From: Candidatus Hecatella orcuttiae | Lineage (GTDB): Archaea; Thermoproteota; Bathyarchaeia; Hecatellales; Hecatellaceae | Direction: 5' to 3' | Length of the DNA stretch: 64,000 bases | Assembly: GCA_002011035.2 (NCBI GenBank) | Contig: MTLY02000001.1 | Location: 32,001-96,000, forward strand | Shown here: positions 1-64,000 of the stretch, one piece after another | How positions within the stretch are numbered: the first letter of the stretch is position 1 | Layout: each line of letters begins with the position of its first letter | Made by a program: the position numbers and the translations under genes | The notes under the pieces: model-generated | Database searches by the model: none | What the model was told of the DNA's origin: nothing | What the model saw: only the letters and a program-made list of their open reading frames with translations

Positions 1-160
1 ATAGGAGTTCGCCGCCCATTTCCCTGAACATTTTAATGGCTAAGGGAGCGGTCCCGTCATGAGCCATGGCCAAGTCTACCTCAGCCACCACCAGCTCGCC
101 TTGCTCTACGTTCTTCCCCGATGCCCTCGAAAGAATCTTCTCCGTTATGGTCTTTCCCAT
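1..160 (-). CDS. 3-isopropylmalate dehydratase/homoaconitase large subunit, N-terminal part (runs off window)
   Basis: Manual translation from ATG at 160: MGKTITEKILSRASGKNVEQGELVVAEVDLAMAHDGTAPLAI, the typical LeuC/HacA N-terminus (T-x-x-EKI, HDGT). Not in the ORF track. Confidence 0.85.
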   Translation of the reverse strand, partial: MGKTITEKILSRASGKNVEQGELVVAEVDLAMAHDGTAPLAIKMFREMGGELL

Positions 161-296
161 AAGTGTCTTGAACTCCTCTTATGGTGTTGGAATTAAAGGA
201 AAAATGCTGAGAAAAGATATATACCTTACTAGAAAGCCCTTTTAGATAGGCTTTAAAGCCCACGGACAAATTAAACAAGCTGGGAAAATCTCCAAT

Positions 297-998
297 TTGA
301 CCCTCGCAAAATTGAACAAAGAATTTTTACTGGAGATTTTGAAGTACACAAAGGAAAGCGATGTCCTACTTGAGGACGTGTTATTATCCAACACTTTTCT
401 ACCTTCCCACACAGCCAGAGACCAGTTGAACCAACTCGCTGTTCAGAGGCTTATTTCCAGAGAGGGAAACCGCCTAAAAATTTCGCCAATCCAGAAAGTA
501 GATCTGGCGGTTCAAGCCTTAAGGCTGGGTTTAACCCTCGGCTCTGTCTGCCGATATCTGACTTGGCAAGAGTTTGAAAAGGTAACAGCCTACGCTTTGG
601 AGAAAAACAACTACCATGTTTTAGCCCACTTGAGGGTGAAAATGAACGGAGAATGGAGTGAAATAGATCTTCTCGCCGTTCAAAATTGGCTTGCGTTAAT
701 GATAGACTGTAAACATTGGAAAACCCACCTAAACAGGTCGAAGGTTCAGAGAATAGTGGACATGCAACTGAAGAGACTGGAGGCTCTGTCATCTCCTAAG
801 AACTTGAAGAAAATCGAGGTTGAATTAAAAATGAAGCTTCCACCTTGTTTGAAGGCAGTTCCGGTGGTTGTAACTCTGCTGGAGGTTAACTACCTTGTCT
901 ACAGAGGAGTTCCCATTGTTCCTATATCCAAGTTCGGCGGCTTCCTCAATGAGGTGCTGGGCTGCTGGGAGCTTTTTTCATTCAAATCCCTGACCTGA
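297..998 (+). CDS. PD-(D/E)XK restriction-endonuclease-like protein (Mrr/NERD-like) with N-terminal winged-helix-like region
   Basis: Motifs WQEFE, EIDLLA and IDCKHW match the E...D...(D/E)xK nuclease pattern. Confidence 0.65.
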   Translation: MTLAKLNKEFLLEILKYTKESDVLLEDVLLSNTFLPSHTARDQLNQLAVQRLISREGNRLKISPIQKVDLAVQALRLGLTLGSVCRYLTWQEFEKVTAYALEKNNYHVLAHLRVKMNGEWSEIDLLAVQNWLALMIDCKHWKTHLNRSKVQRIVDMQLKRLEALSSPKNLKKIEVELKMKLPPCLKAVPVVVTLLEVNYLVYRGVPIVPISKFGGFLNEVLGCWELFSFKSLT

Positions 999-1076
999 AG
1001 CACCCTCGCTTATGCGGCTTCGTAAGTTTAATATGGAAAAGGATGTTTACTGGTTCAGATGGCCGTGGGTTGAAGC

Positions 1077-1619
1077 TTGGCTGACCTAAGTTTCATCATC
1101 TCTTCAGCCATCATCATGGTGCCGGCCTATCTAGCCAACGGCATGCCTGTCCTTTTTGGGGGTGGGAGGCCCATCGACGGAGGAAAGAATTTCTTCGACG
1201 GTCGGAGGCTTCTAGGAGACGGTAAAACGGTGAGAGGAGCTGTTGCAGGGGTGATGTTTGGGGTGGTAGGCTGCCTTTTGACAGCGAGTTTCCTGAATTT
1301 GGTAACCACTCAGTCTTTCCCTCTGCCTCTTTACGCTCTTTTAGGGTTGGTCGTAGGCTCAGGTACAGTTTCAGGAGACCTTATAGGGGCTTTTATCAAA
1401 AGGAGAGCCAATCTTCCCCGAGGAGCCCCAGCGCCCGTGCTAGACCAGCTGGGATTCATTTTAGTGGCTCTGCTTTTCATCTACCTCTTTAACCTAGCTG
1501 TTCCCTTACTAACTCTGACCGTAGAGGTCTTTTTCGCCGTTTTGGTGGTAACGCCCTTTATTCACATAACTGCTAACGTGATCCTTTTTCTTTTAGGGAA
1601 AAAAAAAGAACCTTGGTAG
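1077..1619 (+). CDS. carS: CDP-archaeol synthase
   Basis: PAYLANGMP, PIDGGK..DGRRLLGDGKT, GDLIGAFIKRR and LDQ motifs; multiple hydrophobic helices. Confidence 0.92.
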   Translation: MADLSFIISSAIIMVPAYLANGMPVLFGGGRPIDGGKNFFDGRRLLGDGKTVRGAVAGVMFGVVGCLLTASFLNLVTTQSFPLPLYALLGLVVGSGTVSGDLIGAFIKRRANLPRGAPAPVLDQLGFILVALLFIYLFNLAVPLLTLTVEVFFAVLVVTPFIHITANVILFLLGKKKEPW

Positions 1620-1867
1620 TTTTCTGGTTTTTTAGAAAACTTTATTTGAAAGCCATCAACCTAGAAACTTTTGGGGCTTTGAAAGAGAAATTCTTTAAAT
1701 TTTTAAGGTTTGGGTCTAAATTTTTTAAACTGAAATGTATAATAATGAAGCTTCCTGAAAATATTCCTAATTTCGGCTTTATATTTTAAATTAATCGTGT
1801 CTAAAGGATTTATTCTGAGGAAAAACTTTAATAAGAAAAATTAAAAACATCTAAAAACGTAAAAACC

Positions 1868-2542
1868 TTGCATGTTAAGGAAAGGGAGGCAAATCATAGA
1901 AAGTTGGCGTATCCGATACATGGACTGTTTCTGCCTAAAAAATTCTTTCTGACCAGCGGATGCGCAACCAGTTCTACGTCTCCTCTAAACGCCTTTGACG
2001 CCGCCCTCATCAAGGCGGGAATAGGACAATGCAACCTTGTGAGCGTGTCTTCCATACTTCCCCCAGACGCGGAGAAAATGGAGAGCTTTGAAATCACACC
2101 TGGCACCATCACGTTTTGCGTTTTAGCTCGAATGGACGGAGATCCCGGGGAGACCATCGGCGCAGGTATAGGATGGGCCTGGGGCATCACAGCAGATGAA
2201 AGAAAATATGGAATCGTCGCTGAGGCTCACGGGTATAAAGATCGGGAAGCCATCGATAGGGAGTTAAAATGGAAACTTCAGGAGATGGCTAAACTCAGGC
2301 AGATGCGCTTAATTCATGTTGAAACAAAACCTGAATGTTTAGAGGTCCCTAAGGGGAAATATGGCAGTGCAACCGTCGCCCTTGTCTACGTACCATGGGA
2401 GTTGGAAGAAACTCAGCGAACCATTGCTAGGGAATCCTATATGGTCCCTGAGGAATTGTTAAAGATGGAAGCAGTTACAGCGAAGGTAAACAATAATTCG
2501 GGGTCTCTTAAACTTCAAAACAATTCCCGCCTTAAGACATAA
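1868..2542 (+). CDS. pdaD: Pyruvoyl-dependent arginine decarboxylase
   Basis: LNAFDAAL..AGIG..NLVSVSSILP with the Ser-Ser self-cleavage site; true start may be TTG at 1904. Confidence 0.88.
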   Translation: MHVKEREANHRKLAYPIHGLFLPKKFFLTSGCATSSTSPLNAFDAALIKAGIGQCNLVSVSSILPPDAEKMESFEITPGTITFCVLARMDGDPGETIGAGIGWAWGITADERKYGIVAEAHGYKDREAIDRELKWKLQEMAKLRQMRLIHVETKPECLEVPKGKYGSATVALVYVPWELEETQRTIARESYMVPEELLKMEAVTAKVNNNSGSLKLQNNSRLKT

Positions 2543-2583
2543 GAAAAACTTTAATCACTGAAGACTATATTTCCTAAACTGCC

Positions 2584-4323
2584 GTGGTTCAATTTAAAGA
2601 ACTCTGCGAATTATGTGAGCGTTTAAGTCAAGTCTCCAGTAGAATTTCCAAGATAAACCTAGTAGTAGAATTTCTCAAAAGGGCAGACTTGGAGGAGATT
2701 TCTGCAGCCATTTCCCTTATCATGGGGAACCTCCCCAAAGCTTACGGGCAGCCTTTGAACCTCAGCCATTTGACTCTTTACCGCACTGTATTGAGGATGA
2801 CCAAGGTGGAGGAGGAGAAATTTTTCGGCGAATTTAGCCAAACAGGGGATGTAGGAGAAACTGTTAAGAGAATTCTCGAAAAATATCCATCTAAAACGCA
2901 AAAACTCCTCAAAGATGAGCCCATAACTTGCCGAGAAGTTGCTGAAGCCCTTCAGCAGATAGCGGAATTTACAGGAGCGGGCGCTCGGGTTAAGAAAGAA
3001 AGGCTGCTGGAAAGCCTCTTAGGCAGGGTAAGCCCGTTGGAAGCGAAATATTTGGTGAAGAATCTGCTGGGGGAAATGAGGCATGGATTCGGCGAAGGCC
3101 TCATGGAGGAAGCTTTAGCCAGAGCCTTCAATATCGGAGTTGAAAAGATCCGCATAGCCCACATGTCTATAGGGGACTTGGGGCGGCTGGGGAGACTGTT
3201 GAAATCCAAAGGACAGGCTGGTTTAGAGGCGGCGGTCATAGTTCCCTTTCATCCTGTAAAGCCTATGTTGGCCGAACATGCTGAAAGCTTAGAAGAAGTG
3301 CTTAGGCAGCACGGGGGAAAAACATGTTTAGAAGACAAGTTAGATGGGGTTAGAGTGCAGATTCATAAGGTAAACTCTGAAGTTCGCATTTACAGTCGAA
3401 GATTGACGGAGGTTACAGATTCTTTCCCAGAGGTCTCCAAGACGATAAAGGAGAAGGTGCAGGCAAAAGAAGCCATAATAGACGGGGAAATAGTAGCCGT
3501 GGATCATAGAGGCCGCTTTCAACCATTTCAAGAAATTATGAAAAGATACGGGCGAATTAAAGAGACCTATGACTTCGCTAAGCATGTCCCTGTCGCCCTC
3601 TTCTTATTCGATATTCTCCACCTAAACGGGATGCCTCTTATCGATAAACCCCTGATGGAAAGAAAAGCCATATTGGAGAAGATTGTTCCTTCGCGGATGC
3701 TTGTCCGCAGCCTAACCGCTGTAAGCCTCGACGAAGCTAGGAGATTTTTTGAAGAAGCCATAGGTAGAAGATGCGAAGGCGTTGTAGCCAAGCGTCCAGA
3801 TTCTACTTATACCCCGGGCATCCGCGGGAAAAAATGGCTGAAAATAAAGCGGCCTCCCTACACTTTAGATCTTGTAATTGTGGCGGCGGAGTACGGCTAT
3901 GGATATAGGCATAAGTGGCTTAGTGATTATTACCTGGCAGCAAGCGTTCAAGATGGTGAAAAGAAAGACTCACCCACAACCTTTCCAGAATACGTGGAAG
4001 CCTTCCATGGCGGCAAGTTTGAAATAGTTGGGAAAACTTTCAAGGGTTTGACTAACGAAGAAATCAAAACTCTCACCCAAAGGCTTCAAAACATAGCCCT
4101 CAAAACTGAAGGAAGGGCGGTCATAGTTAAGCCTGAAATAGTGGCGGAGATAGCCTTTTCGGAGATTCAGCGGAGTCCCCAGTACAGCAGCGGCTACGCC
4201 CTCAGATTCGCCAGAATCATCCGTATCAGAGACGATAAAACCGTAAGCGAGATCAGCAACCTGAAAGATGTTGAGCGAGTTTTCCTCACTCAGCATAGGG
4301 TCCAAGATTTTGGACGGGTATAG
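2584..4323 (+). CDS. lig: ATP-dependent DNA ligase
   Basis: Motif I EDKLDGVR, IIDGE, EGVVAK, WLKIK and ALRFAR..R.DK; archaeal N-terminal DNA-binding domain. Confidence 0.96.
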   Translation: MVQFKELCELCERLSQVSSRISKINLVVEFLKRADLEEISAAISLIMGNLPKAYGQPLNLSHLTLYRTVLRMTKVEEEKFFGEFSQTGDVGETVKRILEKYPSKTQKLLKDEPITCREVAEALQQIAEFTGAGARVKKERLLESLLGRVSPLEAKYLVKNLLGEMRHGFGEGLMEEALARAFNIGVEKIRIAHMSIGDLGRLGRLLKSKGQAGLEAAVIVPFHPVKPMLAEHAESLEEVLRQHGGKTCLEDKLDGVRVQIHKVNSEVRIYSRRLTEVTDSFPEVSKTIKEKVQAKEAIIDGEIVAVDHRGRFQPFQEIMKRYGRIKETYDFAKHVPVALFLFDILHLNGMPLIDKPLMERKAILEKIVPSRMLVRSLTAVSLDEARRFFEEAIGRRCEGVVAKRPDSTYTPGIRGKKWLKIKRPPYTLDLVIVAAEYGYGYRHKWLSDYYLAASVQDGEKKDSPTTFPEYVEAFHGGKFEIVGKTFKGLTNEEIKTLTQRLQNIALKTEGRAVIVKPEIVAEIAFSEIQRSPQYSSGYALRFARIIRIRDDKTVSEISNLKDVERVFLTQHRVQDFGRV

Positions 4324-4335
4324 TGCTCTCCAAAA
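4308..4335. other. Left dif/att-like recombination site (11-6-11): TTTTGGACGGG-TATAGT-GCTCTCCAAAA
   Basis: Imperfect inverted arms around a 6-bp spacer; 22/28 identical to the site at 6510-6537; contains the lig stop codon. Confidence 0.6.
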
Positions 4336-4443
4336 AATCGAAAACTGTGAAGTAGGAAGTTTTCCATAAATTTTCCGGATCTTTTCTTGTTGGAGGTTAG
4401 GGGGTAAAATGGAAAAGTTTTTGGAAATGAAAGGGCTCTTAAA

Positions 4444-4481
4444 ATTTTTCCGTATATATGCAGAGTGCAATACGGAAAAAT
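4444..4481. promoter_or_regulatory. Perfect 12-bp inverted repeat abutting the integrase promoter
   Basis: ATTTTTCCGTAT-N14-ATACGGAAAAAT immediately before a TATA-like TTATATA (4484-4490). Confidence 0.55.
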
Positions 4482-4494
4482 CCTTATATAACAA

Positions 4495-5550
4495 ATGAAA
4501 TCACCCATAATTATTCCGGTGGAAAACATGCAAGACCTCCTAGCCTACGAGTCTGTTCGATCTTGGATGAGCAATTTCCCAGACAGACCTAACACCAAAA
4601 AAGTCTATCTATTTAGGCTGTCTAAGTTCTGTCAGTGGATAGGGAAAGACCCTGACACCTTAATTCGAGAGGCTGAAAAAAATCTTTCCGCTGCACATAA
4701 TCAGCTGAAAGAATTCTACAATAAGCTGCTGGGAGAAGGTAAAAGTCTAAAGACAGCGAGCACATCTTATCAATGCTTAAGGTCTTTCTATCGCTGGAAT
4801 GACGTGATCCTGCCTCGGGCACCGCGAAGTTTCAAAGGCCGGGTAGAATTCGCCTCCCGACGAGTTCTAAGCCAGCAGGAAATCAGCATTATGGTAGGTG
4901 CATGCTCCACCATAAGAGACAAAGCTCTGATAACCTTCCTAGCTCAATCTGGCCAGCGAAGCGGGGTTTTAACGGCTTTAAAATATAAACATGTAAGAAG
5001 AGGACTTGAAAATAATGAGAACCCGCTGCTGGTGGAAGTTCCAGCTGTGCTTAGAAATGACAAAGGAATTAACATCAACAAGCTGGGTGAAGCCTACAGG
5101 TTTGCGGTAGGGAGAGACTCGATCATGTTTTTGAAGATGATGATAGAAGAACGTCGAAGGGACGGTGAACCTATCGACGGGGAAAGCTGGCTTTTTAGGA
5201 GCTACTCTAAAGGCGGTGAAAACGGAAAGTCGACGCCTACAAAAATTTCTAAAAGTGAAAGGGGTCCCCCTTTAACATCTGTTTCCATCAGAGAAATAGT
5301 TCACGAGGTCGCCCTAAGAGCTGGAATTCAAGGGAAGGCCTCGGATAAACGCTACGAGATATATCCTCATGTCTTCAGGAGATACTGGAACATGAGAATG
5401 CAGGAAGCAGGCCTCAGCGAAGATTTAAGGGAGTATATGATCGGGCATAGAGTCCCCTACGAGGGCGCCTACAGTAGATGGTATCCCGACGCCATAAGGC
5501 GGGAATGGAAAGCTAAAAATGTCGAAAAATATCTCAGCCTTCTCTTATAA
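4495..5550 (+). CDS. Tyrosine recombinase / site-specific integrase
   Basis: SAM-like N-terminal domain; catalytic R (SGQRSG), K, HxxR (YPHVFRR), H (MIGH) and Y (GAYSR). Likely true start is ATG 4528 after GGTGG. Confidence 0.9.
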   Translation: MKSPIIIPVENMQDLLAYESVRSWMSNFPDRPNTKKVYLFRLSKFCQWIGKDPDTLIREAEKNLSAAHNQLKEFYNKLLGEGKSLKTASTSYQCLRSFYRWNDVILPRAPRSFKGRVEFASRRVLSQQEISIMVGACSTIRDKALITFLAQSGQRSGVLTALKYKHVRRGLENNENPLLVEVPAVLRNDKGININKLGEAYRFAVGRDSIMFLKMMIEERRRDGEPIDGESWLFRSYSKGGENGKSTPTKISKSERGPPLTSVSIREIVHEVALRAGIQGKASDKRYEIYPHVFRRYWNMRMQEAGLSEDLREYMIGHRVPYEGAYSRWYPDAIRREWKAKNVEKYLSLLL

Positions 5551-5565
5551 ACGCCTCTCCAGTTA

Positions 5566-5805
5566 TTAGGGCGAAGAGGAGATGTCCCTAAATTTATTAT
5601 ACTTTAGTAGGGTTTTTTTGGATGCTCGCTGAATTATCAGTTTCCTATTTTTAATTTTAACACTAACCCATACTAGGTCTTCTTTGAAGGGGAAACTTGA
5701 GTCGTCAACCAACTTTGTTGGCAGATAGATTCTCGGCGAAGAATAGCTTCGTCCATTTTTCAGCAGTTTTTTTGCTACGGTAAATTTTGCCAGACACTCT
5801 TTCAA
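5566..5805 (-). CDS. Small basic protein, AbrB/MazE-like swapped-hairpin DNA-binding candidate
   Basis: SPRIYLPTKLV..FPFKEDLVWVSVKIKNRKLIIQR resembles the AbrB-type 'rixiP...l.i' pattern. Confidence 0.5.
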   Translation of the reverse strand: MKECLAKFTVAKKLLKNGRSYSSPRIYLPTKLVDDSSFPFKEDLVWVSVKIKNRKLIIQRASKKTLLKYNKFRDISSSP

Positions 5806-5856
5806 GGCTTATCACGTTTTACTTCGTAAATACTGTTTCAATATCATTAGAAAAGT

Positions 5857-6288
5857 TTATAAAATTTTCCTTCGCAAAAATCTCAGAAAATCTAGCTTAC
5901 TTAAAACTCCTTTCTGCTGAAAGTTTTCAGGTGGAACGGATTTTTTGAGCGGCCTTACTGAGTCAATGACGGAATTATGTATAAATCGTAATATTTCTTC
6001 TTCAAGCTGATTAAAATTTGGAATAAAAACGTAAATGTTGGAAGGAATATATACCATAAAAGGTAATCTGAGTGTATTAGAGTAAAGGCCCTCGGAGGTT
6101 TTTGTGTATATCTTCAAGCTGATTTCCTCCCGATCACGCGGTGACTGGTCTGGGTTATACTCTATTTCAAACGTCCATTCTTGGGGAAGCCTGCGTTGCA
6201 AATATTTCTTCAGAAGAGTGACTAGAGTTTCCCCGTATTTTAAGGCAAACTCCTTCCTTTCTCGTAGGGGTATGGGAAACTTGGGCAC
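5857..6288 (-). CDS. Hypothetical protein (element cargo)
   Basis: 143-aa ORF with GGTGGAG upstream; no recognised motif. Confidence 0.5.
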   Translation of the reverse strand: MPKFPIPLRERKEFALKYGETLVTLLKKYLQRRLPQEWTFEIEYNPDQSPRDREEISLKIYTKTSEGLYSNTLRLPFMVYIPSNIYVFIPNFNQLEEEILRFIHNSVIDSVRPLKKSVPPENFQQKGVLSKLDFLRFLRRKIL

Positions 6289-6509
6289 CTTTCGCCATCT
6301 CCACCTTGAACTAGGCTCACCAGTGGTAAAGTCTACGGAAGCACATAAGTTTATTTAAGCTTGAATAAGCGACTTGGAACTGCTAAGTTGCAACTTATAT
6401 TAAATAGTGTTGAAAGTTGAAGGAACAGAACCTGAGTAACGTAGGTTTGTGCCCCTTTGCAGAAGTTTTCCGTAATCTTGTTTTTTGCGCGTCTCCGCCG
6501 TTTTCGATT

Positions 6510-6537
6510 TTTTGGACGGTTATTAAACCCTCCAAAA
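6510..6537. other. Right dif/att-like recombination site (11-6-11): TTTTGGACGGT-TATTAA-ACCCTCCAAAA
   Basis: Arms are 10/11 inverted-identical around a 6-bp spacer; overlaps a perfect 22-bp palindrome ACCCTCCAAAATTTTGGAGGGT (6527-6548). Confidence 0.62.
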
Positions 6538-6583
6538 TTTTGGAGGGTAGAAGCGTGATGCGTCCCAGCTTTGCAGATTGACC

Positions 6584-7057
6584 TCATGATTCCAGTTCTT
6601 TCAAAATAGCATCAACAACCCGAAGACCGGCTTCCCGAACTTTCGCCGTTATCCGCTTCGTGAAGACGGAGAAATCTTTTATTTCTATGGCGTAGACCAC
6701 TATTTCTTTCGGCATTCTATTGGGAGCATAGTTTTCACCAAGTCTTAAAGCGGTGGCGAAATTCAAGTCATGGGAGGAAGAAAGGTGACGGGTGCTGTCA
6801 AACTCCGAGGGGGAAAGCCTAAATATTCGGCCTACCTCAGTCTTTCCAGTTGCTATGGCGTCTACAACTATCACTTTATCGTAGTCCAGCATTTCCTCTA
6901 TGAGCCTTAATCCTCCCGCACTGGCCTCCTTGACATCGATGTCTGTGCGGCGGCGCAACCGTTTTTTTAAATCTCGAGCAACCTGTATGCCTATCCCATC
7001 GTCTCCTAAGATTTCATTGCCTACGCCCAGTATCAAAGTTTTCAACTTGATCTTCAA
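6584..7057 (-). CDS. Hydrogenase maturation endopeptidase (HycI/HybD family)
   Basis: GVGNEILGDDGIG, IVVDA and SSHD motifs; directly downstream of mvhA. Confidence 0.92.
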   Translation of the reverse strand: MKIKLKTLILGVGNEILGDDGIGIQVARDLKKRLRRRTDIDVKEASAGGLRLIEEMLDYDKVIVVDAIATGKTEVGRIFRLSPSEFDSTRHLSSSHDLNFATALRLGENYAPNRMPKEIVVYAIEIKDFSVFTKRITAKVREAGLRVVDAILKELES

Positions 7058-7151
7058 CAGATCAGTAAGCGATGGGCAGATAAAGATTACGAAGTAAACT
7101 TCCAGCGCCTAAATATAAAATAGAGGAATAGTTAAACTTCAAAATAAAAAA

Positions 7152-8612
7152 TTAGAAGCGCGTCAACCTCTTCTTGAGCTTTCCGCGACTATCGTAAATG
7201 TCAACTTCAAGAGGCATCTGACCGGGCAGCGTGTGGGTGGCGCAAGCGAAACAGGGATCGTAGGCTCGGAAAGCCATTTCCACCATGTTTAGTATTCCCG
7301 GCGACACTTCACCGTTCTTGATTAACCCCTCTGCCGCTTTTTTAATGGACATGCATATAGCGGCATGGTTATTGGTAGTACCCACTATAAGGTTAACTTT
7401 CTGCACGATCCCCCTTTCATCAGTCTGATAATGGTGGTAAAGAGTGCCACGGGGAGCTTCAACAACGCCTACTCCCTCGCTAGGGGTCTCAGTTATTGGT
7501 CTTCTAACGTTCGGATCTGTTATTTCAGAATCTTGGCTGAGTTCCAAGAGTCTTTCCGCAGCGTAAAGCAATTCCACCAAACGGGCCCAGTGAAAGGCTA
7601 GGGTAGCATGCACGGGCTTTCCGCCTAAGGTTTCGTATAGTTTTTCATACTGCTCCTGAGCAAGAGGCGTCGCCATTCCGTCCGCGGCGTTAAGCCGTGC
7701 GAGAGTGTTGGCGCGGTAGACTCCGCTGTTTTTACCGTCTACAAAACCCTTCCATCCCACTTTTTTTAGGTACGGGAATTTCAGGTAAGACCAAGGTTCC
7801 ACTCGTTCTTCAAGATGATTTAAATAGTCGGAGGCTGGGAATTTCACGAACTCATTGCCGTCCGGGTCTACAACCCTGATTTTTCCGTCGTAAAAGTTCA
7901 CTCGGTTTTTGTCGTCCACCAGACCCATGTAGTAGGTTTTGTGCGTGTAAGTGTCTCCGGTGATGAGGTCCACGTAGGTCTTGTTTTTGAGGACTATGTC
8001 TTCAAAAAGTTTCAAGGAGAACTGCGCAAATTTGACTTCCTCTTTTGCCATTTCCTCTATTCTAGCTCTTTCCGTTTCTTTCAAGGGCTTACTTATTCCG
8101 CCGGGAACACCGAAAGTTGGATGAACTTTCCTCCCGCCGATCATGGACACGATCTCCAAGGCGTCCATTCGCTGTTTTATCACGTACTTTCCGGCTTCCA
8201 CACCTACTTTACGTATCACGCCGAAGATGTTTCGCTCCTCCGGAGGCGCCTCGGGGCCGACGACGAAGTCGGGGCCGCCTAGAATGTAAAAATGAGTGGT
8301 ATGATCGTATACGTAGAAAGCACTGTAGAGGAGTTCCCTGAGTTTTTTAGCCGCGGAACTAGGCTCCACGTTGAAAACAGCATCTAATGTTTTGGTGGAG
8401 GCCATATGGTGGGCTTCAGGACAGACACCGCAAATGCGCGCGGTTATGTCCGGCATTTCCTCTACAAATCGGCCTTCGCAGAATTTTTCGAAACCCCTTA
8501 GCTCGGGGACTTGGAAGTAGGCATTGGCCACATTGCCTCTGTCGTCTAGAAAGATACTTATTTTCCCATGACCTTCAAGCCGGGTTATAGGGTCTATGGT
8601 TACTGTTTTCAT
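7152..8612 (-). CDS. mvhA: [NiFe]-hydrogenase group 3c large subunit
   Basis: TRLEGH, L1 RICGVC, APRG, L2 DPCFACATH followed by a cleavable C-terminal tail. Confidence 0.93.
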
Positions 8613-9565
8613 TTTCTTACCCTCCCAAGAATGGATTTGGTTAGAGTAAACTTGTAGAACTTACCTAGGGGGTCTATTACTTTGCCTAGGGCTTCCTTTA
8701 TCTCCTCTTCATCTGTGGAATCCAAGTTTGAGGCTAAGGCCGAAAGCATCTTGGCGCCTTGGTCTTCAATGTTAGGCGAAGGCCCATAGCATCCCCAACA
8801 AGGCATGTTAGCCTTGGGGCACAATGCCCCACAGCCCCCTCTCGTGGCAGGCCCCATGCAGATGACACCTTGCTCTAGAAGGCACTGCTCTTGGTCGGGG
8901 ACGATTTCGTAAGGTCGGTAGATGGTCTTGAATTTGTTCCCCAATCTTTTCCTTTCACATTCATGGCAAAGCGCCCTGTCTGAGGCTCCCACAACTGAGC
9001 CTTTCGGCGGCAGTTTCCCGCTGACGATGGCTTGGATGGCATTCCAAACTTGCTCTCCAACAGGCGGGCATCCGGGAACATAATAGTCCACATCGACAAC
9101 TTCGTCGAGGGTGGAAACATTTTCCCTCAACTCAGGTAACTCCAACTCCCCTTCAGGAATTGAGTATTTCGGCTGAGGCTCCACCTTTTCCGGATTGATT
9201 GTGCTTGGAGTTTCATGGTAGGCTCTGGTGAAGATGTCTTTGACGGTGGTGGCGTTTCCTAAGCCGGGGATACACCCATCTACGGCGCAGGAGCCGAAAG
9301 CTATCATCACCTTAGACTTAGCCCTCAGAAGCTTAGCTACATGCTCATCTTCGCGATTACGAATGGCCCCGTTGAAAAAGCAAACGTCTATGCTTTTGTC
9401 TTCCATTTTCTCCACATCGGAAAATTTGAAGTCCACAGCCGCAGGCCAGAAGACTATGTCAGCAACAGCCATGACATCCAATACTTTTTCCCCTATTTCG
9501 AGAACTGATATTTCGCAGCCTCCGCAGGAAGCAGCCCAGTAGAAGCCCAGTTTCAACTTTCCCAT
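8609..9565 (-). CDS. mvhG: [NiFe]-hydrogenase small subunit
   Basis: SCGGC, GSCA, PGCPP, CHEC, CLL..G.ICMGP and CWGC motifs. Confidence 0.93.
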   Translation of the reverse strand: MGKLKLGFYWAASCGGCEISVLEIGEKVLDVMAVADIVFWPAAVDFKFSDVEKMEDKSIDVCFFNGAIRNREDEHVAKLLRAKSKVMIAFGSCAVDGCIPGLGNATTVKDIFTRAYHETPSTINPEKVEPQPKYSIPEGELELPELRENVSTLDEVVDVDYYVPGCPPVGEQVWNAIQAIVSGKLPPKGSVVGASDRALCHECERKRLGNKFKTIYRPYEIVPDQEQCLLEQGVICMGPATRGGCGALCPKANMPCWGCYGPSPNIEDQGAKMLSALASNLDSTDEEEIKEALGKVIDPLGKFYKFTLTKSILGRVRK

Positions 9566-9567
9566 TT

Positions 9568-9999
9568 TTACCGTCCCTCCTTCTTGCCAGTGTTCCAGTT
9601 TAACGGCCCTAGTTGTCTGATTTTCTCTGTCATCTCATGAACTGTTTTGGCGAATTTTTCTCCCTCGGAGGCTGAGATCCATTCTAGCCTCACTCTCTCT
9701 TTCTCTATGCCGAACTGCTCCAGAAGCCTTGAAAGGAGAGTGTACCTTTTTAACATCATATAGTTCCCTTCCATGTAGTGGCAGTCTCCCGGGTGGCATC
9801 CTGCAATGAGAACTCCGTCAGCCCCTTGGGCTAGAGATTTAATTACGAATGTTGGGTCTATTCTGCCTGTGCAGTTAACTCGGATCGTGTACACGTTAGG
9901 TGGGTATTCCATCCTGCTTGTACCAGCCAAGTCGGCTCCCGCGTAGGCACACCACCGACACAGGAAACCGATTATTTTAGGTTCAAACTTCTCTCCCAA
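9568..9999 (-). CDS. mvhD: Methyl-viologen-reducing hydrogenase delta subunit [2Fe-2S]
   Basis: CRWCAYAGAD, CTGRID, GCHPGDCHY and WISASEG motifs. Confidence 0.95.
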   Translation of the reverse strand: MGEKFEPKIIGFLCRWCAYAGADLAGTSRMEYPPNVYTIRVNCTGRIDPTFVIKSLAQGADGVLIAGCHPGDCHYMEGNYMMLKRYTLLSRLLEQFGIEKERVRLEWISASEGEKFAKTVHEMTEKIRQLGPLNWNTGKKEGR

Positions 10000-10014
10000 T
10001 CAAAACACCCCTTT

Positions 10015-13000
10015 TTAAGTGGCCAAAATTCCCTCCACTTCCGCGTAAATCTGTTTATCTGTGAAACCTTGCTGTTTAATGGCGCTTGAAGGACATGCGG
10101 CAACGCAGACCCCGCAAGCTTTACAGAGGGTTTCTTGCACCACCGCCACTTCTTTTTCCTCGTCAAATTCTATTGCATTAAAGGGACAGGCTCGAATGCA
10201 AACCCGGCAGGCGGAGCAAAGGTTCTCATCAACTACCGCTATATCTGGCTCAACTTCCACTTTACCACGGTCGATAAGCGAGAGCGCCTCAGCTGCAGCT
10301 GCTCCTCCTTGAGCCACCGAGTCAGGTATGTCTTTAGGCCCTTGGCAGGCTCCTGCTATGTAGATGCCGTCGTTGGCCGTGGAGACTGGGGCTAACTTCG
10401 GATGTCTTTCTAGGAAGAAGCCGTCTCTGCTTCGGCTGAGAAGGAATGTTTTAGCGATCTTGTCGCTGTCTTTCCTCGGCTCCAAGGCTACGCTGAGAAT
10501 GACCATGTCCACCGGAATCCGCCGCACTACTCCGAGGAGGGTGTCCTCGCATACTACGATGAGTTTTCCCTCTTCTTCTGGGGTTTCAGCGAAATCTGTA
10601 ACCTCAGCGCCCTTACCTCTTATGAAAATCACTTCCTCGTTCATCACTCTCTTATAGAATTCTTCATACCCTTTGCCGAAGGCTCTGATGTCGATGTAGA
10701 GTTCGTAAACTTTAGCATCGGGTAGTTTCTCCCTAACTAGGTGAGCGAATTTCATGGACTGCATACAACATATCCGGGAACAATATTCGTGGTAGTTTTC
10801 ATCCCGGCTTCCGACGCAGTGGAGGATGGCTATGCTTTTAGGTGCCTCTCCGTTTTTGAGGGTTATCTTACCGCCAGTAGGCCCTGAAGCATTGCACATC
10901 CTCTCAAATTCGAGTGAGGTTACAACATTATCATAGACTCTATAACCGTACTGCCGAGCGATAGAGGGATCGAAAACGTCGAATCCTGTGGCTACAATGA
11001 CGGCTCCAACATCTATCTCCATCACTTCATCTTTCATCTCATGGTTAATTGCCTCCAGATCGCAGGCTTTAACGCATTCCAAGCATTCGGAACATATTCC
11101 GCAATCCATGCAGCGGTCAGCTTCACTTTTAGCTCGCTCGATGTCATAGCCTCGGACTACTTCGCTGAAATCTTTTATCCGCGCGCTAGGCTCTGCAACT
11201 TGAGGCTCAATCCGCTCCTGAACAGGGAAACGTTCTCTGAATTCCGCGATCTGCTCTTCGCTAGGTTCACGGGGAGCCTTCACTTCTTCCGGGGTGGGAG
11301 CTAAAGGCTCTCCTTTCAGGTATCTGTCAATGGACTGGGCGGCCTTTCTACCAGCAGCCATGGCATCGATGACGGTGGCAGGACCAGTTACCACGTCTCC
11401 TCCTGCGAATACACCTTCCAGATTGGTGGCTAGAGTGGCCTCGTCGACCTTCAGCGTCCCCGCGGGGGAAAGCTCTAAGCCTATCTCTTTGACGAATTCT
11501 AGGTCGGGTGTTTGGCCTATAGCAGCGATGAGGTTGTCTACTTCGATGGTGAATTCTGAACCTTCAATGGGAATAGGCCGCCGGCGCCCGCTGGCGTCAG
11601 GAGGGCCTAACTCCATCCGGATACATTCCACTTTTGATATTCGGCCTTTCTCCGCAATGATTCTTTTCGGAGCCACGAGGAACGTTAATTTAACGCCTTC
11701 CATTTCAGCAGCGTGAACTTCCTCCTTGCTGGCAGGCATCTCTTCGCGGGAACGCCTATAGAGAATAGTTGTAGAACTCCCCAGCCTAACTGCCACTCTA
11801 GCAGCGTCGATAGCAGTGTTTCCTCCGCCGACGACCACCACCCTGCGTCCCAGCTGAACTTTTTCACCCATGTTCACTCTGCGGAGAAAATCTAGGCCGG
11901 GGATAACGCCTTCCGAGTCTTCCCCAGGAATTCTGAGGCTCACACTCCGCTGAGCCCCTGCAGCCAAGAAGATGGCCTGGTATTTTTTCTTCAATTCCTT
12001 AAATCGAATCTGTTTTCCTACTTTAACGTTTGTCTTAATTTGCACTCCAAGCTTTTCAATGTAGCCAATGTCCTTGCTGAGGATGTCTCTGGGAAGACGG
12101 TAGGCGGGTATCCCCATCCGCAGCATTCCACCCGGTTCGCTAGCAGCTTCGAATATGGTGACATCATATCCCATGAGGGCTAGGTCATGAGCTGTGGTAA
12201 GACCTGCTGGACCTGAGCCTATGATGGCGACTTTCTTACCGTTTTTAGTTATGGACGGTATCTCTATTTCTTCAACATCAACCTGGTCAGCTGCAAATCT
12301 TTTGAGGGCGGCTATAGACAGAGGCTCGTCGACATATCTGCGGTTGCAGACGTTTTCACAGGGATGATAGCACACCCGGCCGCAGACGGCAGGGAGGGGA
12401 TTAGTTTTCCTGATGAGCTGGTAAGCTTCTTTGAATTTACCTTCAGCGATGAGGGCTAGATACCCCTGAACATCTTGATGGATGGGACAAGCTAACTTAC
12501 AGGGTGGAGTCTCCTTTTTGGAGATGAGGAAAGTATGAGGAACTGCCTGGGGAAACGGCATGTAAATGGCCTTGCGAAGGCCGAGGCCTAAGTCGAATTC
12601 GCTGGGTACTTCAACTGGGCAGACGTTGAGACATTCTCCACAAGCAGTGCATTTTTCAGGGTCTACGTATCTGGCTTTCTTTCTGATTTTGACCTTAAAG
12701 TTGCCTGCGAAACCTGAAAAGCCTTCAATCTCACTGTAAGCCAGTAGCTCAATGTTGGGGTTACTTCCAACCAAAGACATCTTGGGAGTGAGTATGCATG
12801 CAGCACAGTCTAGAGTTGGGAAAGTTTTATCAAACTGCGCCATGTGGCCGCCTATGGTGGGCTCTTTTTCTACTAGGTAGACTTTTTTACCGGAATCAGC
12901 AACTCTAAGAGCCGCCTCGATCCCGGCTATGCCTCCGCCCACAACCAATGTGTTCGGGTTCACACTGAAAGTTTTGATCTCCAAGGGCTCATGATGGGAA

Positions 13001-13389
13001 ACTCTTCTCACGGCAGCTGCTACCAGTCTTTTAGCTTTCTCCGTTGCAGCTTTACTATCCTCCGTAACCCATGAATCCTGCTCCCTGATGTTTGCCATCT
13101 GGAACAGGTACGGGTTCAAGCCTGTTTCATTCAAAACGCGCCTGAAAGTCTGCTCGTGCATCAGCGGTGAACATGAGGAAACAACGATGCGGTTTAAACC
13201 GCATTCCCTGATGTCTTTTTTGATCAAGTCTTGGCCTGGATCAGAGCACATGTATTTGTATTCTCTTGCCACCACAACTCCTTTTAGTTTAGAAGCAAAC
13301 TCTGTTACTTCTTGAACGTTCACTGTCCCTGCAATGTTCGTCCCACAATGGCATATGTAGACTCCAATTCGCTCTTCCACCAAATTCAC
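10015..13389 (-). CDS. hdrA: Heterodisulfide reductase subunit A with inserted GltD/NfnB-like NAD(P)H domain (HdrL-type)
   Basis: HdrA motifs (CHCG, KTFPTLDC, LEFER, CVGSR..YCSRICC, GACQGPKDIP) interrupted by a GltD module (PPCKLACP, CGRVCYHPCE, GSGPAG, GGGNTAID, YRRS, AGGD). Confidence 0.9.
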   Translation of the reverse strand: MNLVEERIGVYICHCGTNIAGTVNVQEVTEFASKLKGVVVAREYKYMCSDPGQDLIKKDIRECGLNRIVVSSCSPLMHEQTFRRVLNETGLNPYLFQMANIREQDSWVTEDSKAATEKAKRLVAAAVRRVSHHEPLEIKTFSVNPNTLVVGGGIAGIEAALRVADSGKKVYLVEKEPTIGGHMAQFDKTFPTLDCAACILTPKMSLVGSNPNIELLAYSEIEGFSGFAGNFKVKIRKKARYVDPEKCTACGECLNVCPVEVPSEFDLGLGLRKAIYMPFPQAVPHTFLISKKETPPCKLACPIHQDVQGYLALIAEGKFKEAYQLIRKTNPLPAVCGRVCYHPCENVCNRRYVDEPLSIAALKRFAADQVDVEEIEIPSITKNGKKVAIIGSGPAGLTTAHDLALMGYDVTIFEAASEPGGMLRMGIPAYRLPRDILSKDIGYIEKLGVQIKTNVKVGKQIRFKELKKKYQAIFLAAGAQRSVSLRIPGEDSEGVIPGLDFLRRVNMGEKVQLGRRVVVVGGGNTAIDAARVAVRLGSSTTILYRRSREEMPASKEEVHAAEMEGVKLTFLVAPKRIIAEKGRISKVECIRMELGPPDASGRRRPIPIEGSEFTIEVDNLIAAIGQTPDLEFVKEIGLELSPAGTLKVDEATLATNLEGVFAGGDVVTGPATVIDAMAAGRKAAQSIDRYLKGEPLAPTPEEVKAPREPSEEQIAEFRERFPVQERIEPQVAEPSARIKDFSEVVRGYDIERAKSEADRCMDCGICSECLECVKACDLEAINHEMKDEVMEIDVGAVIVATGFDVFDPSIARQYGYRVYDNVVTSLEFERMCNASGPTGGKITLKNGEAPKSIAILHCVGSRDENYHEYCSRICCMQSMKFAHLVREKLPDAKVYELYIDIRAFGKGYEEFYKRVMNEEVIFIRGKGAEVTDFAETPEEEGKLIVVCEDTLLGVVRRIPVDMVILSVALEPRKDSDKIAKTFLLSRSRDGFFLERHPKLAPVSTANDGIYIAGACQGPKDIPDSVAQGGAAAAEALSLIDRGKVEVEPDIAVVDENLCSACRVCIRACPFNAIEFDEEKEVAVVQETLCKACGVCVAACPSSAIKQQGFTDKQIYAEVEGILAT

Positions 13390-14279
13390 CTCTCCCTTTT
13401 AATCACACTCACTTTGTAAGGCTCGATGATTTTATCCACCGCCACCAACTCCTGTCCCAAGGCTACTTCACTCTCTATGGGACGACCGAAAGCTAACCCC
13501 AAAAGCTGGGTGAAATATAGTGTAGGCATAGAATAATGGGTTCCGAAAATCGAATTGACCCTATCTTGGGAAGCTTCCAAGTTCATCTGACACAACGGAC
13601 AAGCAGTAGCAATACAGTCCGCCCCTGATCTGGATGCAGCTTTTAACAGTCTTTCGATCAGCTTTAAGGCAGCCTCCTCATTGGTAACCCTCTGCATGCC
13701 GCCGCAACACTTCGCTTTTAAAGGAAACTTGACTGGTTCAGCGCCGATCCATCTGAGAAGCTGTTCCATGGTTTGAGGGTTTTCTTTGTCGTCAAAGGCT
13801 CCGAAAGGGCGAACAGTTTGGCAACCGTAGTAGGGCGCCACTTTCAAACCTTTGAGCGGGGCTGTAACCTTCGATTTCACTGCTTCTTCTCCTACATCGT
13901 TAACTATGATGTCAAGCAGATGACGTACTTTTAATGAGCCATAGTATTTGAGGTTGATTTCCCCTAAAGCCGCGTTCACATTTTCTCTCAGCTCTTTGTT
14001 TTCACATATATACCGATTGGTTTTATCTAGAACAACGTAGCATGCTGGACAGATTGTCGCTATATCCCGATTATACTTTTCAGCTAGAGCTAAGTTCCGG
14101 GCGGCAAGAATGTGAGCCCGCAGTTCGTAGATCGACATGTAGGCAGTAGCTCCGCAGCAGTTCCAATCATTCAATTCTAGAAGGTTCACTCCCAAAACTT
14201 TTGAAGCAGATAATGCAGAAATTTCATAGCTTTTATTCAGCCCTTTAACCGAACATCCCGGAAAATACGTATAATCCAA
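13386..14279 (-). CDS. hdrB: Heterodisulfide reductase subunit B
   Basis: YFPGC, CCGA, CPAC, YYGCQ, CCGG and CPLCQ (two CCG domains). Confidence 0.92.
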   Translation of the reverse strand: MDYTYFPGCSVKGLNKSYEISALSASKVLGVNLLELNDWNCCGATAYMSIYELRAHILAARNLALAEKYNRDIATICPACYVVLDKTNRYICENKELRENVNAALGEINLKYYGSLKVRHLLDIIVNDVGEEAVKSKVTAPLKGLKVAPYYGCQTVRPFGAFDDKENPQTMEQLLRWIGAEPVKFPLKAKCCGGMQRVTNEEAALKLIERLLKAASRSGADCIATACPLCQMNLEASQDRVNSIFGTHYSMPTLYFTQLLGLAFGRPIESEVALGQELVAVDKIIEPYKVSVIKRER

Positions 14280-14891
14280 TTACTTTTCTCCCCCTTTTGA
14301 ACGTTCAACTAGATTTGGCTCCATTTTTTTACTCACTAACCATCTGTCTATTTTATGGAGGTCTTCTACACCTTTGATCGTTTCCACGCCCAGCGGCAGA
14401 CGTCCACGTCTGAAGAGCTTTAGACCTAACATTGCTTGTGACAGAAGTTTTCCAGGTTTAGTTTTAGAGGTTTTCATGCCGTAGGTGGCCATTAGTTTCA
14501 TTTCAGGGATGCGGCCATACTTGTTAACCAGTTCGACGAAAGTTTTAGCTAGAATCGCCGCGCCTTGATGTTCTCCTAGTCCATATTCGATAGCTAGCCT
14601 TTTCAACTCATACATGAAGTCGGTGATTTTAATGCCCGCTGGACATCGGACGGTGCAAAGGTAGCATGAAGTACAAAGCCACATAGTGTTGCTTTTCAAA
14701 ACTCTATCTACCATTTCCGCTCTCAAAGATGCTATGATCTCTCGAGGGGTATAGTCCATAGCCCAGCTTGTCGGACAGGATGCTCCACAACTGCCACATT
14801 GAAGACATTTTTTAATGGTACTGCCTTCAGGGGTTGCGTACAAAGAATCTAGGAAACTTTTTGACTGGATGGAAGAAACGACCTCGGACAG
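14280..14891 (-). CDS. hdrC: Heterodisulfide reductase subunit C
   Basis: CLQCGSCGASCP and CTSCYLCTVRCP. Start extended from TTG 14843 to in-frame CTG 14891, 6 nt after a GGTGA RBS. Confidence 0.88.
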   Translation of the reverse strand: MSEVVSSIQSKSFLDSLYATPEGSTIKKCLQCGSCGASCPTSWAMDYTPREIIASLRAEMVDRVLKSNTMWLCTSCYLCTVRCPAGIKITDFMYELKRLAIEYGLGEHQGAAILAKTFVELVNKYGRIPEMKLMATYGMKTSKTKPGKLLSQAMLGLKLFRRGRLPLGVETIKGVEDLHKIDRWLVSKKMEPNLVERSKGGEK

Positions 14892-15096
14892 TACATTTCA
14901 CCTTGGCTATAGTATTTTCGATGGTATATATAAAAATTTTCTATATATAAACAATAAAAATAAATTTTTTACAAATAATAAAAAATAAAAAAGTATATAT
15001 AAATTTTAACCCCTCATCAACCCCCTCAAAAAGGTTAATTAACCAAGAAAAGGCTGAAAGCACGTAAATGTCTTCCTCAACCAAGAGGTTACACCT

Positions 15097-16143
15097 ATGG
15101 ACTATGTAACCCTAGCCCATGGAGCCGGTGGAACCGTCATGCAAAGTTTGATCAAAAAGTACTTTTTAGACTTTTTAGGAGGTAGCAAAGCCGAAGTTCC
15201 TCTGGAGGCCTTGGATGACGCAGCTGTGGTGGATGATGTCGTTCTTAAGTCCGACTCTCATACGGTTAAGCCTCTCTTTTTCCCAGGGGGGGATATCGGA
15301 CGGTTGGCTGTGGCGGGGACGGTTAACGATATAGCGGTTATGGGCGCGGAGCCCAAGGCCTTAGCCGCTGGCTTCATCATAGAGGAAGGGTTTCCCATAG
15401 CGAATTTAGATAAGGTTTTAAGGGGAATGAGAGACGCTTGCCGGGAAGCTGGAGTCTACGTGGTAACCGGTGACACCAAAGTTGTTGAAAAAGACGCTTT
15501 AGACCAGCTTGTGATAAACACCTCGGGAATAGGCAAAAGAAGTGAAGCTTTGGATGAAAACTTAGCTGTTGTAAAGAAATATCGGCCTATAGATTCCCGT
15601 TGGCTTTTAGATTCAAATCTCCGAAAAGGAGATAAGATAATAGTCTCAGGGACCGTAGGCGACCATGGACTAGCCCTGCTAGCTTTCAGGGAAGGCTACA
15701 ACTTCGGAGGAAACATCGTCTCCGATGTAGCTCCACTGAACAAACTAGTTCAGAAACTCCTAAAAGTGGGGGGTATAGTGAGTATGAAAGACCCGACTAG
15801 AGGCGGCTTGGCCAACACCCTCAACGAATGGAGCGAAAAATCGATGGTCGGAATCACCGTTAAAGAAAGTCGAATACCCATCTCCGAGGGTGTGAAAGCT
15901 GCCTGCGAAATGCTGGGCATAGACCCTCTGGAAGTGGGAAACGAAGGTAAATTGGTCATCGCAGTGGTTCCTCAGAAAGCCGAGGAAGTTCTCGCTGCTT
16001 TGAGGGATACAAAAGAAGGAAGGGAAGCCCAAATTGTCGGAGAGGCCACCGACAAATTCGGTGAAGTGGTTCTAGAGACAAGCGTAGGTGGACGAAGACT
16101 GCTCCCTCCGCCCGCAGGAGATCCCATCCCTAGGATCTGCTAG
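15097..16143 (+). CDS. hypE: Hydrogenase maturation carbamoyl dehydratase
   Basis: LAHGAGG, FFPGGDIG, GDTKVV, DPTRGG and C-terminal PRIC. Confidence 0.96.
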   Translation: MDYVTLAHGAGGTVMQSLIKKYFLDFLGGSKAEVPLEALDDAAVVDDVVLKSDSHTVKPLFFPGGDIGRLAVAGTVNDIAVMGAEPKALAAGFIIEEGFPIANLDKVLRGMRDACREAGVYVVTGDTKVVEKDALDQLVINTSGIGKRSEALDENLAVVKKYRPIDSRWLLDSNLRKGDKIIVSGTVGDHGLALLAFREGYNFGGNIVSDVAPLNKLVQKLLKVGGIVSMKDPTRGGLANTLNEWSEKSMVGITVKESRIPISEGVKAACEMLGIDPLEVGNEGKLVIAVVPQKAEEVLAALRDTKEGREAQIVGEATDKFGEVVLETSVGGRRLLPPPAGDPIPRIC

Positions 16144-16162
16144 GGAGGGCGCCGCCTAACTT

Positions 16163-17245
16163 TTACCTCGGTCCTCCACCGTATTTATATTCGATCTGGC
16201 ATGCACCTTCTATCGACACCATGCAAGGCCCTAGAGGGTGCGATGGTGTACAAGCTCGAGCGAAAAGCTGGCAGTCTTGAGGGTTCACCAATCCTCTGAG
16301 AATTTCGTTGCACCGGCATCCTTTCGGCTCAGGGAAATCCATGTTTTCCAGTTCTTTAAGTTGGTCTTCAAACCTCTTTCTGGCGTCATAATTCTGAAAC
16401 TTGTTTTTCAGCTTCATTCCTGAAGCCTTGACAACGGGGAAACCTCTCCAAGCTAGATCGACAGGCTCAAAAACTTTCTCCAACACTGCTAAAGCTTTAA
16501 CATTTCCCTCCGGCTTCACCGATCTTCTATATTCATTTTCAACCTTGGCTTCGCCTTTCTTAATTTGCTGCGCTAACATGTAAATGCCCATGAGAACATC
16601 TAAGGGTTCGAATCCCGCGATTACTTGGGGTATGTGGTATTTTTCCGAGAGCATCTGGTAAGGTCTTAGGCCGATGATGGTGCTTACGTGGCCGGGTTCT
16701 AAAAGTCCCTGGATAGCTAGGTCGCCCATCTCAAGCAGAGCGTGGAGGACCGGGGGAACGTAGCGGTGGCAGTTGAGGACTGTGAAGTTTTCCGGAGGAT
16801 CCCTAAGCAGAGTGACTGCTGTACTGGGAGCGGTGGTTTCGAAGCCTACTGCCAGAAAAATCACGTTTTTCCCGGTTTTCTTGGCCAAATTGACAGCGTC
16901 TTCGATGCTGTAGACTATTCTCACATCGCAGCCTTCAGCTCTGAGGTCTAAAAGCGAGCTTGCTCTCCCTGGAACTCGGACGGCGTCCCCGAAGGTTGCC
17001 AGCACATTCCCTTTTTTAGCCATGGTTATAGCCTCCTCGTATTCTCTAGTTGTAGTCACGCATACAGGGCATCCAGGGCCTTGTCTTACTTCGATTCCAC
17101 TTTGCTTGAAGAGGCTGTCTAGACCGAAGCGAACAATGGTATCTTGATGAGTTCCGCAGACGTGCATGATTCTAATTTTAAGATCTATCCCTTTCAGTTT
17201 TTCAACGATCTTTTTAGCGACTTCGCTGTCCCTGTATCTGAACAA
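16163..17245 (-). CDS. hypD: Hydrogenase maturation protein HypD
   Basis: VCGTH, GPGCPVC, GFETT, PGHVS and GPCMVS.EGAC motifs. Confidence 0.96.
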   Translation of the reverse strand: MFRYRDSEVAKKIVEKLKGIDLKIRIMHVCGTHQDTIVRFGLDSLFKQSGIEVRQGPGCPVCVTTTREYEEAITMAKKGNVLATFGDAVRVPGRASSLLDLRAEGCDVRIVYSIEDAVNLAKKTGKNVIFLAVGFETTAPSTAVTLLRDPPENFTVLNCHRYVPPVLHALLEMGDLAIQGLLEPGHVSTIIGLRPYQMLSEKYHIPQVIAGFEPLDVLMGIYMLAQQIKKGEAKVENEYRRSVKPEGNVKALAVLEKVFEPVDLAWRGFPVVKASGMKLKNKFQNYDARKRFEDQLKELENMDFPEPKGCRCNEILRGLVNPQDCQLFARACTPSHPLGPCMVSIEGACQIEYKYGGGPR

Positions 17246-17249
17246 GCTT

Positions 17250-17621
17250 TTACACCTCCATTTTCACAGATTTTATAATGCACTCTTTCCCTTCTACTAC
17301 TTGAATGTCATTTCCGCATTTCGGACACCGGAAAACCGGCAGCCTGAAATGGTAGGCTGGATTCTCCTCGTATGAGATAGGCCCTCGGTAGCCGCAGAGT
17401 TCACATTTCACCACTCCTTCCTTTTCTTGAACGTGGAGAGTCGAGCCTTCTAAGGGCGTCCCCTTCACCAAGGCTTGATAGCAGAACTTAACCTGTTCCA
17501 CGCTTAGGAAAGTAAGTTTCCCTATGGTAAGGCGGACTGCAAGAATTTTCTTTGCCCTCCGCTTGGATGCTTCGTCGAGAATTTTCTCCACGATCTGGGC
17601 GGTAAAAGAATATTCATGCAT
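17250..17621 (-). CDS. hypA: Hydrogenase nickel metallochaperone
   Basis: MHE N-terminus and two CxxC motifs. Confidence 0.95.
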   Translation of the reverse strand: MHEYSFTAQIVEKILDEASKRRAKKILAVRLTIGKLTFLSVEQVKFCYQALVKGTPLEGSTLHVQEKEGVVKCELCGYRGPISYEENPAYHFRLPVFRCPKCGNDIQVVEGKECIIKSVKMEV

Positions 17622-17643
17622 TTACAAGGACACCGGACTACGC

Positions 17644-18312
17644 TCAGAGTTCTAATGCTTCTAGAACGCTGTCTATTCCCTCACCACTTTTGCAGCTTAC
17701 TCTAGCTATTCGAGCTCTCGGATTAACTTTACTTATGTCCTCCTCCAGTTTATCCACATTTACATCCACGATTTCAGCTAGGTCGATCTTGTTGATGGCT
17801 ACCACATCGCTGCCGAGAAAAGACAGAGGATGTTTTACCACAATATAGGGGCCTTCGGTAACACTTACAACAGTGAGCCTCTTCTCCGACCCTAAGGGGA
17901 ACTCCACAGGGCAGATGATGTTTCCCACGTTCTCGATGAAAATGAGGCTTAGTTTTTCAAGGTCAAATTTTTTCAAGGCTTTTTGAACTAAATTCGCATC
18001 GAGATGACATTCTCTGCCTGTGTTTATCTGAACTACAGGAACTCTGTGCACTTTCAAGCGATCCGAGTCTATGGTTGTAGTTAGGTCCCCGTTGAGAACA
18101 GCGATACTGTATTTTTTCCCCAATTTTTGGATGAACCTGTCGATGAGAGAAGTTTTCCCCGAGCCCACGGAACCCATGATGTCTATAGCCTTTACACCAT
18201 GTTTTCTCAGCAGTTCCCTGTTTTCTTCCGCAAGCCGCCTGTTGGCTTGAAGAAGGTCTTCTTCAAGCTCGATGTCGTAGGTTTCGCCTTCAGCAGTTAC
18301 AACTTCTCGCAT
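17644..18312 (-). CDS. hypB: Hydrogenase nickel-incorporation GTPase
   Basis: GSGKT, CHLDA, ENVGN..CP and NKID motifs. Confidence 0.95.
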   Translation of the reverse strand: MREVVTAEGETYDIELEEDLLQANRRLAEENRELLRKHGVKAIDIMGSVGSGKTSLIDRFIQKLGKKYSIAVLNGDLTTTIDSDRLKVHRVPVVQINTGRECHLDANLVQKALKKFDLEKLSLIFIENVGNIICPVEFPLGSEKRLTVVSVTEGPYIVVKHPLSFLGSDVVAINKIDLAEIVDVNVDKLEEDISKVNPRARIARVSCKSGEGIDSVLEALEL

Positions 18313-18337
18313 CCGGCCTCCACCTCGAAAGAAAAAA

Positions 18338-18580
18338 TCAATATTTTCCTGATGGCGAAGTTTCAGCTGTGCTGAGCAGTTCCTCCCACAGCTTCAGGGT
18401 TTTTTCAGCTTCCTCCTTGTCTAGCACTTGGATGGCAAAACCGGCATGCACTATTACATATTCGCCTTCAGCCACATCAACTAGGGATATGTTTACGTCC
18501 CTTGTTACTCCGTCGCCGAAATCAACCTTGGCGATGTCGCCTTTTATCTCCTTTACTTTCGCTGGAACTGCTAGACACAA
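18338..18580 (-). CDS. hypC: Hydrogenase assembly chaperone
   Basis: MCLAVP and VHAGFA motifs. Confidence 0.96.
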   Translation of the reverse strand: MCLAVPAKVKEIKGDIAKVDFGDGVTRDVNISLVDVAEGEYVIVHAGFAIQVLDKEEAEKTLKLWEELLSTAETSPSGKY

Positions 18581-18642
18581 TTTCTTTTATGCCACCATTG
18601 CATACTCAATTAGTGTTATCTTATATTAACAATTCTCCTTTT

Positions 18643-20925
18643 TCAGTTCAGCCAACTGGCTACCACCGACTGTCCGAATGATATCCCCCCGTCTCCGGGG
18701 GGAATTTGAATGTGGGTGAAAAAGTTGAATCCTTCTCCCTCCACAATGTTTCTGATGACCCTGCTGATGTGCTCGTTGTAGGCTACACCTCCAGAGAAGC
18801 CAACAGCTTGAACTCCTAGCCTATCGCATTCTTTCACAGCTAATTCAGCTAGCCCCCTAGCTAGGTAGGACTCTGCAGAGTAAGCTAGGTCCGCGGGTGA
18901 ATGTTCATCTCGTCGAATGAACACTTCCTTAAGGAGATATGACGTGTCGAGAACTCCTCCGGAAATCTTAGGCGTTAAGCACAGGATGTCTCTACCTTTT
19001 ATGGCGGCAGATTCAAGCTTCACGGCAGGTTCTCCTTCATAGGTCCGTTCATAGCATAAGCCCAGCAACGCTGAGACGGCATCTAAAACTCTTCCACAGC
19101 TTGTGGTCTTGGGGGCGTGCCCGCTTTCCAACTGCCTTAAGACTACGCCTAACTCCATTTCCCCACGGGGGAAACATCTAACATTTGAATATAGCCATTC
19201 TTCGACATCCACCAACCCGTGAAGAATGCCAGCTACCATCCTCAACGGGTAACGGGTGGCAGCGTCTCCACCGACCATAGGCTGCTCTTGAAGATGGGCA
19301 AGCCGTCTGAAGCCGTCTCGGTCGCAGTATAGAATTTCTCCACCCCATGCGGATCCGTCGGAGCCGTAGCCGAAGCCGTCGCAGCAGATGCCGATCATAT
19401 GGGTGAGGTTATGCTCGGCCATGAGAGCTGCTATGTGGGCGTGGTGGTGTTGAACCTGCACCACGGGACATCCGAGCTTCTCCGCCAGCTCGTAGGCGAA
19501 TTTGGTTGTGCTAAATTTAGGGTGCAGATCGCAGGCGATTACCTCAACTTTGAGGTTTGTCAGCTTTAGCAGATGGTCTGTGGCACTTTTAAGATAGTTA
19601 AGGGTTTCAAGATTTTCCACGTCTCCAATATATTGCGAGATAAAAGCCCGCTTTCCGGAAAGCACGCAAGAAGCCACATTTTCTTCAGCCCCCAAACCTA
19701 AAGCGCAACGTTTCACTTCGGATCCCAAGTGAATCGGTGCGGGGGCGTAGCCTCTGGATCGACGGATGAGGGTGGGGGTTCCTCTATTCACGCGAAGGAC
19801 TGAGTCATCGCATCTTTGGGCTATGTCTCTATCATGCATGAGAAAGAAGTCGACAACAGGCCTCAGCCTCCTCACGGCTTCCTGATTTTCCACAATAATG
19901 GGCTCGCTGGGAGGGTTAGCGCTGGTCATCACTAGAGCTGGTTCATTTATGCTATCAAAGAGCATGTAGTGGAGGCCTGTGTAAGGCAGCATGACGCCTA
20001 CGTTGTGAAGACCCGGGGAGATCAGGTCTGAAAGATAAAAATTTTCACTCTTCTTCAGCAGAACTATGGGCTTTATGTACGATGTCAGAAGAGCAGCTTC
20101 CTCCTTTCCCACCTCCGCAAAGGATTTCACCGCCTCAAGGTCTCGGGCCATCACGGCGAAAGGCTTCTGCGCCCGGTGCTTGGCCTTCCTCAGCCTGATT
20201 ATCGGCTCAGGCTTCATCGTCGATGTAGCCACATGGAAGCCGCCGTTTCCTTTAACAGCCACTATGTAGCCTTCTTCAAGCAGCCGGCCTGCTTCTCTGA
20301 TAGGATCCTGATGGTCGAGGATCTGTCCGTCTTTTGAGGTTAAAAAAACTCTGGGGCCGCACCGAGGACAGGCCACAGTTTGGGCGTGAAACCGCCGATT
20401 TAAGGGGTCCGTGTACTCTCGACTGCAATCTTCGCACATGGGGAAGCGGTTCATCACTGTGTTGGGTCTGTCGTAGGGTAGTTTCTCTATTATAGTATAC
20501 CGAGGGCCGCAGTCGGTGCAGGTGATGAAGAAATAGCCGTATCGCCTGTCCTTTAGGTCACGAAGCTCACGAAGACAGTTGTCGCAGATGGAAATGTCCG
20601 GTGGGATTATGGACCCTGAAAGGTCGCTCTTTTCACTGCTCTTAAGGATGATGAACCTTGAAAATTCTCCCTTATCCTCTGCATAGTTCACGCTTAACTC
20701 GTAGATCCGGGCCAAAGGCGGCTTCTTCCTCTCAAGGTCATCAATGAACCTTTTGACATTTTCCTCCGACCCTTCAACAACTATCTCCACACCTGCATCT
20801 CCACGGTTTCGAACAGTACCTTTCAGCTGGTTCTCTGCCGCAATACGGTAAATGAAGGGACGGAAGCCTACGCCTTGAACAATCCCCGTGACTAAGATTT
20901 CAGCGCGCAGAGGCCCGCACACCAA
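18643..20925 (-). CDS. hypF: Carbamoyltransferase HypF
   Basis: Acylphosphatase VQGVGFRP, zinc fingers, QHHHAH, DG.GYG and PGDGGIS motifs. Confidence 0.96.
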   Translation of the reverse strand: MVCGPLRAEILVTGIVQGVGFRPFIYRIAAENQLKGTVRNRGDAGVEIVVEGSEENVKRFIDDLERKKPPLARIYELSVNYAEDKGEFSRFIILKSSEKSDLSGSIIPPDISICDNCLRELRDLKDRRYGYFFITCTDCGPRYTIIEKLPYDRPNTVMNRFPMCEDCSREYTDPLNRRFHAQTVACPRCGPRVFLTSKDGQILDHQDPIREAGRLLEEGYIVAVKGNGGFHVATSTMKPEPIIRLRKAKHRAQKPFAVMARDLEAVKSFAEVGKEEAALLTSYIKPIVLLKKSENFYLSDLISPGLHNVGVMLPYTGLHYMLFDSINEPALVMTSANPPSEPIIVENQEAVRRLRPVVDFFLMHDRDIAQRCDDSVLRVNRGTPTLIRRSRGYAPAPIHLGSEVKRCALGLGAEENVASCVLSGKRAFISQYIGDVENLETLNYLKSATDHLLKLTNLKVEVIACDLHPKFSTTKFAYELAEKLGCPVVQVQHHHAHIAALMAEHNLTHMIGICCDGFGYGSDGSAWGGEILYCDRDGFRRLAHLQEQPMVGGDAATRYPLRMVAGILHGLVDVEEWLYSNVRCFPRGEMELGVVLRQLESGHAPKTTSCGRVLDAVSALLGLCYERTYEGEPAVKLESAAIKGRDILCLTPKISGGVLDTSYLLKEVFIRRDEHSPADLAYSAESYLARGLAELAVKECDRLGVQAVGFSGGVAYNEHISRVIRNIVEGEGFNFFTHIQIPPGDGGISFGQSVVASWLN

Positions 20926-20971
20926 GTCCGCTTGAATTGCATTTTAAGGAAAGATCGCGGTACATTTATTC

Positions 20972-23140
20972 CTATTGCGGGCTACGTGAGCTTATTTTGT
21001 AAACTTTGCAGAGAGTGCCTCTAACCCGAACAGACCCGCATATTTTTTCCCTTGGCGGAGCATCAGATGTTATGACATTGATGTTTGATTCGAAACAGCC
21101 ATGCTGTGGGGATGGCTTCTCCGGGAACCACCATCCATGTCTTGCGTGGGCGACCATGGGATGAATGCCGGCTGTAAGTTTAGCTTTAAACTTAACTCTC
21201 TCACCCTTAACCTGCGGGGTCTCAACCCAAACCCAGTCGCCGTCTTTAATGCCCATCTTAGTTGCCGTTTCCGGATGAATTTCAATCTCAGGGTCGGGTG
21301 CCAGCCTACGCAAGCTTGGAATCTGGCGGCCCTCAGAATGGAAATAGTTAATATGCCTTGAACCTGTAATCAAAATGAGGGGATATTCTTCTAAAAATTC
21401 CGGTGAGCCTACAGGGCTCTCCGGTGGTTCCACGTAAGTTAGCAGCGGGTCGTATCTGTATTTTTCCAGAATTGTTGAATAAAGCTCCACCTTTCCTGTG
21501 GGTGTTTTAAAACCCTCACTTTCATATTTTTTATATTTCAGAGGCGTCATGATGTGTCCTTTTTTCTTAAACGATTCAAACGTTATTCCTAGTCCTTTAA
21601 CTCTCCAGTCATTGAATTCCCCAACACTGTTCCAAGGAAGAAACCTTCTGTTCGCCCAAGGGATTCTTTTAACCAGTTCTATAACTATTTTCATATCATG
21701 CCAACACTCAGAAGGCGGCTCTATTACTTTCTGTCTAGCGGCAATGTAATTTACGTATGAAAGATTACAGCCGTCGTCTCTTTCAAGCCACATGGCAGCT
21801 GGGAGGACATAGTCGGCTAATTCGGCAGTAGGGGTCATGAAAAAGTCAACGACAACCAAAAGTTCAAGCTTTTTCAATGTTTCCCAGACTTTCTTACTGT
21901 TCTGAATGTTAATAACAGGATTTCCTCCCCCACAGAACAACGCCTTTACAGGATAGGGTTTACTGGTTAAAATAGCATCGATCAGAAGCAGAGAATTAAC
22001 AAAGGGAAGCAACGCTTCTTCTCCTGATGTAAGAGGATAAACGTTGCTCCCTATGCGCCTCTTCTCCAAGGATGGATCTGGCCGAAGCGCCCTTGCCTCT
22101 TTTCCCACTCCCAGTAGCAGCTCATCACCTACATATCCTTCCAAGTTTACAGAAAAAAGGTTTCCTCCTTTTACGTCAAGATTTCCCGTAAGTGCTATGA
22201 GTACAGCTAAAGCCCGATTCGTCTGAGTGGAATTGAGGTTATGCTCCACCGCTACACGGTGGTGGAGAACCGCCGGCTTTGTCGTCGCATAAATTCTGGC
22301 AGCTTCCTTTATCTTTTCAGCTGAAATCCAAGTTATGTCGGCTACTCTTTCAGGAGGATACTGCTTTAAGTGTTCTTTTAGCGCATCAAATCCGTGGCAC
22401 CATTTTTCAACAAACTCCTTATCGTATAGTTCCTCCTCTAGGATCACATATATCATCCCCAAAGCTAAGGCAACATCTGTTCCAGGTCTGACCTGTAACC
22501 ACAAGTCTGCTTGAGAAGCGAGAACTGTCTTCCGTGGATCGATGACGATGAGCTTAACATTTCTTTTCTGCTTAGCCTCAATGATCTCCATTCCTCGCGG
22601 TGGATGGGAAACCACCGGGTTTCCACCCCAAACCACAATGCAGTTTGCGTTTTCGTAATCAGGTCCCACCTCCATCATAACAGACTTGCCGAAAGTGCAG
22701 TTTTCCGCTATTAAGGAAGGAGCAAAGCATATGTGCAAATCAACACTTCCAACATTCGGACTGTTCAGCGCGTAAACAAGTAGACAGGTAGAATAAAGAG
22801 TAGGTCGAGGGCCAGTGCCGTGAATTGAAGCAATTGACTCGGAGCCGTATTTTTCTTTAATTTCCGTAAGCTTTTCAGCAATCTCATTTAAGGCTTGATC
22901 CCATGATATCCTCCGCCATTTCCCTCCACCTCGTTCTCCAACCCTCTTCAGTGGATGCTTTAAACGGTCAAGATGTTCCACAAATTCTGAATATTTTTCA
23001 CCTTTAACGCAGATAAACCCGCGGTTCAATGGAAAAGCCGGGTCGCCTTCGATCTTCACTACTCTTTCATTCTCAACGTGAACGAGAACTCCGCATTCGC
23101 AATGACAAGCTTGGCATATAGTCTTGACTGTTCTTTTCAA
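20972..23140 (-). CDS. Cytoplasmic Mo/W-bisPGD oxidoreductase, acetylene-hydratase-like
   Basis: N-terminal CQACHCEC...C [4Fe-4S] motif, putative metal-ligand Cys in DLHICFAP, PGTD, TPTAELADYVLP, TPTGKVE; no Tat signal. Confidence 0.75.
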   Translation of the reverse strand: MKRTVKTICQACHCECGVLVHVENERVVKIEGDPAFPLNRGFICVKGEKYSEFVEHLDRLKHPLKRVGERGGGKWRRISWDQALNEIAEKLTEIKEKYGSESIASIHGTGPRPTLYSTCLLVYALNSPNVGSVDLHICFAPSLIAENCTFGKSVMMEVGPDYENANCIVVWGGNPVVSHPPRGMEIIEAKQKRNVKLIVIDPRKTVLASQADLWLQVRPGTDVALALGMIYVILEEELYDKEFVEKWCHGFDALKEHLKQYPPERVADITWISAEKIKEAARIYATTKPAVLHHRVAVEHNLNSTQTNRALAVLIALTGNLDVKGGNLFSVNLEGYVGDELLLGVGKEARALRPDPSLEKRRIGSNVYPLTSGEEALLPFVNSLLLIDAILTSKPYPVKALFCGGGNPVINIQNSKKVWETLKKLELLVVVDFFMTPTAELADYVLPAAMWLERDDGCNLSYVNYIAARQKVIEPPSECWHDMKIVIELVKRIPWANRRFLPWNSVGEFNDWRVKGLGITFESFKKKGHIMTPLKYKKYESEGFKTPTGKVELYSTILEKYRYDPLLTYVEPPESPVGSPEFLEEYPLILITGSRHINYFHSEGRQIPSLRRLAPDPEIEIHPETATKMGIKDGDWVWVETPQVKGERVKFKAKLTAGIHPMVAHARHGWWFPEKPSPQHGCFESNINVITSDAPPREKICGSVRVRGTLCKVYKISSRSPQ

Positions 23141-23200
23141 ACTTACCCCTGCCTAGAAATTGAATATCTCCCCGACAAACTATTTATCGTTTCAGGAGCA

Positions 23201-23278
23201 TGGCGGGCCCGGGGGGATTTGAACCCCCGACCTACAACTTAGGAGGCTGCCGCGCTGTCCTGACTGCGCCACGGGCCC
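23201..23278 (-). tRNA. tRNA-Arg(CCT), intronless, CCA encoded
   Basis: GGGCCCG acceptor stem, GCAGC-CTCCTAA-GTTGT anticodon arm, GGTTCAAATCC T-arm, ends GCCA. Confidence 0.93.
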
Positions 23279-23371
23279 AACTTTAGGTGAAAATAAAAGA
23301 TTTTAAACCTTTTCACGGAAGGGCGGTTAAACTAATTAAGACTGGGAGTCTCCCCTTATAGGGGAAGCTAT

Positions 23372-23508
23372 GCGGGGGTTCCCGAGCCGGGTCAAAGGGG
23401 CAGGGCCGCTCACCGCGGGGCCTAACTTAAGATCCCTCACCTCGGGTTAGCCTATGAGAAATCCTGTGGCGAAGGCTTTCGTGGGTTCAAATCCCACCCC
23501 CCGCACCA
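23372..23508 (+). tRNA. tRNA-Leu(TAA) with two introns (30/31: 23405-23424; 37/38: 23432-23460)
   Basis: Removing both introns gives GCGGGGG...CAGGA-CTTAAGA-TCCTG, a long variable arm, GGTTCAAATCC and ACCA; both junctions fold as relaxed BHB motifs. Confidence 0.87.
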
Positions 23509-23819
23509 GATAAGTTCGATTCCCAAGCCCGTTTTATTGGGCGGACAAGCTAGGTAGAGATACCAGCAAAATCGGATTTTAGAGAAGAGGCGAAAGGGAA
23601 TTGGGAAGGAGGAGAAAAACTCAGCTTCCCAAGGAATGTCGTCCTGACCAGCCTGTACATCCATGCGGCTCCACCGAGTTTTGTCCAGAAGACCCTGAAA
23701 AATGCATTTTCTTCAGAGGAGGGCTGAGATAACCCTTTTCCAAAACAGCTTGAAAAGTGGCTTCGGAAACCTGGGTTCACGGAGTCTCTTTGCGGATCTT
23801 TCTCAGGTTTGCATGTAAT

Positions 23820-24380
23820 TTATTTTTTTATTATTCTTCTTAGTTTCTTAAAAAACCTAGGCAACGAGCGGTGTTTTCTCGCCTTCTTTAATTCAAGTAT
23901 ATCCCCACGCCAAACGCTGTCTTCTTCAAGCTTGTGGAAGACCAAATACTTCACCGCTCCGTCTCCAGTGTCATATACTTCAATTCCCTCGGCATCATAA
24001 CCGACAACTACAAGGGCGTGCGCTTCAACTCGCTCAGGGTCGTAGAGGGTGATGATTGGAGGGATGTCTCTGTCTACGAGTCCTTTGACTTTCTTCTTCC
24101 AAATCTGAAAATTGCCATAACTTTCATCCCAGCGTTTAATGTCAATTCCATCTTTTTTGAAGACTTCTCTCAGACAAGCAACTACTTCCCGAAAGTCGGA
24201 TCCTTGAAACATCCCTCTCCGTCCCTCCGCTAACCGCCGTACTATGCCATCTTGGTCCCAGTTTTTTGAGAGGTTGGTGAAGCGGAGAACGACCTCCATG
24301 GACGCGGGGATACATTGATTTTGCCCTGTTTGGACTACTTTGCAAGTGGAGATTGTTTGAAAATCTTTTATCCTTCTCAA
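23820..24380 (-). CDS. C39-like (papain-fold) cysteine peptidase
   Basis: Q...NQCIPASMEVVL, HALVVVGYD and VYDT give a Cys-His-Asp triad pattern. Confidence 0.7.
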   Translation of the reverse strand: MRRIKDFQTISTCKVVQTGQNQCIPASMEVVLRFTNLSKNWDQDGIVRRLAEGRRGMFQGSDFREVVACLREVFKKDGIDIKRWDESYGNFQIWKKKVKGLVDRDIPPIITLYDPERVEAHALVVVGYDAEGIEVYDTGDGAVKYLVFHKLEEDSVWRGDILELKKARKHRSLPRFFKKLRRIIKK

Positions 24381-24728
24381 AGATGCAGCCTTCTCGTTTC
24401 AAGTATTTTTCATGACAAGCGTGGCTATATGCCTTGTTCTATCCGACTGTAGATGATAGTGGTTTGCACCTTAACATAGTTTCTTTAGACTGCTTTACAT
24501 ACCGCGGCAATGGACATGCAACCGCAGTCGACTTTAAGGCAGAAATGCCCCCGCCCAATACCTGCAAGGTATGTCATGCGAAAATGTAGATCAAGCGGCT
24601 TTAAACCGGTCTAATCTAATTTAGGACGGCCCCTTTTGGAGGGTGATTGTTTGGCAGTTGAATATTGTTATTTTAGGGAGAGATTTTCGACATGTTTAAA
24701 TGTGTATGTTTAACCGAGTATTCCAGAA

Positions 24729-26399
24729 ATGGGCAGGCTGAGAGGACCATTTGTAAGGTTTCTGCTTTTGATGCTCATTTTTTCTACGTTAGCAAGCGCA
24801 CAGTTTACCCTTCGGACGGTTTCTTCCACCCCGCCGCACTTAGAGGTGGATAAGTCTGTAAATCCTTCAAAAATATGGATCAAAAGTCTAGGCTTCACCC
24901 CAGAAAAGGCTAGAATAACCCTAACCCTCAGAGGGGTCGGTGACCCTGCGGTTCAAAGTTTCCCCATCGACGTGGTGCTGATCGTGGACAGGTCTGCGAG
25001 TATGGCTGAAGGAGAAAAGTTGGAAGGCGCTAGGTACGCTGTGAGTAGTTTTCTGAAGCTTCTAAACCCGGAGATAGACCGTTCAAGTCTAGTGTCTTTT
25101 TCTTCTTCAGCAAGAATAGATAGAAAGTTGACATTTAACCACATGCAAGTTCAGGAAGCCATCATGGGCCTGAGTCCAGAAGGCGCAACTGCCCTAGGCG
25201 ACGCTATTCACCTAGCCAACTTGGAACTGTCTTCCCATGGAAGACCGCAAGCCGTTTTGGTGGAGATCCTACTGTCAGATGGGGCTGCAAACATAGGCTC
25301 GGACCCTGTGAGGCGGGCTGAGGAGGCGGCGGATATGGGCATCGTCATCTACAGCATAGGATTAGGAGTGCCCACGGAAGAAAGTCTATCCTTGCTGGAA
25401 CATGTGGCTAAGTTGACTGGTGGTAAATATTATTCTGCACCGGATCCCGCCAACCTTGAAGGCATCTACCGCGAGGTGGCGCAGCAATTAAGCAGCTTGG
25501 CTGGGAAGAACATAGTTGTAAAAGAGGTTCTGCCAGATTACCTCAACCTAGAAGGCGATTACACCCTAGAGCCTGTCGAGGTTATCCTTAACCCCGATGG
25601 GACTACAACCATCTTCTGGGATGCAGGTTTCCTTCCCATAGGTGATACGTGGACTGTGTCTTTCAACGTAAGCTCATCCCAAGGCGGCTTTCTCCCCGCG
25701 GATGTTTATGGAGAAACAAAGGTTGCCTATACAGATTATAAGGGAGAGTTCGCGAGCGTCATCTTCCCGGAAGTAAAGATATTGGTGAGAACAGTCAATC
25801 ATCCACCAGTGGCAGATGCTGGAGCCGACATGTTTGTTGAACAAACCACGTATCAGGGTGCGATGGTGACCCTCAACGGGTCCAGTTCCTTCGACCCAGA
25901 CGGGGACTCGCTAACCTACATTTGGACATGGGACGGTAACATTGTTTCAGGTGAAAGCCCAACTGTGCTGTTACCGTTAGGGGAGACGGTGGTGATGCTA
26001 ACCGTAGATGATGGAGTTTTTTCGGATACCGATACGGTGAAGGTCACTGTCCACGAAACCACACAGTTCACTGCCCCCTTAGTTTACGAACAACCTTCAA
26101 CCTCTATTAGGGAGGAGGTGAGAGGGATTGACGTAGAAAGCCTGTTTAGAGTAACGTTCGTACCTTTTTACGCTCTCTTTTTCAGGGAGATTATCCTCCT
26201 ATCCGTGTTGTTGCTTCTGGTGGTCTTGCTGGTTATGATGACAAGAAGTCAGAGAATCTACGACCGATATGGTGAGGAGTATATGAAGCTTCTTAAGCAG
26301 TTCATGGTGCATAGGATTCTGGTAAAAATTCTGTACTTGTTGTTGGTCATCCTTGCCATAACCCTGTTTATACTCCCCATTCTCTTGGCTATCTTCTGA
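24729..26399 (+). CDS. Secreted, membrane-anchored vWA-domain surface protein with Ig/PKD-like domains
   Basis: Signal peptide, MIDAS DRSASM...T...LSDG, NHPPVADAG...SFDPDGDSLTYIW PKD-like repeat, two C-terminal TM helices. Confidence 0.8.
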   Translation: MGRLRGPFVRFLLLMLIFSTLASAQFTLRTVSSTPPHLEVDKSVNPSKIWIKSLGFTPEKARITLTLRGVGDPAVQSFPIDVVLIVDRSASMAEGEKLEGARYAVSSFLKLLNPEIDRSSLVSFSSSARIDRKLTFNHMQVQEAIMGLSPEGATALGDAIHLANLELSSHGRPQAVLVEILLSDGAANIGSDPVRRAEEAADMGIVIYSIGLGVPTEESLSLLEHVAKLTGGKYYSAPDPANLEGIYREVAQQLSSLAGKNIVVKEVLPDYLNLEGDYTLEPVEVILNPDGTTTIFWDAGFLPIGDTWTVSFNVSSSQGGFLPADVYGETKVAYTDYKGEFASVIFPEVKILVRTVNHPPVADAGADMFVEQTTYQGAMVTLNGSSSFDPDGDSLTYIWTWDGNIVSGESPTVLLPLGETVVMLTVDDGVFSDTDTVKVTVHETTQFTAPLVYEQPSTSIREEVRGIDVESLFRVTFVPFYALFFREIILLSVLLLLVVLLVMMTRSQRIYDRYGEEYMKLLKQFMVHRILVKILYLLLVILAITLFILPILLAIF

Positions 26400-26588
26400 T
26401 TCTGAAGAGAAAAATAACTTAAAAGAGACAACCTGTTTTCGAAATAGAAGTGGAGGCTCTTAACATAGAAAGCTGAGCGAAAGACCGTATAAATAAAATA
26501 TATATCGGAAGCTTTTCATGAAAAGCTGATTTGTTGAGGATACTCTCATAGGCGGCGGAGGTTCAGACCGTCCAGAGGAGAGAAGGCG

Positions 26589-26726
26589 TTACCATTCTTC
26601 TTCCTCAGCCCACTCTTCCTCTTCGCCCCATTCCTCCTCTTCCCCGGCCAGCTCTTCTTCTTCTCCAGGGTCTATTTCTCCACCGTTCCAATTTTCATCT
26701 TCCACGTTTAAGGCGGCAGGCATCAT
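26589..26726 (-). CDS. 45-aa highly acidic EEEEW-repeat microprotein (not in ORF track)
   Basis: MMPAALNVEDENWNGGEIDPGEEEELAGEEEEWGEEEEWAEEEEW*; GAGGT RBS 6 nt upstream and TATA-like TTTAAGTA about 50 nt upstream. Confidence 0.65.
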   Translation of the reverse strand: MMPAALNVEDENWNGGEIDPGEEEELAGEEEEWGEEEEWAEEEEW

Positions 26727-26968
26727 TCTTCTACCTCAGCGCATCCTTGGTTTTCTTGAACAGGGTAGTTATACTTAAATTTTATTCCCCTTCTCCGGGA
26801 ACAGCTTCCGGAGGTTCTTATTTTTCCATTCAAGTTTAAATACCACTCCCTAAATTTAGCGGATTTTAAACCTTAGAAACGAAGTTTTTATTAGCAAAGT
26901 AAAATAATGAAAATAAAAAATAAAAGCCGCTTCTAAGGCGCTGACATTCAGCAGGATGTGGAAATCAA

Positions 26969-27799
26969 TTGAATGATATAGTTTCAGCAAAAGAGTTGGC
27001 TCCCAATATCAAGCAGTTTGAAATCTTGGCCCCTCCCGTGGCTACTAAGGTTAGGCCGGGCCATTTCGTGGTTTTGCAGACGGAGGAGGAAGGAGAGCGG
27101 ATACCTTTAACCGTTGTTGACTCCAACCCTGAGAAAGGCACTGTTACCCTCGTGTTTTTGGAAATCGGAGCCTCCACCAAGAAGTTGGGAAAACTGAAGC
27201 AGGGGAACCGCATCCTCCACTTCGTCGGACCCTTGGGGAACCCCTCTGAAATAGAGAAATTCGGGCAAGTTGTCTGCGTAGGGGGAGGAATAGGCGCAGC
27301 GGCCATCTACCCCATCGTCAAGGCTTTAAAGGCTGCGGGCAATCGAGTGATATCCATCATCGGGGCGAGAAACAAGGACCTATTAATATATGAAGAAGAG
27401 CTGCGAAAGGTAAGCGACGAGCTTTATGTAACCACAGACGACGGCTCGAAAGGCCGCCACGGTTTCGTCAGCGACGTTCTGAAGGAGCTACTGGAAAAGG
27501 GCATTCCCATCGACAGGGTCATAGCCGTGGGTCCAGCTGTTATGATGAAGGTGATAAGCAACCTAACCAAGCCCTTCAGAGTTAAAACCATCGTAAGCTT
27601 AAACCCCATCATGGTGGACGCCACGGGCATGTGCGGCTGCTGCAGGGTTTACGTGAGCGGTGAAACCAAATTCGCCTGCGTCGACGGACCTGAATTTGAT
27701 GGGCATCAAGTTGACTTTGACAATCTCCTAGCCCGGCTTCGAACCTACGTGGAGGAGGAAAAGCTTTCTCACCAGATGTTGGAAAAGGGAGAGGGGTGA
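26969..27799 (+). CDS. nfnA: NADH-dependent reduced ferredoxin:NADP+ oxidoreductase small subunit (SudB-like)
   Basis: GERIPLT, GPLG, GGGIG and MVDATGMCGCCRV...FACVDGPEF motifs. Confidence 0.9.
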   Translation: MNDIVSAKELAPNIKQFEILAPPVATKVRPGHFVVLQTEEEGERIPLTVVDSNPEKGTVTLVFLEIGASTKKLGKLKQGNRILHFVGPLGNPSEIEKFGQVVCVGGGIGAAAIYPIVKALKAAGNRVISIIGARNKDLLIYEEELRKVSDELYVTTDDGSKGRHGFVSDVLKELLEKGIPIDRVIAVGPAVMMKVISNLTKPFRVKTIVSLNPIMVDATGMCGCCRVYVSGETKFACVDGPEFDGHQVDFDNLLARLRTYVEEEKLSHQMLEKGEG

Positions 27800-29208
27800 A
27801 GAAAGTGGCGAAGCCAGATAAGCTCATTCCCAAACAAGCCATGCCCAAGTTGTCCATGGAGGAGCGGAGGAAAACACTCAAAGAAGTGGCTCTAGGCTTT
27901 TCCGAAGACCTAGCCTTGGTTGAGGCCTCTCGATGCCTTCAATGCGCCAAACCTAAATGTGTTGAGGGTTGCCCTGTGAACATCGACATCCCCGCCTTCA
28001 TCAAACTCATTCAAGAGCGAAAGTTTGAGGAAGCCATCGAAAAAATAAAGGAACGAAACGCCCTCCCCGCCATGTGCGGCAGGGTTTGCCCTCAGGAAAA
28101 CCTATGCCAAAAAAGCTGTGTGCTGGGGATAAAAGGTGAACCTGTAGCCATAGGCGCCTTGGAGAGGTTTGCAGCTGACTACGAGTTGAAAAAGGAACCC
28201 ATAACCCCCACCGGAAGCAAATGCAACCCTACAGGCGTAAAGGTGGCTGTGGTGGGCTCCGGGCCTTTCGGATTGACAGCGGCCGCCGACTTGGCTAAGC
28301 AAGGCTTCGATGTTACCATCTTCGAAGCTTTACATGAGCCGGGCGGTGTTCTCATCTACGGGATCCCGGAGTTTCGGCTTCCTAAGCGTGTGGTGAAGGC
28401 GGAGGTGGAGTATGTTAAATCGCTGGGAGTTAAAATTCAAACCGACGTCATCATCGGTAAGACCTATACCTTAGACGAACTTTTCCAGATGGGCTACAAG
28501 GCGGTGTTCATCGGAACCGGAGCTGGGGCTCCGATTTTCTTAGGCATACCTGGAGAAAATCTCAGCGGCATATACTCAGCCAACGAGTTTCTGACAAGGG
28601 TTAACCTCATGAAAGCCTACCTCTTCCCCAAGTACGCTACCCCGGTGAAAGTCGGGAGAAAAGTGGCGGTCATAGGCGGTGGAAACGTAGCCTTCGACTC
28701 CGCTAGGACAGCGTTGAGGCTGGGAGCTGAGAAGGTTGCTCTTGTCTACAGGCGGACGGAAGCGGAAATGCCCGCTAGGAGAGAGGAAGTTGAAAACGCT
28801 AAGGAAGAGGGTGTCGAATTCATGTGCTTGGTGAACCCCGTCCGATTCATCGGCGACGAAGCCGGGTGGGTTAAGGAGATGGAATGCCTCAGGATGGAGC
28901 TTGGAGAACCCGACGAGTCAGGGAGAAGGCGGCCCATACCCATCAAGGGCTCCGAGTTTCGAATTCCTGTGGACACGGTGATCGTGGCCATAGGCACTAG
29001 GGTGAATCCTCTCATCCAAAAGACAGCTCCTCTTCTCAAAACAGATAAACATGGACACTTGGTCGTTGACGACTACGGTAGGACCTCCATGAAGTTCGTG
29101 TATGCTGGAGGAGACATAACCTCAGGGACAGCGACGGTCATCGAGGCCATGAAAGCCGGGAAAAGAACGGTTCAAGCCTTCTGCGAAGATCTTCAAAAAT
29201 CTGAATAA
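27796..29208 (+). CDS. nfnB: NADH-dependent reduced ferredoxin:NADP+ oxidoreductase large subunit (SudA/GltD-like)
   Basis: RCLQC..CVEGCP, CGRVCPQE..C, YGIPEFRL, GGGNVA and YRR; overlaps nfnA by 4 nt. Confidence 0.9.
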   Translation: MKKVAKPDKLIPKQAMPKLSMEERRKTLKEVALGFSEDLALVEASRCLQCAKPKCVEGCPVNIDIPAFIKLIQERKFEEAIEKIKERNALPAMCGRVCPQENLCQKSCVLGIKGEPVAIGALERFAADYELKKEPITPTGSKCNPTGVKVAVVGSGPFGLTAAADLAKQGFDVTIFEALHEPGGVLIYGIPEFRLPKRVVKAEVEYVKSLGVKIQTDVIIGKTYTLDELFQMGYKAVFIGTGAGAPIFLGIPGENLSGIYSANEFLTRVNLMKAYLFPKYATPVKVGRKVAVIGGGNVAFDSARTALRLGAEKVALVYRRTEAEMPARREEVENAKEEGVEFMCLVNPVRFIGDEAGWVKEMECLRMELGEPDESGRRRPIPIKGSEFRIPVDTVIVAIGTRVNPLIQKTAPLLKTDKHGHLVVDDYGRTSMKFVYAGGDITSGTATVIEAMKAGKRTVQAFCEDLQKSE

Positions 29209-29254
29209 AAACAGCGAAACAGTCTCTTCCATCGTCTATATCCGCCGGCAACCG

Positions 29255-30289
29255 TTAGATTTCCTGTCCTAAAATCTTCGCTGCTATGGCTTCAGCCATT
29301 TCGCTGGTAGTGGCGTTGCCTCCCAGATCGTAGGTTCGCGTCTTACCCTCCGTGAGGACGGCGAGGACGGCTTTTTCCACCCTCTCAGCGGCTTCCCCCT
29401 CTCCAAGATGATCCAGCATCATTTTGGCAGCTAGGATGGTGGCAAGAGGGTTAACCTTGTTCTTTCCCGCGTATTTTGGGGCTGAGCCGTGGACAGGCTC
29501 GAACATTCCGTAGGTGTCCCCCACATTGGCTCCGGCGGCGAAGCCCAAGCCCCCTACCAGCTGAGCTGCTTCGTCGGAGAGGATGTCTCCAAACATGTTG
29601 GTAGTGACCACCACGTCGAATGTTTCCGGCCTTTTGATGAGCTGCATGGCCATGGCGTCGATACGTTGCTCCTCCACCGCTACTTCCGGATACTCCTTAG
29701 CCACGTCTAGTACAGCTTGTTTGAAAATTCCGTCGGTGAGCTTTAGGATGTTTCCTTTATGGACGTAGGTTACCAGTTTCTTTCTTTTGGAGGCTAGGTT
29801 GAAAGCGCAGCGGGCTATTCTTTCACAGGCTTTTCTTGTTATAAGCCTTAAAGCTACAGCGACTCCGGGGACTATTTCGACTTCTTTGGCGAAGTAAAAG
29901 CCTTCAGTGTTCTCCCTTAGGATGATCAAGTCGATGTCGGGTTTAAGGGCGGCCACTCCCGGCAAGGTTTTACACGGCCGAATGTTGGCGTAGAGGTCGT
30001 AAAGTTTCCTGATGGTCACGGCTACACTCACCGGGGAACCGGGTTCTTCAGGGGTGGTCATGGGGCCTTTGAGGCAGACGCTGGTTTCTTTCAACATTTC
30101 CAAAGTTTCCGCGGGGAGGTTGGTTCCGTATTTAGCGATACAATGGTATCCCGCTTCCCCGCGGAGGTATTCGAGCCTTAACCCCTTCACCGCGTCTTGC
30201 ACCGCATCCAGAACGGTGAGGGCGGCCTCTACAACTTCAGGGCCTATGCCGTCGCCGGGAAGCACCGCTATTTTATAGACATTGGTCAT
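29255..30289 (-). CDS. Isopropylmalate/homoisocitrate dehydrogenase family protein
   Basis: PGDGIGPEV, RENTEG, HKGN, NMFGDILSD and FEPVHGSAP motifs. Confidence 0.9.
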   Translation of the reverse strand: MTNVYKIAVLPGDGIGPEVVEAALTVLDAVQDAVKGLRLEYLRGEAGYHCIAKYGTNLPAETLEMLKETSVCLKGPMTTPEEPGSPVSVAVTIRKLYDLYANIRPCKTLPGVAALKPDIDLIILRENTEGFYFAKEVEIVPGVAVALRLITRKACERIARCAFNLASKRKKLVTYVHKGNILKLTDGIFKQAVLDVAKEYPEVAVEEQRIDAMAMQLIKRPETFDVVVTTNMFGDILSDEAAQLVGGLGFAAGANVGDTYGMFEPVHGSAPKYAGKNKVNPLATILAAKMMLDHLGEGEAAERVEKAVLAVLTEGKTRTYDLGGNATTSEMAEAIAAKILGQEI

Positions 30290-30405
30290 GGTGGATCCCC
30301 AAGTCGGAAAGACCGTTCAAAGCCTGTTCTATGATGGGTGGTGTTCCTTAAAAAGTTGGCTTACCAAGAAGCTAAACTTTAAGGCATGGGCTGCCAAAGT
30401 AGAAG

Positions 30406-30924
30406 ATGAACTCAATGTCTTTAAAAATACGCTTCCTCGCCGACGGAATGCTGGGAAAGCTAACCCGATGGCTGAGGATGCTGGGCTACGACGTAGAATA
30501 CATCCGAGACTCCCCAGACGAGAAACTAGTGGAGAGGGCTGAGAAAGAGAGAAGAGTTCTGCTGACCAGCGACCTCCACCTTTACAGGAGAGCCCTAAGA
30601 CGAGGTATCCGAGCTCATCTAGTGGAGGGAAGAAAAGAGGCTGAAAAAATAGCCGGAATGGCTGGAAGGTTCAAACTGAAGTTGAAAATCAACCCCGAGA
30701 GCTCCCTGTGTCCCCGCTGCAATTCACCTCTTAGAGAGGCGGAAGCCTCCGTCTTGAGAAGCCTAATACCTGCCTCCGTCTTGAGGAAGCACCAGAAGTT
30801 CTGGGTCTGCACCAACTCTGAATGTGGGAAGGTTTACTGGAAAGGAAGCCACTGGAATGAAATAGATAAAATACTGGAAGAAGCTAGATCGTATCTGAGG
30901 AAGAATCTGAGGGTTAAACCTTGA
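30406..30924 (+). CDS. Mut7-C (PIN-like) RNase domain protein with zinc ribbon
   Basis: FLADGMLGKL.RWLR.LGYD, LLTSD, CPRCN and C...CGKVYW.GSH motifs. Confidence 0.85.
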   Translation: MNSMSLKIRFLADGMLGKLTRWLRMLGYDVEYIRDSPDEKLVERAEKERRVLLTSDLHLYRRALRRGIRAHLVEGRKEAEKIAGMAGRFKLKLKINPESSLCPRCNSPLREAEASVLRSLIPASVLRKHQKFWVCTNSECGKVYWKGSHWNEIDKILEEARSYLRKNLRVKP

Positions 30925-31550
30925 CCTTCCAGCTTACAGACGAAGAAGGAAGCTTCCTAGTTCACCTTGCAAGGGAAGCCATAATCCTCCATCTCCGCTC
31001 AGGAGAAAAGATGAAGCCTCCCCTAGGCACACCGCCAGCCCTGAAAACCAGATGCGGCGTGTTTGTAACTCTCAACAAAGTTAAAGGCGGGGAAAAAGAG
31101 TTGAGAGGTTGCATAGGCTACCCTGAACCCACAGCACCCTTGGTAGAGGCAACCATCGACTCAGCCCTCAACGCAGCGTTTTCAGACCCCCGATTCCCAC
31201 CTCTCAGAGAAAAAGAGCTGGCGGAAGTCGTGGTGGAGGTAAGCGTCCTAACGCCTCTCCAGCCCGTTCGAGTAAAAGACCCACGCGAACACCTAAACCA
31301 CATTAAGGTGGGCGTAGACGGATTGGTGGTGGAGAGAGGTTGGAACAGAGGCTTGCTTCTCCCTCAGGTTCCCGTGGAGTGGGGCTGGGATGTGGAAGAG
31401 TTCCTGGCCCACGGCTGCCTAAAGGCTGGGCTTCCCCCGGATGCGTGGCTTCTATCCGGAACGAAAATCTACAAGTTTCAAGCCATCATCTTTGAAGAGG
31501 AGGAGCCGGGGGGAAAGGTTAGAAGGCGAACTCAGCCTAGCGATGGGTGA
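30921..31550 (+). CDS. AMMECR1-family protein
   Basis: GVFVTL, LRGCIG, DPRF, EVSVL, GLLLPQV and CLKAG motifs. Confidence 0.93.
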   Translation: MTFQLTDEEGSFLVHLAREAIILHLRSGEKMKPPLGTPPALKTRCGVFVTLNKVKGGEKELRGCIGYPEPTAPLVEATIDSALNAAFSDPRFPPLREKELAEVVVEVSVLTPLQPVRVKDPREHLNHIKVGVDGLVVERGWNRGLLLPQVPVEWGWDVEEFLAHGCLKAGLPPDAWLLSGTKIYKFQAIIFEEEEPGGKVRRRTQPSDG

Positions 31551-31567
31551 AGGAAGTTCTCCGGAGA

Positions 31568-32764
31568 CTATCTGCGGGCGGCTTCGATGAGCCTGACGGC
31601 TTCCCTGACACCGTTGAACTTGCTTGCGTATTTTCTCAGCTTCATGATGTTCTTTTTATAGTAACTGTAATTGTTCACTATTTTTTCCACAGCAGCCTTC
31701 AATTTAGTTGAGGTAACTTTCCCCTTGATGCGGATGGAGCAGCCCATCTCCTGCATTTTCTTCGCATTCGCATCCTGCTCTACCTGGGTAGGTATGCATA
31801 TGCTGGGTTTTCCGTACTTTATCACCTCAAAACATGTGTCATGGCCTCCGCTGAACAAGACCAGAAGCGCCCTCTCCATCCACTTCCCTCTTTCTTCCAC
31901 CCAGCCTTTCACCAAGCAGTTTCCGACTTTCCTTTCAAAACTGCTTCCCGGCTCCCCTAGGCTTACCCTACTTTCGCAACTCATTCCGGAGAGAATGGGT
32001 ATGATGGAGTCGGCTAGTTTGACCCTTGTACCCATGGGTCCGCTTATCGACGCGTAGATGAATTCTCCAGAATCGGCCAAGGGCTCCAAGCTCATGTCGG
32101 AGAAACTGCCCACGTAGTGCACGTTATCAAACCGTTTTAGATTGCCTAGATTATACTGGCAGACAGTATAAGGCGGTGGGAGGTCTGGAATGACAATGCT
32201 GCTACTATTCGACATGTAGTTATCCGCAAGCCTTTGAACGGGAAACGCCAAAAAATTGGCTAGGAAATGGTTCGGCTGGGTTATGTTTGTAATGAACACA
32301 CATGGCATGCCTCTCCTCAAAGCCGCCCTTATAGTCGCCAAGTCCCCGTCTGACACGTAGAGGTCAGGCTTAACTTTGGGAATCTCATCCCTCAAAATAT
32401 AATAATGACGTAAAAATTCTCCAAGCGCGCTAGGCTTCTTCCGGACTCCCCCCCCACTAGAGTCGAAATAAGGCAAAGGCAGAAAAACGTTTAAAAAAGA
32501 GGGCAGAACCTTCACGCCGCCAGCATCCTCATACCAAGAAACCCCGGGAGCAAAGTAAACCTCTTCGAAATTTTTCCTCAGTAATTCGTAAGCGTAACCG
32601 CCGGCGAGAAAATACACTTCATGGCCTCTCTTCTCCAGTTCTTTTCCAATTTTAACTGTCCTAAACGCATGCCCTGTGCCGATGTTGCAGGAAGTGTAAA
32701 GTATCCTCATGGGTTTCCCGGTTTCTTGGCTGCTAATACGATTAGTGATTGATCCGTATAACAT
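31568..32764 (-). CDS. GT-B glycosyltransferase (MurG/GT28-like)
   Basis: GTGH N-terminal motif and GGHDT..E....GKP...P...EQ.ANA C-terminal motif; likely start at ATG 32710. Confidence 0.8.
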   Translation of the reverse strand: MLYGSITNRISSQETGKPMRILYTSCNIGTGHAFRTVKIGKELEKRGHEVYFLAGGYAYELLRKNFEEVYFAPGVSWYEDAGGVKVLPSFLNVFLPLPYFDSSGGGVRKKPSALGEFLRHYYILRDEIPKVKPDLYVSDGDLATIRAALRRGMPCVFITNITQPNHFLANFLAFPVQRLADNYMSNSSSIVIPDLPPPYTVCQYNLGNLKRFDNVHYVGSFSDMSLEPLADSGEFIYASISGPMGTRVKLADSIIPILSGMSCESRVSLGEPGSSFERKVGNCLVKGWVEERGKWMERALLVLFSGGHDTCFEVIKYGKPSICIPTQVEQDANAKKMQEMGCSIRIKGKVTSTKLKAAVEKIVNNYSYYKKNIMKLRKYASKFNGVREAVRLIEAARR

Positions 32765-32783
32765 TCAAAACCTTTTAATACTT

Positions 32784-33977
32784 TTAAGCCTGAGCCTCCG
32801 CTTCACCCCTTCTAATTCCTTCGAAGGTAAGCGGGCATCGTGGAAAGACGGATTGGCTATTTTTTATCTTCGCTGCAAACACCGTTGCTGCTCCTCCTGT
32901 GACGAGTGCTAGGAATAGGAAGGCCGCCTCAAAGCTGGCTACGTCCAGCAGATACCCCATGATTGTGGTGAGCAAAATTCGCCCTAAAAACCCGAGGAAT
33001 AAAACTATTCCTAAAGTTGTGCCGCTGTGGATGGAAACGTCTATGGTTAGCTTGTTGGCTGAGGCGAAGGTGAAAGCGCTGAACCAAGCTATTAAAATCG
33101 AAAGGGTGAGCATTAGGTAAAATTGGTGGGATAAAGATAAGCCCCCCAAAGAAAGAGTGCAAACCATGAGGGACAACAGGATCAAAAGTCTGCAGCTTAA
33201 ACGCTGAGCTGCGTAACCCCCTGATATTCTTGAAAAGGCATTCACCAACACAACTATCGATCCGAACATGATGCTGGAGATTAGGGTCTTCTCCAAAATG
33301 AAATAGCTGGTTATCCATGTTCCTATGGCTAGTTCTAGCCCCAGCGAAGAAAATTGAACTGTTCCCAGCGATAAAATCCTAGGGTCTCCGGCTATCTTTA
33401 GATCCTTCATCGACAAAGCGGGACATCCGACAGTCTGAGGCGTTTCCCTCTGTGCGATTAAAAAACCTAAAGCTGGAGACAATGAGAGTAAGGGAAAAAG
33501 ATTGACTATCTTCCAGTCCACGGCTAAGGTTATCGGAGACACGACGAAGGCGGCGACGGTGCCGAAGCCGAAGAAGCCGCCGTACAGCCCTTGATTCTTG
33601 GCTTTTTCACCCTTTTCAGACCACACGGCGATGTAGTTGGCGGCGGCTACGAAATTAGAGCCAAGCACGGCTCCTAAAACAATTCTCAGCAGGAGGATAT
33701 GCAAAAATTCCGTTGCGAAAAAAAGAGCGACTAAGATGGGGATGCTCAAAGTTAAAGTAAGCTTCAGAGTCTTATTTGCACCCAGTTTATCCGACATGAA
33801 GCCGCTGGGAATTAAGGCTACTAGGCCGCCTAACATCAGCAGGGACATCAACAGGCTGATTTCGGTGAAAGAGACGTTGAAAACTCTGACAAGCTCAGGC
33901 AAAATCGGAGCTATGCTAAAGATAGCCAGCCCGGCGGAGAAGTTGGATAAGCATGCGACGAGTAAATGCTTATTCAT
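32784..33977 (-). CDS. MFS transporter
   Basis: About 12 hydrophobic segments and a motif-A-like GFMSDKLG. Confidence 0.85.
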   Translation of the reverse strand: MNKHLLVACLSNFSAGLAIFSIAPILPELVRVFNVSFTEISLLMSLLMLGGLVALIPSGFMSDKLGANKTLKLTLTLSIPILVALFFATEFLHILLLRIVLGAVLGSNFVAAANYIAVWSEKGEKAKNQGLYGGFFGFGTVAAFVVSPITLAVDWKIVNLFPLLSLSPALGFLIAQRETPQTVGCPALSMKDLKIAGDPRILSLGTVQFSSLGLELAIGTWITSYFILEKTLISSIMFGSIVVLVNAFSRISGGYAAQRLSCRLLILLSLMVCTLSLGGLSLSHQFYLMLTLSILIAWFSAFTFASANKLTIDVSIHSGTTLGIVLFLGFLGRILLTTIMGYLLDVASFEAAFLFLALVTGGAATVFAAKIKNSQSVFPRCPLTFEGIRRGEAEAQA

Positions 33978-34189
33978 CGGAGTTCTCAGCCTCTCTCCTT
34001 CCGATAAATTCGCAGGATCGACAAACCGTCAAGTAACTCATGGTTATTCACATTTTCCCAAACATATTTAATTCCTCTCATTTTCCTCCTTGCCTGTTAG
34101 GTTGGCATCGCCCTCCACTGCCGAGGGTTAATATTAGGTTTATATAGACGTTCGCAAAACCCCCTCTCAAAGCGAAAAAGGTTGACGGT

Positions 34190-34564
34190 TTGGCTGAAAG
34201 GTATTTAAAGGCAGTTCAGAAAGTCCTCAACAAAGGCTCCGTTTACCTCAGACTCCACGGCTCCATATACAAGATAAGAAGCCTTGAAATCAAAGGCTCC
34301 GACGCCAAATTCGACTGCCGAAGCCTGCATAATGGGGAAAATTACGAGATCAGCTTTAAAATTGAAAAGAAACTCATGACCGACCTCATCGGCTTCGGCC
34401 TCAGAGACAAGCCCAACAGTGTGTTCGTGATTTCCGAGGATGCTGATAAGCCTATATGGTTTGAGACTTCGCTTCAAGAACTGATTGAGGAAGTGGAAAA
34501 ACGAGCTCTGCGAAAAGACCTTCTAAAAGAATTAAGCACATACGCGGACATAGAAGAAACCTAA
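34190..34564 (+). CDS. Hypothetical protein
   Basis: 124-aa ORF with an upstream TTTATATA; no recognised motif. Confidence 0.6.
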   Translation: MAERYLKAVQKVLNKGSVYLRLHGSIYKIRSLEIKGSDAKFDCRSLHNGENYEISFKIEKKLMTDLIGFGLRDKPNSVFVISEDADKPIWFETSLQELIEEVEKRALRKDLLKELSTYADIEET

Positions 34565-34640
34565 CAGCCAATTTCCCGGGAGCCTGACACAGGCTTATCT
34601 TCCGGCAAATATCTCTTCGGGAAATCGTCCTCCCCGATTA

Positions 34641-35096
34641 TTACTCAAACCACCTAGGCAATCTGCCAAGCCAAAGGAAGACAGCTACTAAGACCAGCAT
34701 GAGAAAGACTGCCATAACGGCGATGATTGAAAATTGGGCGCTTTGGACATCGCCCCCAGAGCCGAAGCCGAAAATGAGGGGAAAAGGCCAGATGAAAAAG
34801 AAACCTGAGCCCTCCGAGGGAACACCGCCTAGGACAACGGCCAAGAAGACTAAGGTCATGCCTGCAAAGATCGCCATAAAACCCAAAGTTAAGAGATAGG
34901 GCAAAAGCCCTAAGCTAGGAGGACTTCCTGAGCTGTAGGTTTCCGCCGTCTCCTCCCTTTCTGAGGAGGTAGGTCTGCATCCAAGGCAAGTCCAGTTCCA
35001 AGGGTTCACACACCGCTCGCAAACTTTTCGGCCGCATTCTTGGCAGACATAGCGGGCTCGACGGCGGAAGCAGACCTCGCAGTTTAGGGAGGTCAT
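34641..35096 (-). CDS. Zinc-finger plus DUF131-like membrane protein
   Basis: Four CxxC pairs at the N-terminus, then TM - G..FIWPFPLIFG - TM. Confidence 0.65.
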   Translation of the reverse strand: MTSLNCEVCFRRRARYVCQECGRKVCERCVNPWNWTCLGCRPTSSEREETAETYSSGSPPSLGLLPYLLTLGFMAIFAGMTLVFLAVVLGGVPSEGSGFFFIWPFPLIFGFGSGGDVQSAQFSIIAVMAVFLMLVLVAVFLWLGRLPRWFE

Positions 35097-35104
35097 CCAG
35101 CCGC

Positions 35105-35362
35105 TCAGCCTCCTCTGAGCAGAACTGGCATCACCGTGAAAACCAGCGCAACCAGCATGAGGATTAGGGTGAGGTATATCAGCGTTTTCACCGTCTTAGT
35201 GTCGGAGCCGAAGACTATGGGGAAAGGTCCCAGCAGCACAACGCCCCCCGTGGTTTTAGGTCGAGTCTTACCTAAGCCCAAGCCGGAGAGCAAAACGGCT
35301 AGAAAGACTAGGAGAAAGCCGACTGTGATCAGCAGAAAACCCAAGAACGCTAGGTCCGTCAT
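35105..35362 (-). CDS. DUF131 family membrane protein
   Basis: GGVVLLGPFPIVFGSD between two TM helices. Confidence 0.8.
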   Translation of the reverse strand: MTDLAFLGFLLITVGFLLVFLAVLLSGLGLGKTRPKTTGGVVLLGPFPIVFGSDTKTVKTLIYLTLILMLVALVFTVMPVLLRGG

Positions 35363-35454
35363 AGGCTTGTCGAATAGGAGGCACTCGGATTCGACTTATA
35401 ACTCTTGCTGGATAGGCAGCTTCACGAGGTCTGCTTGGGGCTTTAACGTTTCTC

Positions 35455-37602
<2,148 letters not shown>

Positions 37603-37671
37603 TCACCTCCTTTACATAAGGGTTAGTAACTTTCTATTTTGGAAAGCTATATAGTTAATAGTTCGGGAGGT

Positions 37672-37719
37672 ATATAAACTTTACTCTTAATATAGCTTCT
37701 TACCAAAAAGGTAAGTAAA
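37672..37719 (-). promoter_or_regulatory. cdc48 promoter with palindromic operator CTTACC-N5-GGTAAG (37699-37715)
   Basis: TATA/BRE block (ATATAAACTTTACT on + strand) and operator are repeated with identical spacing upstream of the regulator gene. Confidence 0.65.
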
Positions 37720-37722
37720 AAT

Positions 37723-38118
37723 TTACCCGAATTCCAGCGTAAAATCCTTCATCCTGTCAATCTTCTTCAGAATAGCCGCCATTTCCCTCAGCTGGGCCAA
37801 AATTATCTTCCCTAAGGGCGATAGTTGGTAGCCTTCCGGCTCCCGGGCAATAGCCTCCGCCTTCAGCAAGTCATCTAAACACTGAGCTATGGTCTTCTGG
37901 CTGTAGCCTAGAGCCTGATGAAGCTCGGTGAAGGTTAAAGACGGTTTCTCAGCTAGAAGCCGCATAACCCGGTAGCGGCTCTCGTTGGAGATGACCCTGA
38001 AAAGCTCGATCACGGGGTCGAGGTCTTTAGTAGCCACTAGTTTTACGTCGATTTCCTCGTCTATGATAACTTGCCCGTCTTTGGTGCTGAGTTTAAGCCG
38101 GCGGACTTTTATCCCCAT
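37723..38118 (-). CDS. ArsR-type winged-helix regulator, probable Phr/HSR1-like heat-shock regulator
   Basis: FRVISNESRYRVMRLL...TFTEL...YQLSPLG wHTH pattern; immediately upstream of cdc48. Confidence 0.7.
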   Translation of the reverse strand: MGIKVRRLKLSTKDGQVIIDEEIDVKLVATKDLDPVIELFRVISNESRYRVMRLLAEKPSLTFTELHQALGYSQKTIAQCLDDLLKAEAIAREPEGYQLSPLGKIILAQLREMAAILKKIDRMKDFTLEFG

Positions 38119-38155
38119 TGCTTGTCATCTCTGTTATTAATAAATAGAGTGAGGC

Positions 38156-38203
38156 ATATAAACTTTACTTAAAAGAAAGTAGCTTACCTTAAAAGTAAGT
38201 AAA
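38156..38203 (-). promoter_or_regulatory. Regulator promoter with operator CTTACC-N5-AGTAAG (38183-38199)
   Basis: Same ATATAAACTTTACT block and operator at the same 27-nt offset as at cdc48. Confidence 0.62.
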
Positions 38204-38220
38204 CAACCCTCGGCATGGAG

Positions 38221-39237
38221 TTAAAACTCACGCCGAACCAAAAGACCGGTCAAGGCGGCTAAATCCGCCCTAGCCTTAGTAGGCGGGAATCCCTCCAGCT
38301 CATCTAACGCCTCTCGGACGAGTTCTTCCGCTTTCCGTTGCGCATAGCTTGTAGAACCCAAGGACACGATTAACTCCCGAGCCTTAAGCAAGTCGGCTTC
38401 CGCCGGAGTCCCTTGCATCACTTGGAGGAAGAGAGCCCTCTGCTCCAGTTGAGCATGGTGAAGAGCGTGGATAATGGGCAGAGTCTTCTTCCCTTCCCTG
38501 AGATCGCTGCCCACAGGTTTACCCAGCTTCTCCTCTGAAGCCGTCAAGCCGAGGACGTCATCAACAATCTGGAAGGCTAAGCCTGCCAGCCGCGCGAAGC
38601 TTCCCAGCCTTTCGACTTGACTCTGAGAACCTCCGCCCACGATGGCTCCAGCTTGGGCGGCTGTCTTGAAGAGGTAGGCAGTTTTCTTTTCCACCATCAT
38701 AAAATACTGTTCCTCCGTGACTTCCTCCACCTTAGGGTAGGTCATGTCTAGCATCTGACCCTCACACAGCTGGATGGCAGCTTCAGTGAGAAGGGCGAAA
38801 ACCTTAAGGGCCCGGCTTTCGGGAATTCCCCCCTTCCCAGCTTTTTCCAAGACCGCCTCGTAGACTTTGGCGAAAAGGAGGTCGCCGGCAATGATCCCCA
38901 CCGGTTCCCCCCACCGTGCATGGACGGAAGCGACTCCCCGCCTTACAGGGTCTCTGTCAATGATGTCGTCGTGGATGAGGGTGAAAGTGTGCAGAAGCTC
39001 CACAGCCGCAGCGACGGGAAGTGCATTCTCCGCGTTTCCCCCAACTAGTTCACAGGTTTTAACCGCCAAGTAGGGTCGGAGCATTTTCCCTCCCGCGGAT
39101 GGAAGATGTCGGGCTGCTTGGTAAAGGAGTTGGAGTTCCGGTTTTTCAACTGTCAACATTTCAGCTATGATCTTTCCTACCTTTCGGGAGACTTCTCCCA
39201 GGTCATCCGGCCAAGGGAGGCTTGAATTTGAAGCCAA
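38221..39237 (-). CDS. Geranylgeranyl diphosphate synthase (short-chain polyprenyl synthase)
   Basis: GGKMLRP, FARM HTFTLIHDDIID with Phe at -5, GQMLD, KTA and FQIVDD. Confidence 0.9.
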   Translation of the reverse strand: MASNSSLPWPDDLGEVSRKVGKIIAEMLTVEKPELQLLYQAARHLPSAGGKMLRPYLAVKTCELVGGNAENALPVAAAVELLHTFTLIHDDIIDRDPVRRGVASVHARWGEPVGIIAGDLLFAKVYEAVLEKAGKGGIPESRALKVFALLTEAAIQLCEGQMLDMTYPKVEEVTEEQYFMMVEKKTAYLFKTAAQAGAIVGGGSQSQVERLGSFARLAGLAFQIVDDVLGLTASEEKLGKPVGSDLREGKKTLPIIHALHHAQLEQRALFLQVMQGTPAEADLLKARELIVSLGSTSYAQRKAEELVREALDELEGFPPTKARADLAALTGLLVRREF

Positions 39238-39275
39238 ACTGCATCCGGCCTCTTATTGCCTTGAAAACTAAATTC

Positions 39276-40328
39276 TTAGATAACTCCAGTATTTTTAGCT
39301 AATCTATGAGCAGCGTCTTTACTTAAACCCTTTTCTCCTAGGATGGTGTACCTTTGGGGTCTTATTTTATGAGCCATAGCCAATGCCTCCACCACATCCT
39401 GAGGGGAAACATGAAGCTCCTCCGCTGTGGTAGGCGCTCCTACTTTTCGGAGGACATCCCTAACCATCTTCCACTTCAACTTGTGAAGATACGCCATCAT
39501 GATGGTTCCCACCCCGCAGCGTTCACCGTGAAGAGCCCGGTCGGGAGCTATCATGTTTAAGGCGTGACTGAAGAGATGCTCGGAACCGCTGCAAGGCCTA
39601 GAGCTGCCTGCAATGCTCATGGCTACTCCGCAGCTGATGAGAGCCTCCACCACGATGCGCACTCCCTGTTGCGAGTTTTCGTGAATCAGGTCAGCGTTCT
39701 TGGACACCAAGCGGGCACTCATCAAAGCTAGGTTGGCAGCGTAGTCCCCATAATACTCGTTTTGAAGCTGGTGGGAAAGCCACCAGTCCTTGACCGCTGT
39801 ATATTTCGCCATGATGTCCCCACATCCGCTGGCTGTGAGCCGGTAGGGAGAGCCGGCGATCACGGAGATGTCGGCTATGATGGCCATGGGCGCTTGGGCG
39901 CCGACGGAAAGAGGCTTCTCCAGTCCTTTAAGGGAGGCTTGGGGGCTGGCTATGCCGTCGTGGGAGGCAGCGGTAGGTATGCTGATGAACTGCACCTGGC
40001 TTTTCGCGGAGCTGAGCTTGGTGACGTCGATGATTTTTCCTCCCCCCACACCTAAAACCACTTGGGGTTTAGACTCTTTGATCTTCCTCTCAGCGGCTTC
40101 AACCCAGTGAACGGTAGGCTCAGGGACAATGAGTTCTTCCACATCGAAACCCGCATCGGACAAGGAGTCAAGCACAGCCTCCGCCGCGGTGCTACGGGTT
40201 CGAGGCCCAGATATTACTAATCCCTTTTCGGAGAAGCCTAAGCTTCTGCAGGCTTCCCCCACCAAGCGGAGTAGGTTGTTTCCGACGATGACTCTCCTCG
40301 GCAGCTCCATGGAGTGAACAGGTTGCAC
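39276..40328 (-). CDS. egsA: sn-glycerol-1-phosphate dehydrogenase
   Basis: GGGKIIDVTK, PTAASHDG, SRPCSGSEH, LHGE and RYTIL motifs. Confidence 0.95.
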   Translation of the reverse strand: MQPVHSMELPRRVIVGNNLLRLVGEACRSLGFSEKGLVISGPRTRSTAAEAVLDSLSDAGFDVEELIVPEPTVHWVEAAERKIKESKPQVVLGVGGGKIIDVTKLSSAKSQVQFISIPTAASHDGIASPQASLKGLEKPLSVGAQAPMAIIADISVIAGSPYRLTASGCGDIMAKYTAVKDWWLSHQLQNEYYGDYAANLALMSARLVSKNADLIHENSQQGVRIVVEALISCGVAMSIAGSSRPCSGSEHLFSHALNMIAPDRALHGERCGVGTIMMAYLHKLKWKMVRDVLRKVGAPTTAEELHVSPQDVVEALAMAHKIRPQRYTILGEKGLSKDAAHRLAKNTGVI

Positions 40329-40362
40329 GGTGTTTTATCCCCTGAACCTTTGATTCAAATCT

Positions 40363-41541
40363 TTATCCGCTCAGTAAGGCTTCTCCAAGGCGGGCTGCGA
40401 ACTCGGGATGGCTCTGCAGTTTCTTTCCAACCTTTTCGATGTTGAAGCCGCTGGCTAAGTTCACAATATCTTCTCCAGTCAAGATTTCAGCCAGCTGGTT
40501 TAACTCCGAGTCCCCCAGCTTCTCTATCAGTTTGAGGGAAAGGAGGCTGTTGGCTATGCGCCTACTCCAGTAGGCGTATCGGCGGGGGTATTCTTCCAGG
40601 TCCACGTCTCCCTGAACAGCCGCCCGCCCGGCTACCTCCCCCGCTATTTTTCCAGCCACGATGGAGGTGTGAATTCCCCCGCCAGTCAGGGGGATAACTT
40701 GCCCTGCAGCATCCCCGCAGAGGAGCACACCTTCCCCGTGGACCACCCGGCCGATCTGTCCTCCCACTGGAACAGGGGCTGCTTGAATTTCCACAACTCT
40801 CGCCTTCTCAAACTTGGCGGGATGAGCTGCTATAAATTTGTCTAGGTAAGGTTTTGCAGGGGCTCCCCGGACTCCGATGCCCACGTTGGCCGAGCTCTCG
40901 CTTTTTGGAAAAATCCAAGCATAACCCAAGGGAGCGACTTCATGGCCTACGTAGGTCTCCAAGACATGGGGGTCGTCTAAGCGGCAGTTAACCATCTTAT
41001 ATTGGACGCAGGGAATAACCTCGTATCCTTCTCTGCTGAAAAATTTCTTCGCCACCAAAGAAGTGACGCCGTCACATCCGACCAGCATCTTACACTTTAT
41101 CTCTCCGGTTTCGCCGAGCCGCTTCACCTTCAAGCGGAAAAGCCCCTGATTTTTTTCGACGTCTAAAACCGTCGCCCCCACTAGGATTTCAGCTCCCTGC
41201 TGAACTGCTTGGCATGCCAGTTCTTGGAGGAAGAGCTTCTTCTCCAAAAGGAAGCCTTCGCTGAAGCCCAGCTCCTCGGAGTAAATTTCAACCTTTTTCT
41301 CTTCGTTGGGAGCGTAGACCATGATGCCTTTCACTCTGTTGCAGATGAAACGGGGTGAGGGGTCTATCTCGGCGTCTGCTAACGTAGAGCCTGAAACAGC
41401 TTCCCCGCAGACCTTTGCCCCTAGGCTCCGCTCCTTCTCTAGGAGGAGAACTTCAGCTCCTGTTTGAGCTGCTTTCCGCGCAGCCATCAGCCCAGCCGGA
41501 CCTGCGCCTACCACCGCCACGTCGAAGGTTTCTTGGCTCAA
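40363..41541 (-). CDS. Geranylgeranyl reductase family protein (digeranylgeranylglycerophospholipid reductase)
   Basis: GAGPAG, PLGYAWIFP (PxxYxWxFP) and GDAAG..P..GGGI motifs. Confidence 0.85.
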   Translation of the reverse strand: MSQETFDVAVVGAGPAGLMAARKAAQTGAEVLLLEKERSLGAKVCGEAVSGSTLADAEIDPSPRFICNRVKGIMVYAPNEEKKVEIYSEELGFSEGFLLEKKLFLQELACQAVQQGAEILVGATVLDVEKNQGLFRLKVKRLGETGEIKCKMLVGCDGVTSLVAKKFFSREGYEVIPCVQYKMVNCRLDDPHVLETYVGHEVAPLGYAWIFPKSESSANVGIGVRGAPAKPYLDKFIAAHPAKFEKARVVEIQAAPVPVGGQIGRVVHGEGVLLCGDAAGQVIPLTGGGIHTSIVAGKIAGEVAGRAAVQGDVDLEEYPRRYAYWSRRIANSLLSLKLIEKLGDSELNQLAEILTGEDIVNLASGFNIEKVGKKLQSHPEFAARLGEALLSG

Positions 41542-41684
41542 AGAGACACCTGCTCAATAAAGTTATTTTTTAAGCAAAGCCAGATAAATACCTACTGTAT
41601 GCCGGTTGGAATAGCCTACCTTGGCCGCTTTTTAAGTAAAGGTTTATTATAGGTTGGTTTGCATATAATGTTTTAACATCGCAT

Positions 41685-43304
41685 TTGGTGGTGCCTATCT
41701 CGACCGAGCTGACGGTTGAAGAAAGGGTGAAAGTGGATACAGGGCGGGAGGTCGGCGCTGAGGAGCTCCTTCGGAAAACCCAGAGCCTCTGCCCTGAGTG
41801 CCTCAAACTCATCCCCGCGGAAATCTACGCCAAAGAAGATAAGGTCTGGATAAGAAAGCAGTGCCCCGACCACGGGGAAGTCGTAGACCTCTACTGGGGC
41901 TCCTACTCCATGTACCAAAGAGCCCAGAAATACGAAAGAAGGGGCAAAGGTATCGAGAACCCCAAGATCTCCAAGGCTCACCCCGTTTGCCCGGTGGACT
42001 GCGGTCTTTGCAATATCCACCTCACCCACACTGCTTTGGCCAACATCGTGGTTACCAACCGATGCGACCTCACATGTTGGTATTGTTTCTTCTTCGCTGA
42101 GAAGGCTGGCTACGTCTACGAGCCCACCCTCGACCAGATAAGAGAGATGGCTAGGGCGTTAAGAAACGAGCGGCCGGTCCCCGCCAACGCTGTTCAGCTT
42201 ACCGGAGGAGAACCCTGCCTTAGAGAAGATTTGGTGGACATTATCAGAATATGTAAGGAGGAAGGTATCGATCATGTTCAGCTTAACACCGACGGAATAA
42301 GACTGGCCACCGACCCCCACCTCGCTTCCAAGGTGAGGAAGGCAGGCGTCAACACGGTCTATTTGAGCTTCGACGGAGTTACCCCTAAGACTAATCCGAA
42401 GAACCACTGGGAAATTCCCGCGATCCTAGATAACTGCAGAAAAGCGGGGCTGGGCATTGTCTTCGTGCCTACCGTGCTGAAAACGGTGAACGACCACGAA
42501 GTAGGAGCCATCATCCGGCATGCGGTGAAAAACATCGATGTCGTCCGGGGAGTTAACTTCCAGCCTGTCTCTTTGGTTGGCAGGATGACGGAGCGGGAGA
42601 GGGCTCAGTACAGGATTACAATACCCGATGTGATTCAGAGGATCGAGGAGCAGATGGACGGGGAGATAGGCTCGGAGGACTTTTACACCGTGCCCTGCGT
42701 CACGGCTGTCAGCGACTTCGTGGAAGCCATAACCAAGAAGCCCAAATATGAGCTTGCCATCCACTTCGCCTGCGGCGCCGCCACCTACGTGTTCAAGGAA
42801 GGAGATCGGCTTATTCCTTTGCCGAGATTCGTCGATGTGGAAGGGCTCTTCGAGTATTTGAGGGAGAAAGCTGAGGAGATGAGGGCTGGGAAGAGTAAGT
42901 ATCTGGTTTTGCCTAAGATGCTTTTCAAGCTGGGAAGCTTCATCGACAAGGAAAAACAGCCCAAAGGCCTCAACCTCGCCAAGATTCTCTTCCAGATTTT
43001 CCTGAAGCATGACTATCGGGCGCTGGGGGTCTTCCACCACCGTTCCCTGTTCATCGGCCTGATGCATTTCCAAGACCTCTACAACTGGGACATTGAACGT
43101 GTTATGAAATGCGACATCCACTACGCTGTGCCCGACGGGAGGATCATACCCTTCTGCACCTTCAACGTTATACCCCAGTGGTACAGGGATAAAATCCAGA
43201 GAGAGTACGGAATTCCCGTCGAAGAATGGGAGAAAAAGACAGGTAGACGGCTGAGAGACGACCTCTACAAAAGGAAGATGCCCTCCGCGCCCATGGAAAG
43301 CTAG
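41685..43304 (+). CDS. tes: Radical SAM tetraether lipid synthase (Tes/GDGT-MAS)
   Basis: Rubredoxin-like SLCPEC...CPDHG, CPVDCGLC..H, CxxxCxxC (RCDLTCWYC), QLTGGEP, HFACG and CDIHY..PDGRIIPFC; lipid-gene context. Confidence 0.9.
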   Translation: MVVPISTELTVEERVKVDTGREVGAEELLRKTQSLCPECLKLIPAEIYAKEDKVWIRKQCPDHGEVVDLYWGSYSMYQRAQKYERRGKGIENPKISKAHPVCPVDCGLCNIHLTHTALANIVVTNRCDLTCWYCFFFAEKAGYVYEPTLDQIREMARALRNERPVPANAVQLTGGEPCLREDLVDIIRICKEEGIDHVQLNTDGIRLATDPHLASKVRKAGVNTVYLSFDGVTPKTNPKNHWEIPAILDNCRKAGLGIVFVPTVLKTVNDHEVGAIIRHAVKNIDVVRGVNFQPVSLVGRMTERERAQYRITIPDVIQRIEEQMDGEIGSEDFYTVPCVTAVSDFVEAITKKPKYELAIHFACGAATYVFKEGDRLIPLPRFVDVEGLFEYLREKAEEMRAGKSKYLVLPKMLFKLGSFIDKEKQPKGLNLAKILFQIFLKHDYRALGVFHHRSLFIGLMHFQDLYNWDIERVMKCDIHYAVPDGRIIPFCTFNVIPQWYRDKIQREYGIPVEEWEKKTGRRLRDDLYKRKMPSAPMES

Positions 43305-43356
43305 GCCGGCGGCAATGCGACGGCTGTCTTTATAAGGATGTCAAAGATATTGGAAA

Positions 43357-44739
43357 TTGAAGCCTGTTTCCGTTAACCTGCGGTCTGTGCCAGAGATGCC
43401 TGACCTGAGAAATTTTTTGAGGGAATCTGAAAAGATAGGAGACGTTTTCAAGGTCTCCCGGGAGGTCTCCGTTAAGTTCGAGGCCTCCGCCCTCATAAAG
43501 AGGCTGGAAGCTGAGGCCATCGTCTATCTGGAAAAGATCAGGGAGTCAGATTTCCCGGTGGTGGCCGGAGTCTGCGGGAGAAGAGAGCGGGTCCTCAGAG
43601 CATTGGGCGCGGGGGAAGCGGAGTTTTACAGCCGTCTGCTGGGGGCGCTTCAATCCCCTGTAAAAGCTGAAAGGGGAGAAGACGGCCCCGTGAAGGAGGT
43701 GAAGGAGGCTCCTGACCTTCGAAGGCTTCCCATCCTCACCCACTACGAGGGAGACGGGGGCCCCTATATTACCTCCGCGTTGGTTTCAGCCCGAAGCCTC
43801 GACGGCCGGGTGGAGAACGTCTCCATCCATAGGCTTCAAGTTTTGGATAACCGTCGCCTCGCCATAAGACTGGTGCCCCGGCATCTCTACCAGCTTCACC
43901 AGTCGGCTAAGGAGGCGCACAGGGCTTTGGATGTGGTCATCTCTATAGGGGTTCATCCCGCTCTCTCCCTAGCGGCCTCGTCCCCCGCTCCTTTTGGGGT
44001 GAGCGAATACGATGTGGCAAACGCCTTGCTGGGCGGAGGGCTTAAGCTGGTCAGGGGTGAGTCGGTGGAGGCCTACGCTCCAGCGGAGGCTGAGATAGTC
44101 TTGGAGGGTAGGCTGCTGCCTGGGGAGGAAGTGGAGGAAGGCCCTTTCGTGGACTTGACGGAAACCTATGATGCTGTCCGCCGGCAGCCGGTGGTGGAGG
44201 TTGTGAAGGTTTTCAGAAGGGAGAAACCCCTCTACCAAGCTCTCCAGCCCGGAGGCTGCGAGCATAGGCTTCTGATGGGCATGGCTCGGGAGGCTAAGAT
44301 CTGGGAGGCGGTGAGAAACGTGGTTCCTGTGGTTAAGGCCGTCAACCTGACGGTGGGAGGATGCGGATGGCTTCACGCTGTCATAGCCGCGGAGAAACAG
44401 ACAGACGGGGATGCCAAAAACATCATCCTCGCCGCCTTCGCCGCCCATCCCAGCCTGAAACATGTAACCGTAGTCGACCCTGACATCGACGTTCACAACC
44501 CTAGGGAGGTGGAGTGGGCTCTGGCTACCAGGTTTCAGGCCGATAAAGACTTAGTGGTGATTCCTCGGGCTCGAGGGTCAACTTTAGACCCTTCAGGAGA
44601 CCAGAAGGAGGGCTTAACCGCCAAGATGGGGTTTGACGCTACAGTCCCCCGAACCTTGCCCAAAGAAAAATTCTCCAAGGCAAAGATTCCGGGGGAAGAG
44701 GAAACTTGCCGCCGTTTTCTAGGGGAAGCTGGAAGGTGA
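43357..44739 (+). CDS. UbiD-family decarboxylase, probable anhydromevalonate phosphate decarboxylase
   Basis: NVSIHR, EGPF, VVD.DID and GSTLDPS motifs; co-transcribed with the AcnX subunits and IPK. Confidence 0.85.
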   Translation: MKPVSVNLRSVPEMPDLRNFLRESEKIGDVFKVSREVSVKFEASALIKRLEAEAIVYLEKIRESDFPVVAGVCGRRERVLRALGAGEAEFYSRLLGALQSPVKAERGEDGPVKEVKEAPDLRRLPILTHYEGDGGPYITSALVSARSLDGRVENVSIHRLQVLDNRRLAIRLVPRHLYQLHQSAKEAHRALDVVISIGVHPALSLAASSPAPFGVSEYDVANALLGGGLKLVRGESVEAYAPAEAEIVLEGRLLPGEEVEEGPFVDLTETYDAVRRQPVVEVVKVFRREKPLYQALQPGGCEHRLLMGMAREAKIWEAVRNVVPVVKAVNLTVGGCGWLHAVIAAEKQTDGDAKNIILAAFAAHPSLKHVTVVDPDIDVHNPREVEWALATRFQADKDLVVIPRARGSTLDPSGDQKEGLTAKMGFDATVPRTLPKEKFSKAKIPGEEETCRRFLGEAGR

Positions 44740-44746
44740 CTTATCC

Positions 44747-45952
44747 CTGTTCTTAACCAGAGAAGAAGAGCGTATTTTGAACGGGGAGAAAGGTGAGGCC
44801 GCGGCGACTTGCATGCGGCTTCTCGTCACCTTGGGGGAGCTTTTCGAGGCGGATAGGATGATCCCCATAACCAGCGCCCACGTTTCAGGAGTTTCCTATA
44901 AAAACATCGGCACCGCCGGCTTGGAGCTTCTGGAGGAACTGGCCGGAAAAGGGGCGAAGGTTCAGGTGAAGACCACCCTCAACCCGACGGGGATGGATTT
45001 TTTTAAATGGAGAGAAGTGGGTGTAAAAGAGGAATTCGCCCGCGAACAGCTGCGGATCGTTGAGGCCTTCCGAAAGATGGGCTTACTGGAGGAGTTAACC
45101 TGCATACCCTACGAGGCGGGTAACCGGCCTTCGGCTGGGGAGCATGTTGCCTGGGCTGAATCCTCCGCCCTAGCCTACGCTAACTCCGTCCTAGGCGCTC
45201 GGACTAACCGGGAAAGCGGCATCTCCGCTCTTGCCAGCGCTGCGGTAGGCCGGACGCCCTACTACGGCCTCCACCTAGACGAAAACAGGGCGCCCACTCT
45301 CCTTGTGCAAGCTCCCCCGGAGCTGGAAGATCCTTTGGAATTCAGCGCCCTGGGATATTTCATCGGACAGAACTTCGGGAGAGCCGTCCCTCTTATTCGA
45401 GGGCTGAAAACCGTAAGGCCTGAAGGGTTGAAGGCCCTTGGAGCCGGGATGGCTGCCTCGGGGGCTGTGGCCCTCTACCACGTGGAAGGCCTGACTCCCG
45501 AAGCCCACCGTTTCTCGGAGAAGCCTCTGGGAGGCTGGGAGAGGCTGAGGGTGGATAGAAAAGACTTGGAGGAGACCCTTCGGAAGCTTTCCTGCGGGGC
45601 TGAGGGCGGTTATGACTGCGTTTTTCTCGGCTGTCCTCATTACAGCCTCCGCCAGCTTGAAAGGCTTACCTCCAAAGTGAGGGGAAGAAGGCTGCGTCGA
45701 AGGCTTTGGGTTTGCACCTCCAGAAAAGTCTATGAGGAAGCTGAAAGGAGAGGCTATGTGGCTGCCATAGAGGAGGCGGGAGGAGTGGTGCTCAGGGACA
45801 CCTGCATGATAGTTTCCCCCACTGAGGAGTTAGGCATAGACACCGTGCTCACCGACTCCTGCAAGGCAGCGCATTATTTTCCCAGCCTCTGCAGGGTTAA
45901 AGCCAGCCTTGGAACCTTGGACGCCTGCGTGGAGGCCGCTGTAAGGCGTTGA
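44747..45952 (+). CDS. Phosphomevalonate dehydratase large subunit (aconitase X)
   Basis: GVSYKNIG, TCIPY, WAESSA, GCPH, DTCM and SCK. Start extended to CTG 44747 to recover MFLTREEERILNGE. Confidence 0.88.
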   Translation: MFLTREEERILNGEKGEAAATCMRLLVTLGELFEADRMIPITSAHVSGVSYKNIGTAGLELLEELAGKGAKVQVKTTLNPTGMDFFKWREVGVKEEFAREQLRIVEAFRKMGLLEELTCIPYEAGNRPSAGEHVAWAESSALAYANSVLGARTNRESGISALASAAVGRTPYYGLHLDENRAPTLLVQAPPELEDPLEFSALGYFIGQNFGRAVPLIRGLKTVRPEGLKALGAGMAASGAVALYHVEGLTPEAHRFSEKPLGGWERLRVDRKDLEETLRKLSCGAEGGYDCVFLGCPHYSLRQLERLTSKVRGRRLRRRLWVCTSRKVYEEAERRGYVAAIEEAGGVVLRDTCMIVSPTEELGIDTVLTDSCKAAHYFPSLCRVKASLGTLDACVEAAVRR

Positions 45953-46365
45953 GAACCCTGACCCTTAGGGGGAGAAAGCTGGTAGGCGGCTTGGCTGAGG
46001 GAGTCGCCCTTGTGACCAAGCAGCCCATATCCTTCTTCGGAGGCGTAAAACCGGAAACAGGCTTGGTGGTGGAAAGAGGCCACGAGCTTCAAGGCAAAAG
46101 TATCAGGGGAAAAGTTTTAGTTTTTCCTCACGGTAAGGGTAGCACTGTGGGCTCCTACACGCTTTATGCCTTAGCCAAACAGGGCGCGGCCCCTAGGGCT
46201 ATCGTCAACCTTGAAACCGAGCCCATCATAGCCGTGGGCTGCGCTTTGACGGGGATACCGTTAGTGGACAGGCTGAACAAGGACCCTTTGGAAGTCATTG
46301 ACACGGGGGATTATGTGAAGATCCTCGAAGATGGCACCGTGGAGGTAAGAAAAAGCCTAGCGTAA
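45949..46365 (+). CDS. Phosphomevalonate dehydratase small subunit (DUF126 swivel domain)
   Basis: ISFFGGV...G and FPHGKGSTVGSY motifs. Confidence 0.9.
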   Translation: MRTLTLRGRKLVGGLAEGVALVTKQPISFFGGVKPETGLVVERGHELQGKSIRGKVLVFPHGKGSTVGSYTLYALAKQGAAPRAIVNLETEPIIAVGCALTGIPLVDRLNKDPLEVIDTGDYVKILEDGTVEVRKSLA

Positions 46366-46384
46366 GCCCCCGGGGTGAAAGGCT

Positions 46385-47191
46385 ATTCAACGTAACAAGT
46401 TAACCATTCTCAAGCTGGGCGGCTCGGTTATAACGGTGAAGGAGGAGAGATACACCCCCAACCAGGCTGCTATCTCTCGGCTTGTTGGAGAAATTAAGCA
46501 GGCTGAGGTTAAGCCGCTGATCCTAATCCACGGAGGAGGCAGCTACGGCCACCCCATCGCCAAGGACCACCAGATAAAGGGAGGCTACCGGGAGCCTTCT
46601 CAGCTTCAAGGTTTTGCCAAAACCCATCAAGCCATGGTCACCCTCAACGGAATGGTTTTAGAGGCTCTTCTTCAGGAGGACATACCCTCCATGAGTCTTC
46701 CCCCCTCTGCTTTCCTGACCACGGACAGGGGGCGTATCCGCTTCTTGGAGCTGAGGCCCATCCTCAAACTTTTGGAGCTAGGCGTCCTCCCCGTGCTCTA
46801 CGGCGATGCCGTCTTGGATTCAACCCTAGGCTTCACCATTCTATCCGGAGACCAGCTGGCCGCCCACCTCGCCATAAAGCTTAACGCAGGCCGAATCATC
46901 ATGGGCATAGACGTGGACGGCATTTACTCGAGAAACCCGAAAACAGACCCCTCAGCGCAGCTTATCCCCCATCTCACCCTCCATGAGCTGAGGGAAGTTC
47001 TCAAGCACCTTCAGGAAGAGACAGTGGAGGAAGCCGATGTCACAGGAAGCATGGCGGGGAAGATTCAGGAACTCATACCCGCCCTCAAACGGGGAGCCCA
47101 AGCCCTGATAGTAAATGCGGAAAAACCGGGCAACATCTACAAGGCTCTAAAACGGGAGCAAGTCCTAGGGACGACGCTTCAGGCAGTGTAG
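46385..47191 (+). CDS. Isopentenyl phosphate kinase
   Basis: ILKLGGSVIT (upstream of the tracked GTG), HGGGSYGH, SGD and DVTGSMAGK; proposed ATT start after GGGGTGA. Confidence 0.88.
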   Translation: MQRNKLTILKLGGSVITVKEERYTPNQAAISRLVGEIKQAEVKPLILIHGGGSYGHPIAKDHQIKGGYREPSQLQGFAKTHQAMVTLNGMVLEALLQEDIPSMSLPPSAFLTTDRGRIRFLELRPILKLLELGVLPVLYGDAVLDSTLGFTILSGDQLAAHLAIKLNAGRIIMGIDVDGIYSRNPKTDPSAQLIPHLTLHELREVLKHLQEETVEEADVTGSMAGKIQELIPALKRGAQALIVNAEKPGNIYKALKREQVLGTTLQAV

Positions 47192-47244
47192 TGAAAAACC
47201 ATGCCATATTTGTGCATATTTGTGCATGGCTTCCAGAAGCAAGC

Positions 47245-48243
47245 TTAGCCGACGCAGCCTTTTCCAACCCACGACCTCAGACCTCTCTCATCAGTCTCCA
47301 CCAAATAGGTTTCTCCGTGGAGCCTCTGCAAAGCCTTAGCCACGTTTTCAAGGTCTTCTCCTCGAGCTAAGGCGATCATGCAGCCGCCGCCTCCCCCACC
47401 TGTCAGCTTAGCTCCGAGGGCTCCGGCGTTTCTAGCCGCCTCGATGAAGAGCTCCAGCCTCTTGTGGGAGACTCCCACAGCTGAAAGCAGCTTCTGGTTT
47501 TCATCCATACACCTGCCCAGTTGAGGGAGGTCTCCTCTCCTGATGGCTTCAGCAGCCTGCAACGTCAGCCGCCTAGCAGCCTTCAAGTTTTTCCTCATCA
47601 AGGCTTCTCTTTCCTCCGCCAAACTGCTTACCTTTTTAACCAAGACCCCCGTAGACCGGCGGATGCCTGTGTTCCCAACGACCAAGCGAAGCGGCCTAGC
47701 TGCTTTCAAAAACTTAACCGGAGCGCCTTGCTGGAAAAAAATGATGCCTCCGTGGATGCAGGTAGCTTGGTCTATTCCTGAAGGCCGGTAGTGGAGGAGG
47801 CGCTCGGAGAAATAGCTCAGCCTCAAGACTTCCTCCCTAGACAGTTTTAACCCCACAAACCGGGCTACAGCTGCCACGGTGGACACAGCCATGGCGGCGG
47901 AGGAGCCCAGACCCACCTGTATGGGGATTCCCGATTCAACCTCCACATCCAAGTCTAACGGGGGACTGCCTGCGTAGTCTAAGACGGCTTCCGCAGCTAT
48001 CTTTATGGGCCTCAGCAGTCTGCCGCCGGCTTTACCTCCCACCTCCGCCTTGTACCTGCCACCGTGGAAGAGGCCGGCTGCTTTAAGGCCTCTGGAAGAT
48101 ACGTGAATCCCAGCCTCAACCCCTTTCCTCACCCGGGCTTCCGCATAGAGGTTGACGGCCATGCTTATGGCGGGGGCTCCGTGAACGCAGAAATGCTCCC
48201 CCAAAAGGATGGTTTTAGCCGGGGCCCTAGCGGCTGAAAACAT
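47245..48243 (-). CDS. mvk: Mevalonate kinase
   Basis: PAKTILLGEH, GLGSSAA, SGID and GAKLTGGGGGG GHMP motifs. Confidence 0.92.
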   Translation of the reverse strand: MFSAARAPAKTILLGEHFCVHGAPAISMAVNLYAEARVRKGVEAGIHVSSRGLKAAGLFHGGRYKAEVGGKAGGRLLRPIKIAAEAVLDYAGSPPLDLDVEVESGIPIQVGLGSSAAMAVSTVAAVARFVGLKLSREEVLRLSYFSERLLHYRPSGIDQATCIHGGIIFFQQGAPVKFLKAARPLRLVVGNTGIRRSTGVLVKKVSSLAEEREALMRKNLKAARRLTLQAAEAIRRGDLPQLGRCMDENQKLLSAVGVSHKRLELFIEAARNAGALGAKLTGGGGGGCMIALARGEDLENVAKALQRLHGETYLVETDERGLRSWVGKGCVG

Positions 48244-48285
48244 GGAATAAAATCAGGAATAAAAGATTTAAAGGCGTTGCTGAAC

Positions 48286-48642
48286 TCACATTCCGAGAAC
48301 CTTTTTCACCACGTTGACTTCCTTGAGGCTGATGTTCCTCCACTTAATCTTCCCCGTAAGGAGGTCGATGACGTTAACCCTCTTCTGGTCGATCATCTTC
48401 TGGAGAATTTCCTTACTGGTTTCCAAGTACATGTCCTCCGGGCAGTTTTCAGGGGAAACCGTCATCCGCAAACCGTCGACGGAAAGATGAAAAACGTAGA
48501 CAGCGTCGTCCGTAACCTTCAGCACAATAGTCCTCCCTTCATATTCCTTTAAAAGATCACGAAGCTGAGGCTCACTCTGCAGCCGCTTGTTAAACTTGAT
48601 GATCCCGTTGTCAAAGCGTTCCTTAAACGACATGGGACTCAT
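48286..48642 (-). CDS. SCP2 (sterol-carrier)-like small protein
   Basis: Helix/strand pattern ending DLLTGKIKW, similar to the SCP2 'G.lki' C-terminus; lipid cluster context. Confidence 0.5.
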   Translation of the reverse strand: MSPMSFKERFDNGIIKFNKRLQSEPQLRDLLKEYEGRTIVLKVTDDAVYVFHLSVDGLRMTVSPENCPEDMYLETSKEILQKMIDQKRVNVIDLLTGKIKWRNISLKEVNVVKKVLGM

Positions 48643-48754
48643 TAATTATGAAAAGACATTTAAAATTTACCCCAAAGTGTGATCCTTTGCTTCCATAAGC
48701 AGTTTTAAATACTATAAAAAGGGGAAATAATAGGTTAAAAGGAGTTTATGAATC

Positions 48755-48901
48755 ATGACAGAAGGATTCTGTATGAAATGCCGGAGAAAAGTGGAGATGG
48801 CGGACGCAAGAGAAGAAACATTGAAAAATAAGCGAAGAGCCTTGGTGGGCAGATGCCCCGCCTGCGGCACAAAAGTCGTAAAAATACTTAAAAAAGCCTA
48901 A
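48755..48901 (+). CDS. 48-aa basic zinc-ribbon protein (DUF5679-like; not in ORF track)
   Basis: MTEGFCMKCRRKVEMADAREETLKNKRRALVGRCPACGTKVVKILKKA*; upstream TTTAAATA and GGAG. Confidence 0.8.
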   Translation: MTEGFCMKCRRKVEMADAREETLKNKRRALVGRCPACGTKVVKILKKA

Positions 48902-49221
48902 CCCATCTGAAAGCCCTAAACCAACTTAAACCCGGCCGGATTCCAGCCACACGGCCTTTTTCTCAAAAAGGCTTAAAACCGTTAGAACTCCCTCCAAAGC
49001 ATCCGGTGCTCTTCCCGCCAGTTTATCCGAAATTTGAAGCTTAAAGCGGGAAGGTTGCACTTTAAATTTTGAAGAAAGCAGTCTTGTATAGGCTGGTTTC
49101 TTTTTCCTCTAAAAACGTTTTAATCAGTTTAGGCTGAAACTTTTAATCGCATCTCGTTGAATACTATTCTCGAAGAAAAAAAAGCTGAGAGACTGGAGGA
49201 GCATTTCTTCGGCTGAGCGAC

Positions 49222-50079
49222 ATGGTGAAGCTGGCGGTTAAAAAATTTGGCGAAGTGCGCGAGGGAGAATTGAAATTCGCATTGGAGGTGCTTGATGAAT
49301 GTTACAGGCGCCTGAAGCCTCATGCCCTCAGCCTCGTAGACCTTTACGTTTTCGAAAAGTCCTCGGCCATGACCGCTTTCCTAGCTTGGGAAAGAGAACA
49401 GTTGAGAATAAAAACTTCCGATGTGAGCGAGCAGTTTTTCGCCGTCCATGATGCTTGGAGGGGGATACCGAGAATCGCCTTCAGCCTAGAAAAAATGCGG
49501 GTTATTCCGCAGCCTGTGGTTGTAGGCGGATTGAGACATGAAGCCGCTCACACTGTTCTTCACGGCTCCCCTGAGTATTACATCATACCCATCCCTGAAC
49601 CTTTAAGGAAGATGGAAGTAAAATACGGACTCCATCCGCAGATGACCGAGGAGCTACTTTACCTTATCTCCATGGCTGTCAAAGACTGCGAGGTCACAGA
49701 ACTCCTCTACAGCCGAGGCTATCTGGAAGACCAAGTAGCCTACAACAAGTTTTTTCTTTCCACCACCGGCGAAGATGAGCAAACATGGGAGCTTGCCAGA
49801 GCGGAACCCTCGACCGCAATCCTTTTCCTCACCTCCCTCCTTAAAACCGCTTGTTGCACTGCCCCCCTCCTAGGAAACAAGCGGCATGGGAAAGAACTTC
49901 AGCATGCTCTGCGCGAAAGCCTAGCTTTCCTACCCTTAGAATTTAGCTCCAAAATCCCTACTCTCGCCGCCCGCGCGGCTGAGGGAAGAGAGGGGGACAC
50001 TCACCGGAAGATACTGCTGTTCACTCAAGATGTCGTCAGTGAACTGATACGGCCTCTGTTCCACACCCAAGGCCATTAA
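49222..50079 (+). CDS. Hypothetical protein with HExxH zinc-metallopeptidase motif
   Basis: LRHEAAHTVLH followed by a downstream KD motif. Confidence 0.6.
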   Translation: MVKLAVKKFGEVREGELKFALEVLDECYRRLKPHALSLVDLYVFEKSSAMTAFLAWEREQLRIKTSDVSEQFFAVHDAWRGIPRIAFSLEKMRVIPQPVVVGGLRHEAAHTVLHGSPEYYIIPIPEPLRKMEVKYGLHPQMTEELLYLISMAVKDCEVTELLYSRGYLEDQVAYNKFFLSTTGEDEQTWELARAEPSTAILFLTSLLKTACCTAPLLGNKRHGKELQHALRESLAFLPLEFSSKIPTLAARAAEGREGDTHRKILLFTQDVVSELIRPLFHTQGH

Positions 50080-50092
50080 ACCGGGGTGAGGC

Positions 50093-51076
50093 TCATCTTC
50101 TTTTAAGACCCTTCCATCCTCTCTGAACATCCTTCAACATGGCAGTGTAGTGGAAGATGACTTGCATCTCGGTTTCCAGCTGAGACTTATACCCATAGGG
50201 GCCGATGAAACCCAGCTTCTGCCCAGCCACAGCGTTCCCGAACATGGCTGCCACAACGGGGTTACCGTACTTCATCAACCCGTAGATATAGCCGGCGGCG
50301 AAGGAGTCCCCTGCCCCCGTAGTGTCCACCACCCTCTCTACAGGAACCGGGGGAATATGAGCGTGGTAGACGGCCTCTGTTTCGCTATAAACGACCAAAG
50401 CCCCTTGGCTTCCCAACGTTATGACCACCTGTTTGATTCCCTTTTCAATCCACCGCTCCGCCGCCTCCACCATTTCCTCTTCTCCGGCTAAGTTGACTCC
50501 CGCGGAATACGCAGCCTCTGTCTCGTTCATTTTGAGGATGTCGATGTGAGGAAGCCATTCTTCAATATCCGACCAAGCTTGGAGGACCCGGTTGTTTTCC
50601 GGGTCGATGGAGTTTGTGGGACCGTGGGCGTCGAAAAGAATCAGGCCTGAAGACGCCTTCCTCAGTCTCTCCACAGTGTCTAAGGGAACCTCAAAATCGG
50701 TGACTGGAACGAAGATGAAGGCGTCGGATTCGATGAAAGGTTGAAGGTCTTCAAAGGATATAGGCTTCATCCTGTTAGTCTGCTTCTCTAACCTTTCGCT
50801 TTCTGAAATGTACTTCAGAAAGATTCTGTTCGTTCCTTCAGGCGTAGCCCTGAGCCCTGTTAGGTCAATGTGGCGGTGCAACCCCAGCAAGCGTCGGAGC
50901 AGAGGCATATCCTCTTCGCCTACGTTGGCGACAGGGTGGATGGTGGAAGGAGGCTGGAGCAGGGAGGCTAAAGCTAGGGTAGGGTAAAGAACGCAGCCAT
51001 ACTGTTCTTTCACAACCCCTAGATGGGTTTCAATATGGTCGTAGGGTATGGGTCCCGCTACAACTACCTTAACTAC
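50093..51076 (-). CDS. PfkB/ribokinase-family carbohydrate kinase
   Basis: ILKMNETE, VITLGSQG and DTTGAGDSFAAG. The N-terminal strand KVVVAGPIPYDHI lies upstream of the tracked GTG 51013; exact start uncertain. Confidence 0.85.
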   Translation of the reverse strand, partial: VVKVVVAGPIPYDHIETHLGVVKEQYGCVLYPTLALASLLQPPSTIHPVANVGEEDMPLLRRLLGLHRHIDLTGLRATPEGTNRIFLKYISESERLEKQTNRMKPISFEDLQPFIESDAFIFVPVTDFEVPLDTVERLRKASSGLILFDAHGPTNSIDPENNRVLQAWSDIEEWLPHIDILKMNETEAAYSAGVNLAGEEEMVEAAERWIEKGIKQVVITLGSQGALVVYSETEAVYHAHIPPVPVERVVDTTGAGDSFAAGYIYGLMKYGNPVVAAMFGNAVAGQKLGFIGPYGYKSQLETEMQVIFHYTAMLKDVQRGWKGLKRR

Positions 51077-51167
51077 CTTTAAGGCCTCCTCAAGGACGTT
51101 AGGTGGCTTTAATAACCAATATTTCTTTTCTTGGATATTAAAGGTAACGCGTTTCGGTGGAGAAACA

Positions 51168-52352
51168 TTGTCCCTTGTAGGTTTCGCCTCAAACAGGGGA
51201 TTCGGCCACTGGAGAAGGTTGAGAAACTACCTCACCCTACCTCCCCTTAAGGATAGAGCGGTGCTGATAGCGCCCATGACGCTGGCCAACCTTTCTTGGG
51301 AGGTAGTGAACTCCGTGGGCTACGTGGACGGAGGAGCAAGGATGGTGCTGGAAGAAGATGGAAGCCTTCAGACCACGGTGAAATACGACTCTCACCTGCC
51401 CTATAAGCCGAGTGTGGAAGGCTATTACCTCATCCCTTGGGCGCATGCCTACTTGCACAGGGCTCGGATGCTGGTGGTGGACGCTCACAACGAACCTGAG
51501 ATTGTCTACTGCGATGAGCTTTTCCCTCAGTCCGCCGACATCGTCCGCCTCTGCCGGGAGCAAGGCCTGCGAAAGGTGGTCTTCACCCTAGAAACGCAGG
51601 TCTTTCGGAAATTACCTCTCCGATACCGGAGAGCTTTTGAAAAGGTAGACATCCTCCTCGTCCCCTACGAGAAAGAATTTTTCGCCGAATGTGTCTCCCT
51701 AGAGCCCTTTGAAGAGTTTGAAGATAAAATGTTCTATGCGGGAAGCGTGATCAATCCTTCAATCGTCAAAATACTCCGCACTCCCAAGACGAAGGCGAGG
51801 GAGATGTTGAAACTGCCAGCCGATAAAACCGTCATCTTTTGCACCTACGGAAAAGGGGAAGGCGCCCAGCGGATTGTAGAAGCTCTTGTGCAGATTGGAG
51901 ACGACTTCGCAGCGAAGCATCCCGGCACCCATTTCATAGTGAGCGACCCCACAGGCAGATTCCGGCAGTCAATGCCCTCCCGGCCTTGGCTGGAATTCAT
52001 AGGACTAGACTATCAAAAGGCTATGATGACCATGGCTGCCTGCGATTGCACCATCCAAGGGCTGGGAACAAGCACTCTGCTGGAGGGGTTGGTAGCAGGG
52101 AAGCCCATGGTAGCCATCAGCCTTGAAAGACCCTACGAAGAACAGGAAGCGAAAGGCAGAGGCGTGGAAAAATTCGGACTAGGAGAGTATCTCCCCATCA
52201 GCCAAGTATCACCCCGCAGCATCTCCAACGCCCTCCAAAGAGTTTTAGAGGAGGGCTACGGAAAAAAATTGAGACAAGCACTCCCAAGAACCCTCGGCAA
52301 CTTGAAGGGTGCAGAAAAAATAGCTGACCTTTTAGCCTCAATCTTGTCGTAG
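51168..52352 (+). CDS. GT-B glycosyltransferase (GT28/GT1-like)
   Basis: From TTG 51168: MSLVGFASNRGFGH...; C-terminal GTSTLLE..AGKP...EQ and GAEKIADL. Confidence 0.75.
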   Translation: MSLVGFASNRGFGHWRRLRNYLTLPPLKDRAVLIAPMTLANLSWEVVNSVGYVDGGARMVLEEDGSLQTTVKYDSHLPYKPSVEGYYLIPWAHAYLHRARMLVVDAHNEPEIVYCDELFPQSADIVRLCREQGLRKVVFTLETQVFRKLPLRYRRAFEKVDILLVPYEKEFFAECVSLEPFEEFEDKMFYAGSVINPSIVKILRTPKTKAREMLKLPADKTVIFCTYGKGEGAQRIVEALVQIGDDFAAKHPGTHFIVSDPTGRFRQSMPSRPWLEFIGLDYQKAMMTMAACDCTIQGLGTSTLLEGLVAGKPMVAISLERPYEEQEAKGRGVEKFGLGEYLPISQVSPRSISNALQRVLEEGYGKKLRQALPRTLGNLKGAEKIADLLASILS

Positions 52353-52424
52353 CTGAAGCTTTTTGAAATGGAACTTGGAAAGGGCTTCAATGGTAATATG
52401 ACCCGAACCTGATTATATATAATA

Positions 52425-52916
52425 TTGGTGGCAGAGATGCCAAGGATGAAAATCTCCTACCTCACCAAGGGATATGAAGGGGAAAAGAAATCTCTCGAAA
52501 TCTCAGCTGAACCGTACGAATTTATATTGACAACCCGAGGATGCTGGGAAAACGTCATCGCCGATGAGGATGTCTTCGTTCAGAAGGGGGAAATCAAGTC
52601 CATTAGAATTAAGCCCCTCCAGTTGAAACCTGAGGAAATCGTGATCTCATGCCCCATCATGCGAAACGCCCTAGGCTGCATCCTCTCCGTGGGAGGCGAA
52701 GGCCCGCCCAGAAGGGTGGAGAAACCGCGTAGGTTCACCTTCGCCCTCTTCGCCGCTTACAGGGAAGGAGAAATTCAGAAAAACGAACTGCTGGGAGTAG
52801 TCAACATTCTCTCCACCGCCGTCAGCATCAGCGCCCTAGCTAGAACGCTTCTGAACATAAGATACTTCGTCACACACTTTACGAAGCCGCCGCAAAAGCC
52901 GCGCGGCTCAACGTAA
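52425..52916 (+). CDS. DUF22-like archaeal protein
   Basis: VIADEDV....GE...I.I.P...RNALG...VE..R...GEI...ELLGV.N pattern. Confidence 0.65.
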   Translation: MVAEMPRMKISYLTKGYEGEKKSLEISAEPYEFILTTRGCWENVIADEDVFVQKGEIKSIRIKPLQLKPEEIVISCPIMRNALGCILSVGGEGPPRRVEKPRRFTFALFAAYREGEIQKNELLGVVNILSTAVSISALARTLLNIRYFVTHFTKPPQKPRGST

Positions 52917-53090
52917 CAGAAAAGAAACAGCCAAAACCTATCCACCGCCATCGGGCATGATGAAGATTTAATCAAAAGCCCCCATGAAGCAAAAGAATTC
53001 AGAAGCATCAGTGTAGCGACTTATGTTGGAGTTGGATGGAAAGTTTACTAAAATTGCGTATTAACATAATTTTCAAAACTGATAAACTTA

Positions 53091-53254
53091 TGGCGGGCCC
53101 GGAGGGATTTGAACCCTCGACCACTCCCCGAGGCGTCCGAGAAACAGGCCTCTACGGGTTTCACCCAGCGGCTAAGAGCTGCAGCCTGCCTAGGCAGTCC
53201 GCCGCTCCACCTTTTCAGGGCATTTCCTAGGAAGCCTGACTGAGCCACGGGCCC
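53091..53254 (-). tRNA. tRNA-Lys(CTT) with four introns (53213-53237, 53180-53198, 53160-53172, 53124-53153)
   Basis: Removing four BHB-bounded inserts (25, 19, 13 and 30 nt) from the 164-nt gene yields a canonical 77-nt cloverleaf ending GCCA. Confidence 0.85.
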
Positions 53255-53359
53255 TTCTAAAGTTAGAATGGCAACCCGTAAACTTTTAAGGTTTTTTCCC
53301 CAAGCTGCTGAAAACATTGCATACTCAAACAGCAGTTTGGCGGTCCTAGAACAGCCGTG

Positions 53360-53626
53360 TTATCCTCCGCCGGCAAAAGGCCTTATGGTTATCTGCTTCT
53401 CCTCGTTTCCTTTTAACTCTTCTTTAGGATTAACTATTCGATCGTTTACGACGACAAAATACGGAAATACTCCTTCAGACGAAGAGTCTGGAAGGTTTAA
53501 GACTAAGCCTTTTTCCTTCGTGGCTTTCAGTATAGCCTCGATTATCTTCGTTCCCTCCGGCACTTCAAGGGTTACGTATTGCTGGCTTCGTGCACTCAAT
53601 CCGTAGGCTTTGATCGCAACTTTCAT
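53360..53626 (-). CDS. MoaD/ThiS/SAMP ubiquitin-like sulfur carrier
   Basis: Beta-grasp size, VVVND and C-terminal PFAGGG. Confidence 0.8.
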   Translation of the reverse strand: MKVAIKAYGLSARSQQYVTLEVPEGTKIIEAILKATKEKGLVLNLPDSSSEGVFPYFVVVNDRIVNPKEELKGNEEKQITIRPFAGGG

Positions 53627-53827
53627 AAACAGGGACTACCCCCTTTGTTTTTTTCATGGTGCTTCTCTTAAATTTTATGCTTTGACAATAAACATCACAC
53701 TCATGTCTTTGTCAGAAAAGGCAGAGCCTTTACCTTTCTACTGCTCTCTCAACTTCCTTTTACGTTAAGCCGTCTGAAAAATTTAAATAATGAAAAAATG
53801 GAAACAAATAATAGGTTGGTGATACTA

Positions 53828-54328
53828 TTGGCGACCATTACAAAGAAAACCGTGAAATTAACGGTAAACGGCGTAGAATGCGAAGTAGAAGTTGACGTCA
53901 ACGAGGTGTTAGCAAAAGTTCTGCGAGAAAAACTGGGATTAACCGGTACAAAAATTGGCTGCGAAAGCGGAGAATGCGGAGCCTGCACAGTTCTAATAGA
54001 TGGACAACCCAAGCTTTCATGCCTGATTCTCGCCATCGAATGCGAAGGGAAAAAAATATTGACCGTAGAAGGTCTTTCAGACCCTGAAACTGGAAAGCTG
54101 CATCCCATCCAAGAAGCCTTCATAGAAAATTTTGGGTTTCAATGCGGCTTCTGTACACCGGGATTTCTTATGGTGACTAAAGCTCTGCTGGATAAAAAAA
54201 CTGGAGAAAAACTCACGGATGAGGAAATACGACTTGCCATTGCAGGAAATATCTGCAGGTGCGGTGATTACTACCATATTATCGAGTCGATCAAAGCGGC
54301 TGCAGAAAAAATGAAAAGATTTTCTTGA
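53828..54328 (+). CDS. Xanthine-dehydrogenase-family [2Fe-2S] subunit (CoxS/CutS-like)
   Basis: GCESGECGACT, QCGFCTPG and NICRC; start placed at TTG 53828 after GGTGA. Confidence 0.92.
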   Translation: MATITKKTVKLTVNGVECEVEVDVNEVLAKVLREKLGLTGTKIGCESGECGACTVLIDGQPKLSCLILAIECEGKKILTVEGLSDPETGKLHPIQEAFIENFGFQCGFCTPGFLMVTKALLDKKTGEKLTDEEIRLAIAGNICRCGDYYHIIESIKAAAEKMKRFS

Positions 54329-54342
54329 GGAGGTGGCGGTAA

Positions 54343-56700
54343 TTGATTGAATGGAAAGTTTATCCGGCGAAAGGCGCGCAGGAATTTAAATGGATTGGAA
54401 AATCTATCCCTCGAAAAGAATCTTATGAGAAAGTTACAGGGGCTGCTAAATTTGTCGCTGACATGAAAGCTGACCTTTGCGCGAAAATCTTGAGGAGCCC
54501 CCATCCCCATGCGATAATAAAAAACATAGATACCAGTGAAGCTGAAAAGCTTCCCGGTGTAGCCGCCATAATCACCCACAAAGATGTACCAAAAAGGCTA
54601 CTCCCTCGAAGCAGCGCTAGAGCTTGCTACATTTTGGAGGATCATGTGCGTTACGTAGGCGATGAAGTGGCGGCGGTAGCGGCTGTAAGCGAGGAAGTGG
54701 CGGATGAAGCATTAGACCTGATAAAAGTTGAATACGAGGTCTTGCCCGCCGTGTTCGACCCGGAAGAAGCAGCTCGGGAAGACGCGCCGAAGTTGTATCC
54801 TGAAGGCAACGTCTACGGCCCTCTAGGCGGGACTATCGTGGAGAAGGGTATACGTGAACCTACAGTGCTTGAATGGGGAGACCTTGACAAAGGCTTTAAG
54901 GAAGCTGACGTAATAGTGGAAGATAAATTTGTGGTAAAACCGCAGATACACGCACCTTTAGAGCCTCATGTTTGTTTGGCTCAATGGGAAGGAGACCGGC
55001 TGACGCTCTGGGTCGCTACGCAGACGAAACATGAGATCATTGATAGCCTCTCCTACGTGTTCGAGATGCCGTCAAGCAAGATCAGAGTCATATCGAGGTA
55101 TGTAGGAGGAGGGTTTGGGTCAAAATACATCGAAAGATACATTCCCATTGCAGCCTTGCTGTCCAAAAAAGCAAAAGGTAAATCGGTAAAGCTGGTGTAC
55201 ACAAGGGAAGAGGAACAATGTCATACAAAGCGAGCAGGCCAGAAAATATACGTTAAGATCGGCGCCAAAAAGGACGGAACTTTCACTGCCATTCACTTCA
55301 AAACCTACTGCGATATCGGAGGCTACGGAAATTCTGTCAGTGGAAGTTGCCAATTTTGGGAAGAAGCGCCAGCTATTTCTTATAAAGCGGAAAATGCTCG
55401 ATTTGAAGCTTGGGATGTGCATGTGAACTATTTCAGCACCCAGCCGTTCCGTTCGGTGCAGGTGCCAAGTACAAATTTCGCTTTAGAGCAAGTCATCGAT
55501 CAGGTTGCTGAAAAACTTGGAAAAGACCCCGCGGAGATCAGGCTGAAAAACATGCCTGAAACGGGGGACGTTGTGCCTCCTAAACCCTACAAGAATCCCT
55601 TCTACCCCAGAGCCGCCTTGGATACCTATCCCTCCAAAAAAATGCTACAAGAAGTCTTGAAAGAGATAGGATGGAAAGAGAAGTGGAAAGGTTGGGGGAA
55701 ACCTGTAGCCGTAGAAGGATCGAAAAGGAGAGGAATAGGCCTAGCCTACTCGGCTGCTTGGGGAGGGTTTAACTACGATGGATTAATGACCATGACCGTC
55801 ACCATGTATCCGGACGGTTCGCTTACGATCCTTTCAGGCACCCAGGATCTAGGCACAGGTTCCAATACAACTTTGTGCATGATAGCCGCGGAACATCTTG
55901 GAATATCCTTGGAGGAGGTCAGCATAATCGCCGACGATACGGCTGTAGGGCAGTTTGACTACTATGAAGCCAGGTCAAGCCGGACGTTGACTATCGGGGG
56001 ACACATGCTCCTACTCGCCATCGAAGACGCGAAACGGAAGATTTGCGAGACAGTAGCCCCGAAACTTGAGGTGCCTCCGGAAAACTTAGAAGTCAAAGAG
56101 AAAAAAGTCTACGTTAAAAATGATCCTAAAAGAATGATTCCTCTCACAGAAGCCATCACTTCAACAGTGGTTGGCACTGCATCAGGTCCTCCGGGAAGCG
56201 AATTCCCTGAAATCGAGCCCGGGTTCAAATGGCGTAACCCTCTAGTTTCAGCGGCGGAAGTTGAAGTTGACGTTGAAACAGGAGAAGTTAAAATAGTAAA
56301 ACTGGTTCCCAGCTACTGCCCAGGGAGAATGGTAAATCCCAAGATTGTGATAGGGCAATATTTGGGAGGAGCATTATGTCAAGGGGTAGGTATGGCTCTC
56401 TACGAGAATTTCAACTTCGACGAAAAGAACAACGTCTATGTCAGCAGAAACTTCTTAGACTATAAAATCCCGCGAGCGACAGAAATGTACGAAGTAAAAC
56501 CTGTCATAATAGAGGAAGTCAAAGACCGGCCTCCACACGTAGGACCCCCCTACGGGGTGAGAGGTGTCGGAGAATGGGGAATAGGCGTCATTGTCCCTGT
56601 TATTGCCAATGCCATTTACAATGCTCTAGGCGTTAGGGTTAAACGCTGCCCGATGACAAGCGAGGTCGTTTTAGAGGCGCTGAGAGGGGGGAAAGAGTAG
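54343..56700 (+). CDS. Xanthine-dehydrogenase-family molybdopterin subunit
   Basis: LRSPHPHA, HAPLEP, GGGFGSK, DYKIP and GVGE (catalytic Glu). Confidence 0.9.
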   Translation: MIEWKVYPAKGAQEFKWIGKSIPRKESYEKVTGAAKFVADMKADLCAKILRSPHPHAIIKNIDTSEAEKLPGVAAIITHKDVPKRLLPRSSARACYILEDHVRYVGDEVAAVAAVSEEVADEALDLIKVEYEVLPAVFDPEEAAREDAPKLYPEGNVYGPLGGTIVEKGIREPTVLEWGDLDKGFKEADVIVEDKFVVKPQIHAPLEPHVCLAQWEGDRLTLWVATQTKHEIIDSLSYVFEMPSSKIRVISRYVGGGFGSKYIERYIPIAALLSKKAKGKSVKLVYTREEEQCHTKRAGQKIYVKIGAKKDGTFTAIHFKTYCDIGGYGNSVSGSCQFWEEAPAISYKAENARFEAWDVHVNYFSTQPFRSVQVPSTNFALEQVIDQVAEKLGKDPAEIRLKNMPETGDVVPPKPYKNPFYPRAALDTYPSKKMLQEVLKEIGWKEKWKGWGKPVAVEGSKRRGIGLAYSAAWGGFNYDGLMTMTVTMYPDGSLTILSGTQDLGTGSNTTLCMIAAEHLGISLEEVSIIADDTAVGQFDYYEARSSRTLTIGGHMLLLAIEDAKRKICETVAPKLEVPPENLEVKEKKVYVKNDPKRMIPLTEAITSTVVGTASGPPGSEFPEIEPGFKWRNPLVSAAEVEVDVETGEVKIVKLVPSYCPGRMVNPKIVIGQYLGGALCQGVGMALYENFNFDEKNNVYVSRNFLDYKIPRATEMYEVKPVIIEEVKDRPPHVGPPYGVRGVGEWGIGVIVPVIANAIYNALGVRVKRCPMTSEVVLEALRGGKE

Positions 56701-57585
56701 ATGCCATTTATAATGAAAAGGCCCTTGAAGAAATTCGAATACGTGGCTCCTTCGAAGCTTGAGGACGCATTAGCTATCCTTGGAAAACTCGGCGAGAAAG
56801 CCGCGATATTGGCAGGAGGAACAGACCTTCTGGTATTCATGAAAGACAGGGCGATTATGCCCCAATGCATTATAAACATCAAAAACATAGCCGGGATGGA
56901 TTATATAAAGGAGACAGAAGAAGGGGGATTGGCGATAGGCGCCCTCACCCCCATCATCAAAATAAACGAGTCCAAGCTGATCAAGCAGAAATATCCCTCG
57001 CTTCACGAATGTACCACAAAAGCATTTCACAGTTGGCAGATCAGAAACATGGCTACAATAGGGGGAAACATTTGTCGAAGCTCCCCTGCTGCGGATGCTG
57101 TACCTCCCTTAATGACCTATGATGCGGAAGTGAAACTGGTCGGGCAAAAAAGTGAGCGGAGAGTATTGTTAGAAAAATTCTTCCTCGGCCCTAACAAAAA
57201 CGTGCTAGATCGGGAAATTTTGACAGAGATAATAATACCCCCGCAGAAAGGAAACTGCGGAATGGCTTTCGAAAGCATGAAACGAGTCTCCGTGGACTTG
57301 TGCAAATTGAACTGCGCTGTGAAAATTGTGCTTGAGGGCAATACATGCAAAGACATCAGAATAGCCCTCGGCGCCGTAGCTCCCACACCCATCAGAGCAA
57401 AAAAAGTTGAAGAAACCGTGAGAGATAAAGAAGTTACCGACGAGCTCATCGAGAAAGCTTCTCAAAAAGTCGTCGAAGACATCTCCCCAATAACCGATGC
57501 TAGGTCAACCGCTGAATACCGGAAACAGGTTAGCGTGGTAATGGTCAGAAGATTGATAAAGCAAGCAGTTCAACGTGCAAAATAA
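56701..57585 (+). CDS. Xanthine-dehydrogenase-family FAD subunit (CoxM/CutM-like)
   Basis: LAGGTDL, IRNMATIGGN and D.RSTAEYR motifs. Confidence 0.92.
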   Translation: MPFIMKRPLKKFEYVAPSKLEDALAILGKLGEKAAILAGGTDLLVFMKDRAIMPQCIINIKNIAGMDYIKETEEGGLAIGALTPIIKINESKLIKQKYPSLHECTTKAFHSWQIRNMATIGGNICRSSPAADAVPPLMTYDAEVKLVGQKSERRVLLEKFFLGPNKNVLDREILTEIIIPPQKGNCGMAFESMKRVSVDLCKLNCAVKIVLEGNTCKDIRIALGAVAPTPIRAKKVEETVRDKEVTDELIEKASQKVVEDISPITDARSTAEYRKQVSVVMVRRLIKQAVQRAK

Positions 57586-57649
57586 TATCTCTAACCCAAA
57601 GTTAGGAAAAATTTAAATCGTGGATCACGCCTATCACTTCCGATGCAAA

Positions 57650-58075
57650 ATGGGTAAAAGAATAGCCATAAATCCAAAAGGTGTTTGGGATCCTTCCCAA
57701 GGTCCAGATGCGAAAGTAAGCAAGTTTCCAGTTGGCTGGTCACAGGTTGCCATAAAGGGAAACTTTATTTTCATATCAGGTCAAGTTGGAGCCAACGAGA
57801 AAGGCGAAATGCCCCTCGACCTTAAAAGCCAGATGGAGTTGACCTACGAGAACATTGACAAATGCTTAAAGGCTGCAGGCGCCACATGGGATGACGTTGT
57901 TTTCATGACCATCTACGGAACGTCTCTTGACGTAGAGTTCTACAACATCTGGCGTGAAGTCCAAGCGAAGTACATTTCCGGGCCGCCATTCCCAGCTTTA
58001 ACAGGTGTAGGTTGCGCTCGCCTCACTTGGCCAAACCAGAAAGTTGAATTGGATGTAATAGCCATTAAGGATTAA
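57650..58075 (+). CDS. Rid (YjgF/YER057c/UK114) family protein
   Basis: FISGQVG, LKAAG...DDVV and VELDVIA; start placed at ATG 57650. Confidence 0.85.
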   Translation: MGKRIAINPKGVWDPSQGPDAKVSKFPVGWSQVAIKGNFIFISGQVGANEKGEMPLDLKSQMELTYENIDKCLKAAGATWDDVVFMTIYGTSLDVEFYNIWREVQAKYISGPPFPALTGVGCARLTWPNQKVELDVIAIKD

Positions 58076-58082
58076 AGCTTCA

Positions 58083-58108
58083 CCTTTTTTTTTTTTAAAA
58101 AAAAAAGG
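58083..58108. terminator. Bidirectional oligo-T terminator between convergent genes
   Basis: CC-T12-A10-GG directly between the rid and PTE stop codons. Confidence 0.65.
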
Positions 58109-58123
58109 GAAAAATTAACTGTT

Positions 58124-59206
58124 TTAATACGAAAGAATTCGCTTCGGGTTATCTATCATCATAGTGCGAATTTGCTTTTTAGATACCCCCATGTATCTCA
58201 GCCTAGGAACGATGTGTTTCAGTATATGCGCGTAGCCCCAGCCTCCATATTTCACCCTTTGAAGTTTTGTGAAAACATCTTGGGACATCATGAGCTGTTT
58301 TTCATAGCCTTGGTCGCATAGTTCTGCAATGGCCAGTAACCGCTCATTATCGCTGACGAATAAAGCTCCAGGCCACAGGCTGTTCCACCAGCTTTCATTG
58401 CCAATGGTGTCATATTCCAAGATTATTGGATATTTATCCATGAGTTTTTTATGAAATTCAACGTTAACTTTGGATCTGTCATCACTACAAGTCAAGTCCA
58501 TGTGACTCATATAGAACTTTTCTAGATTCGCTCCTTCCTTTTCTATCATCTTTATTATATTCTCCTGGTCAAAGACTTTCTTTTTCTTCTCCACGTCTAG
58601 AAGCGTTGGATGTATGGTGAAGGGCGCTCCCGTTTCTTTCTGAGCCCGAGCTGCCCCTCTGAATACTTTTTCCTCTTCTTCCGATATGGGGTAAAGAGTA
58701 GCGCATTTTATGACGCCTGCTTTTATTTCGGTTTCAACCGGATAGCTTATGCCCTCCGTTAACTCCTTCACGATGAAGTCGCGCACTCCGTCAATGTCCA
58801 TTTTCTTTACCAAAGGCGGGTGAGATAAACCGATGTAGAAGCCTGAAGGACAAATTATGTTGATGCCTGTAGCTTGGGAGATTTTCCTCAGGGCTAACGG
58901 ATCCCTTCCTACTCCCGGGCAAGTCAACTCCACTAAGCTGTTGCCACCCCAGTGTTTGAATTCCATCAATTCCTCAATAGCTTCATCCACGTCAAGCATT
59001 GTCAAATTGTTGCAAGATACACCGGCATCCCGCAGAAGATCCCCCCGATTCGCCAAGGTTATCGGCGCGTCGACCAGCGCTCTTTTCCTTCCTTCATCAG
59101 GAGCCGTATGCCAAACTGTAAATGTGCAGATGAGATGCTCATGGGGTAGTGTTAACTTCAACTCTTCCGGCGAAATAGGACCGTTAACAGTTTCCACCCT
59201 AGCCAT
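58124..59206 (-). CDS. Phosphotriesterase-family (PTE/PLL) metallohydrolase
   Basis: VETVNGPI, HEH, GRDP, IK, IHP, SHMD, SQD and DNPKR; start placed at ATG 59206 after GGAGGTG. Confidence 0.88.
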   Translation of the reverse strand: MARVETVNGPISPEELKLTLPHEHLICTFTVWHTAPDEGRKRALVDAPITLANRGDLLRDAGVSCNNLTMLDVDEAIEELMEFKHWGGNSLVELTCPGVGRDPLALRKISQATGINIICPSGFYIGLSHPPLVKKMDIDGVRDFIVKELTEGISYPVETEIKAGVIKCATLYPISEEEEKVFRGAARAQKETGAPFTIHPTLLDVEKKKKVFDQENIIKMIEKEGANLEKFYMSHMDLTCSDDRSKVNVEFHKKLMDKYPIILEYDTIGNESWWNSLWPGALFVSDNERLLAIAELCDQGYEKQLMMSQDVFTKLQRVKYGGWGYAHILKHIVPRLRYMGVSKKQIRTMMIDNPKRILSY

Positions 59207-59480
59207 GTGTCCACACCTCCAGATTTCCATGAGTAGCGAGGTTTCCATCCCTCAACTTCAGGGAGCACAATTGAGTAATACCCTCCATTCAATTAATCAG
59301 CTTAGTTTGCATGTCGCTTAAAAATATTTTGCACACTCCAATGAGAAGCCTTCCTGAGCCAACTTCGATGAAGATTTTTTAAAGGTTCTTTGGTGAATGT
59401 GAACTTCTCCCGTAACCTATTTAAAGTAGAACGGTGAATTTTTCAATCGCGTATTTCGTGACATCATCGGATGAAGCCCT

Positions 59481-60572
59481 ATGGCAACTGTCAAAGTATC
59501 GTTAGAGAACGTGACAAAAAAATTTGGAGATATTACCGCTGTTAACAGGATCAGTTTAGATGTGAAAGAAGGGGAATTTCTATGCTTACTCGGGCCTTCA
59601 GGTGCCGGTAAGACTACCACACTCAGACTCATAGCTGGTACTGAAACGCATGACGAGGGAAATATATACATTGATGGAGTGCTTGTGAACGATCTTCCCC
59701 CTAAAGACCGAGACGTAGCCATGGTTTTTCAAACCTATGCTCTCTACCCGAATAAAACAGTCTTTGAAAACATAGCCTTCCCGTTGAAGGTAAGAGGGAC
59801 GCCTAGGGACGAAGTTGAGAAGAAAGTTTTAGAAGTTGCAAAAACCTTGGGAATAGAAAAATTGCTCGATAGGCTTCCGGCATTGCTCAGTGGAGGTGAA
59901 CGGCAGAGAGTTGCCATTGCTAGGGCGATAGTGAGAAGACCTAAAGTGTACTTGATGGATGAGCCCTTAACGAACTTAGATGCAAAACTTAGAGTTCTTA
60001 TGAGGTCTGAGATTAAAAGAATGCAGCAGCAACTTCAGATAACGGGGATTTATGCCACTCCAGATCTATTTGAAGCTATGAGCATAGGTGATAGGATCGC
60101 TGTTATGAGCAAGGGCTCTGTTCTCCAATGCGATAATGCGGAGAGTTTGTACAATAAACCCAAGCATATAATTGTTGCTGAAACCATGTGCAGTCCGCGA
60201 ATTAACCTGATAAACTGCACTTTAAACGAGAAGAATGGAAAAATCATGCTCGACGCGGGAGATTTTGTCTACGATATGACAGAACTGAAAGATGTAGTCA
60301 GCAAATTTTTAGATAAGGATGTTGTCTTAGGGGTGCGACCTGAACACGTAAATATTTTGGATAAGAAAGTCAAAGAGGCCATCCCGGCTGAGGTGATCGG
60401 CATAGATCATATCAGGCCGGAAAATGTTGTTTATTTGAAGGTGGGGGGAACCGAGCTGATAAGTTTAGCCGACGAGGTTACGGCAAGTCGAATTAAAGAT
60501 AAAGTATACTTTACCTTTGCCAATAAGCATATAATACTTTTCGACAGGAAAACTGGAAACTGCATCCTCTAA
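59481..60572 (+). CDS. Carbohydrate ABC transporter ATP-binding subunit (MalK-like), H-loop degenerate
   Basis: GPSGAGKT, LSGGERQR, MDEP, YATPD; C-terminal TOBE region. Confidence 0.9.
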   Translation: MATVKVSLENVTKKFGDITAVNRISLDVKEGEFLCLLGPSGAGKTTTLRLIAGTETHDEGNIYIDGVLVNDLPPKDRDVAMVFQTYALYPNKTVFENIAFPLKVRGTPRDEVEKKVLEVAKTLGIEKLLDRLPALLSGGERQRVAIARAIVRRPKVYLMDEPLTNLDAKLRVLMRSEIKRMQQQLQITGIYATPDLFEAMSIGDRIAVMSKGSVLQCDNAESLYNKPKHIIVAETMCSPRINLINCTLNEKNGKIMLDAGDFVYDMTELKDVVSKFLDKDVVLGVRPEHVNILDKKVKEAIPAEVIGIDHIRPENVVYLKVGGTELISLADEVTASRIKDKVYFTFANKHIILFDRKTGNCIL

Positions 60573-60585
60573 GGAAGCGAGAAAA

Positions 60586-61674
60586 ATGGTTTCTGTCCGT
60601 TTGGAAAAACTCACAAAAACCTTTGGGAAAACGATAGCGGTCAATGAGCTAGATTTGACTATAAAGGATGGGGAATTTTTATGTTTACTCGGGCCCTCAG
60701 GCTGCGGTAAAACAACGACGCTTAGAATGATCGCAGGTTTAGAAACACCGACGAAGGGAGAAATCTACATAGGAGACGTGCTTGTGAACGATCTTCCTTC
60801 TAAAGATCGAGATGTAGCTATGGTTTTCCAGTTTTACGCCATCTATCCTGAAATGAAAGTTTTTGACCAGATTGCCTTCCCCTTGAAAATGTTGAAGAAA
60901 CCAAAAGAAGAGATCGATAAAGCCGTTAAAGAGGTTGCTGAACTTTTAGGAATAACTGATGTGCTTAACTTTCCTGTGGAACGCTTAACGATGGAGCAAA
61001 AGCAAAAAATTGAGCTGGGCAGGGCCATTGTAACCCAGCCTAAAGTTTACCTTTTCGACGAACCTCTCACAAACCTAGACACGAAAGTTAGAGCTCGTAC
61101 AAGGATCGAATTGAAGAAACTTCAGCAAAGGTTGAAAACGACGACTATATATGTCACCCATGACCAGCTCGAAGCTTTAACTTTAGCTGACAGAATCGCT
61201 GTGATGCACTTGGGCAGACTTCAACAATGCGATACTCCGGATATGCTTTATAGGTATCCGAAAAACTTTTTCGTAGCAGGATTCATCGGCAGTCCGCCCA
61301 TGGATTTCATAGACTGCACTCTAGTGGAGAAAGACGGTAGATTCGTACTTGATGCGGGAATTTTCAGCTATGATGTAACCGAGTTCAAAGAAGACATCGA
61401 GAAGCTTACGAATAGCCGTGAATTCGTAATCGGAGTGAGGCCTGAGTTTTTGACGTTAAGTCTGACTAAAACCGCTAACAGCCTTGCAGAGGCCTACGTG
61501 GACATCATTGAACCTTTGGGGGCTAGAATGATAGTAAATCTGAAAGTTGGAAACTATACTCTAAAAGCAAATGTGCGTAAGATGCCTTTGACAAGCGGGG
61601 AGAAAGTATGGTTTGGATTCGATAAAGATAAGCTTAGATTATTCGATAAAAAGACAGAACACTGCATCATCTAA
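60586..61674 (+). CDS. Carbohydrate ABC transporter ATP-binding subunit (MalK-like), signature degenerate
   Basis: GPSGCGKT, LTMEQKQK, FDEP and YVTHD. Confidence 0.9.
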   Translation: MVSVRLEKLTKTFGKTIAVNELDLTIKDGEFLCLLGPSGCGKTTTLRMIAGLETPTKGEIYIGDVLVNDLPSKDRDVAMVFQFYAIYPEMKVFDQIAFPLKMLKKPKEEIDKAVKEVAELLGITDVLNFPVERLTMEQKQKIELGRAIVTQPKVYLFDEPLTNLDTKVRARTRIELKKLQQRLKTTTIYVTHDQLEALTLADRIAVMHLGRLQQCDTPDMLYRYPKNFFVAGFIGSPPMDFIDCTLVEKDGRFVLDAGIFSYDVTEFKEDIEKLTNSREFVIGVRPEFLTLSLTKTANSLAEAYVDIIEPLGARMIVNLKVGNYTLKANVRKMPLTSGEKVWFGFDKDKLRLFDKKTEHCII

Positions 61675-61731
61675 ATTTCTGCCGGCGCAGCACTATATTT
61701 TATTATTTTATCTTAGAGAAAAATTTTTCAT

Positions 61732-62586
61732 TTACTTGATAGCGCCGCTCATGATTCCTTTAATGATGTATTTTTGAAGTATAACGGCCAGGGCTATAAC
61801 TGGGAGGCTTGAAAACACACCGGCAGCCATAACCCGGGGGATAACCTGCTTCATCGGGCCCATGAACTCTAAAATAACCGGCTGAAGCATTTTGAAATCT
61901 CTCACACCGATGACGCTGGAGTACATAAGCTCATTCCATGAAATGATGAAACAGAAAACCGTAACGATCATGACGCCTGTGATGGACAGAGGCAGAACAA
62001 CCCGAAACATGGTTCCAAACCTACTCAAACCATCAACCTGTCCAGCTTCCTCCAAGTCCATGTGAACTCCTCGAAATATTGAAGCAAGCATCCATGTCAT
62101 CAGAGGAAGAATGAAGACGCTGTGAGCGAACACGACCCCCGGCAAGGTGTCTATCAAACCTAAAGCTCTCTCCACTGTTGCCACAGGTATCAGCAATGCA
62201 ACTCCTGGTAGCATATAGAAGATCACGATGGCTTGGAGGAGGACCCTGTTCACTTTAAACCTGGTCCTGACAAGGGCGTAAGCTCCCAGTGAACCTGCTG
62301 TCATTACGAAACCCGCCGTTATCAAGGCTACTAAAGCGCTGTTCACAAGCCCTTCGGTGAAAGGCGGGTAGCTTAAGAGTTCACCGTAATGGAAGACTGT
62401 AAATTTAACGGGTTTAAACGGGAAGGGGGGAGGCCTGTAAAGGTCTATTTCCCGCTGTAAACTTGAAGTAACCATCCAGAAATATGGAAAAAGTATGGTG
62501 AAAACTAAGATGGCGAAGGCTGTGTATATTCCGATTTTCCCTGCGATTTTTCTTGCTTTGTTCGGTTTTGGTATTTGAACGTTCAT
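61732..62586 (-). CDS. Carbohydrate ABC transporter permease (MalG-like)
   Basis: EAA loop LEEAGQVDG and SWNE. Confidence 0.9.
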   Translation of the reverse strand: MNVQIPKPNKARKIAGKIGIYTAFAILVFTILFPYFWMVTSSLQREIDLYRPPPFPFKPVKFTVFHYGELLSYPPFTEGLVNSALVALITAGFVMTAGSLGAYALVRTRFKVNRVLLQAIVIFYMLPGVALLIPVATVERALGLIDTLPGVVFAHSVFILPLMTWMLASIFRGVHMDLEEAGQVDGLSRFGTMFRVVLPLSITGVMIVTVFCFIISWNELMYSSVIGVRDFKMLQPVILEFMGPMKQVIPRVMAAGVFSSLPVIALAVILQKYIIKGIMSGAIK

Positions 62587-62598
62587 TTATGTTTCACC

Positions 62599-63477
62599 TC
62601 AAACAACCTTGTACCATCTGAGTGCGGTAAAAGCGAAAACTAGGCCTATCAAGGTTACTACATAGGCAAGTGTAGCTCCGTAGCCTGCATTCAAATACCA
62701 GAAGGTTGTGAGGTAAGAATAGAAAGTTAGCACATAACTTTCAGTCCCCGGGCCGCCTTTGGTGATGGAGATCACAATATCGAAACTGTAAAGTAAGGAT
62801 AGAATGGCGTTTAAAATACAATTTATGACGAATATTCCCTTGATATGCGGCCATATGACATATTTGAACCTGGAAAGAACACCAGCCTTGTAGATTTTCA
62901 CAGATTCAACAATTTCTTTTGGAACATTTTGAAGAGCTGAAAGAAATAAAAGCCCGTAGAGTGTAAAAACTTTCCAGCAGAAGAATAAAGCTAAAATATT
63001 TAATACCAGAAACGGAGTGCTGAAGAACGAAATTGCTGCGGGAATTAAGCCTAAGGTTTTCAACAGCCAATTGACAATACCGTAAGCTGAATTGAAGATC
63101 CACCAAAATATTAAGGATACAACTATCGGGGGGGTAGCCCAAGGTAGAAGAAGAAGGACTCTTCCGAAGGTGTTTCCCTTGAATTCTTGACTTAAAAGCA
63201 GGGCTGTACCTAAACCAGCTGGAACGGCTATTATGGTGGTTAAGCCGAAGAAATACAGAGTATGCCAAAGGGAGGTTATGAACACAGGGTCCGAAATCAT
63301 ATAAGCCCAATTACGCAAGCCTACAAAGGAATATTCTAGCGTCCTCAAACTTAAGTCCGTAAATGTGTAATAAAATGAAGCCCCAAGGGGATATAAAATA
63401 AAAATCGAAAGGAAAATAAAGAAGGGGGACAAGCAGAGAAGGGCGAATTTACTTTCTCTGCTTATCTTCAGAGCCAC
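62599..63477 (-). CDS. Carbohydrate ABC transporter permease (MalF-like)
   Basis: FVGLRN, LLLPW and TKGGPG; degenerate EAA loop. Confidence 0.88.
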   Translation of the reverse strand: MALKISRESKFALLCLSPFFIFLSIFILYPLGASFYYTFTDLSLRTLEYSFVGLRNWAYMISDPVFITSLWHTLYFFGLTTIIAVPAGLGTALLLSQEFKGNTFGRVLLLLPWATPPIVVSLIFWWIFNSAYGIVNWLLKTLGLIPAAISFFSTPFLVLNILALFFCWKVFTLYGLLFLSALQNVPKEIVESVKIYKAGVLSRFKYVIWPHIKGIFVINCILNAILSLLYSFDIVISITKGGPGTESYVLTFYSYLTTFWYLNAGYGATLAYVVTLIGLVFAFTALRWYKVV

Positions 63478-63504
63478 AGTTCGATTCTTCTCCTAGTGAG
63501 GCTT

Positions 63505-64000
63505 TTAGCCTCCCCTAAGCCAGTACAGCCAAGATAGCGACTCCTCAGGGGAGTTTTCCTCAATCCACTTGAGGATGTCGTCGATCTTAGCTATCACTTC
63601 CCCGGTTATCAGTCCGTCGGTCCAGGCTTCAGGATATCCGCCACCGTACTTCTCATACTCCTCGTCGACTATTTCGTCGCATTTCTCAGCAGCATCACTC
63701 ATAGCTTGCTCCGCTGTCTTTATGCCTTTGAGGGCGTTAGTTATTTCAATCTCCACAGTGTCAGTTATAGCCTGATACGCCGGTCTAATGTAGCGGCTGC
63801 ATCTATACTTCGACTGCTCCAGCTGCTCCATGATGAACATGTTCCATGGGAAAACAGCGAACCTCTCGTCATAGAAGTATGACCATCTTGTCGGACATGG
63901 CTCCTCAAGATCCGGTGTCGGCCCATTATGCAATGTCATCTGCACTTGCGTCTCTTTGCTGTGAAGGAACTTTATAAAGTCCCACGCTGCCTCCTTGTGT
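63505..64000 (-). CDS. ABC transporter solute-binding protein, C-terminal part (5' end outside window)
   Basis: Frame stays open to the window edge (..EAAWDFIKFL..); ALKGIKTAEQAMSDAA is a typical CUT1 binding-protein C-terminus; upstream of the permeases. Confidence 0.75.
   Translation of the reverse strand, partial: HKEAAWDFIKFLHSKETQVQMTLHNGPTPDLEEPCPTRWSYFYDERFAVFPWNMFIMEQLEQSKYRCSRYIRPAYQAITDTVEIEITNALKGIKTAEQAMSDAAEKCDEIVDEEYEKYGGGYPEAWTDGLITGEVIAKIDDILKWIEENSPEESLSWLYWLRGG

Follow-up and report, generated by a model that had tools for sequence, protein, structure and literature searches.

A resident tyrosine recombinase cassette between two four-box sites in Bathyarchaeia, a candidate site-specific recombination module

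In the window, the whole 64-kb stretch of DNA analysed here, we found a discrete cassette in which two copies of a specific site enclose three genes, one for a tyrosine recombinase and two small ones. We propose that positions 4301-6544 form a chromosome-resident, self-contained site-specific recombination module. It would recombine two DNA molecules that carry identical copies of a site, and so resolve dimers or exchange cassettes; to this proposal as a whole we give an even chance. Its parts would be an intact tyrosine recombinase, orf79, orf143 and two copies of a presumed 42-bp four-box target (Table 1). An earlier note on this DNA had called the element possibly undescribed, and no description of the cassette was found in the literature searched.

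Table 1. Features of the cassette and its flanks, in window positions.
Feature	Position	Strand	Description
ATP-dependent DNA ligase, left flank	2584..4323	+	Pfam DNA_ligase_A_M 199.8 bits, with A_N and A_C domains
Left site	4301..4342	no strand	Box 1, W4, box 2, 14-bp centre, box 3, W4, box 4
Left-site inner arm	4329..4345	no strand	Perfect 17-bp inverted repeat with 6500-6516
12-nt direct repeat, copy 1	4358..4369	+	Includes TTTTCCRTA; partner 6464-6475
12-bp perfect inverted repeat	4444..4481	no strand	Arms 4444-4455 and 4470-4481
Tyrosine recombinase	4495..5550	+	Longest frame 351 aa; PF00589 38 bits (cut-off 27.1 bits)
orf79	5566..5805	-	Small conserved protein, 79 aa; family across Bathyarchaeia
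orf143	5857..6288	-	Conserved protein; five homologues aligned
12-nt direct repeat, copy 2	6464..6475	+	Partner of 4358-4369
Right site	6503..6544	no strand	42-bp four-box site; box 1 in the degenerate form TTCGA
Hydrogenase maturation protease HycI, right flank	6584..7057	-	PF01750 54.4 bits

The conserved unit of the site was 42 bp long with four 5-nt boxes and followed the formula TCCAA-W4-TTGGA, 13 or 14 bp, TCCAA-W4-TTGGA. Two 14-bp palindromes, 4301-4314 and 6531-6544, make up the outer arms; both have perfect boxes and they are alike in 13 of 14 positions. The inner arms, which form the perfect 17-bp inverted repeat, both have a degenerate TCGAA box; in the left site this is box 4. The right half of the right site continues as a perfect 22-bp palindrome at 6527-6548. 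Both pairs of arms had been described in the earlier note, as had two 28-bp sites at 4308-4335 and 6510-6537 with 22 of 28 identical positions (79%), and all were found as described. The 11-6-11 architecture given to the 28-bp sites is one possible parsing of the 42-bp conserved unit. Over 42 bp the left and right sites matched at 28 positions in direct and at 32 in inverted orientation, which makes the two alignments nearly equal. Their 14-bp centres matched at 8 of 14 positions directly and at 5 of 14 when inverted. In an alignment of 17 sites including the left site, boxes 2 and 3 were invariant or nearly so and the centres and flanks were variable; within site pairs, the centres agreed at just 2-8 of 14 or 4-8 of 13 positions.

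The pattern is rare. The half-site pattern with its 14-bp gap had two exact matches in the window against 0.12 expected from shuffles; a third place, at 41222, matched with one mismatch and was unrelated. Across the 1.75-Mb genome this half-site pattern occurred at the left and right sites alone, with no match for the reversed-pattern control, and a scan for all four boxes, set to accept 16 or more of the 20 box letters, likewise returned these two places only. A search of 3500-7500 against Rfam gave no match.

The recombinase probably starts at the ATG at 4528, which gives a protein of 340 aa; the database form has this length, and alignments of orthologues open at residues 11-13. The catalytic set R, K, H-x-x-R, H and Y was invariant among 34 recombinase homologues. 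The frame was intact with both sites outside it and no tRNA gene was present in 1-12000, so that the earlier statements of an unsplit integrase and of no tRNA target both held. The gene is single-copy in the genome. It is under purifying selection, with a dN/dS of 0.089 for the single unsaturated pair; two further estimates of 0.03-0.05 were obtained on near-saturated dS. A clustering of the enzyme with XerA, which the earlier note had considered, was not borne out as membership: the score against the XerA profile NF040815 was 61.9 bits with a cut-off of 220 bits, although XerA was the nearest profile family. The XerA chains 5hxy (E 2.9e-11) and 4a8e (E 7.2e-09) in the PDB were matched, with the N-terminal part alone aligning, and the XerS model NF003462 did not match the window recombinase. 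Canonical XerA, the usual enzyme of chromosome resolution, was detected above the cut-off in none of 41 related genomes. Sixteen of these 41 gave no XerA-model match at E<=1e-5, and a Xer-like function is thus not universal in the class. In two relatives, G002 (100% complete) and G004, the window-type recombinase was the sole tyrosine recombinase match.

The two small genes matched no family in Pfam, NCBIfam or PHROG. Seven orf79 homologues had 22 invariant positions in common, and the family was present in 15 of the 41 related genomes. The AlphaFold model of orf79 was poor (pLDDT 64.6). In the ESM Atlas orf79 was assigned to MazE_antitoxin at a score of 0.86, which is under the trust level; as a lead, orf79 is possibly an AbrB/MazE-like DNA binder. 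The model of orf143 (pLDDT 73.8) had an alpha+beta fold, and structure searches with it returned no significant match (best Foldseek E 0.12; best VIA Z 6.5, in the tool's stated noise range). The whole window had nine matches to the TTTTCCRTA motif of the direct repeats where 1.42 were expected, and four of the nine lie within the cassette. The 12-bp inverted repeat lies directly 5' of the recombinase start, beside a TATA-like run, and looks like an operator; upstream of the recombinase orthologues, palindromes were kept in position and different in sequence.

The ligase of the left flank is the second ligase paralogue of the genome and is 33% identical to the other one, on contig C2. Its last codons and stop codon are contained in the left site, and its alignments to relatives stop at residues 565-575 of 579, which means that the site-encoded tail is not conserved. 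After HycI, genes for [NiFe]-hydrogenase subunits, MvhD and HdrA follow on the minus strand, the names being read from the translations alone.

Of the 13 other genomes of the family ("Ca. Hecatellales", Bathyarchaeia), 8 have an orthologue of the recombinase (E<=1e-146) at the same locus, after pdaD and the second DNA ligase; outside the family, among 27 genomes of 18 other families, the best match had E 2.9e-24. At seven of these eight loci the recombinase is preceded by a four-box site, at a distance of 160-690 bp, and the eighth has a 100-N scaffold gap there. The site was also present at five more metagenome loci with enough upstream sequence, and the motif was found at none of the loci of distant homologues (36-45% identical). 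Recombinase and site appear, from this comparison of loci, to travel together. The order carS, pdaD, (ligase), site, recombinase was repeated in the genera g1, g3, g5, g6 and g7, and the module has the appearance of a resident with no recent arrival. Most relatives have one site only. G009 with G005, and the metagenome contig L063, have two or three as in the window, and in both species of genus g6 site 1 is beside the ligase and site 2 beside Thg1/CitG. G001 (98% complete) has lost the recombinase but retained orf79 and two sites, one good and one degenerate, so the enzyme is dispensable there. In G009 the recombinase tree conflicts with the host genes, and the gene therefore does move between lineages. 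A Tn916-like transposon or a recently mobile element was not supported by these comparisons, as the recombinase is single-copy, conserved in place, under purifying selection and mostly accompanied by one site. Synteny in relatives with no empty site, which had been named as evidence against such an element, was largely what we found: in seven integrase-free genomes of other families there was no intact empty target 3' of the ligase.

Across the class, 70 of the 401 Bathyarchaeia genomes had the site pattern, mostly one or two copies each; the reversed control matched 8. The sites often bracket recombinase genes of unrelated families, and the gene for the 79-aa protein is usually near. Beside the same type of site we found recombinases of a ~225-aa type without BLASTP similarity to that of the window, of a 359-aa type and, in G017, a serine recombinase; such unrelated families beside one site type weaken a simple picture of one enzyme and one site. 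In family f26 a PF00589-type gene adjoined the site at 8 of 8 loci examined and lay between both sites at all five loci with a detected second site. Among five genomes of genus g41 the f26 site-2 centres were alike at 9-12 of 13 positions and unlike the site-1 centres, and two-site states appear to be stable. Against the proposed module, G019 (98% complete) and G024 (94% complete) had good sites and no detectable tyrosine or serine recombinase, and the cassettes of G019 and G001 are without a recombinase. In favour of it, cumulative gene-strand bias and GC skew both peaked at the module on the contig of the window, and the peak in G007 was at most 6 kb from its site. The peak in G002 was only local, and in G336, against it, the site was mid-way in a 400-kb stretch of uniform strand bias, away from any switch.

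The same arrangement could be that of a still-active minimal integrative element: a 2.2-kb circle would have integrated through a symmetric attP into a likewise symmetric attB on the chromosome, giving attL (left site) and attR (right site), and the recombinase, perhaps with orf79 or orf143, could excise the segment again. We consider both this origin and this activity unlikely. A perfect inner repeat with TCGAA boxes and outer arms with perfect boxes are what a cross of attP with attB would leave, and the unrelated cassette of G019 is equally asymmetric (inner perfect 14-bp inverted repeat of the TCGAA type, outer arms 12/14). Also in favour, L063 has the same three-gene cassette between two sites with both flanks different, the G009 recombinase originated in another genus, and seven ligase loci in other families are without the site, from which the site would have come together with the module; in G039, of another family, mvhD/hdrA follow at most 1.4 kb after the ligase as if the module were absent. 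However, left and right sites have no identical core in common, the centres agreeing at 8 of 14 positions here and at 2 of 14 in G019. The same locus is occupied in five genera, mostly with one site and with one copy per genome, selection has been purifying over deep divergence, and the module has no replication or transfer genes. On viral contigs the site was not found, the three matches being chance-like and without related genes. The replaced segment in G009 ends between recombinase and orf143, short of site 2, and this end coincides with a LAGLIDADG gene, which suggests movement by homing or by homologous recombination and not by the integrase.

Flipping of the 2.2-kb stretch as a switch, with the sites as inverted repeats, is very improbable. 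The inverted alignment of the sites slightly exceeds the direct one and the inner arms repeat each other perfectly when inverted, but the centres correspond poorly in that orientation, the recombinase faces the same way with respect to the ligase or pdaD upstream at all orthologous loci, most relatives offer no second site, and no outward-facing gene or promoter was apparent whose expression would change. Excision or inversion between the two sites, as the earlier note had envisaged, is doubtful on sequence alone because the central regions differ, and no junction of a recombined form was seen. The four-box elements may instead be operators or architectural sites for small DNA-binding proteins, above all of the orf79 type, with the recombinase genes beside them marking an insertion hot spot; we regard this as improbable, somewhat more so than the integrative element. 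The two boxes of each 14-bp palindromic arm have their centres 9 bp apart, a geometry typical of dimeric regulators. Across families, no other neighbour accompanies the site as constantly as an orf79-family gene (in the window, L063, G001, G019, three g5 genomes and 13 of 20 further loci), sites persist in genomes without any recombinase, the neighbouring recombinases come from unrelated families, and the weak ESM Atlas lead points to MazE/AbrB-type binders. Yet genera g3, g6 and g7 have site and recombinase with orf79 nowhere in the genome at E<=0.001, and orf79 homologues occur in the site-less genomes G015, G022, G027, G032, G037 and G039. Moreover, the sites fall at the 3' termini of unrelated genes, off promoters and 160-690 bp away from where the recombinase starts, and border variable segments such as that of G202, where the pair is 256 bp apart with no listed ORF of at least 70 aa between.

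By analogy, XerS/difSL and the Acinetobacter Xer-site cassettes are, on our best reading, the closest relatives of the module in design. In streptococci and lactococci xerS adjoins difSL as one module (PMC5357621). Like the window, this system pairs a single ~350-aa tyrosine recombinase with an adjacent atypical palindromic site of its own, the two being passed on together on the chromosome. In contrast, difSL is 31 bp long and not a 42-bp four-box site with a 13/14-bp centre, and it is one site where the window, G009 with G005, and L063 have two or three. In Acinetobacter pdif modules, genes lie between two palindromic Xer-type sites and two intermolecular events are proposed; where the sites are inverted or their centres diverge, the cassettes are described as not excised but exchanged via cointegrates (PMC11705084). 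The Bathyarchaeia pairs likewise have conserved arms, divergent centres and variable content between the sites. The pdif modules are, however, plasmid-borne and need chromosomal XerCD and FtsK, whereas here the recombinase is usually inside the cassette, and the system is chromosomal and archaeal; archaea are described as without FtsK in PMC8371274. Archaeal XerA/dif resembles the window enzyme in its simple recombinase with a SAM-like N-terminal domain and in palindromic arms around a short centre, and dif of Thermococcales also has inverted repeats on its flanks (PMC2958812). As differences, dif of Thermococcales is not adjacent to xerA (PMC2958812), and the window site differs in sequence and length and is present in two copies. 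Integration of IMEX elements (CTX, TLC, GGI) at a conserved palindromic chromosomal site gives two dif-like sites, one often degenerate (PMC5357621), and the recombinase-free cassettes of G019 and G001 are a point of likeness. IMEX elements use host Xer enzymes, whereas the window cassette encodes its own and no separate host Xer was found. Tn916-type transposons and SSV1-/pNOB8-type integrases share with the window a tyrosine recombinase and ends with inverted symmetry; they differ in that the window module has one fixed locus, a single copy, an unsplit gene and no tRNA target. No Xis or transfer genes were found in the window module.

A module acting between DNA molecules would work as follows. 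We infer that the recombinase binds and cuts the four-box sites, and the position of the cut and what the reaction achieves are deduced in the same way. The left and right sites have common arms and different centres and thus probably do not recombine with each other; by analogy with other systems, the divergent centres would block this reaction and leave a stable pair. The recombinase would then most likely act on a site that is present identically in two DNA molecules and join its two copies. On sister chromosomes the outcome would be dimer resolution, the role of XerS at difSL; if incoming DNA has the same site, the segment between the sites would be integrated or swapped, as is proposed for the Acinetobacter Xer-site cassettes. 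The window module may represent the Hecatellales version of a Bathyarchaeia-wide system, with one or two sites at a constant chromosomal position and often a recombinase gene bracketed by them.

The 28-bp sites that the earlier note had placed at the two ends of the cassette were confirmed by reading the sequence, and a repeat finder gave 79% identity between them (22 of 28 positions). The perfect 17-bp inverted repeat of the inner arms and the outer 14-bp palindromes, alike in 13 of 14 positions, were likewise recovered, and a 52-nt imperfect inverted repeat was found to span both cassette ends. Alignment of 17 sites, from the window and related loci, revealed a conserved unit consisting of box 1 (TCCAA), four A/T, box 2 (TTGGA), a 13- or 14-bp centre, box 3 (TCCAA), four A/T and box 4 (TTGGA). 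Boxes 2 and 3 were invariant or nearly so, the outer boxes followed T-N-C-N-A and T-N-G-N-A, the centre was weakly palindromic and no conservation was seen beyond the 42 bp. The arms are thus conserved and the centres free to vary; the left and right sites of the window are identical at 28 of 42 positions and their centres at 8 of 14. The 11-6-11 parsing of the earlier note is one possible reading, and when applied to the 13-bp centres it would yield a spacer of 5 bp.

The site is specific and rare. Its half-site pattern had two exact matches in the window compared with 0.12 expected from shuffles. A search of the whole 1.75-Mb, three-contig genome for further sites, as the earlier note had proposed, found the pattern at exactly two places and the reversed control at none; a scan accepting at least 16 of 20 box letters returned the two window sites only. 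No tRNA gene was present in window positions 1-12000, in agreement with the claim that a tRNA target is missing, and an Rfam search of 3500-7500 gave no family match. With a GC content of 0.35-0.46 the cassette is slightly poorer in GC than its flanks (0.43-0.52), a difference that is not decisive. Scans for bacterial-type promoters and terminators were uninformative, the host being an archaeon. A role of the site as a general terminator was rejected because there are just 1-4 copies per genome. A replication origin with ORB-like boxes was also rejected: the box spacing differs from that of ORB elements, no orc1/cdc6 gene is adjacent and the locus lies between converging genes. The hycI stop codon is followed after 36 bp by a perfect 22-bp palindrome, to which the right half of the right site and its flank both contribute. 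The motif TTTTCCRTA occurs nine times in the window (1.42 expected), four of them in the 2.2-kb cassette; two copies pair up as a perfect inverted repeat of 12 bp immediately before the recombinase start, and each cassette end has one more nearby. These copies are candidate operator or accessory binding sites.

Coordinates of features in the window and at compared loci (window positions unless a contig or locus is named; G, genome, G000 being the window's own; C, contig of G000; L, locus or contig)
Feature	Position	Strand	Remarks
ATP-dependent DNA ligase gene, left flank	2584-4323		final codons within left site
Left four-box site	4301-4342		from whole-genome box scan
Right four-box site	6503-6544		from whole-genome box scan
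28-bp sites of the earlier note	4308-4335; 6510-6537		
TTTTCCRTA copies in cassette	4360-4368; 4446-4454; 4471-4479; 6466-6474		
Tyrosine recombinase gene	4495-5550	+	PF00589 38 bits, cut-off 27.1; weak SAM-like hits at N-terminus
orf79	5566-5805	-	conserved among homologues
orf143	5857-6288	-	conserved among homologues
22-bp palindrome	6527-6548		
HycI hydrogenase protease gene, right flank			
Second ATP-dependent DNA ligase gene	G000:C2:238663-240393		
440-aa tyrosine recombinase gene	G000:C3:298417-299265; L002 1447-2769		
Scaffold gap in G005	L038 about 4960-5060		same contig as L053
LAGLIDADG ORFs	L041 6886-7281; L040 1281-1673; L067 3746-4153	-; -; +	PF00961 23.3 bits, just over the 23.1-bit cut-off
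Serine recombinase locus of G017	L174 4782-5536		
Site pair of G202	L199 5189-5528		
Site pair of G080	L190 5175-5215; 6719-6759		

The recombinase gene is intact. As the earlier note had stated, the integrase is not split: its frame of 351 aa is uninterrupted, with a distance of 153 bp to the upstream site and of 953 bp to the downstream one. The catalytic set R, K, H-x-x-R, H and Y showed no variation in an alignment of 34 homologues. Translation likely starts at 4528, as suggested by the 340-aa database form and by orthologue alignments that begin at residues 11-13. Neither orf79 nor orf143 matched a family in Pfam, NCBIfam or PHROG, and one of them may be a novel excisionase. The predicted structure of orf143 (pLDDT 73.8) had no significant match in the PDB, the best Foldseek E-value being 0.12 and the best Z in the wide VIA-align search 6.5, within the noise range. 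The orf79 model was poor (pLDDT 64.6, under 50 in the conserved motif) and the structure search gave no match. Two ATP-dependent DNA ligases, 33% identical to each other, are encoded in the genome. The copy next to the module has a patchy distribution across the class and is missing at this position in genus g3, whose pdaD directly borders the site.

Orthologues of the recombinase (61-67% identical, E 1e-146 or better) were found in 8 of the 13 other genomes of the family; outside it, 27 genomes from 18 families gave a best match of 2.9e-24. The residence of the module at its locus is long. The upstream neighbours were constant in all eight orthologous loci, namely carS, pdaD and ligase in six and carS and pdaD in the two g3 genomes, and in seven a four-box site lay between the upstream neighbour and the recombinase. 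At the eighth (G005), a scaffold gap of exactly 100 N separates ligase and recombinase at the expected site position, perhaps because the palindrome, or a structural variant, interrupted the assembly. Five further metagenome loci (L063, L064, L066, L067, L095) carried both site and recombinase. The gene is single-copy in the window genome, where two other tyrosine recombinases are 26-33% identical to it. Its dN/dS was 0.089 in the one pair with unsaturated dS (G002/G007) and 0.03-0.05 in two pairs with near-saturated dS, while three pairs gave no estimate; values were 0.10-0.13 for orf79 and 0.07-0.26 for orf143. When the junction after the ligase was inspected for an empty site in seven genomes of other families without the recombinase, no site-like sequence was detected (best 12-14 of 20 box letters). 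We concluded that the proposal of a mobile mini-transposon is not supported: the single copy, the locus shared in 8/8 cases, the purifying-type dN/dS and the lack of an empty target go against it on most of the points by which the earlier note had said it could be refuted.

Sequence comparison nevertheless indicated that the recombinase gene moves between lineages. In G005 and G009, two genomes of one genus, pdaD was 92%, ligase 74%, orf143 87% and the IPMS-like protein 87% identical, whereas the recombinases shared just 63%. The recombinase tree placed G009, grouped with G008 and the metagenome locus L067 (96/91), inside the g5 clade (100/100 support), and G005 in another clade (95/98). An ORF of 130 aa with a single LAGLIDADG motif was located between site and recombinase in 3 of the 15 ingroup tree loci, i.e. 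G009, G008 and L067, whose recombinases form one clade irrespective of host genus, a pattern suggesting that the adjoining recombinase allele was carried along by homing. The replaced stretch in G009 stops before orf143, which would fit homing with co-conversion, or homologous recombination, better than integrase-driven movement.

Several loci carried two sites, and the content between them was variable. The metagenome locus L063 reads argG, site, argH, orf106, site, recombinase, orf79, orf143, site, citG and SUI1; its three-gene cassette is that of the window and its flanks are different. In G009 a second full site was found 4.6 kb downstream, past IPMS-like and Thg1-like genes, and in G005 a site lies at the equivalent Thg1/CitG boundary on a separate contig. 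In G001 (98% complete) a stretch of 2.6 kb with orf79 and no recombinase is enclosed by a degenerate site and a good one. In G019, a 98% complete genome of another family, a 1.3-kb cassette with a 127-aa ORF and orf79 lies between two sites, and a search of this genome for tyrosine or serine recombinases found none. The window and G019 are alike in their arms: the inner pair is a perfect inverted repeat with the degenerate TCGAA box, and the boxes of the outer arms are perfect. The centres of paired sites, compared in direct orientation, agreed at 8/14 positions in the window, 2/14 in G019, 7/14 in G009, 5 and 7/14 in L063 and 7/14 in G001.

Across the class, the pattern of boxes 2-4 matched in 70 of 401 Bathyarchaeia genomes, compared with 8 for the reversed control. 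Matching genomes were found in the families f1 (10/13), f26 (33/59), f22 (5/10), f30 (4/7), f7 (2/2) and f23 (2/2). Most contained one palindromic site, matched on both strands, and a few contained two to four. Twenty site loci were retrieved for comparison at the gene level. All eight f26 loci open with an HD-domain gene, an orf79 homologue, a 147-aa protein, site 1 and a PF00589 gene, the latter of a type of about 200-250 aa in seven and of 359 aa in one. A 127-135-aa protein follows in 7/8, a cytidylyltransferase-like gene ends the block in 7/8 and a second site was detected in 6/8. The recurring block is seen in L181-L186, L192 and L200, with site 2 preceding the cytidylyltransferase-like gene. 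HNH or GIY-YIG ORFs interrupt the block in some f26 genomes, and L186 contains two partial PF00589 ORFs on opposite strands. Kinship of orf143 with the 147-aa protein was rejected (hhalign probability 0.1%).

The 225-aa f26 enzyme had no BLASTP similarity to the window recombinase; the 359-aa enzyme was 48% identical to the 440-aa recombinase on contig C3 of the window genome. That C3 enzyme, near which no four-box site was found, is 48% identical to the enzyme in the two-site cassette of G082. Two-site states are stable: in f26, site-2 centres were alike at 9-12 of 13 positions among the five g41 genomes compared, whereas site-1 centres varied (4-9/13), and the two centres of one genome agreed at 4-8/13. 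In G202 the two sites are 256 bp apart with no ORF of at least 70 aa listed between them, orf79 and the 147-aa gene on one side and the cytidylyltransferase gene on the other; this looks like a two-site platform without cargo. In G017, which lacks the window-type recombinase, a perfect four-box site follows a serine recombinase gene (PF00239, 96.7 bits) at a distance of 9 bp, in a locus with a run of toxin-antitoxin-like genes (AbrB/RHH and PIN-like pairs). On a 1.98-Mb contig of G080, two sites of the same orientation (centres 9/13 by eye) bracket a 219-aa HD-like ORF, read from the translation, and a 126-aa ORF; two further sites are located at 0.89 and 1.64 Mb.

The earlier note had also considered that the enzyme might belong with housekeeping XerA, which was not borne out. 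The window protein scored 61.9 bits with the XerA model NF040815 against an equivalog cut-off of 220 bits, the best stretch being residues 32-167 only. The nearest solved structures were XerA of Thermoplasma and Pyrococcus, with the match confined to the N-terminal part. None of 41 related genomes exceeded the cut-off and 16 of them had no hit to the model at E 1e-5 or better; in G002 (100% complete) and G004 the window-type recombinase was the sole hit. The dif site of XerA is a single-copy 28-bp 11-6-11 sequence in the terminus region. The element here has palindromic arms, is a 42-bp four-box unit with a 13/14-bp centre and is present twice in the window genome. In XerS/difSL the gene adjoins the site, as it does in the window and at 7/8 orthologous loci (the eighth being the scaffold gap). 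That system has one site per chromosome, unlike the window genome with two; a single site was seen in G002, G004, G006, G007, G008 and G013. The window protein had no hit to the XerS model NF003462 at E 0.01 or better.

Tn916-type elements use many targets, vary in copy number and location, and carry an excisionase, transfer genes and an arm-binding N-terminal domain. Here a single copy has constant neighbours in 8/8 loci (ligase in six, pdaD in two), with two small ORFs of no known family and weak N-terminal hits to SAM-like core-binding domains. In SSV1-type integration the att site lies within the integrase gene, which is split; the frame in the window is intact and its sites are outside. 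The pNOB8/lambda type has an identical attL/attR core, commonly in a tRNA gene, in contrast to the window's diverging sites and lack of a tRNA. Integrons combine attI with an attC array, but the window protein had no TIGR02249 hit and the sites are all of one family. The layout is that of pdif-like Xer-site cassettes, i.e. two palindromic sites with divergent centres or opposite orientation, matched by the window, G019, G009, L063, G001 and six f26 genomes. However, pdif cassettes are plasmid-borne and use the host XerCD in trans, whereas here the recombinase is inside the cassette on a 535-kb chromosomal contig. Distant recombinase homologues (36-45% identical) had neither a strong upstream palindrome nor a four-box motif, and therefore the site is not a trait of the wider protein family. 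On viral contigs the site pattern matched three times, always in unrelated sequence without related genes.

On the 535-kb window contig the maximum of cumulative gene-strand bias coincides with the recombinase gene, and that of cumulative GC skew is at 38-40 kb. Both curves fall for about 410 kb after the peak, and only 36 kb lie to its left. The contig maximum of G007 is within 6 kb of the site, while in G002, of the same genus, the site is at a local maximum only. G336 has its single site within 400 kb of uniform bias, with no switch. Both orc1/cdc6 genes of the window genome were located on a different contig, which leaves no origin-to-site distance to compute. A terminus-like position is suggested for the Hecatellales loci; it is not shown in general.

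We regard a chromosome-resident site-specific recombination module as the best reading, with roughly even chances of being correct. The recombinase would bind the inner boxes and cut in the centre, as expected from the general rule for simple tyrosine recombinases given in PMC8371274. The differing centres would keep the paired sites from recombining with each other, by analogy with Acinetobacter plasmid Xer sites, for which PMC11705084 reports that sites with different centres do not recombine mutually. The productive reaction would instead take place between identical site copies on two molecules, which leads to two non-exclusive outcomes. One would be dimer resolution in the manner of XerS, whose gene adjoins difSL (PMC5357621). 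The other would be that the intervening segment is integrated or exchanged in two steps.

An excisable mini-element would account for the arm asymmetry of the window and G019, as this is the expected residue of a circle with a symmetric site entering a symmetric chromosomal site; the differing centres of the paired sites speak against it, and we consider it unlikely. That the sites serve as operator or architectural elements for orf79-type proteins appears rather improbable to us. An orf79-family gene was present in 13 of the 20 retrieved site loci; the family occurs in 15/41 relatives, some of them without sites, and is missing in the site-bearing genera g3, g6 and g7. An invertible switch, also proposed in the earlier note, is very improbable, and a small remainder of the probability is assigned to no reading. 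Contigs assembled from four metagenome runs (X4-X7) matched the window exactly over 3800-7100 with no joint, but contigs drop rare variants and are therefore silent on excision and inversion. Contigs of run X5 stop at 4296 and resume at 4315, within the left site; those of the other three runs read through one or both sites.

Beyond the resident module, we tentatively propose, as a possibility with more against it than for it, a docking platform of Bathyarchaeia. In such a platform one or two heterospecific four-box sites would be a place where recombinases of unrelated families and small genes are installed and exchanged, possibly as a dif/Xer substitute. Full-text searches of the literature gave no description of the module or the site, although the supplementary tables of PMC8371274 could list the protein group; the only two papers found to mention Hecatellales concern metabolism. 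A single recombinase with an adjacent site is of a known kind; the class-wide two-site architecture appears to be undescribed.

Bathyarchaeia are archaea that abound in sediments. At least 70 of the 401 genomes sampled carry one or two copies of a short, sharply defined site with recombinase genes beside it, which makes it a concrete, testable candidate for dimer resolution and DNA uptake in this group. For annotation, this "integrase" should not be counted as a marker of a recent mobile element. Through this system, lineages known from subsurface and marine metagenomes would become a source of compact recombinase/site pairs (340 aa, 42 bp). If the paired sites are indeed mutually inert, they would represent heterospecific-site cassette exchange occurring naturally in archaea. 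Should the platform exist, recombinase-mediated cassette exchange would have a counterpart in nature, with the 2.2-kb unit of the window as an autonomous cassette in the platform, which could also serve as a dif/Xer substitute for a large archaeal class in which no genome of the 41 compared passed the XerA cut-off.

Follow-up and report, generated by a model that had tools for sequence, protein, structure and literature searches.

A tRNA-Lys(CUU) gene in the genome of Candidatus Hecatella orcuttiae, very probably divided into five exons by four bulge-helix-bulge introns

The window, by which we mean the whole 64,000-nucleotide stretch of DNA that was analyzed, belongs to the genome of Candidatus Hecatella orcuttiae (1.75 Mb, three contigs, 97% complete; G000 below). 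On its minus strand, at 53091..53254, lies what is with high probability a gene for tRNA-Lys(CUU) composed of five exons and four introns. The features of the locus, from the upstream side of the gene to its downstream side, are the following, where BHB stands for the bulge-helix-bulge motif and the positions are those of the tRNA.

53283..53298, minus strand: candidate BRE/TATA promoter, an A-rich stretch and then TTAAAAG, some 30-40 nt ahead of the mature 5' end
53091..53254, minus strand: whole tRNA-Lys(CUU) gene, from the Rfam RF00005 match and the BHB-constrained cloverleaf search
53238..53254, minus strand: exon 1, 17 nt (gene nt 1-17); 5' strand of the acceptor stem, positions 8-9, 5' strand of the D-stem and first 4 D-loop bases
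53213..53237, minus strand: intron 1, 25 nt (gene nt 18-42); D-loop, 17/17a, strict BHB
53199..53212, minus strand: exon 2, 14 nt (gene nt 43-56); remainder of the D-loop, 3' strand of the D-stem, position 26 and anticodon-stem bases 27-30
53180..53198, minus strand: intron 2, 19 nt (gene nt 57-75); 30/31, strict BHB
53173..53179, minus strand: exon 3, 7 nt (gene nt 76-82); position 31 and anticodon-loop bases 32-37, including the anticodon CTT
53160..53172, minus strand: intron 3, 13 nt (gene nt 83-95); canonical 37/38, relaxed BHB
53154..53159, minus strand: exon 4, 6 nt (gene nt 96-101); position 38 and 3' strand of the anticodon stem, 39-43
53124..53153, minus strand: intron 4, 30 nt (gene nt 102-131); 43/44, relaxed BHB
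53091..53123, minus strand: exon 5, 33 nt (gene nt 132-164); variable loop, T-arm, 3' strand of the acceptor stem, discriminator G and CCA
53091..53093, minus strand: encoded 3' CCA, part of the tRNA-Lys(CUU) gene
53074..53090, minus strand: T-rich 3' trailer, putative termination signal

The gene is flanked by protein genes for a DUF22 protein (52425..52916, plus strand) and for a large subunit of the molybdopterin-binding aldehyde/xanthine-oxidoreductase type (54343..56700, plus strand), and no link between the tRNA gene and these two neighbors was seen. The upstream box is likely an archaeal BRE/TATA promoter; A/T-rich TATA-like boxes stand at a comparable distance in all nine of the orthologue loci examined for it. 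The T-rich trailer is likewise a likely termination signal.

An earlier note, made from the letters of the window, had read this stretch as a tRNA-Lys(CTT) gene interrupted at 17/17a, 30/31, 37/38 and 43/44, and the minus-strand sequence that it wrote out for 53091..53254 is exact. The gene family is recovered independently of that note by Rfam, since 53094..53254 on the minus strand matches RF00005 along the full model (positions 1-71 of 71) with 33.9 bits, where the gathering score is 29, and with three large insert blocks in the alignment. The same Rfam search returned no match at threshold to group I or group II introns or to any other RNA family over the stretch. The four introns (25, 19, 13 and 30 nt) account for 87 of the 164 nt of the gene, so that the earlier statement that more than half of it is intron and that two exons are only 7 and 6 nt long is borne out by the count. 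Once they are removed, the predicted product is a 74-nt cloverleaf plus the encoded CCA, the normal 77-nt tRNA that had been expected, with stems of 7, 4, 5 and 5 bp in which all 21 pairs are formed, U8, G18G19, U33, a purine at position 37, the T-loop TTCAAAT and, as read from the sequence, a D-loop of 9 nt and a variable loop of 5 nt.

The junctions were sought with a cloverleaf dynamic program that allows jumps at BHB-like sites alone, these being defined by at least three of four central pairs and at least two flanking pairs. This search gave the same four junctions as the earlier note and the anticodon CTT, with a score of 51.0; because the BHB is built into the tool, its counts lean towards the BHB. 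When the interior was shuffled 150 times, no shuffled sequence scored as high as 51.0 (mean 41.9, sd 2.5, maximum 48.75). We regard this control on its own as moderate evidence, because the search is permissive and because a version of it free of the BHB constraint preferred a spurious three-intron parse, and we give more weight to the orthologues described below. A recursive removal of BHB introns, which visited 26,510 nodes, recovered introns 1-3 and the anticodon CTT in six of the eight best solutions listed; its score is blind to the length of the variable loop and it left the stretch from exon 4 to exon 5 ambiguous. The suspicion that standard annotation could miss the gene holds for ARAGORN, whose default mode reports Arg(cct) at 23201-23278 as the sole tRNA of the window and leaves the tRNA-Lys(CUU) stretch uncalled, and whose intron mode reads that stretch as Ser(aga) with a single 70-nt intron. 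DNA contigs of the runs X1, X3, X5 and X6, two of which are possibly the source of the assembly, contain the gene without a difference or a joint, and no intron-less allele was seen in the contigs of these four runs.

The motifs were examined with a fixed geometry, that is, a central helix of four pairs, bulges of three bases and a cut after the second base of each bulge. Intron 1 has the central helix TCAG/CTGA with 4/4 pairs, the bulges TCA and AAA, an intron helix of 3 bp and an exon-side helix of 1 bp. The central helix of intron 2, CGGC/GCTG, also forms 4/4 pairs, one of them G-U, with the bulges GGA and CAG and with flanking helices of 4 bp on both sides. The other two motifs are imperfect. 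Intron 3 has 3/4 central pairs in CTCT/GGTG (an internal U.U), 3-nt bulges, an intron helix of 1 bp and an exon-side helix of 1 bp, which reaches 7 bp in the absence of the other introns; the anticodon stem serves as this outer helix and becomes continuous only when intron 2 has gone. Intron 4 has 3/4 central pairs in ACCC/GGGG (a terminal A.G), 3-nt bulges, an intron helix of 5 bp and no exon-side helix. The division into two strict and two relaxed motifs made by the earlier note is thus the one found here. The predicted fold of the whole precursor is not unusual in stability (z = -1.34), and the BHB of intron 2 is the only one of the four to appear in its minimum-free-energy and centroid folds.

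The weight of the argument lies with the orthologues, which were gathered in two ways, by searching the DNA of 60 relatives and by scanning 185,579 species genomes with a sequence pattern. The scan pattern required the 30/31 intron, so that the sample consists of genes with that intron; it contains Lys(CUU) genes at 82 places, equal to 69 distinct sequences, and the loci come mostly from Candidatus Bathyarchaeota / Bathyarchaeia. Among these 69 sequences, 47 have one intron, 6 have two, 13 have three and 3 have four, numbers that are approximate, as five loci (L002, L044, L051, L056 and L104) were mis-solved by the constrained search and were judged by spliced alignment and by reading the sequence. 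Two members of the same family but of other genera (G001 and G003) have intervening sequences at all four places. Three further members of the family (G005, G009 and G006) have the D-loop and 30/31 introns together with an intron in the T-loop and are without those at 37/38 and 43/44; in them exons 3-5 are contiguous and equal to the predicted spliced sequence. At the loci L005, L007 and L009, which lack introns 3 and 4, exon 4 runs directly into exon 5 and the variable loop has 5 nt. Intron 1 is missing in the orthologue L004, whose D-loop is uninterrupted; G050, from another family, lacks the D-loop intron and has an uninterrupted D-loop of 9 nt, the same length as in the spliced product. 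In each of these stretches the spliced sequence is seen directly, and these genes, each lacking one or more of the introns, agree with the identity, anticodon, junctions and exon sizes that the earlier note had proposed.

Comparison of the three genes with four interruptions points in the same direction. Exon identity across G000, G001 and G003 is 72/74, 69/74 and 70/74; exons 2 (14/14), 3 (7/7) and 4 (6/6) are fully identical in all three, and exon 1 has 16-17 of its 17 bases identical in G001 and G003. The introns are identical at 63/96, 59/100 and 62/100 positions, with changes in length, and their internal helices are preserved by different sequences. At the 30/31 junction, seven of the eight exon-side and central pairs are kept in all 63 of 63 distinct Bathyarchaeia orthologues and the eighth in 56 of 63, with the reservation that these junctions were called with a BHB filter and that the central-helix counts lean towards the BHB accordingly. 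In the intron helix of the same 63 sequences, several pair types occur at positions 3 and 4, and they covary. Another Bathyarchaeia MAG (L055) has two three-intron Lys(CUU) copies on one contig, at 1438-1595 and 3777-3934, 2.3 kb apart; the copies differ from each other, and 66 and 62 of their 74 exon bases match the Hecatella gene.

A search of the whole genome for tRNAs identified 47 genes that cover all 44 anticodons sought, with a weak parse for Arg(TCT). The anticodon TTT is represented by one gene, with three introns, and CTT by exactly one gene, so that the proposed check for another Lys(CTT) gene ended with the present locus as the only one found in this 97%-complete genome. In the CCA-anchored genome scan, 1538 of 1589 candidates were processed, and the relaxed second pass gave no match among the candidates processed. 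The codon AAG makes up 8423 of the 268304 codons in 569 long ORFs. The 47 genes have 63 predicted introns, about 1.3 per gene, and 32 of the 47 are interrupted: 15 genes are without introns, and one, two, three and four introns are present in 12, 11, 7 and 2 genes, respectively. Among the sites occupied across the genome are 7/8, 8/9, the D-loop, 30/31, 43-46 and the T-loop. When 61 introns from the genome were compared all against all by BLAST, no match had E < 0.01, and we find no evidence of recent intron transposition among them.

The second gene with four introns encodes tRNA-Tyr(GUA) and lies outside the window.

G000:C3:228347-228548, minus strand (locus L141:98-299, minus strand): tRNA-Tyr(GUA) gene, 202 nt, with introns of 31, 45, 32 and 20 nt at 30/31, 37/38, 53/54 and 59/60

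All four of its predicted introns are strict, with 4/4 central pairs. Its orthologues in G005, G006, G007 and G011 have the 37/38 intron alone and are uninterrupted at the other junctions; these intron-poor genes confirm the predicted four-intron structure at the level of sequence. Two other tRNA candidates came to light in the same survey. A tRNA-Leu(UAA) is predicted at 23372..23505 of the window (plus strand), with two anticodon-arm introns of 20 and 29 nt and a score of 49.75; it adjoins the tRNA-Arg(CCU) at 23201..23278 (minus strand) and is missed both by ARAGORN in default mode and by the Rfam search at the gathering score. A candidate 71-nt tRNA-Pyl(cta) was reported by ARAGORN at G000:C1:349861-349931 (plus strand), where there is also a T-arm with the loop TTCGACT.

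An intron just after the anticodon stem is present in four tRNAs of the genome, namely Lys(CTT), Lys(TTT) and two CAT genes.

G000:C1:85094-85254, C3:675973-676123, C1:357093-357240 and C1:170690-170833: tRNAs with an intron just after the anticodon stem

The central helix called for this intron begins with an A38.G mismatch in all four. Three of the four introns end in GGGGA plus a purine, and in three of the four there is a strict register one base inward that gives a 7-nt variable loop.

The genome contains genes for the enzymes that such a precursor would require. Two EndA paralogs are encoded, at G000:C2:15570-16124 (plus strand) and C2:374733-375302 (minus strand), and in both of them Pfam recognizes the N-terminal as well as the catalytic domain. 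The best match of the 184-aa paralog is the Aeropyrum pernix catalytic chain 3p1z_B (E = 1.2e-46), and its Tyr, His and Lys are aligned; the His aligns with the residue replaced by Ala in the mutant entry 3ajv_B. This paralog also has a Lys in the stretch aligned to the A. pernix loop, which we take to be the Crenarchaea-specific loop. The 189-aa paralog has Pro where Methanocaldococcus jannaschii has its catalytic His. Together, the two sequences look like the catalytic and the structural subunit of a heteromeric enzyme. Two types of EndA, the heterotetramer and the three-unit type of ARMAN archaea, have been reported to accept relaxed motifs at non-canonical positions, and the earlier idea that splicing here needs an EndA of broad specificity fits this gene content of one catalytic and one non-catalytic paralog. 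An RtcB RNA ligase is encoded at G000:C3:330994-332304 (PF01139, 589.8 bits).

What was observed is the sequence with its motifs and cloverleaf, the series of orthologues and the genes for the enzymes; from these we infer splicing and its order as follows. Transcription from the gene's own BRE/TATA promoter would give a precursor of about 165 nt, EndA would cut the four introns at their BHB motifs, and RtcB would ligate the five exons (17, 14, 7, 6 and 33 nt), giving a standard tRNA of 74 nt plus CCA. The earlier note had also pointed out that the BHB helices use the bases of the D and anticodon stems, and mapping of the motifs bears this out. The central helix of intron 1 uses the D-stem bases 12-13, and that of intron 2 uses positions 25 and 26 and the anticodon-stem bases 27-28, while in the exon-side helix of intron 2 D-arm bases are paired with the anticodon-loop bases 32-35. 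These same bases, 32-35, are used by the central helix of intron 3, and the central helix of intron 4 takes up bases 38-41, the ones that serve as the 3' strand in the outer helix of intron 3. Because of the shared bases, the BHBs of introns 2 and 3 and those of introns 3 and 4 are mutually exclusive, and all of them compete with the cloverleaf. Most likely, introns 1, 2 and 4 would be the first to leave, in any sequence among themselves, since each contains an internal helix of its own; the canonical 37/38 intron would follow at the end, since its outer helix is the anticodon stem and this has to be restored beforehand. An order of splicing or refolding of this kind is plausible for the tRNA-Lys(CUU) precursor.

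The junctions of intron 4 are uncertain by one base on each side. Moving both cuts one base inward (53125..53152) turns the relaxed motif into a strict one, with 4/4 pairs in CCCG/CGGG, an intron helix of 4 bp and one exon-side pair, and leaves two extra bases in the tRNA and a variable loop of 7 nt. By our reading of the sequences, this strict register is also present in intron 4 of G001 and G003 and is available in the 43/44-type introns of Lys(TTT) and of one CAT gene, and the number of G-C pairs is equal in both registers. We nevertheless prefer the register of the earlier note, for three reasons. The sister genera without intron 4 have a 5-nt variable loop identical to that of its spliced product. 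The two extra bases would be AG, TC or AA depending on the genus, in a tRNA that is otherwise 93-97% identical. Finally, the 44/45 introns of other families, in a strict register, are cut just after the intron-final bases GGGAG, which is where the preferred register also places the cut. Class I tRNAs normally have variable loops of 4-5 nt, and this too counts against a loop of 7 nt. The same four-intron gene with intron 4 cut in the strict register is therefore a doubtful reading, to which we give a small probability. That the gene is instead a decaying pseudogene, or one with fewer or different introns, is very improbable. The Rfam score is a mere 4.9 bits above the threshold, and a different structure is favored by two other parses, the Ser(aga) of ARAGORN and the three-intron GAA parse of the BHB-free cloverleaf search (score 43.75), but neither has BHB motifs at its junctions or matches an orthologue, and we rejected them. 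Exons of 6, 7 and 14 nt that are 100% conserved over three genera, between introns that have diverged, are at odds with decay, as is the conservation of the promoter-like box; moreover, no other Lys(CTT) gene was found in the genome, and the remaining anticodons, including Phe(GAA) and four Ser anticodons, are covered elsewhere. Least credible of all is that one or more of the introns leave by a route other than EndA or are kept in the mature RNA. The imperfect motifs of introns 3 and 4 would allow it, and cleavage of all four by EndA is a prediction, but all four introns fit the BHB geometry at the junctions required by the cloverleaf and the orthologues, genes for the EndA subunits and RtcB are present, and at threshold the stretch has no match among group I introns, group II introns or other RNA families. 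We therefore retain the tRNA-Lys(CUU) gene with four BHB introns, the last one at 43/44.

A bolder proposal, which we consider unlikely, combines two elements: a new rule for the splice site and an independent burst of intron gain up to four per gene. Under that rule, either cutting would follow the strict register in Lys(CUU) of G000, G001 and G003, in Lys(UUU) and in one CAU gene, or EndA would routinely use a helix closed by A38.G. If the first option were true, these Bathyarchaeia would have class I tRNAs with a 7-nt variable loop and two bases that vary with the lineage; either option would amount, in this family, to a rule for the splice site that has not been described in archaeal tRNA introns, and it would come on top of an independent burst of gain that has reached four introns per gene and exons of 6-7 nt.

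Under the preferred reading, the locus does not represent a new mechanism; what is notable is the lineage, the exons of 6 and 7 nt and the orthologue series. Taken together, the Lys(CUU) orthologues are a natural series in which related genera have between one and four introns, distributed over five positions, so that the arrival and the sliding of BHB introns can be tested by comparison. Exons this short, together with mutually exclusive BHBs, make a demanding substrate for the question of how EndA and the refolding of the RNA order multiple cuts. As the gene is missed or mis-called by ARAGORN, annotations of such organisms will seem to lack essential tRNAs, and Bathyarchaeia are an abundant lineage of sediments.

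The closest known systems are the multi-intron tRNA genes of the Thermoproteales, described in Pyrobaculum, Thermofilum and Caldivirga (PMC4033280, PMC8450103). The present genome shares with them BHB introns at canonical and non-canonical positions, neighboring introns so close that one must leave before the motif of the next can form, and a heteromeric EndA of broad specificity, which in our case is predicted from its genes. The intron load is also comparable, with 63 introns in 47 genes here and 71 in 46 in P. calidifontis, so that a family of Bathyarchaeia comes close to the classic extreme of the Thermoproteales. The differences are the lineage, here Bathyarchaeia, and the two genes with four introns, against a maximum of three in the Thermoproteales, and the lack of any sign, in the BLAST of 61 introns, of the intron transposition that has been described for that order. 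The earlier note had given three as the highest number of introns in the archaeal tRNAs known to it. This agrees with Fujishima and Kanai (2014, PMC4033280), who give three as the maximum per archaeal tRNA gene, and with the tRNAscan-SE 2.0 paper (2021, PMC8450103), which states up to three; it does not agree with a computational census of Asgard archaea, a bioRxiv preprint from October 2026, which reports up to five in one tRNA gene. More than three introns per archaeal tRNA gene are thus already in print. Apart from this report, the open-access literature that we searched yielded no archaeal tRNA with four introns and no paper on tRNA introns in Bathyarchaeota or Bathyarchaeia, and in that literature the Bathyarchaeia case is new. 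The Asgard genomes resemble ours in their many non-canonical introns, often in the D-arm, that are missed by annotators, and the preprint describes introns preferentially at BHB sites and repeated, lineage-specific gains. Asgard archaea are, unlike Hecatella, members of a different phylum, and Bathyarchaeia has 0 occurrences in the text of the preprint available to us. For the order of splicing, the best parallel is the nuclear tRNA-Ile(UAU) of Cyanidioschyzon merolae (PMC3728597), which is eukaryotic and has three experimentally verified introns (D-arm, 37/38 and T-arm). RT-PCR showed that its outer introns are removed before the one at 37/38 (PMC3728597), and this is the same order that we propose for the precursor of tRNA-Lys(CUU).
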